Below, piece after piece: positions 1 through 64,000 of a DNA stretch of 64,000 nt (its first letter is position 1; every line of letters starts with the position of its first letter). Under the pieces are notes generated by a model. The model saw only the letters and a list, made by a program, of their open reading frames with translations. It had not been told where the DNA came from and did no database searches. The DNA is from Chrysemys picta bellii (Eukaryota), in assembly GCF_011386835.1 (NCBI RefSeq), contig NC_088807.1:26846001-26910000 (forward strand), given 5' to 3'. Made by a program: the position numbers and the translations under genes.

Positions 1-122
1 CCAGGGGCTGTGCAGGGGGGCTGGGCCAGGCCTCAGGGCTGGGGGGCCATGCGGGGGGCGGGGTGGGGCGGGGCCATGTGTGGCAGGGGGGCCCGGGCCA
101 GACTGACCCCCGGCGCCCCCAG

Positions 123-1944
123 GGCACGCTGCAGAAGTTCGTGGATGACCTGTTCGAGACGCTGTTCAGCACGGCACACCGAGCCAGCGCCCTGCCCCTG
201 CCCATCAAGTACATGTTCGACTTCCTGGACGAGCAGGCGGATCGGCGCCAGATCAGCGACCCCGACGTGCGGCACACCTGGAAGAGCAACTGGTGAGACC
301 CCTGGAGGGGCTCGGGGGCTCTGACCCCCCCCCCCGCCTGCCCCTGCGGTTCTGGGTGAACGTGATCAGGGTGTTGGGGGGGCTGGGGAGGGCCATGGGG
401 GGGCTCGGGGTGCCGGGGGGGTGGGTCTCTGGCACTCTCTGACCCCCATCTCCCCCGCCTGCCCCTGCGGTTCTGGGTGAACGTGATCAGGGTGTTGGGG
501 GGGCTGGGGAGGGCCATGGGGGGGCTCGGGGTGCCGGGGGGGGGTCTCTGGCACTCTCTGACCCCCATCTCCCCTGCCTGCCCCTGCGGTTCTGGGTGAA
601 CGTGATCAGGGTGTTGGGGGGGTGGGGAGGGCCATGGGGGGGCTCGGGGTGCCGGGGGGGTGGGTCTCTGGCACTCTCTGACCCCCATCTCCCCAGCCTG
701 CCCCTGCGGTTCTGGGTGAACGTGATCAAGAACCCGCAGTTCGTGTTCGACGTGCACAAGAGCAGCATCACGGACGCGTGTCTCTCCGTGGTGGCCCAGA
801 CGTTCATGGACTCATGTTCCACGTCGCCCCAGCGCCTGGGCAAGGACTCGCCCTCCACCAAACTGCTCTATGCCAAGGACCTGCCCGGCTACCGCGGCTG
901 GGTGGAGCGGTGAGTGGGGGGAGCCAGGCAGGGGGCAGAGTGAGGGGGCAGCGAGAGCTGGGGGCACACTGCAGGGCAGAGTGGGGGGCAGGGGAGGGGC
1001 TGTGATGAGCAGGAGGGTTGGGGGGAGTGGCCGACGCAGGGGGCTCCCTCATGGGGGGAGAGGTGGGGGAGGGGCATCAGGATACAGGGGTTGGGGGGTA
1101 GAAGGGGTAACAGGGCCGTGGGGGGACAGTGAGGGGAGGGGCGCCGGGATGCGGGGGGAGGGAGTAACGGGGCCGTGGGGGGAAAGAGCAATGGGGGGAG
1201 GTGACCCTGCCCCCCCTCACCTCTGCCCCCCAGGTACTACCGGGACATCGCCAGGATGGCGCCCATCAGCGATCAAGACATGGACGCCTACCTCGGGGAG
1301 CAGTCGCGGCTCCACGCCGGGGAGTTCAACACCCTGGGGGCGCTGGGCGAGCTCTACCAGTACGTGGGGCGCTACCGCCAGGAGGTGAGACCCGCCAACC
1401 CCGCCCAGCGCTGGAGGAGCCCCCGCCCCACTGTCCCACCAATCCTGCCTGGCGCTGGGCAAGTCCCCACCCCACTGCCCACCAGTTCCCCCTGCTCCCC
1501 CTGCCCCCCAGTCCCACCCGCAGCCCCAGACCCGCAGCCCCTCCCAGCCCGGCCCTGGGCTCCCCTGCTCTGCCAGTGCCCCTCACTCCCGACCCGCAGC
1601 CCCTGCCCTCCCAGCCCCGCCAGCGCCCCTCAGTCCCCACCCCACTGCCCCCAGTTCCCCCTGCTCCCCCTGTCCCACTGCCCCCCAGTTCCCACTGCCC
1701 CCCCGCCCCCCAGTCCCACCAACCCCGCCAGGTGCTGGGCGAGTCCCCACCCCACTGCTCCCCCCGCCCGGCGCTGGGCGAGCTCTGCCAGCACACGGGA
1801 CGGGAGGTGAGACCCCCCCGGTGCCCCGACCCTGCCCCTCGCCCGCAGGTGCTGACGGCGCTGGAGCGGGACGGGAGCTGCCGGAAGCAGCGGCTGCGCC
1901 AGCGACTGGAGCAGGTCATCGCCTTGGTCTCCACCAACAGCTGA
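123..1944 (+). CDS. PLXNA3: Plexin-A3, 3' partial (last four coding exons, intracellular RasGAP C-terminus)
   Basis: Exons 123-292, 697-909, 1234-1384, 1849-1944 (TGA), all GT-AG and in frame. They give [19 protein letters not shown]...[33 protein letters not shown]...[21 protein letters not shown]...[12 protein letters not shown], matching the PLXNA3 C-terminus as recalled. Candidate polyA signal ATTAAA at 2780-2785. Confidence 0.95.
300..696. repeat. ~120-bp intronic tandem repeat containing copies of the next exon's 5' end
   Basis: Three copies of CCTGCCCCTGCGGTTCTGGGTGAACGTGATCA start at 337, 458 and 577; the true exon starts at 697. Confidence 0.95.
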
Positions 1945-3379
1945 GGGGGGCTGGCCCCATGGCCAGCCAGTGCGACCTTCGACCTCCGGGGTGACGTGAC
2001 CTTCGACCTCCTCCGAGACAATGTGACCTTCGACCCCTGGCTCAGGGGCAGGCTGACTTTTGGGGGGATCCCCCCAATGCCACCGGGATCGGGCCTCGTA
2101 GCAATAACCCAGAGGGGCCGCTGGTGGCAATGGGGGTGTGTGACGGGGGGACAGGGCTGGGGGGCGGATCGGGCTGGGCTGGAGCAATGACCCCCCTTTC
2201 CACCCCAATACCAGACCCCCACCCCCAAAACTGTACAGCCCCCCAGTACTGTATGACCCCCCCAATGCACCCCCAGGCCAGCAGCTGAAAGGAGCTCCCC
2301 ACCTCCCCCCTGTACAGCACCCCCCAAATAGCTGTTGGAATTTGCCTCTTGTGTTGGTGACAGTGACAATGGGAATTGGAGATTTAACCTATGTCCCAGG
2401 GACCCCCCTCCCCAGCCCCCCCCCCAGTTCTCCCAGCCCAGAGACCCCCTCCGTAGCCCTTCCCCTAGCACCCCCTTGACCCAGGGACTGCCCTCCCCAG
2501 CCCCTCCCCAGCGCCCCCTTTCCCGGTGACGTGGTGCCTTAATTACTGAATAATTTATTGCGTCTCAGGGGGGTTCGGTGTACATTTAGTCCCGGGTGTA
2601 AGAAATTTCAGTGTAACCCCCCCCCGCGATATCTGTGTAAATAGTCGTACTGCGTGTGGGCTCGGGGAGGTGGGGCCTAGCTCCCCCCCCAAGATTTGGG
2701 GGAAGCAGGACAGACCCCTTCCCCCGCTCCCACGCAGCTGTTTTCTCTGTTCATTTTATAATTAACTTTTCTTTTGCTAATTAAAGTGCTGGGAAAAAAC
2801 TAACCACCCCCAACTGGGCCATTGTGTTGGGGGGGGCTCATATACCATGGTGGGGGCCACACAGAGCCTCCCCCGACAGAGCTTGGGGTGTCCCCATCAT
2901 GCCAGGCCCTGCACGGACCCCCCCCTCCCAACAGAGCAGGGCTGGAGGGGGGAGTTCTAACACCAAACGCCGGGATAAGAAGCTGCTGTTTGAATCTGAC
3001 TGAACCATGATGCTCGACAATCCAGAGGAACTTCCCACCACTGGACAACAGGAAAAGCTGATGGCAGAAGGGGCTTAGGGCCCAGGAGGCGAAGTCAGGA
3101 AGGTCGGGAAGAGGGGCAGTTTCTCTCCAAGGGGGAGCTTCTTGCTGGTGCTGGAGCTGGGATGGCTCACGGGGGCGATTTCACTCTGCCTCACGTGGGG
3201 CGGGATGGATTCGGGGCTCGTGCCCGGCCCCCCTCTGGCATCTGCCTCAGAAGCGGGCGGGGGCGGGGTGGAGGGAGGTGAAAGATGTCGTGGTGTCAGC
3301 TGGATGAGTAAGTGATGGGTCCTTCAGCACCGGGTGGGGAGGGGGAATTAAAGGAAGATTTAAAGGAAGTCAGGCACCC

Positions 3380-4090
3380 ATTCCCCTCACTCCCGACCCG
3401 CAGCCCCTGCCAGCCCGGCCCTGGACCCCCCCGACCCTCACTCCTGACCCGCAGCCCCTACCAGCCCGGCCCTGGGCTCCCCAGCCCTGCCGGTGCCCCT
3501 CACTCCCAACCCGCAGCCCCTGCCCCCCAGCCCTGGACCCCCCTGACCCTCACTCCCGACCCGCAGCCCCTGCCCCCCAGCCCCGCCGGCGCCCCTCACT
3601 CCCGACCCGCAGCCCCTGCCAGCCCGGCCCTGGGCTCCCCAGCCCTGCTGGCGCCCCTCACTCCCAACCCGCAGCCCCTGCCCCCCAGCCCTGGACCCCC
3701 CCTGACCCTCACTCCCGACCTGCAGCCCCTGCCCCCCAGCCCAGCCCCCCAGCCCCGCCGGCGCCCCTCTCTCCTGACCCGCAGCCCCTGCCAGCCCGGC
3801 CCTGGACCCCCCCGACCCTCACTCCTGACCCGCAGCCCCTGCCCCCCAGCCCTGGACCCCCCCGACCCTCACTCCCGACCCGCAGCCCCTGCCCCCCAGC
3901 CCCGCCGGTGCCCCTCACTCCCGACCCGCAGCCCCTGCCAGCCCAGCCCTGCCCCCCCCCCAGCCCTGCCGGTGCCCCTCACTCCCGACCCGCAGCCCCC
4001 TGCCAGCCCAGCCCTGCCCCCCCCCCCCAGCCCTGCCGGTGCCCCTCACTCCCGACCCGCAGCCCCTGCCAGCCCGGCCCTGGGCTCCCC
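3380..4090. repeat. C-rich minisatellite (CCCTCACTCCCGACCCGCAGCCCCTGCC-type units)
   Basis: Many degenerate tandem units. The same family occurs at ~1520-1630 and, reverse-complemented, at ~33790-33930. Confidence 0.9.
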
Positions 4091-4268
4091 CTGGAGCTTG
4101 CACCATCTGTGCCTGTTGATTTTTAATTATTCATCTGCTCTCCGGCCAGGCAGCTGATGGGAGGTTAATGGACAGAGGTGGGGGAGGGGGAGGGGGAGCG
4201 CCCCTGGGACCCCCCCACACCTGTCAGCTGCAGCTGGAGCTGGCTAACCAGGCCCCTGCTAAGCAGGG

Positions 4269-4733
4269 TGTCACGGCGTATTGGGGAACTCAGGGCCCTG
4301 CACCCCCGGCTTCCTGCGATTCACCATGACTCTCAGCCAGCCAGTAAAGCAGAAGGTTTATTTGGATGACAGGAATACAGTCCAAGACAGGTCTTGCAGG
4401 CGCAGACAACAGGACCCCCCCAGTTAAGTCCAGCTTGGGGTCCCAGGGCATTCCAGCCCACCCCCCTTGGGGGGGGGGTCAGAGCCATCTCTGTCTCCCA
4501 GCCATCTCTCCAGCTCGCTTCCAGCCCTCTCCCTTCAGCGACCCCTCCCACAGCCTTTGTTCAGTTTCCCGGGCCCCGGACTCACCTGACCTCCAACCCC
4601 CTCCTGGGTTCTCATGTTACAAGCTCAGGTATGTTCCCTCGGGCCGACTCCCATCCCCCGATGCAGACCATCCTAGTCACACTCCCCTGTCAGCATTCCC
4701 ACACCCCAGCAAGAACAGTCCCAGTTCGTCACA
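4269..4733 (-). repeat. 3' LTR of the Gmr1-like element
   Basis: TGTCAC...GTCACA termini; AATAAA on the minus strand at 4357-4362; preceded on the minus strand by the PPT AAGGGGGGGAGAGA. Confidence 0.95.
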
Positions 4734-4799
4734 TCTCTCCCCCCTTCGAGACCGAACTGAGCAGGGTCACTTTAGCCAGTGACCTGGGGAAGTTCGAAC

Positions 4800-7586
4800 C
4801 TACCCCCGTTCCCATGGATGCCCCCGCATCCCTCCCATTCCTTGGTGAGAATTACACCAGGCCCCTCCAGTTTCACGCCCCCCCTTGGGTTGGGGGTGCT
4901 TGATGGCACTCGCAGTTCGCATGTGGGAAGGTTTATGCGGCCTGTGCCCTTTTCCCACCCCCATACCTCTGGGGCTCCAACTGGGCTGTGGTCTTCTCCC
5001 AGCGCTCCAGTCTGGAGGTCTGTGCTTTGGGCTCTCTTGGTTTAGAGCCGCCCTTTTTACCTTGGTCACCCTCCGAAAAGGCTCCTCTATGCTGGGCAAG
5101 GGTCCTAAAGCTGTTTTCCCCTTGTCCCAGGCCTTCCTCCCCCTCTGACAGGGGTCACAGGATCCGCAGTACTGTCGGACAGTAACAAAGACCCCAGGCC
5201 AGTAAAAGCTCCGTAGCAGCCTCTGCTGGGTACGCCAGGTTCCCTGGTGCCCTGAGAGGGGAATGTCATGGGCCCGGCACAGCAGCTGGCGGCGATACTT
5301 CTGGGGTACCACCAGCTGCCTCCTGATCCCCCCTGACTCCATTTTCCCTGGGGGAGCCCATTCTCGGTACAGGAACCCCTTCTCCCACAGGAACCTTTTC
5401 CGGCCACCTCGTCCCATGGTCTGTACCGCATTGAGGTCGGCCAGGTCCCTTATCTTCCGCAAGGAGGGGTCTCTCTGTAGCTCGGCCTGGAACTCAGCAG
5501 CTGGGACGGGGATGGCCACCTGCTCTTTCTCGCCCGCTGGGTCCGAAGCTGCAGCCTCCCTGAGCCGCGTCCCTGGGCGTTCCCTCCCCACCAGGTTAGG
5601 GTCCTGCGCCTCAGGCAAGGCACCCCCCCCAAGGCCAGGGCGCAGTGCCCCTCGCCGGCTCTGACCGCGGGTCACAACTAAGGCGGTCTGGGGGCTGCTT
5701 GGCCAGTCCTCTAGGTCCCCCCCCATCAACACCTCAGTGGGCAAATGGTGGTGCACTCCCACGTCCTTGGGGCCCTCCTTGGCCCCCCATTTCAGGTGTA
5801 CCCTCGCTACGGGAACCTTAAATGGGGTCCCGCCCACCCCGGTCAGGGTCAGGAAGGTGTTGGGCACCACCCGATCTGGGGCCACCACCTCGGGCCGGGC
5901 CAGTGTCACCTCTGCGCCCGTGTCCCAGTATCCATAAACTTTCTTCCCATCCACCTCCAGGGGAACAAGGCACTCGCTCCGCAGGGACAGCCCCGCGCCA
6001 ACCCTGTAAACGGAGAACTTTGAATCCGGAGCATCTGGCCCTCCAGAGAAGCTGGCCGGGGGCCCTTCTCTCTCTTGAGCAGTTGATAAGCTGCCAGCCC
6101 CTCTTGCGTGGGAAGCCTGCCCCTCGTCCGTCTGGGCCTCTACCAAGTTAACCCGGTGCGGGTTCGGTCTGCTCAGTCTGTCCTTGAGCTTGGGGCACTG
6201 GGCCCGAATGTGGCCTCTTCGGCCGCAGTAATAGCAGCTCAGGTCCCGTGGGTCCCCTCGAGCCGGTCGGTTGTCCCTGATGCTGGGCCTTCCCCGTGGG
6301 AGGGGATCCCCCATATTCCCCCTTTGGGAGGTCCCAGGGTGACTCTCTCTCTGCATCGCGGCGGGCCTGTTCCTTTGGGGCTCCTCCCTGCCACCCCCTG
6401 ACCGGCTCTTTACAAACTCATCAGCCAGCTGCCCGGCGTGTCGCGGGTTCTCTGGCTTTCTGTCCACCAACCACAGCCTCAGGTCGGATGGGCACCGCCC
6501 ATACAGTTGCTCCAGTACCAGCAGTTTAATCAGGTCCTCCTTCGTCTGGGCCCCACCAGCCCACTTGCTGGCGTATCTTTCCATGCGGACGGCTAGTTGC
6601 AAATAGGAGATCTCAGGGGTTTTATCTTGACTCCGGAACCTTTCCCGGTACATCTCAGGAGTCAGCCCAAACTCTCGTAGCAGGGCCTTTTTGAATAGTT
6701 CGTAGTCCCCTTTCTCTGCCTCTCCCAGTTGGCGGTACAATGCCACGGATTTGGGGTCCAGTAAGGGGGTAAGGACCCGGAGTCTGTCCGCGGGATCAAC
6801 CCGGTGCAGCTCGCAGGCCGTCTCAAAGGCCTCCAGGAAGTCATCCATGTCCTCCCCCTCCTTGTATGGGGCCATGATGCACTTATCAAAGCTCCGTGCA
6901 GTCCTGGGTCCCCCCTCACTCACCGCAGCCGGGGGTTCGCTGCCCTTCAATCTCGCCAGTTCCAGGTCATGCTGACGCTGTCTCTCATTCTCCTGTCTCT
7001 GTCTCTCATTCTCCTCCCGTTCACGCTGATGCTGTCTCTCTTTCTCCTCCCGTTCACGCTGATGCTGTCTCTCATTCTCCTCCCGTTCATGCTGTCTCTG
7101 TCTCTCTTCACGCTGATGCTGTCTCTCTTTCTCCTCCCGTTCATGCTGTCTCTGTCGTTCACGATCCTCCAGCTCTCTCAGTTTTAGCTCTTTCTCCCAT
7201 TCCAGCCAATTCCGCTCCCCGGATGCCGAACGTCGCCGGGAGGATCCTCTGCTGGCCGGCGGGCTTCGCCGGGGGGACCCCCTGCTGGCCGGGGGGGTCA
7301 CGGCGCCTTCGGTATTTGCTGGGCTCCTCCCCACCCTTCCCCTAGGCATAGGAAGGAGGGGTCTCGGGAAGCCCTCAGCAGCCGGCTGACCACTCCCAGC
7401 TGGGACAGACACTGGTGCCTGCGCTGCATTTGCCAGGCTGCTTCCCTGAGACACAGGGATCAGTTCATTCGCGCGATCTTCCGCCTCCAGCCGGGCAATG
7501 AGCTGTTCTTTGGTGAGCCTCCCAATGCGCAGCTGCCTCTGCTTGCACAGCTCCACCAGGTCGCTCTTAAGCCGCTTGGCATACAT
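4800..7586 (-). CDS. Retrotransposon Gag-protease-truncated integrase polyprotein (928 aa from the ATG at 7586)
   Basis: SCAN-like capsid segment (FRSQDKTPE...KW...TKEDLIKLLVLEQL...LRLWLVDRKP...AGQLADEF, ~6410-6660). CCHC knuckle CYYCGRRGHIRAQC (6195-6236). Aspartic protease DTGA (~5914-5926). Integrase HHCC AHD...GHQG...CGSCDPC (~5145-5275), then LPSIEEPFRRV. No DDE core, YxDD RT or RNase H motifs. Confidence 0.9.
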   Translation of the reverse strand: MYAKRLKSDLVELCKQRQLRIGRLTKEQLIARLEAEDRANELIPVSQGSSLANAAQAPVSVPAGSGQPAAEGFPRPLLPMPRGRVGRSPANTEGAVTPPASRGSPRRSPPASRGSSRRRSASGERNWLEWEKELKLRELEDRERQRQHEREEKERQHQREERQRQHEREENERQHQREREEKERQHQREREENERQRQENERQRQHDLELARLKGSEPPAAVSEGGPRTARSFDKCIMAPYKEGEDMDDFLEAFETACELHRVDPADRLRVLTPLLDPKSVALYRQLGEAEKGDYELFKKALLREFGLTPEMYRERFRSQDKTPEISYLQLAVRMERYASKWAGGAQTKEDLIKLLVLEQLYGRCPSDLRLWLVDRKPENPRHAGQLADEFVKSRSGGGREEPQRNRPAAMQRESHPGTSQRGNMGDPLPRGRPSIRDNRPARGDPRDLSCYYCGRRGHIRAQCPKLKDRLSRPNPHRVNLVEAQTDEGQASHARGAGSLSTAQEREGPPASFSGGPDAPDSKFSVYRVGAGLSLRSECLVPLEVDGKKVYGYWDTGAEVTLARPEVVAPDRVVPNTFLTLTGVGGTPFKVPVARVHLKWGAKEGPKDVGVHHHLPTEVLMGGDLEDWPSSPQTALVVTRGQSRRGALRPGLGGGALPEAQDPNLVGRERPGTRLREAAASDPAGEKEQVAIPVPAAEFQAELQRDPSLRKIRDLADLNAVQTMGRGGRKRFLWEKGFLYREWAPPGKMESGGIRRQLVVPQKYRRQLLCRAHDIPLSGHQGTWRTQQRLLRSFYWPGVFVTVRQYCGSCDPCQRGRKAWDKGKTALGPLPSIEEPFRRVTKVKRAALNQESPKHRPPDWSAGRRPQPSWSPRGMGVGKGHRPHKPSHMRTASAIKHPQPKGGRETGGAWCNSHQGMGGMRGHPWERG

Positions 7587-7906
7587 CTTCCTGCTGGCCA
7601 CTCACCGGCCTGTGTGCTCACAGCTCCCCACAGTTCCCAGGGGGACCCCTAGTGTGCCAGCCCTTCTCGAGGTCACCACCTCTCTGCCAGGGTCGAGCTG
7701 CAGACTCCTCCGCCCCTGGGACCACTCGCTGCGATCCCCCCGGGGGACCCTGTTACTGCAAAAGTCCTTCTCGCTGGTCACACACTCCCAGGGGTAATAA
7801 CCGTCTCTCTCTCACTCTTCAGCACGCCTGGTCCCCGTCAATCCCCCTTCGTTTTACTGCTCCCCAGTCACTTACTGCAGGAAGCGCCGTCCACGGGGTG
7901 CAGTAG

Positions 7907-7924
7907 ATCCCACCGCTGCCACCA
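7907..7924 (-). promoter_or_regulatory. Primer-binding site complementary to the tRNA-Leu(AAG/TAG) 3' end
   Basis: Minus strand reads TGGTGGCAGCGGTGGGAT, 2 nt inside the 5' LTR. This complements ...AUCCCACCGCUGCCACCA of vertebrate tRNA-Leu (recalled). Confidence 0.85.
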
Positions 7925-7926
7925 GT

Positions 7927-8391
7927 TGTCACGGCGTATTGGGGAACTCAGGGCCCTGCACCCCCGGCTTCCTGCGATTCACCATGACTCTCAGCCAGCC
8001 AGTAAAGCAGAAGGTTTATTTGGATGACAGGAATACAGTCCAAGACAGGTCTTGCAGGCGCAGACAACAGGACCCCCCCAGTTAAGTCCAGCTTGGGGTC
8101 CCAGGGCATTCCAGCCCACCCCCCTTGGGGGGGGGGTCAGAGCCATCTCTGTCTCCCAGCCATCTCTCCAGCTCGCTTCCAGCCCTCTCCCTTCAGCGAC
8201 CCCTCCCACAGCCTTTGTTCAGTTTCCCGGGCCCCGGACTCACCTGACCTCCAACCCCCTCCTGGGTTCTCATGTTACAAGCTCAGGTATGTTCCCTCGG
8301 GCCGACTCCCATCCCCCGATGCAGACCATCCTAGTCACACTCCCCTGTCAGCATTCCCACACCCCAGCAAGAACAGTCCCAGTTCGTCACA
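7927..8391 (-). repeat. 5' LTR of the Gmr1-like element
   Basis: Apparently identical to 4269-4733; followed on the minus strand by the PBS. Confidence 0.95.
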
Positions 8392-8435
8392 CAGGGAAAG
8401 CCCAGTTTACAGTTTGGATGGGAGACCGGGCAGCA

Positions 8436-8890
8436 CAGCGCCCCCTGCTGCCCGGCCCTGCCTGTCAGGGGAGAGTGTCCCCTGCCCAGCACCCCCACCC
8501 CGCTCCCTGCCCCACGGCGCCCCCCATAGCCCCCAGTCTTGCCTGCCAAGGGAGAGCACCCCTGCCCACCCCTCCACCCCACTCCCTGCCCCATGGTGCC
8601 CCCCACAGCCCCAGTCTTGCCTGCCAAGGGAGAGCACCCCTGCCCACCCCTCCACCCCACTCCCTGCCCCACACCCAGCTCTGCCTGCCAGGGGAGAGAA
8701 TCCCCTGCCCAGCCCCCTGCCCCACAGCACCCCTTAGTGTCCGGCCCTGACTGCCAGGGGAGAGCACCCCCTGCCCCAGACCACCCACCCTGCTGCCCAC
8801 CCCACGGCACCCCCTAGTGCCCAGTCCTACCTACCAGGAGAGAGCACCCTCTGCCCAGCCCCCTGCCCCACTCCCTGTCCCATGGCACCC
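8436..8890. repeat. C-rich tandem repeat (~65-bp units) carrying CTCF-like motifs
   Basis: Units like CCCAGTCTTGCCTGCCAAGGGAGAGCACCCCTGCCCACCCCTCCACCCC. CTCF-like cores at 8436-8454, 8725-8743 and 8805-8823. Confidence 0.75.
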
Positions 8891-10409
8891 CCCCCCCCGC
8901 TCTGGCTGTCATGTCAGGGACAGGTGGGAGGATAATCACATCAAAGGGCTGGGGTTCAGCAGCTCCAGCAGGATTAGTGAAAGCTGATGCCACGCCCCGG
9001 CAGCAAGGCGACATTTTGGGGGTGACACACCGGGGGGGGGTCACGGCTGTTGTAGCCGAAACCTGGAGGCTAATTCTACAAAGCAATGTGCGCTCCCCAG
9101 TCCGAGGGGTAATGGGGGGGGAGAAACACAGCAATGGGGGGCTGCAGGATCGGTTGGGGGCCTGGGAAGAGCGGGGAAGCCAGGGGCTGTGTGGCAGGAG
9201 TGGAGATGGGGTCAGGGCTGGGATGGGGGGTTGTGGCTTGGGGATGGGCTAGCAGGGGCTGTGGGGTAGGCTGGAGGGGCAGGGGAAGAGCAGGAGGGGC
9301 AGAGGGATAGCACTGGCTGCATGTCTGGTGGGGGGACATGTCTGCTCGTGACAGAGGCCTTGACTGACCCAGCCTGGCCCTTTGCACACCCAGGCCCACT
9401 GGGGAGACCCCATACAGATGGCAGGACCCATATAATGGGGGGATTGCAGCCATGGGGGGAGGCCCAGCTCTGGTCCCCTGCCTCTGAAAGCCTTGCCAGT
9501 GCCCTCCCTCGGCTGCCCCCCACCCCCAGCACCAACGGCCTCGTAAAGGCATTTTTAACGTTCCAGTCTCAAAAAAACCCTGCGGGAACAAGTGGCAGAG
9601 CCATAGATCTGTGGCCAGGGGGTGGGGTGGGGCGGCCCGGGGAGGAACCAGGCTAGTGTGGGGCCAGGCAGGACCAGAACAGGTAGCTGGGTGGTGCCAA
9701 ACACCCTCCTCCCAGAATAACAGAAATTGGGGCTGGGGGAGGGTCCTTGGCTCACTGCCAGGATCCTATAAGGAGCAGAGGGACCGAGCCAATTATGGGG
9801 GGGCATGTGTGGGGGGAGAGCTGGGCAGGGGTGATGGGTTCAAGCCTGGCTGTCTCAGGGGGGCTGGGAATGGGGCACCAGGGCCTTTCTCCCTTAGGGT
9901 GCCAGCTTGGCTCTGGCCCCTGGCTGCGCTCCTGGTTCCCAGCTCAGCCTGGCATGGTGCCAGCCCTGTTCATTAGCCCCCTCACCTGGCCAGACCCCAG
10001 ACCCATTAATAACAGCTCCAGCATCGTTAATGTCGCCCTGCCTGAGCCATGCCAAGACCCCAGCTAATAACACAACCTTGGGGCCTGGGGAGGACCCAGG
10101 ACTCCTGGGTTCTCACCGTGGCTCTGGGAGGAGAGTGGGGTCTGGTGGGGTGGAGCTGGGAGCCAGGACTCATGGGTTCTCTCCCTGGCTCTGGGGGGAA
10201 GTGGAGGTTTACTGGGTTGCAGTTGGGGGGGGGGGGCTGGGTTCATACCTCAGCCCAAAGTGCCTCAGTTTCCCCGGTGAGGGGGGGGTGCAGCCCCTCC
10301 CCCCCACCCACTCTCATTAAGGCAGGCCCAGCACTGTGATGTCACCAGCTGCAGCAGAAATGCTGAGTACAGTTGTGGGTCCTTCTCTAGCAATCTTGTT
10401 GGGTCCCTG

Positions 10410-10538
10410 NNNNNNNNNNNNNNNNNNNNNNNNNNNNNNNNNNNNNNNNNNNNNNNNNNNNNNNNNNNNNNNNNNNNNNNNNNNNNNNNNNNNNNNNNNN
10501 NNNNNNNNNNNNNNNNNNNNNNNNNNNNNNNNNNNNNN
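10410..10538. other. Assembly gap (N run)
   Basis: 129 N. Confidence 1.
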
Positions 10539-10974
10539 GCCGGGATGTGCGTGTCTGTTTCTTGGGGCTGGCCGGGGCTGGTCAAGGCCTGATTTGGTGC
10601 CCGGAGATATGAACGTGGTGTTGGGGGGGATGAGGGCGGGGGTGGTTGGGGAGAGGGGTGCAGGGCTGGGGGGGGCTGTTGGATTGGTGGCTCAGGGGGG
10701 CTCAGGGGTGCAGCATGTCCATCCCCACCCCCAAGATGTACCGCTCGCCTGCAATGCAAACCTCAGACATGTTCCAGACCCATCCCTGTCTCGTCTCCCC
10801 CCCCCACCGCCCCATAAATCTCCCCTGACGCGGATGGGGGAGGGGAGATGGTTGTGGCAAGCGCAGACCCCGGCTCGTAAAGATTAATTATGATCCACGG
10901 GGCTTTTAGCACATTAATTGCTTGATGCACAGTGACACGCGGCTGGCTGAGCCGACGGGGTGGGGTGGGGTGGA

Positions 10975-11195
10975 AGCTGGGATCCAGGACTCCTGGGTTC
11001 TCCCCCCAGCTCTGGGAGGGGAGTGGGGTCTGGTGAGTTAGAGCAGGGGGTCTGGGAGCCAGGACTCCTGGGTTCTCTCCCTGGCTCTGGGAGGGGAGGG
11101 GGGCTGGTGGTTAGAGCAGGGGGGGGCTGGGAGCCAGGACTCCTGGGTTCTCCCCCCAGCTCTGGGAGGGGAGTGGGGTCTAGTGGGTTAGAGTG
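10975..11195. repeat. GGGAGCCAGGACTCCTGGGTTCTC-family tandem repeat
   Basis: About 3 units. The same family occurs at ~10080-10200, ~17985-18070, 48915-49415, ~50185-50235 and ~57300-57370. Confidence 0.85.
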
Positions 11196-11654
11196 GAGAG
11201 GGGCTGTTTACACCAGAACCGGGCAGGCCCACACCTGGGTTCACACACCAGGGGCTGGCAAACCAGCAGGATTTCAAGCGCCCCAGGGCCTCGCCCCCCC
11301 CCCCCGCCCCCCAGCTTCTGGGGCTGGGCCCAGCGTCTCCGGGCTGATACGGCAGGACAGCGCCCTCTGCTGGGCACAAAGCTGTTCGGCTTAGAGCTCG
11401 CAGCAGCCCCCAGCCCCATGTCTATAGAAGAAACACTTGTATGCCCCCAGAGCTGGGAGAGAACCCAGGAGTCCTGGTATGGAGATGGAGGGAGAAGGCG
11501 GCAATTTATTTTTCCTTGGAGGGGACAGGTTAAAATGCCACCTGGAAAGGTGGTGGCGGTTGGTGTTTGTGGCCCATGGAGGAGGTGGGTAACTCGTTCA
11601 CTGAGGGCTAGGGCTTGGCAGGGTCCCATGTGGGTCAGAGCACATCTAGGAAGT

Positions 11655-11820
11655 NNNNNNNNNNNNNNNNNNNNNNNNNNNNNNNNNNNNNNNNNNNNNN
11701 NNNNNNNNNNNNNNNNNNNNNNNNNNNNNNNNNNNNNNNNNNNNNNNNNNNNNNNNNNNNNNNNNNNNNNNNNNNNNNNNNNNNNNNNNNNNNNNNNNNN
11801 NNNNNNNNNNNNNNNNNNNN
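11655..11820. other. Assembly gap (N run)
   Basis: 166 N. Confidence 1.
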
Positions 11821-12439
11821 CTCGTCTGTGGCCACCTCGGGCAGGATCTGATTATACGGGAACCACTCGCCCAGCTCTGGAACTCGGCCCCTCTGGGGTG
11901 GGGCAGGGGCTGGTTATACAGTGACCCCTTGCCCAGCGCTGACACACACACCTTATGGCAGGGCAAAGGGGCTGGTTATACGGAGACCCTTTGACCAGTG
12001 CTGAGATGCAGCCACTTCTGGAGTGAGGTGTGGGAACAGCTTCCCCCCCCTCCCATCTCCAAGATTCATTCATTGCGGGAGCTGGGACACTGGAGCTAGA
12101 TGGCCCATGGGGCTGTTCCTGGGGATAGGACCCCAGTGTCCTGGGCCCCTCCAGGGAGAGATCCCCACACACTTTTCTCCATCCCCCCCCGGGAAGAGTC
12201 CCCACTCGCCCTAGAGGACCCCCACATTATCACCACTTTGCCTAGCCCGGAATAATGAAGGGCTAATTAACAAACCCCCCAATTCCAGCCTCTCTTTGTG
12301 CCCCCCGCTGGAAACTCCCATCTGGGGGGGCTCTGCCCCACCTGCCACAGACCCCCCCTCGCAATGCGGGGGGGAGCTGGGTTGTGGGGACGGGCCAGGT
12401 GTGGATCCAGGCGGGGAGGGGGCAGAGGATCGGGGGCGG

Positions 12440-13500
12440 GTACCGAGGGGCGGAGCCGGAGGATGGATATAGTCGGAGGGCGGAGCCAGGGGCGGGTCCT
12501 AGCGGGGCGGGGGCCGGAGCCGGAGCCGGAGCCGGAGCCGGGGGGGGGGGGGGTGGATATAGGCGGGGGCGGAGCCGGGGGCGGGCCCTAGCGGGGCGGG
12601 GGGCGGAGCCGGAGGGTGGATATGGGCGGGGGCGGAGCCGGGGGCGGGCCCTAGCGGGTCTGGGGGCGGAGCCGGAGGGTGGATATGGGCGGAGTCGGGG
12701 GGCGGGCCCTAGCGGGTCTGGGGGCGGAGCCGGAGGGTGGATATGGGCGGAGCCAGGGGCGGGTCCTAGTGGGGCGGGGGGCGGAACCGGAGGGTGGCTA
12801 TAGGCGGGGGCGGAGCCGGGGGCGGGTCCTAGCGGGGCTGGGGGCGGAGCCGGAGGGTGGATATAGGCGGGGGCGGAGCCGGGGGCGGGCCCTAGCGGGG
12901 CTGGGGGCGGAGCCGGAGGGTGGATATAGGCGGGGGCGGAGCCGGGGGCGGGCCCTAGCGGGGCGGGGGGCGGAGCCGGAGGGTGGATATGGGCGGAGCC
13001 GGGGGCGGGCCCTAGCGGGGCGGGGGGCGGAGCCGGAGGGTGGATATGGGCGGAGCCGGGGGCGGGTCCTAGCGGGGCGGGGGGCGGAGCCGGAGGGTGG
13101 ATATGGGCGGAGCCGGGGGCGGGCCCTAGCGGGGCTGGGGGCGGAGCCGGAGGGTGGATATGGGCGGGGCCGGGGGCGGGCCCTAGCGGGGCTGGGGGCG
13201 GAGCCGGAGGGTGGCTATAGGCGGGGGCGGAGCCGGGGGCGGGCCCTAGCGGGGCGGGGGGCGGAGCCGGAGGGTGGATATGGGCGGAGTCGGGGGCGGG
13301 CCCTAGCGGGGCTGGGGGCGGAGCCGGAGGGTGGCTATAGGCGGGTGCGGAGCCAGGGGCGGGCCCTAGCGGGGCGGGGGGCGGAGCCGGAGGGTGGATA
13401 TGGGCGGAGTCGGGGGGCGGGTCCTAGCGGGGCTGGGGGCGGAGCCGGAGGGTGGATATGGGCGGAGTCGGGGGCGGGCCCTAGCGGGGCTGGGGGCGGA
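12440..13500 (+). repeat. GC-box-rich minisatellite at the FAM3A promoter/CpG island
   Basis: About 17 units of ~60 bp (GGGGCGGAGCCGGAGGGTGGATATGGGCGGAGCCGGGGGCGGGCCCTAGC), each with several GGGCGG boxes. Confidence 0.9.
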
Positions 13501-13509
13501 GAATCGGGA

Positions 13510-13600
13510 GGCGGGTTCTGGGGCTCGCTCGGCTCTTCCCTGCTCCGGGCCGCGGCCCGCCGGAGCCGGAGCTGGAGCCGCCGCAGGCAGGATCCGCCCG
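13510..13600 (+). other. FAM3A: Probable non-coding first exon of FAM3A (5' boundary approximate)
   Basis: CpG-rich unique sequence ending in a CCG|GTGAGC donor at 13601. The next acceptor is TTCCAG|15729, upstream of the ATG at 15791. Confidence 0.6.
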
Positions 13601-13629
13601 GTGAGCAGCGCCGGGGGGCAGGCGGATTA

Positions 13630-14396
13630 GGGGGTATCGGGGGCTGGTGGGGTGTGTGATAGTATCGGTGGGGTTGGGAGATGTGGGGGGCACACGGGGC
13701 GTATCGGGGCTACGGGGGGACTCTGTGGGGTTGGGGTACCCTGGGGGAGATAGGGGTCTGTGGGGGAAGCGGGGTGTGAGGGTATTGGGGGGCTGTGGGG
13801 TTGGAGTGCCCTGGGGGAGATGGGGAGCTGTTGGAGGAAGTGGATTGTGAGGGTATTGGGGGGGCTGTGGGGTTGGATTACCCTGGGGGAGATGGGGGTC
13901 TGTGGGGGAAGCGGGGTGTGAGGGTATTGGGGGGCTGTGGGGGTTGGGGTACCCTGGGGGAGATGGGGGTTCTGTTGGGGAAGTGGGGTGTGAGGGTATT
14001 GGGGGGGCTGTGGGGCTGGGGTACCCTGTGGGAGATGGGGGTCTGTGGGGGAAGCGGGGTGTGAGGGTATTGGGGGGCTGTGGGGTTGGATTACCCTGGG
14101 GGAGATGGGGGTAGGGTGACCAGATGTCCCGATTTTATAGGGACAGTCCCGATATTTGTGTCTTTTTCTTATATAGGTGCCTATTACCACCCACGCCCTG
14201 TCCCGATTTTTCACACTTGCTCTCTGGTCACCCTAGATGGGGGGGCTGTTGGGGGAAGTGGGATGTGAGGGTGTTGGGTACCCTGGGGGAGATGGGGGGC
14301 TGTGGGGGAAGTGGGGTGTGAGGGTATTGGGGGGCTGTGGGGGTTGGGGTACCCTGGGGGAGATAGGGGGCTGTTGGGGGAAGCGGGGTGTGAGGG
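13630..14396. repeat. G-rich minisatellite in FAM3A intron 1 (resumes ~15608-15670)
   Basis: Units like GTGAGGGTATTGGGGGGCTGTGGGGGTTGGGGTACCCTGGGGGAGATGGGGG, interrupted by a MITE and a solo LTR. Confidence 0.9.
14112..14235. mobile_element. hAT-type MITE (124 bp)
   Basis: TIRs TAGGGTGACCAGA...TCTGGTCACCCTA; 8-bp TSD GATGGGGG (14104-14111 and 14236-14243). Confidence 0.9.
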
Positions 14397-15607
14397 TGTG
14401 ACGGGTTCTGTGGCGGGGGGGTCCTTCCGCGCTCCCGGTTGTCGGGGCATTTCGGTGGCAGGTCCTGGAGTGAGTGAAGGACCCGCCGCAGAATTGCCGC
14501 CGAAGACCCAGAGCGCGGAAGGACCCCCCCGCCGAATTGCTGTCAAGGGCGGCAAAATGCCGCCCCCCCCAAATCCTGGTGCCCTTGGCGACTGCCTAGG
14601 TCGTCTAAATGGAAGCGCCGGCCCTGCCCCTGCCCCCTGCTCTCCCTGCCAGCTCGGGGCCCAGCCCCCTGTCCTGCTGAGCCAGACACGCCCGTCTGCT
14701 CCAACACAGACCGGGGTCTGAATCACTCGCCCCAAAGCTGCAGGTTTACCTGAAAACAGCTCCCAGAAGTGTTCCTGTCATTAACCCTCAGATGCCCAAC
14801 TCCCAATGGGGTCTAAACCCAAATAAATCCGTTTTACCCTGTATAAAGCTGTTTGCTCCCCTGGGTATTAACATATACTCTGAGTTAATTTAATAAGTAA
14901 AAAGTGTTTTTATTAAATACAGAAAGTAGGTTCCAAGTAGTAACAGACAGAAGAAAGTAAATTACCAAGCAAAATAAAATAAAATGCGCAGATCTGTCTA
15001 ACCAAACTGAATACAGACAATCTCACCCTCAGAGATGCTTCAGTAATTTTTTTCCTCAGACTGGACCCCTTCCCCGGTACAGCTCTTGTTCCAGCTCAAG
15101 TGGTAGCTAGGGGATTCTTCATGATGGCTCCCCTCTCTCCCTCTTTGCATAAGTCGGGAATCCTTTATCCCTCTCTGGGTTCCCACCCCCTCCTTCTCAA
15201 TGGAAAGACACCAGGTTAAAGATGGATTCCAGTTCAGGTGACATGATCACATGTCACTGCAAGACTTCATTGTCCACTTGCCAGCACACACGTATACAGG
15301 AAGACTCACAGGTAAAACACAGCCATCTGCAGTCAATTGTCCTGGCTGATGGGAGTCATCAAAATTCCAAACCACCATGAATGGCTCACGCCTTGCCAAA
15401 TGACAATAGGCCCTCGGAGTTATATTTCATATTTCTAGGTTCAGATACAAGAGTGGTACACTTCTACAAATAGGATAATCACACTCAGTAGATTATAAGC
15501 TTTGTAATGATACCTTACAAGAGACCTTTTGCATGAAGCATATTCCAGTTATATTATAGTCACTCATTAGCATATTTTATAAAACCATATAGACTGCAAC
15601 TGTCACA
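14397..15607. mobile_element. Gypsy-type solo LTR containing a 5'-truncated hAT MITE (~14412-14626)
   Basis: TGTGAC...TGTCACA termini; 5-bp TSD GAGGG (14392-14396 and 15608-15612). The inner MITE resembles 60531-60775. Confidence 0.85.
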
Positions 15608-15790
15608 GAGGGTATTGGGGGCCTGTGGGGGTTGGAGTACCCTGGAGGGGATGGGGGCTGTGGGGGGAGGTGGGTCACAGGATTTGGGCCGGTTCTGGAC
15701 TCTGACTGACCCATCACTTCCCTTCCAGCTCCGGTTCCTCTGGGCTCAGACTCCTCCCCCCCCTCCGCCGGGGGCCCCTTGGACGGTGCT

Positions 15791-18700
15791 ATGAGACTGG
15801 CAGGTGAGAGGCTGGGTTGGCTGTGGGGGGCTGGGTGTGGGCAGTGGGGGCGACTGGGTTGGATGGGGGGGTCGTACCAGTTGGGGGGGCTGGGTGTGGG
15901 TTGGATGTGGGGGCTGGGTTTGCAGCAAGGGGGGAGTGCTGCTCTGGGGGGGCTGCCTGTGCCTCATGTCCCGGCTCTGACCCCCTCCTTCCCTCCCCCA
16001 GGTCCCCTGCGCGTGGTCGTGATCATCCTCACCGCCGGGCTGACCTGGATCCTCGTCAGCCTCCTGCTGGGCACCCAGAGCGGCTTCTCTCGCCTCCAGC
16101 AGCTCCTCAGCAGTAAGAGCTTCCCCCCCTCCGCCATGATAGCCGGGCATCTTGTGGCAGGCAGTTCCACAGGGCAACGTCATCCACGGCTCTAGCGGCA
16201 GGGGCAGGGGTGCCCCCTGGAGGGATCTGCCCTTGGGATGGGGGGCCAGGGGCTGCAGCGCCCCCCTCTCCCAGCAAGGACACCCACTTGCCTTGTGGGG
16301 CAGGGAGTTCCACAGGTGATGACACCACCCAGTGCAGTGGCGTAGCCAGGTGGAGCGAACGGGGGGGCGGACATAAAAAAGGCGCCACCCCACTGCAGCG
16401 TTGTACTCACCGGGCGGCACTCCGGGTCTTTGGCAGCACTTTGGCGGCGGGTCCTGCACTCGCTCCGGGTCTTCGGCAGCACTGAAGGACCCGCCGCCGA
16501 AATGCCGCCGGAGACCCGGAGCGCCGCCAGGTGAGTACAAGAGCCACAGCGGGTGGCACCTTTTTTTATGTCCGCCCCCCTCCCCCACTTCAAAATTAAA
16601 AAGGCGCCACTTGTGCTCAGTGGGGGAGTGGCCGCTCCCCCTGCTCCCCCCCCAGCTATGCTACTGACCCCGTGCTATGGTACAAGGCCCTGAATCCTGG
16701 CGGGGTTGGGTGGGGAGATCTTCCCCTGGGGAGGACTCCTGCCCCCCAAGCAGTGAGGGGGGGGGGGGAAGGACATTGGGACCAAGTTCTGGACCCCCAG
16801 CGGGGTGGTGGGGGTTGGGCACACTGCACTGTGGGTCACCGCGGCTGCTCTTTCTCTCCCCACAGGCCCTGAGAACCCCCCCACGGCAGGTGAGTGACTG
16901 GTGGAGGAGCTGCTATGCGGGGGGCAGGGGGTCCTGGATGGCAGCCCAGTCTGGGGAGAGGCGGGGGGCTGGGCTCCAGGGTGCTCCCCGCTCCCCTCAC
17001 CAGCCCACTCTCTTCTTGCCCCCAGTGTCAGGCTGGGGAAGCTCGGCTGTGCCCCTTCAGGCCAGCGCTGCCCCCTCAGGCAGGGCGGGAGCCAGAAGCA
17101 GACACAACAGTGAGTCTCTGGCCTGGGGAGTTGGTGGCAGCGGCAGCGGGGTCTGGGTCCCAGGCCGGGAGCAGGGACCCTATGGCGGGGGGCAGTGCGG
17201 GTCTGGGTCCCAGGCTGAGAGCAGGGACCTCATGGCAGGGGACAGCGGGGGGCTGGGTCCCAGGCCGGGAACAGGACCCCATGGGGGGCTGTGGTGGGGG
17301 GGGGCTGGGTCCCAGACTGGGAGCAGGGACCCCATGGGGGGCTGTGGTAGCAGGGGGCTGGGTCCCAGCTACAGGGGCAGGGACCCCATGGGGGGCTGTG
17401 GTAGCAGGGGACTGGGTTCCAGGTACAGGGGCAGGGACTCCATGGGGGGCTGTGGTAGCAGGGGGCTGGGTCCCAGGTACAGGGGCAGGGACCCCAGTGC
17501 ATCACCCCAGGTGTCCCTACTGGCAGGGGTGGAGGGTGTCCCAGTCCCATAAGGTGAGGGAGGAGCACCCCCCCCATTTAACAGGTGACTCCCTTGGTCC
17601 CGTGTCCCTCAGCTCACGTTCCCCCACCAGTGTCCCCCTCCCAGGAGCACTTCCCCCCCATGGTGGGGGACATTGCACCCTTGACAGGTGTGGGAGCTGT
17701 CTAGCCCAGGGGACCACGGGGGGTGGTGTGTGACATGAGGGTGTCTTGGCGACCTCCCCACCATCTCCCCACCCCCCTCCCCAGAGCCGCGGCCCAGGAG
17801 GTATAAGTGTGGCCTCCCGCAGCCCTGCCCTGAGCAGCATCTCGCCTTCCGCCTGGTCAGTGGTGCCGCCAACGTCATCGGGCCCAAGATCTGCCTGGAG
17901 GATAAAATGTGAGTCGCGGGATTCGGGGCTCAGCATGGGGAGGTGAGAGAAGGCAGCATGCTAATCAGGGGCAGAACTGTGGGGAGAACCCAAGAGTCCA
18001 GGCTCCCAGCCCCCCCCAACCCACTGGACAGCACGTCCCTCCCAGAGCCAGGGAGAGAACCCAGGCGTCCAGGCTTTCTTGTGGGTGGTGGGTGGGCTGT
18101 TCTCACCTCACTTTCATTCCAGGCTAATGAGCAGCGTGAAGAACAATGTGGGGCGGGGCCTGAACATCGCCCTGGTGAATGGTGAGTGGGGGGGAGGGGG
18201 AACATTGTTGTGGTCTGGGTGGGGTGTGGGGGGGCTGGGCAGGGGAGAGGGTATGGTGGGGGCTGGGGAAGAGGGGGGCCGAAGAGGGGGTGGGGGCCAG
18301 GAAAGGGGAGCTGGCCTGGGGGAGGAGGGGGGCTGCGGCAGGGCAGGCTCTGACACTCTCTCTCTGGTTCCAGGGGTCAATGGGGAGCTCATTGACGCCA
18401 GGTTCTTCGACATGTGGGCTGGAGGTGAGAGGGGGCAGCACCTGAGGATGTCGGGGGAGGGGGAATCTGTGGGGGCTGCAGGTGGGAGACCCTGGCACAG
18501 GGGGTGGGGAGTCTGTGTGAGAGGCAGGAATGTGGTGGGGGAGGAGGGCTGGGGGTCATTGGGCGGCCCCTAAGGATGTTGTGGGAGAGGCTTGGAGGGC
18601 GGGGGGTATCCATGGGGGCTCCAGGTGGGAGACCCTGGTATGGGAGGTCTGTGTGACAGGCAGGAACCTGGGGGGAGGCTCAGGGGTACCCTGTGGGTCA

Positions 18701-19869
18701 GGGGGGCCCAGGCCTGCACTCACCCCTGCATCTTTCACCCCAGATGTCAACGAGCTGCTGAAGTTCATTCGGACGCTGCACGAGGGAACCCTGGTGTTCG
18801 TGGCCTCCTACGACGACCCGGCCACCAAGTGGGTGTGGGACGTGGGCCCAGTGGGGCTTTTCCCCTCTGGTGGGGGGAGGGGGTGCTAGCTCCCATCCAG
18901 CCCCAGGGTGGGGACTGGCTGGCTTAGGGGGGTGGGAGTGGGGCCTAGGGCCTCACCCCTGTGGGGGTGCTGGCTCCCATCCAGCCTCAGGGCCAGTGGT
19001 GGGAGCCCTGGCTGGCTTGGGGGGCAGGATATGGGACCTCTCCCCTCTAGGGGGCACCAGCTCCCATCCGGCCCCAGGGCAAGGACTAGCTGGCTCAGGG
19101 GGGTGGGGAATGGGATCTTTCCCCTTTGGCGGGTGCCAGCTCCCATCCAGACCCAAGGTGGGGGCCCTGGCTGGCTCGGTGCAGGGCCCTGATCCTCCTG
19201 CTTAGTCAGGGCTCTGCCCCCAGGATGAACGAAGAGACGCGGAGGATTTTCAGCGAGCTCGGCAGCAGTGTGGCCAAGGAGCTTGGCTTCCGTGACAGCT
19301 GGGTCTTCGTGGGGGCCAAGGGGGTGCAGGACAAAAGCCCCTTTGAGCAGGTGAGCCCCCCCACCCTCCCATTTCCCCCTTGCTGGGGGCCCAGCCCCAC
19401 TCCTCTCCCCGTCCCCAGCTGATTGCGTTCCCAAGGGCAGATCTGGGGCCAGGCAGCGGGTGTCCTGTCATGCCTGCAGAGATTCCCATGAGTGGAGGCC
19501 TCGGGGAGCGGGGGAATGGGTCACAGCTTTGGATGGGGGAAGAGGCTGGGGGACCCTGGGACTGAGAGGGGTGGAGAAGCTGGGGGTGTGGGTCACAGCT
19601 TGTGGGGGGGAAGAGGCTGGGGGACCCTGGGACTGAGAGTGGTGGAGAAGCTGGGGGTGTGGGTCACAGCTTGTGGGGGGGGGAAGAGGCTGGGGGACCC
19701 TGGGATTGAGGGGGGGTGGAGAAGCTGGGGGGCCCTTCTCTGCCTTAATGTGGGCTGTCCCCTCCCCCAGCACACCAAGAACAGCAAGAGCACCAACAAG
19801 TATGAAGGCTGGCCGGAGGCGCTGGAGATGGAGGGCTGCATCCCGCAAAGAAAGGCTGATGGCCAGTGA
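15791..19869 (+). CDS. FAM3A: FAM3 metabolism regulating signaling molecule A (230 aa)
   Basis: Exons 15791-15803, 16002-16112, 16866-16889, 17785-17908, 18123-18181, 18374-18424, 18744-18828, 19224-19350 and 19771-19869 total 693 nt. Translation [13 protein letters not shown]...[36 protein letters not shown]...[17 protein letters not shown]...[22 protein letters not shown] at 20356-20361. Confidence 0.97.
16335..16666. mobile_element. hAT-type MITE with long internal palindrome (FAM3A intron)
   Basis: Termini CAGTGGCGTAGC...GCTATGCTACTG; TSD ACCCAGTG / ACCCCGTG (1 mismatch); internal inverted arms. Confidence 0.85.
17140..17490. repeat. Intronic minisatellite (GGGTCCCAGG...GCAGGGACCCCATGGGGGGCTGTGG units)
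   Basis: About 6 degenerate units of ~55 bp. Confidence 0.8.
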
Positions 19870-20569
19870 CTCCCTACCCCGACACTGTGCTGTCAGCCCC
19901 ATGCCGGGGAGGGGGGCTTGCTCCTTGAGTTTGCGGGTGGGTCTGGCAGGGGGTCCCCTTTCTCCAGCCCCAAGGATGGGCCAGGCTGTTTCTGGCAGGG
20001 TGCCTGCCCCACTGATTTTCTCGCTGGTGGCTGGGAAGTCAAGGCCCCATCCCCTCTAAGTGCCTTATTCCCCCAGGCAGGTGTTAAGCCCAGTGCATTC
20101 CTTTCCTTACTGACGGTCTCTGAGTGTGGAGGGGCTTGTTCCCTGCTCTCTACCCTGGAATTATCCCCACTCCATGGAGAGCGATGCCCCCAGTTCCAGC
20201 CTGGTGGGGGTGGGGATCTGCTTGGGCCAGTCCCCCCCCGGTGTGGTGATTCAGTGGTGTCCCCCTCTGCTGAGAGGGGAAACTGCGCGGGGGGGCCTAA
20301 CTTGAAGGCAGAGGGGTCTGTGACCTCCCACAGCCTGAGCCCTCCATGGGGTCTGAATAAATGCAGCGCAGAGAGATCAGAGGCTGGTGTCCATCCTTGG
20401 GGGCTGGTGCGATGGGGGGCAGAGGTGGAGGGTGTCGTGGCCTTTCCTCTGCTAGACTGAAGAGCCTCTCACCTAATGTTTGTGCCCCACGAGGTCCTGA
20501 GAGAAGGAGATCAAGTCAACCCTTAACCTCTGTGTGAAGCTAAATAAACTGGGGTTTGGGCAACCCACG

Positions 20570-21500
20570 GGCAGAGGAAATTCAATGGTGATAAATGTGT
20601 AATGCACATTGGGAAACATAATCCCAACTTCTGTTAGTCTTAAAGGTGCCACAGGACCTTCTGTTGCTTTTTACAGATTCAGACTAACACAGCTACCGCT
20701 CTGATACATAATCCCAACTGTCCCTATAAAGTGACGGGGGCTAAAGAGATCTTGGAGTCATTGTGGATAATTCTCTGAACACATCCACTCCATGTGGGGA
20801 ATCATTAGGAAAGGGATAGATAATAAGACAGAAAATATATTGCTGCTATATAAAGCCACCGTACGCCCACAACTTGAATACTCTGTGCAGATGTGGTCAC
20901 CCCATCTCAAAAAAGATATATTAGAAAAGATTCAGAAAAGGGCAACAACAATTATTAGGGGCATGGAACGGCTGCCGTATGAGGAGAGATTAATAAGACT
21001 GGGACTTTTCAGCTTGGAAAAGAGGCAACTAAGGGGGGATATGATAGAGGTCTATAAAATTGATTGGTGTGGAGAAAGTAAATAAGGAAGTGTTATTAAC
21101 TCCTTCTCATGACACAAGAACTAGGGGCCACCAAATTAAATGAATAGGCAGCAGGTTTAAAACAAACAAAAGGAAGTATTTCTTCACACAACACACAGTC
21201 AGTCTGTGGAACAATTTGCCAGTGGATGTTGTGAAGGGCAAGACTATAACAGGGTTCAATGAAGAACTAGATAAATTAATGGAGGATAGGTCCATCAATG
21301 GTTGTTAGCCAGGATGGGCCGGGATGGTGTCCCTAGCCTCTGTTTGCCAGAAGCGAGGAATGGGTGATGGGATGGATCACTTGATTACCTGTTCTGTTCA
21401 TTCCTTCTGGGGCACCTGGCATTGGCCACTGTTGGGAGATGGGATATGGAGCTAGATGGACCTTTGGGCTGACCCAGTACGGCCGTTCTTATGTTCTAAT
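20570..21500 (+). mobile_element. CR1 LINE 3' fragment with a short Penelope-like terminal insertion (20630-20705)
   Basis: ORF 20792-21085 reads ...LYKATVRPQLEYSVQMWSPHLKKDI...LGLFSLEKRQLRGDMIEVYKI (CR1 ORF2 C-terminus). The insert is flanked by a 14-bp direct repeat ACATAATCCCAACT (20616-20629 and 20706-20719). Confidence 0.9.
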
Positions 21501-22439
21501 AGAGCGCTTGGTGTCTCTTGCTGGAAGGCAGGTTTTCTAGCACTTGATTGTTTTGGGGGCTCTTCCCAGAGCCCTCTATCTTTGATCACCATCCTCCCCT
21601 GCACCCCAGCTGGCCATCATGTTCTGCCAGTCATTCTCCCAGCCTGTCCCACTGCCGGTCTCGCCTCCCCTCTCCACAGCTCCCCCTTGCTCCAGCACAT
21701 TCATGCTTGTCTTGACTTTTGAGGCCCTTCATGGCTCCCCCATGGACATCAATCATCTCTCACTCAATAGGGAAGGGGCAAACCCTTGCCCCCTTACCAA
21801 TCTGTCAAAGACCCTTCGTGCTGCCTCCGTTCCTGTGCCAGCCTGCAAACCTAGTGCCTGACCCACTCACCTTCCACTCTTGCCTTAAAACTCTCCTGCC
21901 CCAGCCTTGCCAGCCATTGGGCTAGAGGTGTGCAGAGCCCCCAGTGTGGTGTGCCAAGTGCTATTGGCCTGTTCTGTGCTTGTTTTCCCCTATGGGTCTG
22001 TCTGCGCAGGTGAGCCTGCACAGTTGGTCAGCGCTGGGGCTCCGGGACTGGCCTTTTCTGTGTCTGACTAGGGTCAAGGCCCACGGCTGCCTGATTCCCA
22101 GCCAGGACTCCTAGGCACAAGTCAGACAGATTCGTTAGCAGCAATCAGGAGAAAACATGGGGCTGGGGCAGGAGATGGTGCCGCCCAGTGAAGGGTGAGA
22201 ACAAACCACCCGCTGGCTGCTCCTGGAGCCAGCTGCATAGGCCTGGCCGTGCCTGGCAGAAAGACAGAGCCGCAGGTGTGTGCAGGATGATGAAATGTTC
22301 CCCGACCCTGCCACTCCCAGCCCCAGGGAGAGGAAAAGAACAAACAAGCAGCAAGGGCTGGCGCGGGCTGGCGCCAGGCCCGGGAGCCCTGTGGGGAGGC
22401 TGGGTGGAAGAGGGCACCACCAGTGACCCCCCGGATTTG

Positions 22440-23340
22440 GCTGGTGACCCGGGGGGGGGGAGAGGGGAGTCGGTGACCAGGCCTGGGGGGAGCTGGCGAC
22501 CAGGGGGGGCGGGGGGAGGGAGCTGGCGACCAGGGGGGGCAGGGGGAAGGGGAGGAGGGAGTCGGTGACCAGGGAAGGCGGGGGGAGGGAGCCGGTGACC
22601 AGGCCGGGGGGGGGGAAGGGGAGGAGGGAGCCGGTGACCAGGCGGGGGGAGCTGGTGACCAGGGGGGCAGAGGGAGCGAGCCGGTGACCAGGCCGGGGGG
22701 GTGGGGGGGAAGGAGGGGAGCCGGTGACCAGGCGGGGGGGAGAGCCGGTGACCGGGGGGGGGCAGAGGGAGCGAGCCGGTGACCAGGCCGGGGGGGGGGT
22801 AGGGGGAGGGAGCCGGTGACCAGGCCGGGGGGTGGGAAGGGGGGGAGGGAGCCGGTGACCAGGCGGGGGGGAGAGCCGGTGACCAGGGGGGGGCAGAGGG
22901 AGCGAGCCGGTGACCAGGCCGGAGGGGGAAGGGAGGGAGCCAGTGACCGGGGGGGGGGGGGGGGAGAAGGGGGGGGAGAGCCGGTGACCAGGCCGGGGAG
23001 GGGGAAGGGGGGGAGGGAGCCGGTGGCCGGGGGGGAAGGAGCTGGTGACCGGGGGGGGGCAGGGGCAGGGAGCTGGTGACCAGGCAGGGGGGGAGGGAGC
23101 CGGTGACCGGGGGGGAGGGAGCCGGTGACCAGGCGGGGGGGAGAGCCGGTGACCGGGGGGGGGGTAGGGGGAGGGAGCTGGTGGCCGGGGGGGGAGGAGG
23201 GGGGGAAGGAGCTGGTGACCGGGGGGGGGGAAGGAGCTGGTGACCGGGGGGGGGACAGGGGAGGGAGCTGGTGACCAGGCCGGGGGGGGGGGGAGGGAAC
23301 CGGTGGCCGGGGCGGGGGGGGGGGGGGAAAGTTTTGGGGC
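22440..23340. repeat. G-rich minisatellite (GGAGCCGGTGACCAGGC core) upstream of the SLC10A3 promoter
   Basis: Dozens of short degenerate units. Confidence 0.9.
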
Positions 23341-23379
23341 TTGGGGTTCGCTGGGCCTCGCCCGCCCATTTCACAGACG

Positions 23380-23972
23380 CGGGGGGGGGGGGGCTAATCC
23401 CGCCAATCAGAGGCTGGCTGGTGCTGCGGGGGGGCTGCCCCCCCCGCGTGTCACGTGTCGGGCAGCCGGCTCAGGCTGTAGCTACGAGCACATTTCTTGG
23501 GCGCGGGTAAAACCACGTCACCGGCGCGGGGAAGAATGTTGCGCGTGACGCGGGTTCTACCCACGGACGCTTCAGGGACCCGCAGTCACACCAATCAGAG
23601 CCTGGGGGCAGAGCACAGGGAACCCTTAATTCACCAATCAGGACACCGGGATGCAGAGGCTCACCTATCAGGCACTCCGGTGCCCCAGGCGCCACCAATC
23701 AGCGCTCCGGGTGCCCCTAGCTTCGCCAATCATGGTACAGGAGATCGCAGACTCCCAACCAATCAGAGTACAACGAGTCCGTAGCCCCGCCCTTTCTTTT
23801 TAATATACTTCCGGTTCCCAGGCCCATCCCCCTCAGTCCGCGGCTACTTCCGTGGTGGGTGGGACCATTATGAGATCGTGCCCCGCGGGCGGGGCCGCGG
23901 CTGTGACGCAGACGAGGGGCGGGACCGAAGGGAGCCGGACGCAGCCGAGTCAAGTGGGGTCGGCGGTGCCAG
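23380..23972 (+). promoter_or_regulatory. SLC10A3: SLC10A3 CpG-island promoter with multiple CCAAT boxes and probable non-coding exon 1
   Basis: CCAAT at 23403, 23591, 23634, 23695, 23726 and 23759; CACGTG at ~23452. Donor CAG|GTGCGG at 23973; acceptor CCCAG|25449. Confidence 0.7.
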
Positions 23973-23984
23973 GTGCGGAGGGAG

Positions 23985-24720
23985 AGGGGCGGGGGAGGCA
24001 GCAGGAGGGGGATGGGGACCGGGGCGGGGGAGGCAGCAGGAGGGGGATGGGAGAGGGGCCAGGGGAGCAGGAGGGGGATGGGGACCGGGGGGGGGAGGCA
24101 GCAGGAGGGGGATGGGAGAGGGGCCAGGGGAGCAGGAGGGGGATGGGAGAGGGGCCAGGGGAGCAGGAGGGGGATGGGGACCGGGGGGGGGAGGCAGCAG
24201 GAGGGGGATGGGAGAGGGGCCAGGGGAGCAGGAGGGGGATGGGAGAGGGGCCAGGGGAGCAGGAGGGGGATGGGGACCGGGGGGGGGGAGGCAGCAGGAT
24301 GGGGACCGGGGGGGGAGGCAGCAGGAGGGGGATGGGGACCGGGGGGGCCAGGGGAGCAGGAGGGGGATGGGGACCCGGGGGGGGAGGCAGCAGGAGGGGG
24401 ATGGGGACCGGGGGGGGGAGGCAGCAGGAGGGGGATGGGAGAGGGGCCAGGGGAGCAGGAGGGGGATGGGGACCGGGGGGGGGGGAAGTAGCAGGAGGGG
24501 GATGGGAGAGGGGCCAGGGGAGCAGGAGGGGGGTGAGGACTGGGGAGGGGAGGCAGCAGGAGGGGGATGGGAGAGGGGCCAGGGGAGCAGGAGGGGGATG
24601 GGGACCGGGGGGGGCAGCAGGAGGGGGATGGGAGAGGGGCCAGGGGAGCAGGAGGGGGATGGGGACGGGGGGGGAGGCAGCAGGAGGGGGATGGGAGAGG
24701 GGCCAGGGGGCGGGGGCACC
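23985..24720. repeat. Purine-rich minisatellite in SLC10A3 intron 1
   Basis: Units like GCAGGAGGGGGATGGGAGAGGGGCCAGGGGA / GCAGGAGGGGGATGGGGACCGGGGGG. Confidence 0.9.
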
Positions 24721-25554
24721 GGAGGGGCAGAAGGAGGGGGATGGCGATAAGGTGATGGGGGCTGCGACCTGGAATGGGGAGTGGTTGGGGTCAGGGGTCG
24801 GGGGGGTTGCATTACTTTGCTGGTAGGGCTGGGGGTGGTCACAGTGGGGGGCTGCAGGGCCAGGGGTCCAGCTAGGATTCAGAGTGTGGGGTGTTGCAGG
24901 GATTAGCAGGAGGGGTGAGGGGGTCAGAGGGCAGGGGCTTGCCTGGGGCTGGAGAGGGAAGGCCTGGGGCTGGGTCCTGGAGGAGTTTGACCTCTCTCCC
25001 CTGACCCTTGTGACACCTCTGACCCTACAGGGTGGGGCAGCATTTAGGGGCTGCCCCACCCTGTGTGCCTTGTTGATGGAGGATGCAAGGTGTGGGTGGT
25101 ATCGGGGAGGGGTGTGTGCAGGGGGAATATCTAGGGGAGAGGGATGCATATGGGGTGTCTTGGGAGGTGTCTGTGATCGGCTTCCCTACCTGTCTCTTAC
25201 TAACTTTGGGAGCACAACTGAAGAGAGAGGGAATGACTGCCCCCCCCCACAACCCCTGCCCATAATCCCCACCCCATGCACTCCCCCCGCAGCCTGGGTC
25301 TGGGCTGCCCCTTCCCCCAGTCCAGCTTGGCCGGTTCCCTGCTCCAGGGTGGGCGGCCAGGAGCTGGCAGCCTTGACCAAGACACACCCCCCCACACACA
25401 CACACACCCAGCTCCTCCTCTTACCCTCTCCCTGTTCCCTCCCCCCAGGTTGGCGACAGAGCAGAGAGGGCACCCACGCGTCCTGGCTGAGGGACGTCCC
25501 CATGTGCCGGAGCCGCCTGAGACCAGGCGCCCGTGGGCCGTGAGACCCCCTGGC

Positions 25555-26847
25555 ATGGCACAGGCCCTGCTGCTGTTGCTGCTGGGCTGCTGGGCCCAGC
25601 CGGCCAGGGGGCAGCAGGCTGGCAGGTACCTGAGCGTGGGCGACGGCAGCACCCTGGAGTTCGACTTCCCCGAGAGGAGCCGGGGCATCATGGTTGTGTC
25701 CAGCCGCTACCCGGGCGCCAACGGGACGGCGGGTGGTACCCAGCTCAGCGCGGCCTCGCTTGCGCCCGCCGTGCTGACGGTGGAGAACGTCAGCACCCTG
25801 TGCTGCGGGGCGGGGGGCTTTGTGGTGGCCATCCGCTCGGGCCCGGCTGGGCTGGCACCGCTCCGGCTGCGCCTGCTGGACCGGCACCGGCTGGTGGAGG
25901 AGCGGGGTGAGTTCCGGGTGCGGGTGCTGCCGGGCGAGGAGCCGGAGCACCCAGGGCTGGGCCACTTCTCAGAGAACCCGCTGCTCTACGCCCTCCTGCC
26001 CCTCATCTTTGTCAACAAGTGTGCCTTCGGCTGCAAGGTGGAGCTGGAGGCGCTGCGGGACCTGGCACGCCAGCCCCACCCCGTCCTTCTGGGCATCCTG
26101 GGCCAGTTCGTTGCCATGCCCCTCTACGGCTACCTCATGTCACTGGCCTTCGCCCTGCCCAAGGCGTTGGCGCTAGGGCTGGTCGTCACCTGCTCCTCGC
26201 CGGGCGGGGGTGGCGGGTACCTCTACAGCCTCTTGCTGGGCGGGGACGTCACCCTGGCCATCTCCATGACGCTTCTGTCCACGGTGGCGGCTGCCGGGCT
26301 GATGCCGCTCTCCTCAGCACTCTACGGGTGGCTGCTGAGCGCCCACCAGAGCCTGCACGTGCCCTTCGCCAAGATCCTGGCCACGCTGCTCTTCATCGCG
26401 GTACCCATCTCGGCCGGCCTGCTGGTGAAGTGCAAGCTGCCCCGTGTCGCCCGCCTGCTGCTGCTGCTCATCAAGCCCTTCAGCTTCGCCCTCATCCTGG
26501 GCGGGCTCTTCATGGCCTACCACATGGGGGCGTTCATTCTGGCTGACGTGCGGCCCCCTGTGGTGCTGGCCGGGCTGAGTGTGCCCCTCTTTGGCCTCCT
26601 GCTGGGCTACCTCCTGGCTGCATGCCTGCGGCTGCCGGGCCCACACCGCCGGACGGTTAGCATCGAGGTGGGAGTGCAGAACAGCCTGCTGGCCCTGGCG
26701 GTCCTGCAGCTCTCCTTCCGCCGCCGGCAGGCCGACTACGCTTCCCAGGCTCCCTTCGTGGTGGCGCTGAGCAGCACGGCTGAGATGCTACTGCTGGTGC
26801 TGGGTCATCTCCTTTATAAGAAGCTGCGGCCGCCAGCCAGCCCCTGA
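25555..26847 (+). CDS. SLC10A3: Solute carrier family 10 member 3 (P3 protein, bile-acid:sodium symporter family), 430 aa, single coding exon
   Basis: The first in-frame ATG after the acceptor at 25449 begins a signal-peptide-like MAQALLLLLLGCWAQPARG. SBF-family motifs FVNKCAFGCKVE, CSSPGGGGGYLYSLLLGGDVTLAISMT and RTVSIEVGVQNSLLALAVLQLSF. AATAAA at 27169-27174. Confidence 0.95.
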   Translation: MAQALLLLLLGCWAQPARGQQAGRYLSVGDGSTLEFDFPERSRGIMVVSSRYPGANGTAGGTQLSAASLAPAVLTVENVSTLCCGAGGFVVAIRSGPAGLAPLRLRLLDRHRLVEERGEFRVRVLPGEEPEHPGLGHFSENPLLYALLPLIFVNKCAFGCKVELEALRDLARQPHPVLLGILGQFVAMPLYGYLMSLAFALPKALALGLVVTCSSPGGGGGYLYSLLLGGDVTLAISMTLLSTVAAAGLMPLSSALYGWLLSAHQSLHVPFAKILATLLFIAVPISAGLLVKCKLPRVARLLLLLIKPFSFALILGGLFMAYHMGAFILADVRPPVVLAGLSVPLFGLLLGYLLAACLRLPGPHRRTVSIEVGVQNSLLALAVLQLSFRRRQADYASQAPFVVALSSTAEMLLLVLGHLLYKKLRPPASP

Positions 26848-27719
26848 GCACCCCCTGCCTTGAGAGGGACTGGATCCCCTGCTGGAGGCAGCTGCAAAGT
26901 GGGCTGTGCTTCCCAGCCGCTGGGCGAGTCCTGCTGGTGGGCAGAGATGGGAGGATTCAGGGACCTGCTGTAGAAGGGACTCTGGGCCTAGGGCTCTTCC
27001 CTGCGGGGGAAGTTGGAAACCAAAATCTTTCACATTGGGCCCCAAACACCCAGCCTTATTTTTATACTATGTATTTTCTATGCTGCTGGTGGTGGCCCCC
27101 CAGGGCGTGGGGCCTGGGCTGTTTACAGGAGGGGGGAGCAGCCCCCCTCCCACAAGGGTGAGGGTTCGAATAAAAGAGAGAAAGCAACATAGTATGTGCA
27201 TGGAACAGTTACTGGGCGGGGGAGGCAAAAGAAAGGGCTGTAAACGGCTGGGCTTCCTTTGTTCAGCTGGGACAGGCACAACCCAGATGCCACCTTAAGA
27301 GCAAACATGGGTCCTGGCCCCAGTGCAGGCTGCTCTGTGCTGGACCCCTGGCATAGAGAGTGGGGAAGCCAGGGGCCCATGCCAGGCTGCCTTCCCTGCC
27401 CCTCTCTGCTGTGCAACTTCCAAGCCTAACGCCTCTCCCCCCCCCACACACCCTCATGGCAACGACAAGGAAATGGGGAAACTCGGTCTCCTGCCCACTT
27501 CCTTATTCCCGCTGTGAGGCGAGGAGCCCAGGGCTGGGCTGCGGGTCGGAGTGAGGGGAACTGGCTGAGCTGGGGGAGCTCAGGGCTGGACTTTCAGGGG
27601 GGTGCGAGTCAGGAGTTCCTGGGGGGGGGGTGGGGGGGAAGACACTGGGAGGTCCCGGCTTTGGGGTTGCTTCTATCCGCCCCAGTCACCCCCTCCCCAT
27701 GGTGCTGCTCTAGCGCCAA

Positions 27720-28160
27720 GTTCTATGGTAACCCAAGGGCCCCTCTGGTCTGCGTTACGTCTCTATGGTACTGGAGGCTGGCCAGAGTGGCCTTTGTCTC
27801 CCTAGGCCTGTATGGTACAGTGAGTGTCGCTCTGTCCCTTCTGTGGGATCTCTATGGTATAAAACTGGAATCTAGCCCTGACGCCCGCTGGTTCTCTATG
27901 GTATAGAACTAGTCGGTCTGGCCCTGGCTCCCCACCGCGTCTCTATGGTATGACATTCTCTCCGTCCCCTTTGGTCTCTATGGTTACGGTCACTCTGGGC
28001 ACTCGTCCCCTCAGACTCTATGGCGTAACACCGACCGCTCTATCTGCGGACTCGCGGCACTCTATGGCCTCCTTCCGCCTGGTCTAGCGGCCCCCCCTTA
28101 GAACTCTATGCTGCCTGGCGGCGGCCGCTCTATCCCGGTGTCCTCCCGGGTGTCTATGGT
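27720..28160 (+). promoter_or_regulatory. UBL4A: UBL4A promoter with a homotypic cluster of WCTCTATGGY motifs
   Basis: CTCTATGG at 27761, 27850, 27894, 27941, 27976, 28016 and 28060, plus 1-2-mismatch variants at 27721, 27808, 28104 and 28152. Confidence 0.75.
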
Positions 28161-28205
28161 GCCGTTAAAGGGGCCGCTCCGGGACTGCGCGGCCGCGATC
28201 CCGCG

Positions 28206-31200
28206 ATGCTGCTCACGGTGAAGGCGCTGCAGGGCCGGGGCTGCAGCCTGCAGGTGCGGGGGGGCTGTGCCCAGGGCGGGGAAGGGCTGGCTGGGGGGGG
28301 GGGCTGTGCCAGGGTGGGGGCGGGCTGGCTGGGGGGGGGCTGTGCCTGGAGGGGTGCGGGGGGGGCTGTGCCCAGGGTGGGGGAGGGCTGGCTGGGGGGG
28401 CTGTGCCCAGGGTGGGGAGGGCTGTGCCTGGAGGGGTGCGGGGGGGGCTGTGCCCAGGGTGGGGGAGGGCTGGCTGGGGGGGCTGTGCCCAGGGTGGGGA
28501 GGGCTGTGCCTGGAGGGGTGCGGGGAGGGGCTGTACCCAGGGTGGGGGAGGGCTGGCTGGGGGGGGGGGGCTGTGCCTGGAGGGGTGCGGGGGGGGGCTG
28601 TGCCCAGGGTGGGGAGGGCTGTGCCTGGAGGGGTGCGGGGAGGGGCTGTGCCCAGGGTGGGGGAGGGCTGGCTGGGGGGGGCTGTGCCCAGGGTGGGGAG
28701 GGCTGTGCCTGGAGGGGTGTGGGGAGGGGCTGTGCCCAGGGTGGGGGAGGGCTGGCTGGGGGGGGGGCTGTGCCTGGAGGGGTGCGGGGAGGGGGCTGTA
28801 CCCAGGGTGGGGGAGGGCTGGCTGGGGGGGGGCTGTGCCCAGGGTGGGGAGGGCTGTGCCTGGAGGGGTGCGGGGGGGGCTGTGCCCAGGGTGGGGGAGG
28901 GCTGGCTGGGGGGGCTGTGCCCAGGGTGGGGAGGGCTGTGCCTGGAGGGGTGCGGGGGGGGCTGTGCCCAGGGTGGGGGAGGGCTGGCTGGGGGGGCTGT
29001 GCCCAGGGTGGGGAGGGCTGTGCCTGGAGGGGTGCGGGGAGGGGCTGTACCCAGGGTGGGGGAGGGCTGGCTGGGGGGGGGGGGCTGTGCCTGGAGGGGT
29101 GCGGGGGGGGGGCTGTGCCCAGGGTGGGGAGGGCTGTGCCTGGAGGGGTGCGGGGAGGGGCTGTGCCCAGGGTGGGGGAGGGCTGGCTGGGGGGGGCTGT
29201 GCCCAGGGTGGGGAGGGCTGTGCCTGGAGGGGTGTGGGGAGGGGCTGTGCCCAGGGTGGGGGAGGGCTGGCTGGGGGGGGGGCTGTGCCTGGAGGGGTGC
29301 GGGGAGGGGCTGTACCCAGGGTGGGGGAGGGCTGGCTGGGGGGGGCTGTGCCCAGGGTGGGGAGGGCTGTGCCTGGAGGGGTGCGGGGAGGGGCTGTACC
29401 CAGGGTGGGGGAGGGCTGGCTGGGGGGGGGGCTGTGCCCAGGGTGGGGAGGGCTGTGCCTGGAGGGGTGCGGGGGGGGGCTGTGCCCAGGGTGGGGAGGG
29501 CTGTGCCTGGAGGGGTGCGGGGAGGGGCTGTGCCCAGGGTGGGGGAGGGCTGGCTGGGGGGGGCTGTGCCCAGGGTGGGGAGGGCTGTGCCTGGAGGGGT
29601 GCGCGGGGGGGGCTGTGCCCAGGGTGGGGGAGGGCTGGCTGGGGGGGAGGGCTGTGCCTGGAGGGGTGCGGGGGGGGCTGGCTGGAGAGGGCTGTGCCCG
29701 GTGGGGGGCTGGCTGGGGGGGTGTTTATGGGGGGCCCTGTGCCTGCATCTCCACCCTGGTGGAGCAGGTGGGAGAGGCGGGGGTGTGGAGATAGGGAAGA
29801 TCCGGGGAGGGTGGATGGGGGGCACCGGTGGGGGTGAGGGGTGAGGCAGGTTCCTGGCAGGTGCCAGGGGTGTGAGATGGGGAGGGTTTGTGGGGGAGGT
29901 TCCTGGGGGATGGATGGGGGGCACTGGTGTGGTTTGTCAGTCCTGGGGTGGGGTGTAGCTCCCCACTCCAGCCTTTCCCCCCCACCATTTTCCCCAGGTC
30001 TCCCCGGATGAGCGTGTCAGCACCCTGAAGCGCCTGGTCTCGGAGAAGTTGAACGTCCCAGTCTCTCAGCAGCGGCTGCTTTTCAAGGGCAAGGCCCTGG
30101 CAGGTGGGTGCCTGCTCCCGGGGCACACGAGTCTGCAGACAGGCAGCCCTCAGAGGGGCACGACTGCTCCCCATATGTCTTGTTACCCTGAAATGTCATG
30201 ACAACACATATCATTACTAACACCAGCCATTTCATCGCCCACCCGCTTCATCTAATCTCATTCGGTGTGGCTGCCTCTTGGGTGGGGCAGGGGGTGTTTA
30301 TATGGGGACTCCTTGCCTGGTGCCAAGACGCAGGGAGCCAAGTATTAGAGGGGTAGCCGTGTTACTCTGTATCCACAAAAACAACGGGGAGTCCAGTGGC
30401 ACCTTAAAGACTAACAGATTTATTTGGGCATAAGCTTTTGTGGGTAAAAAAAAACACTTATTTTTACCCACGAAAGCTTATGCCCAAATAAATCTGTTAG
30501 TCTTCAAGGAGCCACCAGACTCCTTGTTGTGTTTGAAGATGCAGGTAGTTGGTTACACGGAGACTCGCGTACTGAGTCTCGCCCGGTACTGAGACACGGC
30601 CCCTCTGTGGTGGGGCAGGGGGTGTTTATACCGGTACCCCTCGTCCAGTGCTGAGACATGCCCGCCCCCCACCTGTGGCAGGGTGCAGGGGCTGGTTATC
30701 CAGGGACCCTTCACCCAGCTCTGAGACGCAGCCCCTCTGGGGTGGGGTAAGAGTTGTAATGCTCTATAACTTCTGTTTTTCAGTGGTGTAGGGGGTGCTT
30801 TTATCTTGGGGTCTCACAGTCCCGGGGGTCCCTGTGAGCTGGGGGGAACGGGAGCTCATGGCCCCTCTGCCACCCCCACAGATGAGCACCGGCTCTCGGA
30901 CTATTCCATCGGCCCCGAGTCCAAGCTGAACCTGGTAATCAAGCCGCCGGAGAAGGCTTCCCCCGAGGAGCCGGGGCACAGGGGACCCCCGCCACCATTC
31001 CTGACCATCTGGCACCCGCTGGGCCAGGTCCTGGCGCGGCACTTCAGCACGGCTGATGCGGAGAAGGTGCTGGAGCAGCTGCAGAAGGTGATGCCTAGAG
31101 CCCTGGCGCGGAGGGAGCTGTAGGCTGGGGGGATTCCTGGATGGATCATTGCATCCTTGAAACCCACCTGGCACCAGGACGTGGCACCTCTGGGGTGGGG

Positions 31201-31425
31201 CTGGTTATCGAGGGACCCAGCACTGATGGTGGGGCAGGGGGCTACAGGGATCCCAGCGCCCCCCCTTCCCCTACACCCTGGGGGTCGCCGTGCTAACCCC
31301 CCCTCTCCCTCCAGGATTACGAGCGGAGCCTTCGGCTGCTGAGCCTGGACGACATTGAGCGGCTGGCCACGCGGCTGCTGCACCCGGAGGTGGCTGATGC
31401 GGTGGAGATGGGATTCCTGGACTAG
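28206..31425 (+). CDS. UBL4A: Ubiquitin-like protein 4A (GdX/Get5, BAG6 complex), 156 aa
   Basis: Exons 28206-28253, 29998-30103, 30882-31087 and 31315-31425 total 471 nt. Translation MLLTVKALQGRGCSLQVSPDERVSTLKRLVSEKLNVPVSQQRLLFKGKALADEHRLSDYSIGPESKLNLVIKP...DYERSLRLLSLDDIERLATRLL. ATTAAA at 31591-31596. Confidence 0.97.
28255..29720. repeat. G-rich minisatellite filling most of UBL4A intron 1
   Basis: Mosaic of GGCTGTGCCCAGGGTGGGG, GGCTGTGCCTGGAGGGGTGCGGGGG and GGCTGGCTGGGGGGG subunits, starting right after the donor. Confidence 0.95.
30345..30540. mobile_element. Penelope-like element terminal inverted duplication (hairpin) in UBL4A intron 2
   Basis: ...GGCACCTTAAAGACTAACAGATTTATTTGGGCATAAGCTTTTGTGGGTAAAAA and its near-perfect reverse complement ...TTTTTACCCACGAAAGCTTATGCCCAAATAAATCTGTTAGTC, separated by a short loop. 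Confidence 0.8.
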
Positions 31426-32329
31426 TGCCCAGACAGCCGTGGGCCCGGGGGGAAGACTTCAGCCCGGCCCTCCCTGCACCTGAAACAAGGAGCCTGCAGG
31501 CAGGGCCCAGTAGGGGGCTTGGGGTCCCTCTGCCCCCTCCTCACACCTCTGAACTGCTGCTAAGGAGCCTGTCTGTCTCTCCCATTCCCCATTAAAGATG
31601 ATGGTGGGTGTGAGACCTGCCCAGCTCTGCCTGATGTGTTAACTGGGGTGGGGCAGGGGGCTGGTTATACACAGACCCAGGATGAAGCCACCTCTAGGGT
31701 GGGCCAGGGGGCTGGTTCTCTGGGGCCACCTCTGGGGGGGGGCAGTTATCTGGGTATCCCTTGCGGGGTGCTGAGACATGGCCCTTCTGGGCCTGGGCAG
31801 GGGCCAGTTACTCAGGGACCCTTTGCCTAGCATCTGGACATGGCCCCTCTTGTGTGGGGCATGGGGCTGGTTATGTGGGGACCCCTCACCTGATGACCAA
31901 CTGTGTCCTCTAAGTCTTCGCCCCCCCCATAGCACCCCGCTGCTGAGGGTGAAGAAGGAAGACGCTGTTTTTCAGCCAGGCTGATTGATGCTGGAGGTAA
32001 ATTTGCCCTGCAGACCTTGAGGGCAGGGATGGGAACATGGCGAATAGGGCTGGGATGTGGGAGGGGACTCTGACTGGGGAAGGTGGGGGTGCTGCTGAAG
32101 GCCCCTGGGATTGGGGTGTGACTGGCTGGGGGGGCTGGATTTCCCCTCTTGGGGGGGTCACCTGTGTCCCAGAGGAGGTTCTGGGGCAGTGGCCCCTGCA
32201 CAAAAGGAGAGGTCTCTGCCCCCTGCCAGGTGGGGGAGGTTGGGGGGCTCTGGGGTCCTGCCCGCAGTGGATGCCTGGGGCCCCGCATGAGAGGGGGGTG
32301 ATGCTGGGGGGGCTCAACTGGGGGTCCCT

Positions 32330-32452
32330 GCAGGCGGGTCGCAGGGAGCGCGAGTTCCGGGTGGGGGGGGGGCGGGATTGACGTGTGCAAGGGCGGGGCC
32401 TGGCCGCCAAACCCCGCCCCCTGGCGGCACGTGGGGCGGAGCCGTGGCCGGG
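32330..32452 (+). promoter_or_regulatory. LAGE3: LAGE3 CpG promoter with GC boxes, an E-box and a CTCF-like site
   Basis: GGGGCGGG boxes; CACGTG at 32428-32433; minus-strand GTGCCGCCAGGGGGCGGGG (32412-32430) resembles the CTCF core. Confidence 0.55.
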
Positions 32453-34122
32453 ATGGAAGAAGCTGGAGCAGCTCGGGCCGGGCTGGGCTTGTATCCGGGG
32501 GGCCGTGGGCGGGCGCGGAAGGGGCTGGGAGGATTGGGGGGGGGGGCGAGGGGGCCGTGGGCGGGTGTGGGGGCGCGGAAGGCGCTGGGAGGATTTGGGG
32601 GGGGGTGAGGGGGCCGTGGGCAGGTCTGGGGGCGCGGAAGGCGCTGGGAGGATTTGGGGGGGCGAGGGGGCCGTGGGCGGGCGTGGGGGCGCGGAAGGGG
32701 CTGGGAGGATTTGGGGGGGGCGAGGGGGCCGTGGGCGGGCGTGGGGGCGCAGAAGGGGCTGGGAGGATTTGGGGGGGCGAGGGGGCCGTGGGCGGGCGTG
32801 GGGGCGCGGAAGGGGCTGGGAGGATTTGGGGGGGGCGAGGGGGCCGTGGGCGGGCGTGGGGGCGCGGAAGGGGCTGGGAGGATTTGGGGGGGCGAGGGGG
32901 CCGTGGGCAGGTCTGGGGGCGCGGAAGGCGCTGGGAGGATTTGGGGGGGGCGAGGGGGCCGTGGGCGGGCGTGGGGGCGCGGAAGGGGCTGGGAGGATTT
33001 GGGGGGGGCGAGGGGGCCGTGGGCGGGCGTGGGGGCGCAGAAGGGGCTGGGAGGATTTGGGGGGGCGAGGGGGCCGTGGGCGGGCGTGGGGGCGCGGAAG
33101 GGGCTGGGAGGATTTGGGGGGGCGAGGGGGCCGTGGGCAGGTCTGGGGGCGCGGAAGGCGCTGGGAGGATTTGGGGGGGCGAGGGGGCCGTGGGCGGGTG
33201 TGGGGGCGCGGAAGGCGCTGGGAGGATTTGAGGGGGCGAGGGGGCCGTGGGCGGGTGTGGGGGCGCGGAAGGCGCTGGGAGGATTTGGGGGAGCTAGGGG
33301 GCCGTGGGCAGGTCTGGGGGCGCAGAAGGTGCTGGGAGGATTTGGGGGAGCTAGGGGGCCGTGGGCGGGTCTGGGGGCACAAAAGGGACTGGGAGGATTT
33401 GGGGGGGGGGCGAGGGGGCCGTGGGTGGGTGTGGGGACGCAGAAGGGGCTGGGAGGATTTGGGGGGGTGAGGAGGCTTTGGGGAGATCAGGGGCCTGCGG
33501 GGTCTCTGGGGGAGGAGGATGCGGGAGGGTCTCCTCCATGCCCCATGGGACTGGCCGTGTCTCGCACCTGCCCCCCCCCAGTTTTTTCCCCACTCCCTTT
33601 TTCCTTAACCTCCCCCTCCCCTCCCAGCACCTTGAGTGTCCCATTTCCATCCCCCCTGGAGGCCCAAATCGCTCATGGCTCCCTGGCCCCCGACCCTGAG
33701 CCCCGCAAGGGGGGGATCAGCAAAGAACTGACTGTGACTGAGAACTTCCTACACGTGTGAGTGAGTCCCCCCATGGAGACCAACCCTCATTAGGGGCTGC
33801 AAGTCGGGAGTGAGTGGCACCAGCAGAGCTGGGGGCGGTCAGGGCCGGGCTAGCAGGGGCTGCAGGTCAGGAGTGAGGGGCACTGGCAGGGCTGGGGGGG
33901 GAGCCCAGGGCTGGGCTATCAGGGGCTGTGGGTCATGAGGGGTACTGTCTAAGCTGGGTTTAGGGGGACTCCCCTCCCCTTCCCCTCACCCCATATCCTC
34001 CTACCAGGTGCTGGAAAGCAGACGAGGCCCGGATCCTGCGTGTTTCCATCAGCTCCTTCCTGGACCATCTCTCCCTGGTGATACAGACCATGGAGATGTT
34101 TGGGCCACCGGTACCCCGATAG
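32453..34122 (+). CDS. LAGE3: EKC/KEOPS complex subunit LAGE3 (Pcc1 family), 93 aa
   Basis: Exons 32453-32490, 33628-33756 and 34008-34122 total 282 nt. Translation MEEAGAARAGLGFTLSVPFPSPLEAQIAHGSLAPDPEPRKGGISKELTVTENFLHVCWKADEARILRVSISSFLDHLSLVIQTMEMFGPPVPR*. AATAAA at 34440 and 34450. Confidence 0.93.
32491..33627 (+). other. LAGE3: U12-type (minor spliceosome) GT-AG intron, LAGE3 intron 1
   Basis: Donor GTATCCGG; perfect U12 branch-point box TTTTTCCTTAAC at 33598-33609, 18 nt before the end of the acceptor AG. Confidence 0.8.
32500..33470. repeat. G-rich ~60-bp minisatellite in LAGE3 intron 1
   Basis: About 16 units of GGGGGCCGTGGGCGGGCGTGGGGGCGCGGAAGGGGCTGGGAGGATTTGGGGGGGCGA. Confidence 0.95.
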
Positions 34123-37100
34123 CACCTGCCCTCTGGCACCCCTGGGGAGCCAGGGGTGGGACAAGAGGCTGGGACGACATCCCCTCAGCCTCCACTGCCT
34201 TGAAGATGCTGGAGCCGGTGCTGCTGGGGGTGCAGGCCAGGCGTCAGCTGGACTGTCCTGGTCAGGGGGGACAGAGCTGGGGGATCACAGAGACGGTCCC
34301 TGCATCTGGCCAGCACCTTGGACTGGTTTCAGCTCTGAGGCTAGAAGAGCCTGGGGGAGGGGGATTTGGGGGCACAATGCTGCTGGGGGGGCTGCGGGAC
34401 TCTGTGCAGGGGGCTCTGTATAGACCTCACCCATGTTGTAATAAACTGCAATAAATGGTGCCGTGGAACCCCCCGCCTCTGTCTGAATATAAACAGGAAA
34501 AAGACTCTCCCCTCCCCCTGCTGGGATCCACCCCTTGGAGTAGCCCCCACTGGAACCTCCCCCAGCACAGCCTGCTGGGATCCTCCCACAGCCAGGAACC
34601 TCCCCAGGATACCCCTCTGGGATCAACCTTCTCCCGGGACCCCCCATATACAGCCTCCCTCCCAGGAACTTTCTGTTCCCTTTGGTTAATGAGCCCTGCT
34701 GCCCCCTACGCAGCCCTCCCTGGGATCATCCTTCCACCCCACATGGGAGATGGGACCCTCCCAAAGACCCACAAACAGCATCTCCCAGAATTCACCCCTA
34801 CAGCCCCCCGGACATGTGCCCCATGCTGGCAGGTGAAGGGTTAGCAGGCAGCTGAGTGGCCCAATGAGCCCATCCTGGAGAGGGGTAGAAGGCAGCTAAT
34901 TAAGGATGAGCAGCAGCTGGGGAGGTGCAGGCTTGGTGGTTTGGCTCCTATAAAGGAAGAGGACGAGGGTGCACTGGCTGGAGGGCAGAGACAGAGGGTT
35001 GTGCTGGGGGCTGGACCCCCTGGTGTCTGTTCCTATACTGCTGGACAGTCCACTTCCATCAGTGCAGTCTGTCCATGCTGCGGGGTCACTCTGGCGTGGT
35101 CTGTCCCGTAGGGTTGTAGGGTGGTCCCCTGAGGGAGGGAGAAGGAATTGGGGTGACCTTAATGAAGGCGAGGCTAATTTCACAATTAATTTTATATTTT
35201 TATTTTTAAAAAAATATTTAATTACAAAAAAAATCTCCATTTTTTAGTTAAAAATATGACACCCCCCCTATTTTGCGGACGCTTCACGGGGGAACGTAGG
35301 TGGCTGCAGGGTTGGGGGCAGCTGAGTGGGGGTTTTGTTAATGCCAGGGGGGAGTAAATGCTGGAAGTGCCCCTTGTGACTCCAGCCTGCAATGTTCTGT
35401 TGCCCCCCATCCACTGGAATTGACGTCCCAACACTGAAGTGGGGCAGGCTGCACGGGGAACGCCGCCCGAGAGCTTGTATCTGAGACAGGTTTCAGAGGG
35501 ATTTCGAATGCCGCTGTCCGTTTGCCGTGTGGAGTACGGGTTTCGTTATGAAGGGGATGTCCACACTTCAAACACCCTATGAGTGCAGCGTCCGCGTAGA
35601 CGCTACCGGTGGGGAGGTTTCCCATCGGCATTGGGAATCCACCTCCCCGAGAGGCTGTAGCCAGGGTGATGGAAGAATTCTTCCGTCTACTTAGTGCTGT
35701 TTACACCAGGGGTGGGTCGGTGTTGCTGCATCTCTCGGGTTTTTCACACCGTAGCTGCACTGATGTAAGTTCCCAGTGCAAACCAGGCCTAGGAGATTGG
35801 CTGGTATGTGCGATACGCATGCTCGCAGTCTTCCCCCCGCTGACTGGCAGCTACTAACACCTGCCTGGGCTTGTACACACAATAGCTCTGCTGAGCGCAA
35901 GGCCTGATATTGGTCTTTCTAGAAATCTTTCCGCAAAGGCCTCATCTGCACTAGGAAGTCCATCGGTCGGGTGTGGAAAATCCAGTGTTGTCCCAAGTCC
36001 CTGTGGAGACAGCGCTAGCTGCTTAGCTCCTGCCTCTGGGGCAGTGGGTATCCTATGCGGACAGGAGTGCCAGTCCCATCGGCGCAGGGCGTGTCTACGC
36101 TGTAGGGCCAAGTATAGACAAGCCCCAGGAGTTCAGCGAAGGTGCAAAGAAAAGGGGTGCGCACCAGTCATGGTCCAGAAGCCAGGAGAGAAGAGAGGTA
36201 ACTGAGTGAGCAACGGGCTGCACCTCATCGCATTTGACCTGCAGGTTGTTTGAGGACATAATCTACCCAAGGTTTGTATGTGGGGCCCATGTCTCTGAGA
36301 TGGACCTGTTGGGAGCCGCCCGCACAACGGCCCAGCATGGGGTCAGCCAGGGCCACACTGATGTTTGCCGAGGTGGGGAGAGGCCCTGGACTGATGCAAA
36401 GGACTTGGGGAGAGACTCCCCACTGCTAGAACGTTCTTGGGGCTGCTCCTCTGGGCGGTGGGCGCTCGGGTGGGTTTTGAAGTAGCTGCTGATTCTTCTC
36501 TCACTAAGAGCGCTGAGGTGAGAGCTGCCACACTTCACGCCTGTGGGCAGAGATCCTAAGAGATTCCGGCCACCTAGTTAGTGGCAAGTAGAAGCCGCAA
36601 GGCTCAGTCGTTGCTGCTGTTTGGGAGCTGGCGGGAGAACCCTGCTGTTGGCTTCACGCCTCACCTGCAGCTGAACAGCGGAGTGAGAGCGGTTGCAGGG
36701 GGTAGCGTGGGAGCAGAGGAATTCACAGCTGCTGTCTCCAGGCCCTGGTGTCGTGCGACTGCATCACTCACGCCCGTGCAGACAGCACTGTCGAAGGGCA
36801 GGCTTCTCCCATCGACACAGCTGGTGCTCCCACCTCTCCAGTACTGGTCCGCAGGCTCCAGGAATTAAAGATTGTCATGTGATGAAACCTCCAGGAATCC
36901 ATCCAACCAGAACTGGCCACCCTACGCTGGCCTGTCGGGGCGGCAGGGGACCTGTGATGTCAGGAGAACCCTTTTATGCTTGTGGGCTGGCTACTGCTGT
37001 CAAAGCTCTGAGCCGCAGAAGCATTAAAGGGCCCCCAGTTATAGGGGAGGTGGTGACAGAACCCCTTACTCGTCTGGGGGAGCCCACAAGTGTCAGGCTC

Positions 37101-37255
37101 AGGTGACTAGAAAGAAAGGCAAACTAAAGGGGAAGGGATGTGTAAATCTGTCTCTATGTGTCTTGACAGGCCTATAAGCATAGGGCTGGTGTCCATACCA
37201 AAGTATCTCAATTATTCCAGTATCTCTATTGTATTGTTTTCATAGAGCCACAGGG

Positions 37256-40150
37256 TTAGCAGGGACCGCAAGGGTCAGCTAGTCTAACCCCCGGACAAGA
37301 TGCAAGCTTTGTTAGGTCTACGCCATCCCAGACAGCTGGCTCCAGCTGCCATTGAAAAACCTCCAGTGAAGGCTCTTCCACAACCTCCCTCGGTGTCTGT
37401 TCCACTGTCCTACTGATCTTAGTTAGGAAGTTTTCCCTGAGGTTTAATCTAAATCTGCGATGCTGTAGTTTGAACCCATTGCCTCTTGTCCTACTCTCTG
37501 TGGCCAGAGAAAATAATTTAACAACCCTGACAGTTGGGAAGTTTTTCCTAATGTCCAACCTAAACCTCCCTTGCTGCAATGTAAACCCATTGCTTCTTAT
37601 CCTATCCTCAGCGATTAAGAACAGGTCTTCACCCTCCTCCTTGTAACAACCATTTATGTACTTGAAAACTGTTGTTCCCTCTCAGTCTTTTCTCCTCCTC
37701 ATTAAACAAACCCAATTTTTTCAATCTTTCCTCATAGGTCGATGTTTTCTAGCCCTTGGATCAGTTTTGTTGCTCTTCTCTAGACTATAGTTGGTCTATA
37801 GTTCCCCAGCTCCCCCTTTTTAAAGATGGACACCACATTAGGCCTGTGTGAAGTGTCCATCTTTTTTGGTGAATTTGTCTGGCACTGTTCTCATAAAACT
37901 GGCCTTCTGCTGTTTTGTTAATTGATTCCCCGGTCATACATCCCAGGATCCGAATAGCTCTTTTGGCTATGTTGTCACACTGGGAGCTGATTAGCCACTT
38001 CCTCCCCCCAAGTCCTTCTCACTATCGCTGCTTCACAGGATCGAGTCCCCCAACCCGTAGGTGGGGTCAACGTTCTTTGTTCCTAGATGGATACATTTCC
38101 ATTTACCTGTGTTAAAATGCATCTCATTCGCTTGCGCCCAGTTTGCCAAAGGGTCCGGGCTACTCTGTATCGGTGACCTGTCCTTTTTATTGTTTACCAC
38201 TCTGCTCATTTTGTGTGATCTACAACCTGTACCAGTGATGACTTTGTTTTCTGCCAGGTTATTGATGAAAATGGTCAATAGCGTAGGCCAAGAACCAGTC
38301 CCTGAAGGATCCCACTAGAAACGCACCCACTTGAAGGTGAGTCCCTGTTTATCACATTGTGCAACCCAAGCCGGGGAAGGGAATGATCCACCAGCAGCCC
38401 AAATTCAGTGAAATTCAGGTCACGTCCACCTGAGGCATGTCATGCATACGCTAAGGAGATTGGTTCCAACGGATTTAGAGGGCAATCAGTCTGGTTTTAG
38501 GGTGATTTTTTTTTAATCCAAATGTTGTGTGGTACCAAGTCAAAGACCTTACCAAAGTCTAAGTACATGACAGCAACACGATTACTTTATCAATCAACCT
38601 TCTCATCTCATTAAAAAAAATCAAGCTCGTGTGACTGGACCTATTTTCCAGAAACCCACATTGATTGGCATTAATTATATTATCCTCCTTTAGTTCTTGA
38701 TACAATCATGTTCTATGTCAGTTATCCCATTATTTTGCTTAGGGTTGATGTCAGGCTGCCAGACCTATCATTACCGAGGTTGGCCCATTTACCTTTTTTA
38801 AAATATTAGCACAACATTAGCTTTCTTTCACAGTGCTGGAACTTCCTCGGACAACTCTTTCAAAACTCTTGGCTGCAAGTTATCCATACCAACGGATTTA
38901 AAAATGTCTAACTTTTGTAGTTGCTGTTTAACATCCCCCTGAGGTACCATAGGAACTGAAAGAGTTTCATCCTAGGCTATGACTGCATCAGTGCCGGAGT
39001 CCTAAAAAAATAAGTTCCAGAACACAAAATTTCAACAAGAATACCTTGTAATTGACCCAGTGGAGCCAGAGCCTGCTGCAGCACAACCACAAGCTGCTGC
39101 TGCTGCCGCCCTTGATGGGGGTGAGTGCCCTGGGAGTGTCTGGGGGAGGCTCACAGAAACAGGGGGTGGTGGTCCCACTTTCACTGGTGACACCCGACCA
39201 CTGGGTGGGGTGCTGGGGCCTGAAGAGGGGAGTGGATGGGGAAGCAGTGAGGAGGTATGAAAGGAAACATGGGAGGGCACGGAAGATTGGTGGTGGGGGT
39301 CTGTACCCTCCTTTGCCACCTGGATCCAGGTCTGGGAGTGTGGGTGGTGAGATGGGGCATGGTCCTCTGGGGAAGGGGGAGCAATGCGAGGATAGTGATA
39401 GGGGTGGTGCAGTGGGGAAGTTGAGAAAAGTCCCTTGTGAACCCCAGTTTGCAGGGATCCAGGAGGAACCAGCTGAACCCCCATTTGCTGCAGCAGGGGG
39501 TATAGGGCTGGGTCCCAACTCCAGGGCACTGGTTCATGGTGACAGGAACGTCTCTCTGCAGCTCCTGGCCAGGATTTACGGTTCTTGCTGTTCAGCTCCC
39601 TCTAGGGGTTGGTGGGCAGTCGTTCTGCCCTGCTGCTTCACCTACACTTGCCCCAAAGCTGGGGCCGCTGCAAGACATCCAGGTTTATTGGAGATGAGGT
39701 GGGCCTCGTGCCGCGGTCATCTACCATCACACAGAGAGGGACATACACCTGGCCGTATGGGGCTGTATCACCATGGTCAGAAGTACTGGAACGGCCTCCT
39801 GGAACATTTTGACACAGGGTGAGCCCTGGACTGCATCATCTGCTTTTCTTTTCCTAAATACAGAGCCTTTTCTGCATTAGTACTGACAGTTCTATCATTT
39901 CTATCTAGTAATAGAGCAATACCATTGCTAAGATTCTCTTTGTTCCTAATATGCGTTTTAAAAAATCATCTTCATGTTGTCCTTAACTGTACTGGGCATA
40001 GATTTGTTTCCTTATGCCCTTTTGCTTCCCTTATCAATTTTCTACATTTCCTAGGTTCTGGTTTATAGTAATCTTTCATGTTCTTCCATTTGTTATATAT
40101 ATATATATATATATACACTCTTTCCTCTCCAATCAGACCCACAACCTCCA
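37256..40150 (-). mobile_element. Degenerate CR1 LINE fragments (3' end and RT region), interrupted at 38989-39828
   Basis: The minus strand at ~38540-38570 encodes MYLDFGKVFD (RT motif YLDFxKAFD). Typical CR1 3' segments (...RFRLDIRKNF...VRVVK) at 37256-37580. Confidence 0.85.
38989..39828. mobile_element. 840-bp hAT-type non-autonomous element inserted in CR1
   Basis: 8-bp TSD GACTGCAT (38981-38988 and 39829-39836); termini CAGTGCC...GAGCCCTG. Confidence 0.65.
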
Positions 40151-41048
40151 CCTCTAGCTGAGGGATGTCCAGTTCTTAAGGCACCAGGGACTATGCTGCG
40201 AACCAGACCCTCTTGCATAGTTATGATCCCTGCATTTCAGCCCGAGATGCCACCTGAAAGGTGTTGCAATGCTGTGCTGCCGTGAGTGGAATATGCTCAG
40301 AGCTGGGGGAATTTCCCATCCTTTATTCTGACATACAAAAGTAGGTGAGGCCGCTAATGCCTCGCTTTTTTTCTCCAAGGCTTGGGCCAAGAAAAGCAGC
40401 GCCACTGAACTGGTTCCCGGCTGAGAAGTAAAGTCTGGATGCAGCAAAACAAGATCTCTTCCCTGCCGAGAAGCAGCCTCTGCAGCGGGAGCAGAGCGGC
40501 AGCCCAGGTCTCCAGGGAGAGCTGCCAGTGGTGGAGGAAGCACCAGTCGTGGGTGAGATCTACGCTCCGCAACTACCAACTGTGCGCCAAGGGACAGAAC
40601 AAAATGGCAGCATCGGCTGCTAACTGTGAGTAGGGAGCCAGGCTGGTGCCCATACTGCATTAGCCACTCAGTGCACCCATCATTTTCCTTCCACCTTGAA
40701 ATTCTTTAGACTGCAGGTGTCACCCCAGGTAACAATCCAAGCCAGCTCTTTGCACAAACGGGTTTTATTCCGTAACACCAACCCACCATCGGAGCGGCTC
40801 AGATACACAGGCAGCAAAGAACAGGGGGAGGGTGTGTGTGGTGTCTGCCACTGTCCCTCTATCTCCCCCCTCCCCCCACCCCACACAGGGAGTAGAAACA
40901 CTCAGCTTCTCTGGACACCCCCACGGGTCAGCAGGGGTGTTTGTGACACCACGTGAGGCAGGCTCTGGGCAGATAGGGGTGCCCCCCTGGAACCATGCTG
41001 GGACAGCAGAGCAGAGCCCAGGGCTTGGTTTGTAGGCACAGCCTCCCC

Positions 41049-51385
<10,337 letters not shown>

Positions 51386-51477
51386 GGCAGGGCCGGGTTC
51401 GGGGCTCCGCCCTACAAGGGGACATGGGGCACCCCTCAAATCAACCGGCAGCAGCACAGCCCCGCAGCCAAAAATAG

Positions 51478-51672
51478 AACCCAGGCGTCCGGGCTCCCCC
51501 GCCCCCCACAGGCACGGAGCGGACCCAGGCGTCCGGGCTCCCCCCCGACACCCACAGGCACGGAGCGGACCCAGGCGTCCGGGCTCCCCCACCCCCCACA
51601 GGCACGGAGCGGACCCAGGCGTCCGGGCTCCCCCCCGACCCCCACAGGCACGGAGCGGACCCAGGCGTCCGG
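51478..51672. repeat. ~45-bp tandem repeat upstream of the DNM1L-like ATG
   Basis: CCAGGCGTCCGGG at 51481, 51525, 51571, 51615 and 51661. Confidence 0.9.
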
Positions 51673-51699
51673 GAACGGTTCGTCCCGTTACCTGCTCTC

Positions 51700-51960
51700 A
51701 GGCCCCGGCTCCAGCCCCATTCACTCCCCAACCCGGAAGCACCGCCCCGCCCCTCTCCGCACCCTATTGGTCCAAGACCCCAGGAGTCCTATTGCTATTG
51801 GCGGAGGGGACATCAATCACTGCCCAACGCCCTTCCTTTAATCCCATAGCAGGAGAGTGGCTCGGCGCGAGGGCTGAGGCTGGAGAGTTATTGGCTGGTT
51901 CTCGCACCAATCAGCGGGACCATGGGCTCCGCGGCGGCCATGTTTGAAAGGGGCAACGTG
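51700..51960 (-). promoter_or_regulatory. DNM1L-like promoter: ETS, CCAAT and YY1-like motifs
   Basis: CCGGAAG at 51733; ATTGG at 51766, 51797 and 51890; CCAAT at 51907; GCGGCCATGTTT at ~51934. Confidence 0.6.
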
Positions 51961-52052
51961 AGGGCAACGTAAATGGCCATGTTTGCTAGTCTCAGAGGGG
52001 TAGCGTGTAGTCTGGATCTGTAAAGAGTCCTGTGGCACCTGGTAGACGAGCA

Positions 52053-52092
52053 GCGTCTGACGAAGTGGGTATTCACCCACGAAAGCTCATGT
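52053..52092 (+). ncRNA. Minimal type I hammerhead ribozyme motif (Penelope-associated), core intact
   Basis: GCGU-CUGACGA-A-[GUGGG UAUUCA CCCAC]-GAAA-GC-UC-AUGU, with a palindromic AGCU stem III. Confidence 0.7.
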
Positions 52093-52541
52093 GCCACAGG
52101 ACTCTGTTGCTTTTTACATGTTTGATGGGGCGGCTCAGACTAAAGGGCCGCCTGCAATGCCCCTCTGCCATGTCCATTGGCCAAACCGGAGAGTCTCTAC
52201 GCAAAAGAATAAATGGACTCAAATCTGACATCAGGAATTATAACATTCAAAAACCAGCAGGAGAACACTTCAATCTCCCTGGTCACTCAATAACAGACCT
52301 AAAAGTGGCAATTCTTCAACAACAAAAATTCAAAACAGACTCCAACGTGAAACTGCAGAACTGGAATTAATTTGCAAACTGGACACCATCTAATTAGGCC
52401 TGAATAAAGACTGGGAGTGGTTGGGCCATTACAAAAGCTAAACCTAATACCCCCCATACTAATTTCCCCCTACTGTTACTCACACTTTCTTGTCAACTGT
52501 TTGAAATGGGCCACTCTCATTACCACTACAAAAGTTATTTT

Positions 52542-52720
52542 CAGGGCCACCCAGAGGATTCAGGGGGCCTGGGACAAAGCAATTTCGGGGGCCCCTTCCA
52601 TAAAAAAAAGTTGCAATACCATAGAATACTATATTTTCGTGGGGATCCCTGTGGGCCCAGGGCCTGGAGCAAATTGTCCCATTTGCCCCCCCCCCCGCCC
52701 CCCGCCTCTGGGCGGCCCTG
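52542..52720. mobile_element. hAT-type MITE (179 bp) nested in the PLE fragment
   Basis: Termini CAGGGCC...GGCCCTG; 8-bp TSD GTTATTTT (52534-52541 and 52721-52728). Confidence 0.9.
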
Positions 52721-52845
52721 GTTATTTTTTCCTCCCTTGGTATCCTACTTTTAATTGAATTGTCTCATTGGACTGACCTCTCACTTGGTAAGGCAACTCC
52801 CATCTTTTCATGTATTTATACCTGCTCCTGTATTTTCCACTCCAT

Positions 52846-52885
52846 GCATCTGATGAAGTGGGTTCTAGCCCACAAAAGCTTATGC
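52846..52885 (+). ncRNA. Degenerate hammerhead ribozyme motif (G12->A, likely inactive)
   Basis: GCAU-CUGAUGA-A-[GUGGG UUCUAG CCCAC]-AAAA-GC-UU-AUGC. Confidence 0.6.
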
Positions 52886-53114
52886 CCAAATAAATTTGTT
52901 AGTGTCTAAGATGCCACAAGGACTCCTCATTGTTTTTACTTATACAGACTAACACGGCTGCCACTGTGACCCCCATCTTGGCTAGGACCATTGTGGAAGC
53001 CATCTTTGTTTAGGGCACAGTGAGGCTTCATCTTCCATAGGGTGAAGGCTGGCAGCCATCTTAGATATGGGAAAAAGGCAAAAAGGGAGAGAGGCTCCAC
53101 CCCCCTTGTCCAGT

Positions 53115-53172
53115 AGCCTAGTGGTTAGAGCACACGCCTGGGACACAGGCGACCCAGGTTCAAACCCCACCC
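53115..53172 (+). mobile_element. tRNA-derived SINE head
   Basis: A-box-like TAGTGGTTAGAGC and B-box-like GGTTCAAACC at tRNA-like spacing. A similar diverged head lies at ~60238-60295. Confidence 0.55.
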
Positions 53173-53548
53173 CTGCCCCATGGGGAAGAAGGGTCTCCCT
53201 GAGCCTAGGGGAAACCCTGTGGGCTATGGGGGTGCTCCAGCCCCAGAAGCCTCTCCACCTCTCCTGTCAAATCTGCATCACTTTATGTAAAACACACTCA
53301 CTGGGCCACTGAGCACAGGGGCGGACGCGCAGACTCTCCCTGCCACCTCCGTGGTACCGAAAACCGAAGACCTGTGGCACTGCCGAGTGCGCTGAGCACT
53401 GTGATGCAGGGAGAATGTCTGCTGAGAGCTTTACAAAGACAATGTGTGCCTCGGTTTCCCTCTCTCCTTTGCATCGCCACCCAATGGAGGGAGGAGGAAG
53501 TGTTAATGCTGCTCTTAGAGCAGCACGGGCAACATGAGATGTGTCTAG

Positions 53549-53793
53549 GGGCTTGGCTACACTTAAAACGCCGCTATAGTGCTCCTGTGTCAACGCTACA
53601 TATACCGATAGGAGAGGTTCTGCTGACGCCGTAGTTAATCCACCTCCTCGAGAGGCCGTAATTAGATCCCCCAGCAACCTAGCATTGTCTACACCAGGGG
53701 TTAGGTGGCTTAACCACACCGCTCAGGAGGGTGGCTTTTTCACATCCCTGAGTGACGGAGTTAACAAATTAATTTTCTGGTGTGGACTAGGCC
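53549..53793. mobile_element. PIF/Harbinger-type MITE
   Basis: Imperfect TIRs GGCTTGGCTACACT...GGTGTGGACTAGGCC; same family as 58771-59272. Confidence 0.6.
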
Positions 53794-55021
53794 TAGGGTG
53801 GATGAATGGGTGACAGAACTGGGTGAAACTGACTCAGATCAACAGAGGAGCTGGAAAGCCCATGAGTCACTCCCAATGACTGAACAAGCAACACCTAACA
53901 TGAGGAAACAGGGCAGGCAGAAGGTATGACCTCAATGGGAGAAGAACAAAGGAGAAAGGGGTGAAGTGGCTGGAATAACGTCAGCTGTTCAGAGAGAGAC
54001 ACAGGGCTCTCCCACCTGGGTTTCAGGCCTGCTCTATACTAGGAAAGTAAATCGGTGTAACTACGTCACTCAGGAGTGTGAAAAAACAGGCCTGGAAGAA
54101 GCAAATATGGTTCTTCCAGCAGCGTTGCTCAAGTGAGATGCGGCTCTGTCGTGACCTTCATTTCACCACGCTGCCCTAAGCACTTTCAGACGCCATAGGC
54201 CAGGGGACAGAGACATTGTTACCCTGTGTCACCGCAAATAGGACCAGCCTTGCGCCTGGAAGGGCCGTGGAACGAGCCTTCTGCAGGAGTCTGGCTTGGC
54301 CGGATTCGCTGCCGGAGCCATGGAGAGAGACAGAGATTGCTGCCTCTCACCATGAGGCCAGAGTTGTGGAGGCCACATGCCAGCCCCTGGGGGGTTCTGT
54401 GGGGTCTGGCGCACTAAAAGGGTCACTCCCAAGGGCGGGGTTACAGACGGGGCATTGACCAGAGCCTGGGAACCCATGACACAGGGGCCTATGTCCTTTT
54501 GTAGATCTGATCCTCAGTGCAGCCATCTTGAATTAGGGTAGCCTGCATCTGAATGGGGCAGAGGTGAGAGCCCATGCCCCATGTGCTTACACCTGCACAT
54601 GCATGGTCGGACAGCTACGATGCACTGCCCCGCCCCCCCCGGCACGGCATGCTGCCCCATGGACACTGGCCTGGCAGGTTGCAGAACCAGGTGGGCCTGT
54701 CCCACGGCTGGAGCTGCTGGCATAACTGGAGGCGGGGATGGGAAATCAAAGTGCAAGATGGTGCTTTTCTGTGTGTTGTAAGAGACCAGGGGAAGTGAGG
54801 GATTGCAAAAGAGAGAGGCGGGGGGGAACACGCATACCCCCCCCCCCCACCCATACACACATGCCCTCCCACACACCTGAGTGCTGGAGGCATAGGGAAA
54901 CAAGATAAAAAGAATAAACCTATGTGTATTTGTCTGACCAAGGCCAGGAAGATAAAAACAAGAAGGAATCCCAGAGCAGAGTAACACAAACACACACTGC
55001 CATGGAGAGTTGGGGGGGGGG

Positions 55022-55062
<41 letters not shown>
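55022..55062. repeat. (GATA)n microsatellite
   Basis: About 10 perfect units. Confidence 0.98.
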
Positions 55063-55063
<1 letters not shown>

Positions 55064-55164
55064 GTGTATGGAGATTGAGAGGGGGGATGGGGTGTATGGG
55101 GATGGATAGATGAATGGGGAGGTCTAGATAGCGGGGTGTGTATGGGGCTAGATAGCACCTATTC

Positions 55165-55383
55165 CAGGGGTTCTTAAACTAGGGGTTGGGACCCCTGAGG
55201 AGGTTGCAAGGTTATTACATGGAGGGTTGTGAGCTGTCAGCCTCCATCCCAAACCCCACTTTGCCTCCAGCCTTTATAATGGTGTTAAATATATTACATT
55301 TATTTTTAATGTATAAGGGGGGGTTGCACTAAGAGGCTTGCTGTGTGAAAGGGGTCACCACTACAAAAGTTTGTGAACCACTG
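55165..55383. mobile_element. hAT-type MITE
   Basis: Termini CAGGGGTTCTTAAACT...AGTTTGTGAACCACTG; degenerate TSD ACCTATTC / CTCTATTC. Confidence 0.65.
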
Positions 55384-56399
55384 CTCTATTCAATGCCATA
55401 CATCCCCAGCTATCTCTCCCCATACATGCCCCCTCGATCTAACTCCCAATGGTGATGGTGATGCCAGGACTCCATGTCTCCATCCCAGCCCCAGCTGCCT
55501 TTCTGGAAGCTGCTTTATCCAAATACAAAGGATTGGTCTCAGTACAACGGTAAATGGATGAGTCTCAGGTTGGACTGAGGGCTAATGGTCCCCTGGATCT
55601 CAGAATCTGTCCCTCCTGGCTGCTGAATCCCCGGCCCCAAGCCACTAATCTGCAGCTCTCTCACTTCACCTCCTGTGGAGCAGTGGCTCTTGGCCCTCCC
55701 AGTAACCCAGTGAATGTGCCACCAGGAGATGGGTCTGAGCCCAGACCCACAGGGTCTGTAACCTGGGCTGGCGGCTCCCCCTGGGGACCTGGCTTTTTAA
55801 CTCAGCATCTGGGGCTGCTGGGTTTATGGGCACCTTATCAGCCCAGGCATTACGGGATCAGCCCTGAAATCCAGCCCCTTCCCCTGCTCATTTCGCTCCA
55901 GGCCTCCTTTTATCCTTGTCAACAAAGGGCTCAGCCGCTCCCAGGCCTGGGACTTCCCCAGGCCTGAGCGACCTACAGGGCTGTGTCCATAGGGAACAGG
56001 GGAGAGCAGAGACTCAAAACAGGCCTCGCCCAGCACTGAGATGCAGCCCTACTGGCATGGGGCCCAGGGGGGCAATTTACACGGGGACCCCTTGCCGGGT
56101 GCTGAGATGTGGCCCCTCCAGGTAGGGCCCAGGGGCTGTTTAGATGGGTGGACCCCTCGCCTGGTGCTGGGACACCACCCCTCCAGGTGGGGCATGAGGG
56201 GACACATACATAAGGTCCCCTTCACACTTGTCTTGGAGATGTAGCCACCTCTGGGGTGAGGCACTGGGGCTGTTTATACACTAAGTACAGGCTGCAGAAC
56301 AGCCTATGAATGAGCGGTACACGGGCAATGCCCCCCACACCCTGTCTTGCCCCAGCTTCCCCGTCCTTCTGGGGCGTGGGTGGGTGTGCATGGGGGGGA

Positions 56400-56745
56400 C
56401 GGGACTGGAGGCTCACAGGAATGTGGGGGTGGGGTCTGGAGGTTCCTGGGGGTGAGGGGCTGGAGGCTGTGAGATAGGGGGGAGGCTGGAGGCTGGAGGC
56501 TCACAGGAATGTGGGGGTGGGGTCTGGAGGTTCCTGGGGGTGAGGGGCTGGAGGCTGTGAGATAGGGGGGAGGCTGGAGGCTCACAGGAATGTGGGGGTG
56601 GGGTCTGGAGGTTCCTGGGGGTGAGGGTCTGGAGGCTGTGAGATAGGGGGGGGGCTGGAGGCTCACAGGAATGTGGGGGTGGGGTCTGGAGGTTCCTGGG
56701 GGTGAGGGGCTGGAGGCTGTGAGATAGGGGGGGGGCTGGAGGATC
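56400..56745. repeat. ~85-90-bp tandem repeat upstream of the 56.8-57.2 kb CpG island
   Basis: Four copies of GGAGGCTCACAGGAATGTGGGGGTGGGGTCTGGAGGTTCCTGGGGGTGAGG. Confidence 0.9.
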
Positions 56746-57106
56746 CCGGGGAATGATGTGGCGTGCGGGGTCCTACAGGTGTGGGCGGGGGAGCGGGGGG
56801 GGGGGGGCTGGAGTCTGGATGCTCCTAGGGGATGCTGCGGGGGCGGGGGCGGAGGCTCCCGTCCCGTCCCGTCCCAAGGGTGGCCGGGGGCGGGTCTCTC
56901 CAGTATCCCCGCCCCGGGAATAGCCCGCACCTCCCGCAGGTTAAAACACCCGGAGCCGGGATCCAGCTGCAGCGCCTCCACCAGACCCTCTAGTTCCCGC
57001 GGACCCGGACCCGAACCGGACCTGATCCTGTCTGACAGCTGTAGCCCTGAACCCTCCTGGAACCGAATTGACCCGTGACTACCCGACCCCCCCATCCCTC
57101 CCCGCC

Positions 57107-57179
57107 ATGGGAGACCCCTTCCACCGCTCCCTGCTGCGCACCCCGCGTGGCCGGTTCTGCGTCTCGCTGCCCCCGGGGG
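57107..57179 (+). CDS. Putative first coding exon of an unidentified gene (MGDPFHRSLLRTPRGRFCVSLPPG...)
   Basis: Optimal Kozak GCCATGG in a CpG island, followed after 73 nt by a strong donor G|GTGAGT. The product is not recognised and downstream exons are not established. Confidence 0.4.
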
Positions 57180-58770
57180 GTGAGTTCCTGCTGGGGACCC
57201 CGGAGCCCCTGAGTCGGCCGGGCGCCGCTGGTGAGTCCGGGAACCTGGGGGGTGCCGAGAGATGGGTCCTTTCCGCAGCTCCAGGAGGGAAGGGAGGTGT
57301 CCAGGACTCCTGGGTTCTAGTCTCAAGTCTGGGAGGAATGGGGGAGGGGGGACTCAGGACTCCTGGGTTCCATTCAAGTCTTGTGCACTGAGGGGGCTCT
57401 GCCAAGGGGACGGTGTGTAGATCCCTCAGAAGCAGGTGCCTCATGTCCTAGGGAACTGCCCCCCACCCCAACCTGCCACGGGCTCAGGGGTGGGGGCCGA
57501 TCCTGTGGTGAACCAGGGGAGATCCCACAGGAACGGGGGGCAGGGGGAAGGCAGTTTTCTGAGTGCCCCTTGCCCAGGATCCTCATCACCCAGCAGACCG
57601 CACGGTGACGCTTATTACGTCTGCACCCATCACCCGGAGCCCTTTGCTAAGGGGGGGTCGGCCGTGCCAGGAGGCAGAGGCTGGCGAAGCATTGGACAGA
57701 TTACTCTGTGTCTAGCACCTGGCACTGTGGGGGCGTGGCCTATGGGGAGGGCCCCTAATGCGCCAATTGTGATTTATTATCTAATGTGACCCAGGCCAGA
57801 GAGCGTCCCCCGAGTATTTCCATCCTCAGGGGCTTAGCTGCTGTGTGCCACGGGCAGAGAACAGGAGAGCCCTGGGGGGCTCATCTGTGCCACACTCCAT
57901 GTCCCTTCCATCACACAGGGCCAGCGCTGCCCAGCCCGTATGTGGAAATCCCCCCACCATTCGTGTGGCAGTCTGGGATGGGGCGTCAGGGCTTCTTCTC
58001 CCAGGGCAATGTTCTCCTGTCCAGCTAGGCAGAGGGGGCCCTGCAGAGCCCTTTGTTTATGTACACCACAGGAAGCGGACGTTCGGTACCTGGCTGGCTC
58101 TGCCCCAGCACGCTCAGGTGTTTAGTCCAGATGTGCGGCCCAAACTGTATGTGTGTGTGTGTGTGTGTGGGCGACGACTGGGCACTTCTGGGGTCTAATC
58201 AGTGGGGCCACAGGCCCCCAGGGAAAGGCCAGGTCCACTTCCTCACATCCCAAGTTATTCGATAATATTTGCCCTGTGTTTTAGTGCAGATAAATGGCCC
58301 ACTCCTCCATGGGTGTGATTTCCTCCTGTAATTAACCATTAACCAGGGCAGCCTGTTTGCATAGCAGGAACCCTCCCTGCACTTGTAGGAGGTCAGGCCG
58401 GGGTCGGACACTGTGGGTTAGGGTTGACTGGCCTGTGCTCCCGTCTGTCTGTCTCCAGCGGTGGTCTCTCATTCTCCGGGCTAGTTGTCTACATGCTAGG
58501 TTAGTCAGGACAAGCTGTTCTGGAATCATCATTCCCGATTAATCCCACGCGCAGACAAATCCATTCCCACAGAACAAACTTGCGTAGCGCTTCGCGTCAG
58601 TATCTCTCGAAGTGTTTGCCATCCTCCCCCACCTCTGCGAGGGAAATACCACCAGCTCCATTGCCTAGCAGGCAGCGGAGACGCAGACAGGCTGGAGCGG
58701 CCAGTGCAGAGCAATGAGAATTGAACCAGCTGCACCAAAATCTCCAAACCACTGTGCCCTTCTTCACAGA

Positions 58771-59272
58771 GGCCATGTCTGCACTTGAGACCTTACAGCG
58801 GCACAGCTGTACCGCTCAGCAGCGCTGCTCTAAGGTCTCCCGTGTATCCGCTCTGTGCTGGCAGGAGAGAGCTCTCCTGTCAGCCTAATTAAACCACCCC
58901 CAACGAGCAGCGGTAGCTGTCATCAGGAGAAAAACAACAAGGAATCTGGTGGCACCTTAAAGACTAACAGATTTATTTGGGCATAAGCTTTCGTGAGTAA
59001 AAACCTCACTTCTTCGGTTTTTACTCACGAAAGCTTATGCCCAAATAAATCTGTTAGTCTTTAAGGTGCCACCAGACTCCTTGTTGTTTTTGTAGATACA
59101 GACTAACACGGCTACCCCCGATACTTGTCATCAGGAGAGTGTCTCCTGCCCACATAGCATTGTCCACACCGGCGCTTCTGTCAGTGCAATTTATGTTGTT
59201 CAGAGGGATTTTTTTTCACATCCCCTGAGTGACATAAGTTATACCAACAAAAGTGCTAGTGTAGACATGGCC
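58771..59272. mobile_element. PIF/Harbinger-type MITE carrying a nested Penelope-like hairpin insertion (58931-59125)
   Basis: TIRs GGCCATGTCTGCACT / AGTGTAGACATGGCC (14/15). The insert is flanked by a 13-bp direct repeat TGTCATCAGGAGA (58918-58930 and 59126-59138). Confidence 0.88.
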
Positions 59273-59394
59273 TAAACCAGCCAGCAACAAGCTACTCCTA
59301 AAAGGTTCGTCTACATTTTAAGGTTAATCCGAATTAAGGGAAGGGAAGGCCATGTCTGCGCAGGGCAGTTAGTAAGACGTTTCTTACCATCAAT

Positions 59395-59640
59395 GGACGC
59401 AGGGACAAGCAGTGATGGGCTTAACCTGCAAGAAGGAAGATGTCGGTTAAATTTTAGGAAAACACTTTCTAGCTCTCAGGGTCGTTCAGCTTCCCAGGGA
59501 GGTCGAGGAATCCCCATCATGGGAAGTGTCAGCACAGGCTGGACAAGCCCCTGCCAGGGATGGTCTGGGTTTCCCTGGCCCTGGCTCAGCGCGGGGGGCT
59601 GGGCTGAATGAGCTCTCGAGGTCCCTTCCACACTCCTACG
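59395..59640 (+). mobile_element. CR1 LINE 3'-end fragment
   Basis: ...GLNLQEGRCRLNFRKT... followed by a CR1-type 3' UTR ending ...CTCGAGGTCCCTTCCA.... Confidence 0.7.
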
Positions 59641-59647
59641 ACATAGC

Positions 59648-59818
59648 TAGGGTGCGAATTTAAAGTGCAGTTGCTCCCTGTACAGGACACTACAGCGTCT
59701 ACTTCTGTTTGAAGGTGGAGTAAGAGGAAACAGAAACTAGGCACTCCTGTTCTGGACTGGCAGCATCCACACATGGAGTTAATCAGGAATAGCTGTCGTG
59801 CTTTAAATTCACACCCTA
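59648..59818. mobile_element. Small MITE-like element
   Basis: Inverted termini TAGGGTGCGAATTTAAAG / CTTTAAATTCACACCCTA (17/18). Confidence 0.55.
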
Positions 59819-60530
59819 TCTTAATCTACAGGCTTGTCTGCACCTGAGAGTTAATTCAGATTATCTCTCTTTGTTCTGTGCAGCGCCTAGCGCAATGTGG
59901 CCGTGGTCCATGACAGAGACACCACAATACACATTATAACAATGTGTAGATGCAGCAGGGTGGATGGGGCTTGTGCCTTCATGGCGGAGGCGCAAAAGCA
60001 CCAGGGGCTTTGGCTGTGCCGCTGCCTCTGCAGGGAATTGGGAAACCAATTCTATCAGCCACAATGAACAGTAAATAAACTCCACAGTGCAGGCCCCTCA
60101 GCCCTCGGGGCACCGAGACGCTGGCCTCGTCATGCTCCGCACTGTCTCATAAGCAGCCTGCGGCCTCTCCACAGCCTGGAGAGAGGCCCATGGGCTCCTC
60201 GGCCAGGGAACAGAGCTAGGCACTGGAGCCGCCCAGCAGTCTAGTGGTCAGAGCACTCCCCTGGGGTGCAGGAGAATGAGGGTCAAACCTCTGCCCCCCT
60301 CAGTGCAAGGACTGGCACAGCCACACCCCCATCCAAGCTGTAAGGCAGGTTGGGGTGTGGCTCCCCTGCCGAAGTGAGCCTGAGGATAAAACAGTCCTCT
60401 GAGGAGGGGACTGTGAGACTAGCTGGGATCCCACTCTACCCCCTGCCTATGAGGGACGCTAGGGCAGGATGTTTTCAGTTTCTGGCTGAATCCGATCCAT
60501 GCCGTGAACTGCAGTTAAAGTCTTTAGACC

Positions 60531-60775
60531 CAGGAATGGCGCAAGGTTTTTGCCGCCCTAGGCGGCAGCACTCCTCCTCTGAGCATTCGGTGGCAGGGGT
60601 CCTTCCGCTCCGCGTCTTGGGGGCACTTCGGCGGCAGGTCCCGGAGTGAGTGAAGGACCTGCCGCCGAATTTCCGCTGAAGACCCGGAGCAGAAGGACCC
60701 CCGCCGCCGAATTTCCGCCGAGGGCGGCAAAATGCCACCCCCCAAATCCTGCCGCCCTAGGAAGCATCGGCCCTG
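60531..60775. mobile_element. hAT-type MITE (245 bp)
   Basis: 8-bp TSD TTTAGACC (60523-60530 and 60776-60783); termini CAGG...CCCTG; same family as 14412-14626. Confidence 0.88.
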
Positions 60776-61044
60776 TTTAGACCCAGGGACTAGACCCAGC
60801 CGGTCTGATCTCCTGGGGACAAGCCAACCCCACCAAGCCAGCTTGCGAGTCACAGGCCGGCTGTGCGCCAAGGAACGTTTGTTTGTACCAAGAAGAACAG
60901 CTTCAGCAGGAGAGACTGAACCAGCCCCATGCCAGCGAGCAGTGCGGTGCCTTGGAAAGGGGAGACCTAGTTATTGTCTAAACCAGGCCAGACACCTAAC
61001 TCAGAGAGTTCTGACCCTGGGGGAAAGGCCCCGTATCCCCTCAT

Positions 61045-61675
61045 CCGTGTCCCATTCCTGTTCTTCCAGCCCCCACAGCCCAGCCTGTCCTGGGGCTGGG
61101 TTAGCCAGAGACCCCGAGGGACCAGGCCCCATATCCCATTCCTGTTCTTCCAGCCCTCACAGCCCTGCCCGTCCTGGGGCTGGGTTAGCCAGAGACCCCG
61201 AGGGATCAGTCCCATATCCCATTCCTGTTCTTCCAGTCCCCACAGCCCTGCCCATCCTGGGGCTGGGTTAGCCAGAGACCCCGAAAGACCAGGCCCCATA
61301 TCCCATTCCTGTTCTTCCAGCCCCCCACAGCCCTGTCCATCCTGGGGCTGGGTTAGCCAGAGACCCCGAGGGACCAGGCCCCATATCCCATTCCTGTTCT
61401 TCCAGCCCCCCACAGCCCTGTCCATCCTGGGGCTGGGTTAGCCAGAGACCCCGAGGGACCAGGCCCCATATCCCATTCCTGTTCTTCCAGCCCCCACAGC
61501 CCTGCCCGTCCTGGGGCTGGGTTAGCCAGAGACCTCGAGGGACCAGGCCCCATATCCCATTCCTGTTCTTCCAGCCCCCACAGCCCTGCCCGTCCTGGGG
61601 CTGGGTTAGCCAGAGACCCCGAGGGACCAGGCCCCATATCCCATTCCTGTTCTTCCAGTCCCCACAGCCCAGCCT
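61045..61675. repeat. ~83-bp tandem repeat (8 copies)
   Basis: Repeated CCCATTCCTGTTCTTCCAGCCCCCCACAGCCCTG...GGGGCTGGGTTAGCCAGAGACCCCGAGGGACCAGG. Confidence 0.95.
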
Positions 61676-62099
61676 GTTAGCAAAGAGCCAGCCACTATCA
61701 GAAGCTTTGGGCCACGTTAGGTACTTGCAGATGGTGATCAGGTCATTGCTTAGTCTCTTGGCTAAGGCCTGGTATAAAGGGAGCCTTCAGTGAGATTAGG
61801 AGGATGGGCCAGCCCTGCGGGTGTCTGAGCTCGGCTGACTGCGGCCATGTTACTGAGTTTGTCGGGGGGCACAGCCACACCTGCACATTGGGGTGTGTGA
61901 CATTACAGAGCGTGAGATGCTCAGACACTGGGGGTGGGGGCAGAAAAGTGCCTGAGACCTGGTTGGCGCCACAGCCCTAGATGGGTAGAACCGCGTCGCT
62001 CGGGGGTGTGACAAGCCTGCCCCCCGAGCAACATTGTGACACCCACCTCACCCCCTGCAGGCAGCGCTGTGTCACCAGAGCGTGTCTCGGGGAGTGGAT

Positions 62100-62330
62100 T
62101 AACTACGCTTTCTCCTGATGCTGCGCTTTCAGGGGAGACCTGCCATTCGACAAAACAGCTTCTCACTGAAAATCAGCTTTTCCAGCCCTCGGATGATCCT
62201 TGTCACTCTTTCCTGAATCCTTCCCAATTTATCAGCGTCCCTTTAAAACGTGGACACCAGAACTGGGCGAGCTCTCTTGTCTCGGGCTCACCAATGCCGT
62301 ATGCAAAGGTGCCACCTCCCCCCGCTCCTA
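62100..62330 (-). mobile_element. Old CR1 LINE fragment
   Basis: Resembles the reverse complement of the CR1 ORF2 C-terminal region (...GGACACCAGAACTG..., ...CTCACCAATGCC...). Confidence 0.5.
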
Positions 62331-64000
62331 CTCACTAGTGCCCCATTTGTACCCAGTTACTCCTTTTCGCCCTGAGTGGCTGGTCAGTTTGGGTCCTGGG
62401 GGAGGTTCCCTTTGGAGGCAGGATCTGATGGAGTCCATATTGCCTTTCATACAGTCTTGTTTGTTCATTCCTTGTAAATAAAGTCCTGCTTCTCCAAACG
62501 CAGGAGAGACCAGGAACAAAGTGAGCTGTTCCTTAGCTTGCAGCCCCAACCCCAAAAGCTCTCACTGGCTTTTTCCAGCATCACGCTCTGCTCACAGGCT
62601 TTCTTGCTGTTTGCTTCTGCCCCACTCTCTTTGTTCCCAGTTCGAGCCAGCGGGTTCTCCTTTCCCTCAGCCACACATCAGCAAAACAAGCCCCCTCTCC
62701 CCACAAGAGGCAGGTTTCGGGGCAGAAGATTGGGCCTTGTTTTAGGAGTGGCCCCTGAAGCATTACTTACAGCTATGGTGTGTGCTAAAACCTCACAAAC
62801 ACATGCGAACTCAGCCCATCCCAAGGGTTCACCCAGCTCAGAGCACCCTGGGCTAGGCCAATGACTTGTCTGTGTCTGACGCAGCCTTGTGTTTAGTTAA
62901 AAGAAAGGCAGCCAGTCATTATCCGAAGCCATGGTCCGCCACTTCCCTTGGTAGTTTGTGTAGCTAGATATTAATCGCATGGTTAACCATGGGACCACCG
63001 CAGGCACTCAGGTTCCGTTGGTATTTGCCAGGACACCCCTGCCCAGTTCTCTCCAGAATCACAGTCCAGCTACCCATCTTATACCTGTTCACTCCTGTTC
63101 TAAGCGCGTCTGTATCTGTTGGGCCTGTATCACCGACCTGGTGTTCAGCTGCATTAAAACGCCCACCCAGGTGTTGGTTGTACTAGCAATGCTCTTCTCT
63201 CTCCCTAGCCCGGGACCCTGGGGGGAACGTTCCTGCCTCCCCTGCCCGGCCCAGAGAGAGGCCAGCCCTGCGACACTGCCGGGAAAGGCCCCGTGCCCCA
63301 TTCCCTGCGGCTGGAGCTAGTGACCTCAAGATCAACGTGTCTCCTATTTCTGGCACTGTAGTTTCGATGCCTGTGGGTTTGGCTCTGACCTCAGGGGTTC
63401 ACGCAGCAGCGCTGGTATCGGAGCGTGCATCCGGGTGTCGCGAATTCTCCCTTAGGCCAAACAAGGGGCACTGGGGGTTAATTGCCTAGCTGCATATTTT
63501 AAAACACTCCTGTAATTAAGCGATTCCCCAAGGGAACTCAAGAGCCAGGGATGGGCTGGCATTTATTACCCAGTGAAGTGGCAGCTGCAGTTTCTGCTTA
63601 AAACCTGAAATCTCCAGAGGCTCAACAACCCACCCGAAAGCCAAACCATCCTGAAATGCGGCAGGTTGGGTTGGGTTGGGCATGGGGGGGGAAGGTTGGG
63701 AGGGAACTGGGATGCTGGTTGCAGAAAGAGTTCCTGAGTAGGGTGACCCCCCCCCAATATTAGGGGTTTTGTCCTATAAAAGACACTATTCCTGTCCGTC
63801 CGTCCCCCCGGTCCCAATTTTCACACAATACTTGTTTCCAGGGAAGTGAGAGCGAATCTGAGCTTTCCCCTGATTTCCCAGCAAGCGAGGGTCTTTCCTG
63901 GGGTGGATGGTCTGGGGAGGACATGGCTCTGTTAACGATCAGAATGTTGGTTCAATTTGCATTACGTTATCAGCGAGAGGCTCCATATAAGAACCCAGGA

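What the first reader, a model, noticed from the sequence alone, without database searches (positions are those of the whole stretch)
4264..8396. Very young non-autonomous Gmr1-like LTR element that kept Gag-protease open but lacks RT, RNase H and the integrase core
Seen: apparently identical 465-bp LTRs, 5-bp TSD CAGGG, tRNA-Leu PBS, PPT, and one uninterrupted 928-aa ORF. The ORF runs Gag-PR-integrase HHCC and leaves recognisable homology right after LPSIEEPFRRV, ending 66 nt before the 3' LTR. Established: integrase directly after protease is the hallmark of Gmr1-like Ty3/Gypsy elements (Goodwin & Poulter 2002). Inference: identical LTRs mean this internally deleted form (or its immediate parent) transposed recently, borrowing RT/IN in trans. 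An intact ORF across the deletion suggests the family supplies its own Gag/PR to package its RNA, a semi-autonomous strategy. It may be polymorphic in the population.
Basis: partly seen in the sequence, partly recalled or inferred. Interest (0 to 1): 0.75.

Follow-up and report, generated by a model that had tools for sequence, protein, structure and literature searches.

The report
Turtle jumping gene missing its copying enzymes
This is a recently inserted copy of an old, multi-copy turtle retrotransposon lineage that encodes only its shell protein and protease and probably borrows its copying enzymes from full-length relatives; such a lifestyle is described in wheat and mice, but I found no description of it for this animal family.

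Summary
On the minus strand at 4264-8396 lies a complete LTR element. Its two 465-bp LTRs are identical and it has a CAGGG target duplication, an 18-nt primer site, a polypurine tract and one open 928-codon frame.

The frame reads Gag (SCAN-type capsid, zinc knuckle), a retropepsin-fold protease and the integrase zinc-binding domain. It then runs into an 88-aa tail predicted to be disordered. No integrase core, RT or RNase H remains in any frame.

It is not a one-off deletion. At least 16 near-full-length painted-turtle proteins share the same junction and tail. So do two Malaclemys fragments and one Gopherus protein. The tail also occurs in Macrochelys and Caretta proteins, so the lineage is old.

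It is not a clean deletion either: about 2.3 kb of pol is replaced by 268 nt of unknown origin.

Gag-protease is 96-100% identical to intact full-length painted-turtle elements. The integrase remnant is only 60-76% identical to them. Deleted copies carry at least three different Gag/protease mosaics, which points to repeated recombination with the partner.

"Semi-autonomous" is plausible but unproven.

The scan has noted this family several times elsewhere in this genome. Reads and DNA of other copies were unavailable, so polymorphism, expression and dN/dS were not tested.

The parts
4264..4268 (.). Target-site duplication CAGGG (3' side of the element)
4269..4733 (-). 3' LTR, 465 bp, TG...CA ends; AATAAA at 4362-4357 in element sense
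   Evidence: 465/465 identical to the other LTR; AATAAA read
4734..4747 (-). Polypurine tract GAAGGGGGGAGAGA, directly abutting the 3' LTR
   Evidence: Read. The same stretch is encoded as ...LEGGRDVT at the end of full-length pol proteins
4727..4795 (-). Remnant of the extreme 3' end of pol (full-length residues 1586-1608), in a different frame from the main ORF. It is closed by TAA at 4774-4772, where full-length pol reads on
   Evidence: tblastn 91% over 23 aa; C-termini compared
4796..5063 (-). 268-nt filler that replaces pol residues 809-1585 and encodes the tail. Origin unknown
   Evidence: No match to pol in any frame or elsewhere in the window. Pfam finds nothing. An exhaustive protein search finds only turtle element-derived proteins. 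Predicted disordered
4800..7586 (-). Single ORF of 928 codons plus TAG: Gag, protease, integrase N-terminal domain, tail
5112..5519 (-). Integrase N-terminal region (ORF aa 690-825), including the HHCC zinc-binding domain (Pfam hit at about 5136-5309). H, H, C and C are all present
   Evidence: Pfam Integrase_H2C2 E 1e-17; AlphaFold pLDDT 80-97; HHCC checked
5688..6026 (-). Retropepsin-type protease; DTG at 5924-5916
   Evidence: AlphaFold core pLDDT 82-95. Foldseek top hits are HIV-1 PR and the DDI1 retropepsin domain, probability 1.0. ESM Atlas hits are all retropepsin families. Weak PDB sequence hits to retroviral proteases
6180..6236 (-). Nucleocapsid CCHC zinc knuckle
   Evidence: Pfam zf-CCHC
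6402..6659 (-). Capsid C-terminal domain of SCAN type
   Evidence: Pfam SCAN E 3e-11 to 3e-12
6942..7217 (-). E/R/Q-rich part of Gag built from 27/33/54-nt tandem units; varies in length between copies
7587..7906 (-). 5' untranslated leader
7907..7924 (-). Primer binding site TGGTGGCAGCGGTGGGAT, two bases after the 5' LTR
   Evidence: Read. The match to the tRNA-Leu 3' end is recalled, not tested
7927..8391 (-). 5' LTR, 465 bp
8392..8396 (.). Target-site duplication CAGGG (5' side of the element)

Best explanation
This is a recently integrated copy of an old non-autonomous branch of the turtle Gmr1-like (Ty3/gypsy-type) retrotransposons.

Shown:
- The element has every cis part needed for reverse transcription and integration: LTRs, primer site, polypurine tract and target duplication.
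- Its one ORF encodes Gag, a protease, the integrase zinc domain and a tail predicted to be disordered. It encodes no integrase core, RT or RNase H.
- The same junction and tail recur in many copies in the painted turtle and in other turtle families.
- Intact full-length elements with 96-100% identical Gag-protease exist in the painted turtle.
- Deleted copies are mosaics of at least two Gag/protease lineages.

Inferred:
- Its RNA is packaged into particles together with RNA of the full-length partner, and is copied and inserted by the partner's RT and integrase.
- Template switching between co-packaged RNAs repeatedly replaces its Gag-protease half with the partner's version.
- The 3' half, which has no donor in the partner, drifts but stays readable almost to the 3' LTR.

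Open: whether its own Gag/protease is needed for its spread.
For: - Structure.
- Domains.
- Missing enzymes: full-length P0004 aligns over residues 1-808 and 1586-1608 only.
- Family status: 20 database proteins carry the ...PF(Q/R)RVA|KVKR(A/G)AL... junction. They are 16 near-full-length (871-930 aa) and one 705-aa Chrysemys protein, two Malaclemys fragments and Gopherus P0016, whose junction is more diverged. Macrochelys P0097 and Caretta P0099 carry the tail.
- Partner: the P0004 cluster has 29 members, including at least eight painted-turtle ORFs of 1552-1644 aa, with SCAN, CCHC, H2C2, rve, SH3, RVT_1 and RNase H in that order.
- Mosaicism: Gag-PR is 96-100% identical to the partner, while residues 641-842 are 60-76% identical to the partner and 95-99% identical among deleted copies. 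There are three recombinant types.
- Tree: in a tree of that 3' segment the deleted forms plus Gopherus P0016 form their own clade, support 95/87.
- Shared cis ends: the partner's pol C-terminus encodes the same polypurine tract and the first 7 nt of the LTR.
- Youth: 0 differences in 465 bp of LTR.
Against: - No DNA of other copies and no sequencing reads could be obtained. Copy number, LTR similarity between deleted and full-length forms, ORF status of unannotated copies, dN/dS, insertion polymorphism and expression are therefore untested.
- The protein set comes from gene annotation, which favours open frames.
- Mobilisation in trans is inferred, not observed.
- From the roughly 20 nt visible through protein C-termini, the partner's LTR looks related to this LTR but not identical.
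- In Macrochelys and Caretta only 2-4 residues upstream of the junction are visible, inside gene models that may be spliced. There the tail is secure but the junction less so.
Confidence: 0.8

Rival explanations
1. Same element and same trans-mobilisation, but the Gag-protease protein of the deleted form has no role of its own. The gag-PR half would be retained because it holds cis-acting RNA signals and is constantly overwritten from the partner by recombination. The rest of the frame would be kept open only because an RNA translated nearly to its 3' end survives better, for example by avoiding decay triggered by a long untranslated tail.
For: - Gag-PR segments of deleted copies are 96-100% identical to the partner, and there are at least three crossover patterns.
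- 22 of the 129 positions that never vary in 17 full-length proteins are changed in this copy's integrase remnant. This shows relaxed protein constraint, yet there is no stop and no indel against full-length proteins.
- In simulation, a stop-free path has probability 0.065-0.017 for 40-57 residue changes.
- The tail is predicted disordered. Its last third is read in different frames in different copies, yet every frame ends within about 70 nt of the LTR.
- An earlier scan note on this family (s1-314114) reached a similar reading.
Against: - The annotated proteins are biased toward open frames.
- The simulation is rough: substitutions only, run forward from the present sequence.
- There are no synonymous-site data.
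- Wheat Gag-Pro-only families are read by their authors as contributors of Gag (PMC9744471).
Confidence: 0.35
2. The deletion is private to this locus and arose after insertion of a full-length element.
For: None beyond its being the default for a single deleted copy.
Against: The identical junction and tail occur in 20 other annotated proteins from three genera, and the tail occurs in two more genera.
Confidence: 0.01
3. The perfect LTR identity is an artefact (assembly collapse) or results from gene conversion between the LTRs, so the copy is older than it looks.
For: It could not be checked with reads. The locus lies between minisatellites in GC-rich DNA, which is hard to assemble.
Against: - The target duplication is intact and the flanks on the two sides differ.
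- The ORF is intact.
- Gag-PR is 96-100% identical to other young copies.
- Earlier scan notes report other copies with identical LTRs (unverified).
Confidence: 0.05
4. It is a domesticated host gene derived from Gag-protease, not a mobile element.
For: RefSeq lists the copies as 'uncharacterized protein LOC...' genes, and UniRef names the Gopherus one 'Gypsy retrotransposon integrase-like protein 1'.
Against: - This copy has LTRs, a primer site, a polypurine tract and a target duplication.
- Many paralogous copies lie on different chromosomes.
- It sits downstream of PLXNA3 in repeat-rich DNA.
Confidence: 0.02

Closest known systems
Wheat RLG_Sabrina_SA and RLG_WHAM, 'semi-autonomous' Gypsy elements, with autonomous RLG_Wilma (Wicker et al. 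2021, PMC9744471, read)
   Same: High-copy LTR retrotransposon lineages whose only intact ORF is Gag plus protease. RT and integrase are absent. They co-evolve with an autonomous partner and are suggested to contribute Gag.
   Different: Those are plant elements with the usual PR-RT-RH-IN order. Here the Gmr1-type order leaves the integrase zinc domain attached, a 268-nt foreign stretch forms a tail, and Gag-PR is demonstrably exchanged with the partner. Copy number here is unknown.
Mouse IAP I-delta-1 subtype (PMC1331978, read)
   Same: A vertebrate LTR element with a fixed internal deletion that fuses reading frames. It needs full-length elements in trans yet accounts for most new insertions.
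   Different: I-delta-1 is a 1.9-kb gag-pol deletion in a betaretrovirus-like ERV and is described there as recent. The turtle lineage lacks all of RT, RNase H and the integrase core, and is shared by several turtle families.
[quoted passage not shown]
   Same: SCAN-type capsid, integrase directly after protease, single gag-pol frame. The full-length partner P0004 fits this description.
   Different: Those descriptions concern autonomous elements. The seven full-text searches I ran turned up no paper describing a deleted Gag-PR-only branch.
Barley BARE2 with BARE1 (as summarised in PMC9744471)
   Same: A partner-dependent LTR retrotransposon pair within one family.
   Different: The division of labour is the opposite: BARE2 has lost gag and keeps pol.

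Membership tests
LTR retrotransposon (structural definition) | Two direct LTRs with TG...CA ends, flanked by a short target-site duplication | tested here: met
   465/465 identical LTRs, TG...CA ends, 5-bp CAGGG on both sides
LTR retrotransposon (structural definition) | Primer binding site next to the 5' LTR and polypurine tract next to the 3' LTR | tested here: met
   An 18-nt TGG... site two bases after the 5' LTR and a 14-nt purine run abutting the 3' LTR. The tRNA-Leu assignment is recalled only
Gmr1-like Ty3/gypsy elements | Integrase lies directly downstream of protease and upstream of RT | tested here: met
   Here the H2C2 domain follows the protease. In the full-length relative P0004 the order is H2C2 727-783, rve 802-899, RVT_1 1208-1367, RNase H 1432-1561
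Gmr1-like Ty3/gypsy elements | Capsid C-terminal domain of SCAN type | tested here: met
   Pfam SCAN above the gathering score
Gmr1-like Ty3/gypsy elements | RT groups with reference Gmr1 elements in a phylogeny | not tested
   This copy has no RT. The partner's RT was not placed against reference Gmr1 sequences
Non-autonomous (semi-autonomous) LTR retrotransposon family | Lacks RT, RNase H and the integrase catalytic core | tested here: met
   tblastn of a full-length polyprotein in all six frames; Pfam
Non-autonomous (semi-autonomous) LTR retrotransposon family | The same deletion junction in many independent copies | tested here: met
   20 annotated proteins with the same junction and tail, encoded on at least nine differently sized contigs, in Chrysemys, Malaclemys and Gopherus. 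Tested at protein level only
Non-autonomous (semi-autonomous) LTR retrotransposon family | An autonomous partner in the same genome with matching cis ends | tested here: inconclusive
   Intact full-length ORFs with 96-100% identical Gag-PR exist. They share the polypurine tract and the first 7 nt of the LTR, but the next ~15 nt look different. No partner DNA was available
Non-autonomous (semi-autonomous) LTR retrotransposon family | Its own Gag/protease contributes to its mobilisation | not testable with these tools
   Needs dN/dS on copy DNA, expression data or a functional assay
Domesticated Gag-derived host gene | Single orthologous locus without LTRs | tested here: not met
   LTRs and a target duplication are present, and there are many paralogous copies

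The most novel reading that the evidence does not exclude
A Gag-protease-only retrotransposon lineage has survived as a parasite or partner of autonomous Gmr1-like elements since before the pond-turtle/tortoise split, and probably since before the split from sea and snapping turtles. It would do so by two means. First, it repeatedly swaps in the partner's current gag-protease through recombination of co-packaged RNAs. Second, selection keeps its otherwise free-drifting 3' half translatable almost to the LTR. That would point to a general rule that retroelement RNAs must be read to the end to persist.
Probability: 0.3. Interest if true: 0.7.

Novelty: new member of a known kind. Interest (0 to 1): 0.5.

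Why it matters
Gag-protease-only "semi-autonomous" LTR elements are documented in wheat, and deleted trans-dependent ERVs in mice. I found no description of one for Gmr1-like elements, the family that gave vertebrates the SCAN domain.

Turtles appear to hold both partners in a young, intact state. That makes them a natural system for asking three questions:
- How non-autonomous LTR elements track their helpers.
- How often co-packaged RNAs recombine.
- Whether an open frame matters independently of the protein it encodes.

For genome annotation, it also means that dozens of RefSeq "uncharacterized protein LOC..." genes of 870-930 aa in the painted turtle are copies of this element, not host genes.

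Tried and rejected
Copy-number depth, empty alleles, breakpoint read counts and RNA evidence were therefore not obtained.
- dN/dS among copies was impossible without that DNA. I used protein-level comparisons and a rough simulation instead.
- Origin of the 268-nt filler: blastn against the element and the whole window gave only chance matches. Pfam found nothing, and Rfam gave only chance-level hits. An exhaustive phmmer of the tail against 1.84 billion representatives gave three turtle proteins plus one repeat protein (P0098, taken as low-complexity noise; its source was not looked up). Only the main frame of the filler was searched at that scale.
- A spliced-RNA origin (as with the copia gag-PR message, recalled) was considered. 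It has no support, because the sequence after the junction is not the partner's 3' pol sequence.
- A third word search for short fragments added no further species.
- Pfam does not recognise the protease. The protease call rests on motifs, a fold search and the ESM Atlas.
- The SAP-domain hint at the Gag N-terminus is below Pfam's cut-off and is left as a note.
- The alignment tools print a majority line automatically.
Full report
**1. What is at 4264-8396**

The element lies on the minus strand.
- The two repeats at 4269-4733 and 7927-8391 are identical at all 465 positions and end TG...CA. Identity stops exactly at their edges.
- CAGGG sits immediately outside both LTRs, at 4264-4268 and 8392-8396.
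- No other copy of the LTR occurs in the 64-kb window.
- In element sense, the 5' LTR is followed after two bases by an 18-nt site beginning TGG (7924-7907). I recall this as the complement of the 3' end of a tRNA-Leu. That assignment was not tested, because the window holds no tRNA gene.
- A 14-nt purine run (4747-4734) abuts the 3' LTR.
- Each LTR carries AATAAA about 85 nt before its end.
- The single long frame runs from ATG 7586 to TAG 4802-4800. It has 928 codons and ends 66 nt before the 3' LTR. The tool's 933-aa figure starts at an upstream GTG.

**2. What the frame encodes**

- Pfam finds a SCAN domain (capsid C-terminal domain), a CCHC knuckle and the integrase H2C2 zinc domain.
- The stretch between them has no Pfam match, even when scanned alone.
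  - It has DTG and, about 70 residues later, LMGGD.
  - Its best PDB sequence hits are retroviral proteases, at weak E-values.
  - All ten top ESM Atlas clusters are retropepsin families.
  - An AlphaFold model with a confident core (pLDDT 82-95) matches HIV-1 protease and the DDI1 retropepsin domain at Foldseek probability 1.0.
  - I accept it as a protease.
- A model of residues 641-928 folds confidently for 690-825, the integrase N-terminal region. It gives pLDDT 31-42 for 838-928, so the tail is predicted to be disordered.

**3. What is missing, and how**

I ran the 1622-aa painted-turtle protein P0004 against the element in six frames.
- It aligns over residues 1-808 (window 7586-5064, 88% identity).
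- It aligns again only over residues 1586-1608 (window 4795-4727), in another frame.
- P0004 carries H2C2, rve, an SH3-like integrase C-terminus, RVT_1 and RNase H in that order. This is the Gmr1-type arrangement.
- So the integrase core, the integrase C-terminus, RT and RNase H are all absent here.

The 268 nt between the two matches (5063-4796) resemble nothing in pol in any frame, nothing else in the element and nothing else in the window. This is therefore a replacement, not a clean deletion. The filler's main frame supplies the 88-aa tail.

**4. It is a family, and an old one**

- A word search found painted-turtle proteins of 902-919 aa at 88-92% identity, and full-length ones of about 1620 aa.
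- Listing their clusters and scanning for the junction gave 19 proteins with ...PF(Q/R)RVA|KVKR(A/G)AL.... These are 16 Chrysemys picta bellii proteins of 871-930 aa, one of 705 aa, and two Malaclemys fragments. The same tail follows in all but the shortest fragment, where the model ends 17 residues in.
- Gopherus evgoodei P0016 continues from the integrase zinc domain through the same junction into the same tail. It is 73% identical over 71 residues with no gap.
- An exhaustive search with the tail alone found only four representatives among 1.84 billion:
  - P0016.
  - Macrochelys suwanniensis P0097, 64% identical over 85 residues with no gap.
  - Caretta caretta P0099, 67% identical over 42 residues, after which it continues in the filler's second frame.
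  - An unrelated repeat protein.
- In the last two turtle proteins only 2-4 residues upstream of the junction are visible, and the gene models may be spliced. There the filler is secure and the junction only probable.
- Emydids and tortoises belong to Testudinoidea. Snapping and sea turtles belong to Americhelydia (bioRxiv 10.1101/2021.10.14.464421).
- The lineage is therefore at least as old as the emydid-tortoise split, and probably as old as crown Durocryptodira, unless it moved horizontally. I did not verify dates.

The exact protein of this copy is not in the database. Either the locus is unannotated or the window comes from another assembly or individual.

**5. Mosaic structure**

Identity by segment:
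- This copy's Gag-protease (residues 1-640, leaving aside the length-variable repeat region at 124-215) is 97-100% identical to the full-length painted-turtle proteins.
- From about residue 650 onward it drops to 60-64% (linker) and 73-75% (integrase N-terminal domain).
- The same 3' segments are 95-99% identical among all deleted copies, including Malaclemys.
- The switch is abrupt.

Deleted copies fall into three patterns:
- Partner-like through the protease: this copy, six to seven other Chrysemys copies, and Malaclemys P0059.
- Protease only 85-87% identical to the partner but 98% identical to a second Gag lineage (P0009): seven Chrysemys copies and Malaclemys P0056.
- Nucleocapsid only 54-57% identical to the partner but 93% identical to P0009, with a partner-like protease: three copies.

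In a tree of residues 641-842, the deleted forms plus Gopherus P0016 form a clade (support 95/87). That clade is separate from the full-length lineages of sea turtles, Chelonoidis and Chrysemys.

The simplest reading is repeated recombination between deleted and full-length RNAs. For retroelements that implies packaging in the same particle. This is the best indirect evidence available here for mobilisation by the full-length partner.

The partner's pol C-terminus also encodes the same polypurine tract and the first 7 nt of the LTR. Further into the LTR the two appear to differ.

**6. Constraint on the 3' half**

- 129 positions in residues 641-842 are invariant in 17 full-length proteins from six species.
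- This copy differs at 22 of them, every emydid deleted copy differs at 17, and 12 of those departures are shared with Gopherus.
- The integrase remnant has therefore escaped most of the constraint seen in working elements, although H, H, C and C remain in the emydid copies checked.
- Yet there is no stop and no indel against full-length proteins over these 202 codons, and no indel over 85 tail codons against Macrochelys.
- A rough forward simulation gives a probability of 0.065 to 0.017 that this frame stays stop-free over 40-57 residue changes.
- Different copies read the last third of the tail in different frames, yet all end within about 70 nt of the LTR.

This suggests selection for an open frame more than for the encoded protein. 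An earlier scan note on this family (s1-314114) proposed the same. The evidence is weak because the compared proteins come from annotation, which favours open frames.

**7. Age and setting**

- Zero differences between the LTRs means a young insertion.
- With an assumed neutral rate of 0.5-2 x 10^-9 per site per year, the 95% upper bound is about 1.6-6.5 million years.
- The last coding exons of PLXNA3 are recognisable on the plus strand at about 3-293 and 1205-1400.
- The element lies downstream of them, antisense, between two different GC-rich minisatellites.
- The N runs near 10.4 and 11.7 kb were left alone.

**8. Comparison with what is known**

- Gmr1-like elements are reported as abundant in turtles, and as full-length, presumably active lineages there.
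- Seven full-text searches found no description of a deleted Gag-PR-only branch.
- The lifestyle itself is known:
  - Wheat RLG_Sabrina_SA and RLG_WHAM encode only Gag-Pro and are called semi-autonomous partners of RLG_Wilma.
  - Mouse IAP I-delta-1 is a deleted, trans-dependent and highly active ERV subtype.
- I therefore rate this a new member of a known kind. Its added points of interest are its age, the attached integrase zinc domain, the foreign tail and the visible recombination with its helper.
- The scan has already noted this family several times elsewhere in this genome.

**9. Limits**

- As a result no DNA of other copies, no reads and no RNA data were examined.
- Copy number, polymorphism, expression, LTR matching and dN/dS remain open.

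Noticed in passing
window 7464-7586 (minus strand): The first ~40 residues of Gag give a weak SAP-domain hint (Pfam E 0.015, below the cut-off). A chromatin- or DNA-binding motif at a Gag N-terminus would be unusual.
   Followed up: partly
window 6942-7217 (minus strand): The E/R/Q-rich part of Gag is built from 27/33/54-nt tandem units. It is the main source of length differences (871-930 aa) among copies.
   Followed up: partly
window 5063-5055 (minus strand): The junction between the integrase remnant and the filler reads AAG|GTAAAA on the coding strand, which resembles a 5' splice-site consensus. Whether the element's RNA is spliced there is unknown.
   Followed up: no
window 4774-4772 (minus strand): In the old pol frame this copy has TAA right after ...ELPQVTG, and the three deleted-form proteins that read this frame (P0002, Macrochelys P0097, Caretta P0099) also end at ...VTG. 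Full-length pol reads on (Q or H) into the LTR. This looks like a second marker of the lineage.
   Followed up: partly
proteins P0009 and P0013 (Chrysemys picta bellii): A second Gag-protease lineage in the painted turtle supplied the variant nucleocapsid and protease segments found in some deleted copies. Whether it has its own full-length form is unknown.
   Followed up: partly
window 1-1400 (plus strand): The terminal coding exons of PLXNA3 (plexin cytoplasmic domain motifs) are recognisable. The element lies downstream of the gene, in antisense orientation.
   Followed up: partly
window 3384-4082 and 8459-8881: Two different GC-rich minisatellites (units of about 51/110 nt and about 78 nt) flank the insertion. 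Together with the N runs near 10.4 and 11.7 kb, they suggest the region is hard to assemble.
   Followed up: no
RefSeq annotation of Chrysemys picta bellii (proteins P0001-P0003, P0054-P0073): At least 17 'uncharacterized protein LOC...' gene models are copies of this element. Some other models fuse element pieces to host genes, for example those named cyclin-dependent kinase 12-like and dystrobrevin beta.
   Followed up: no
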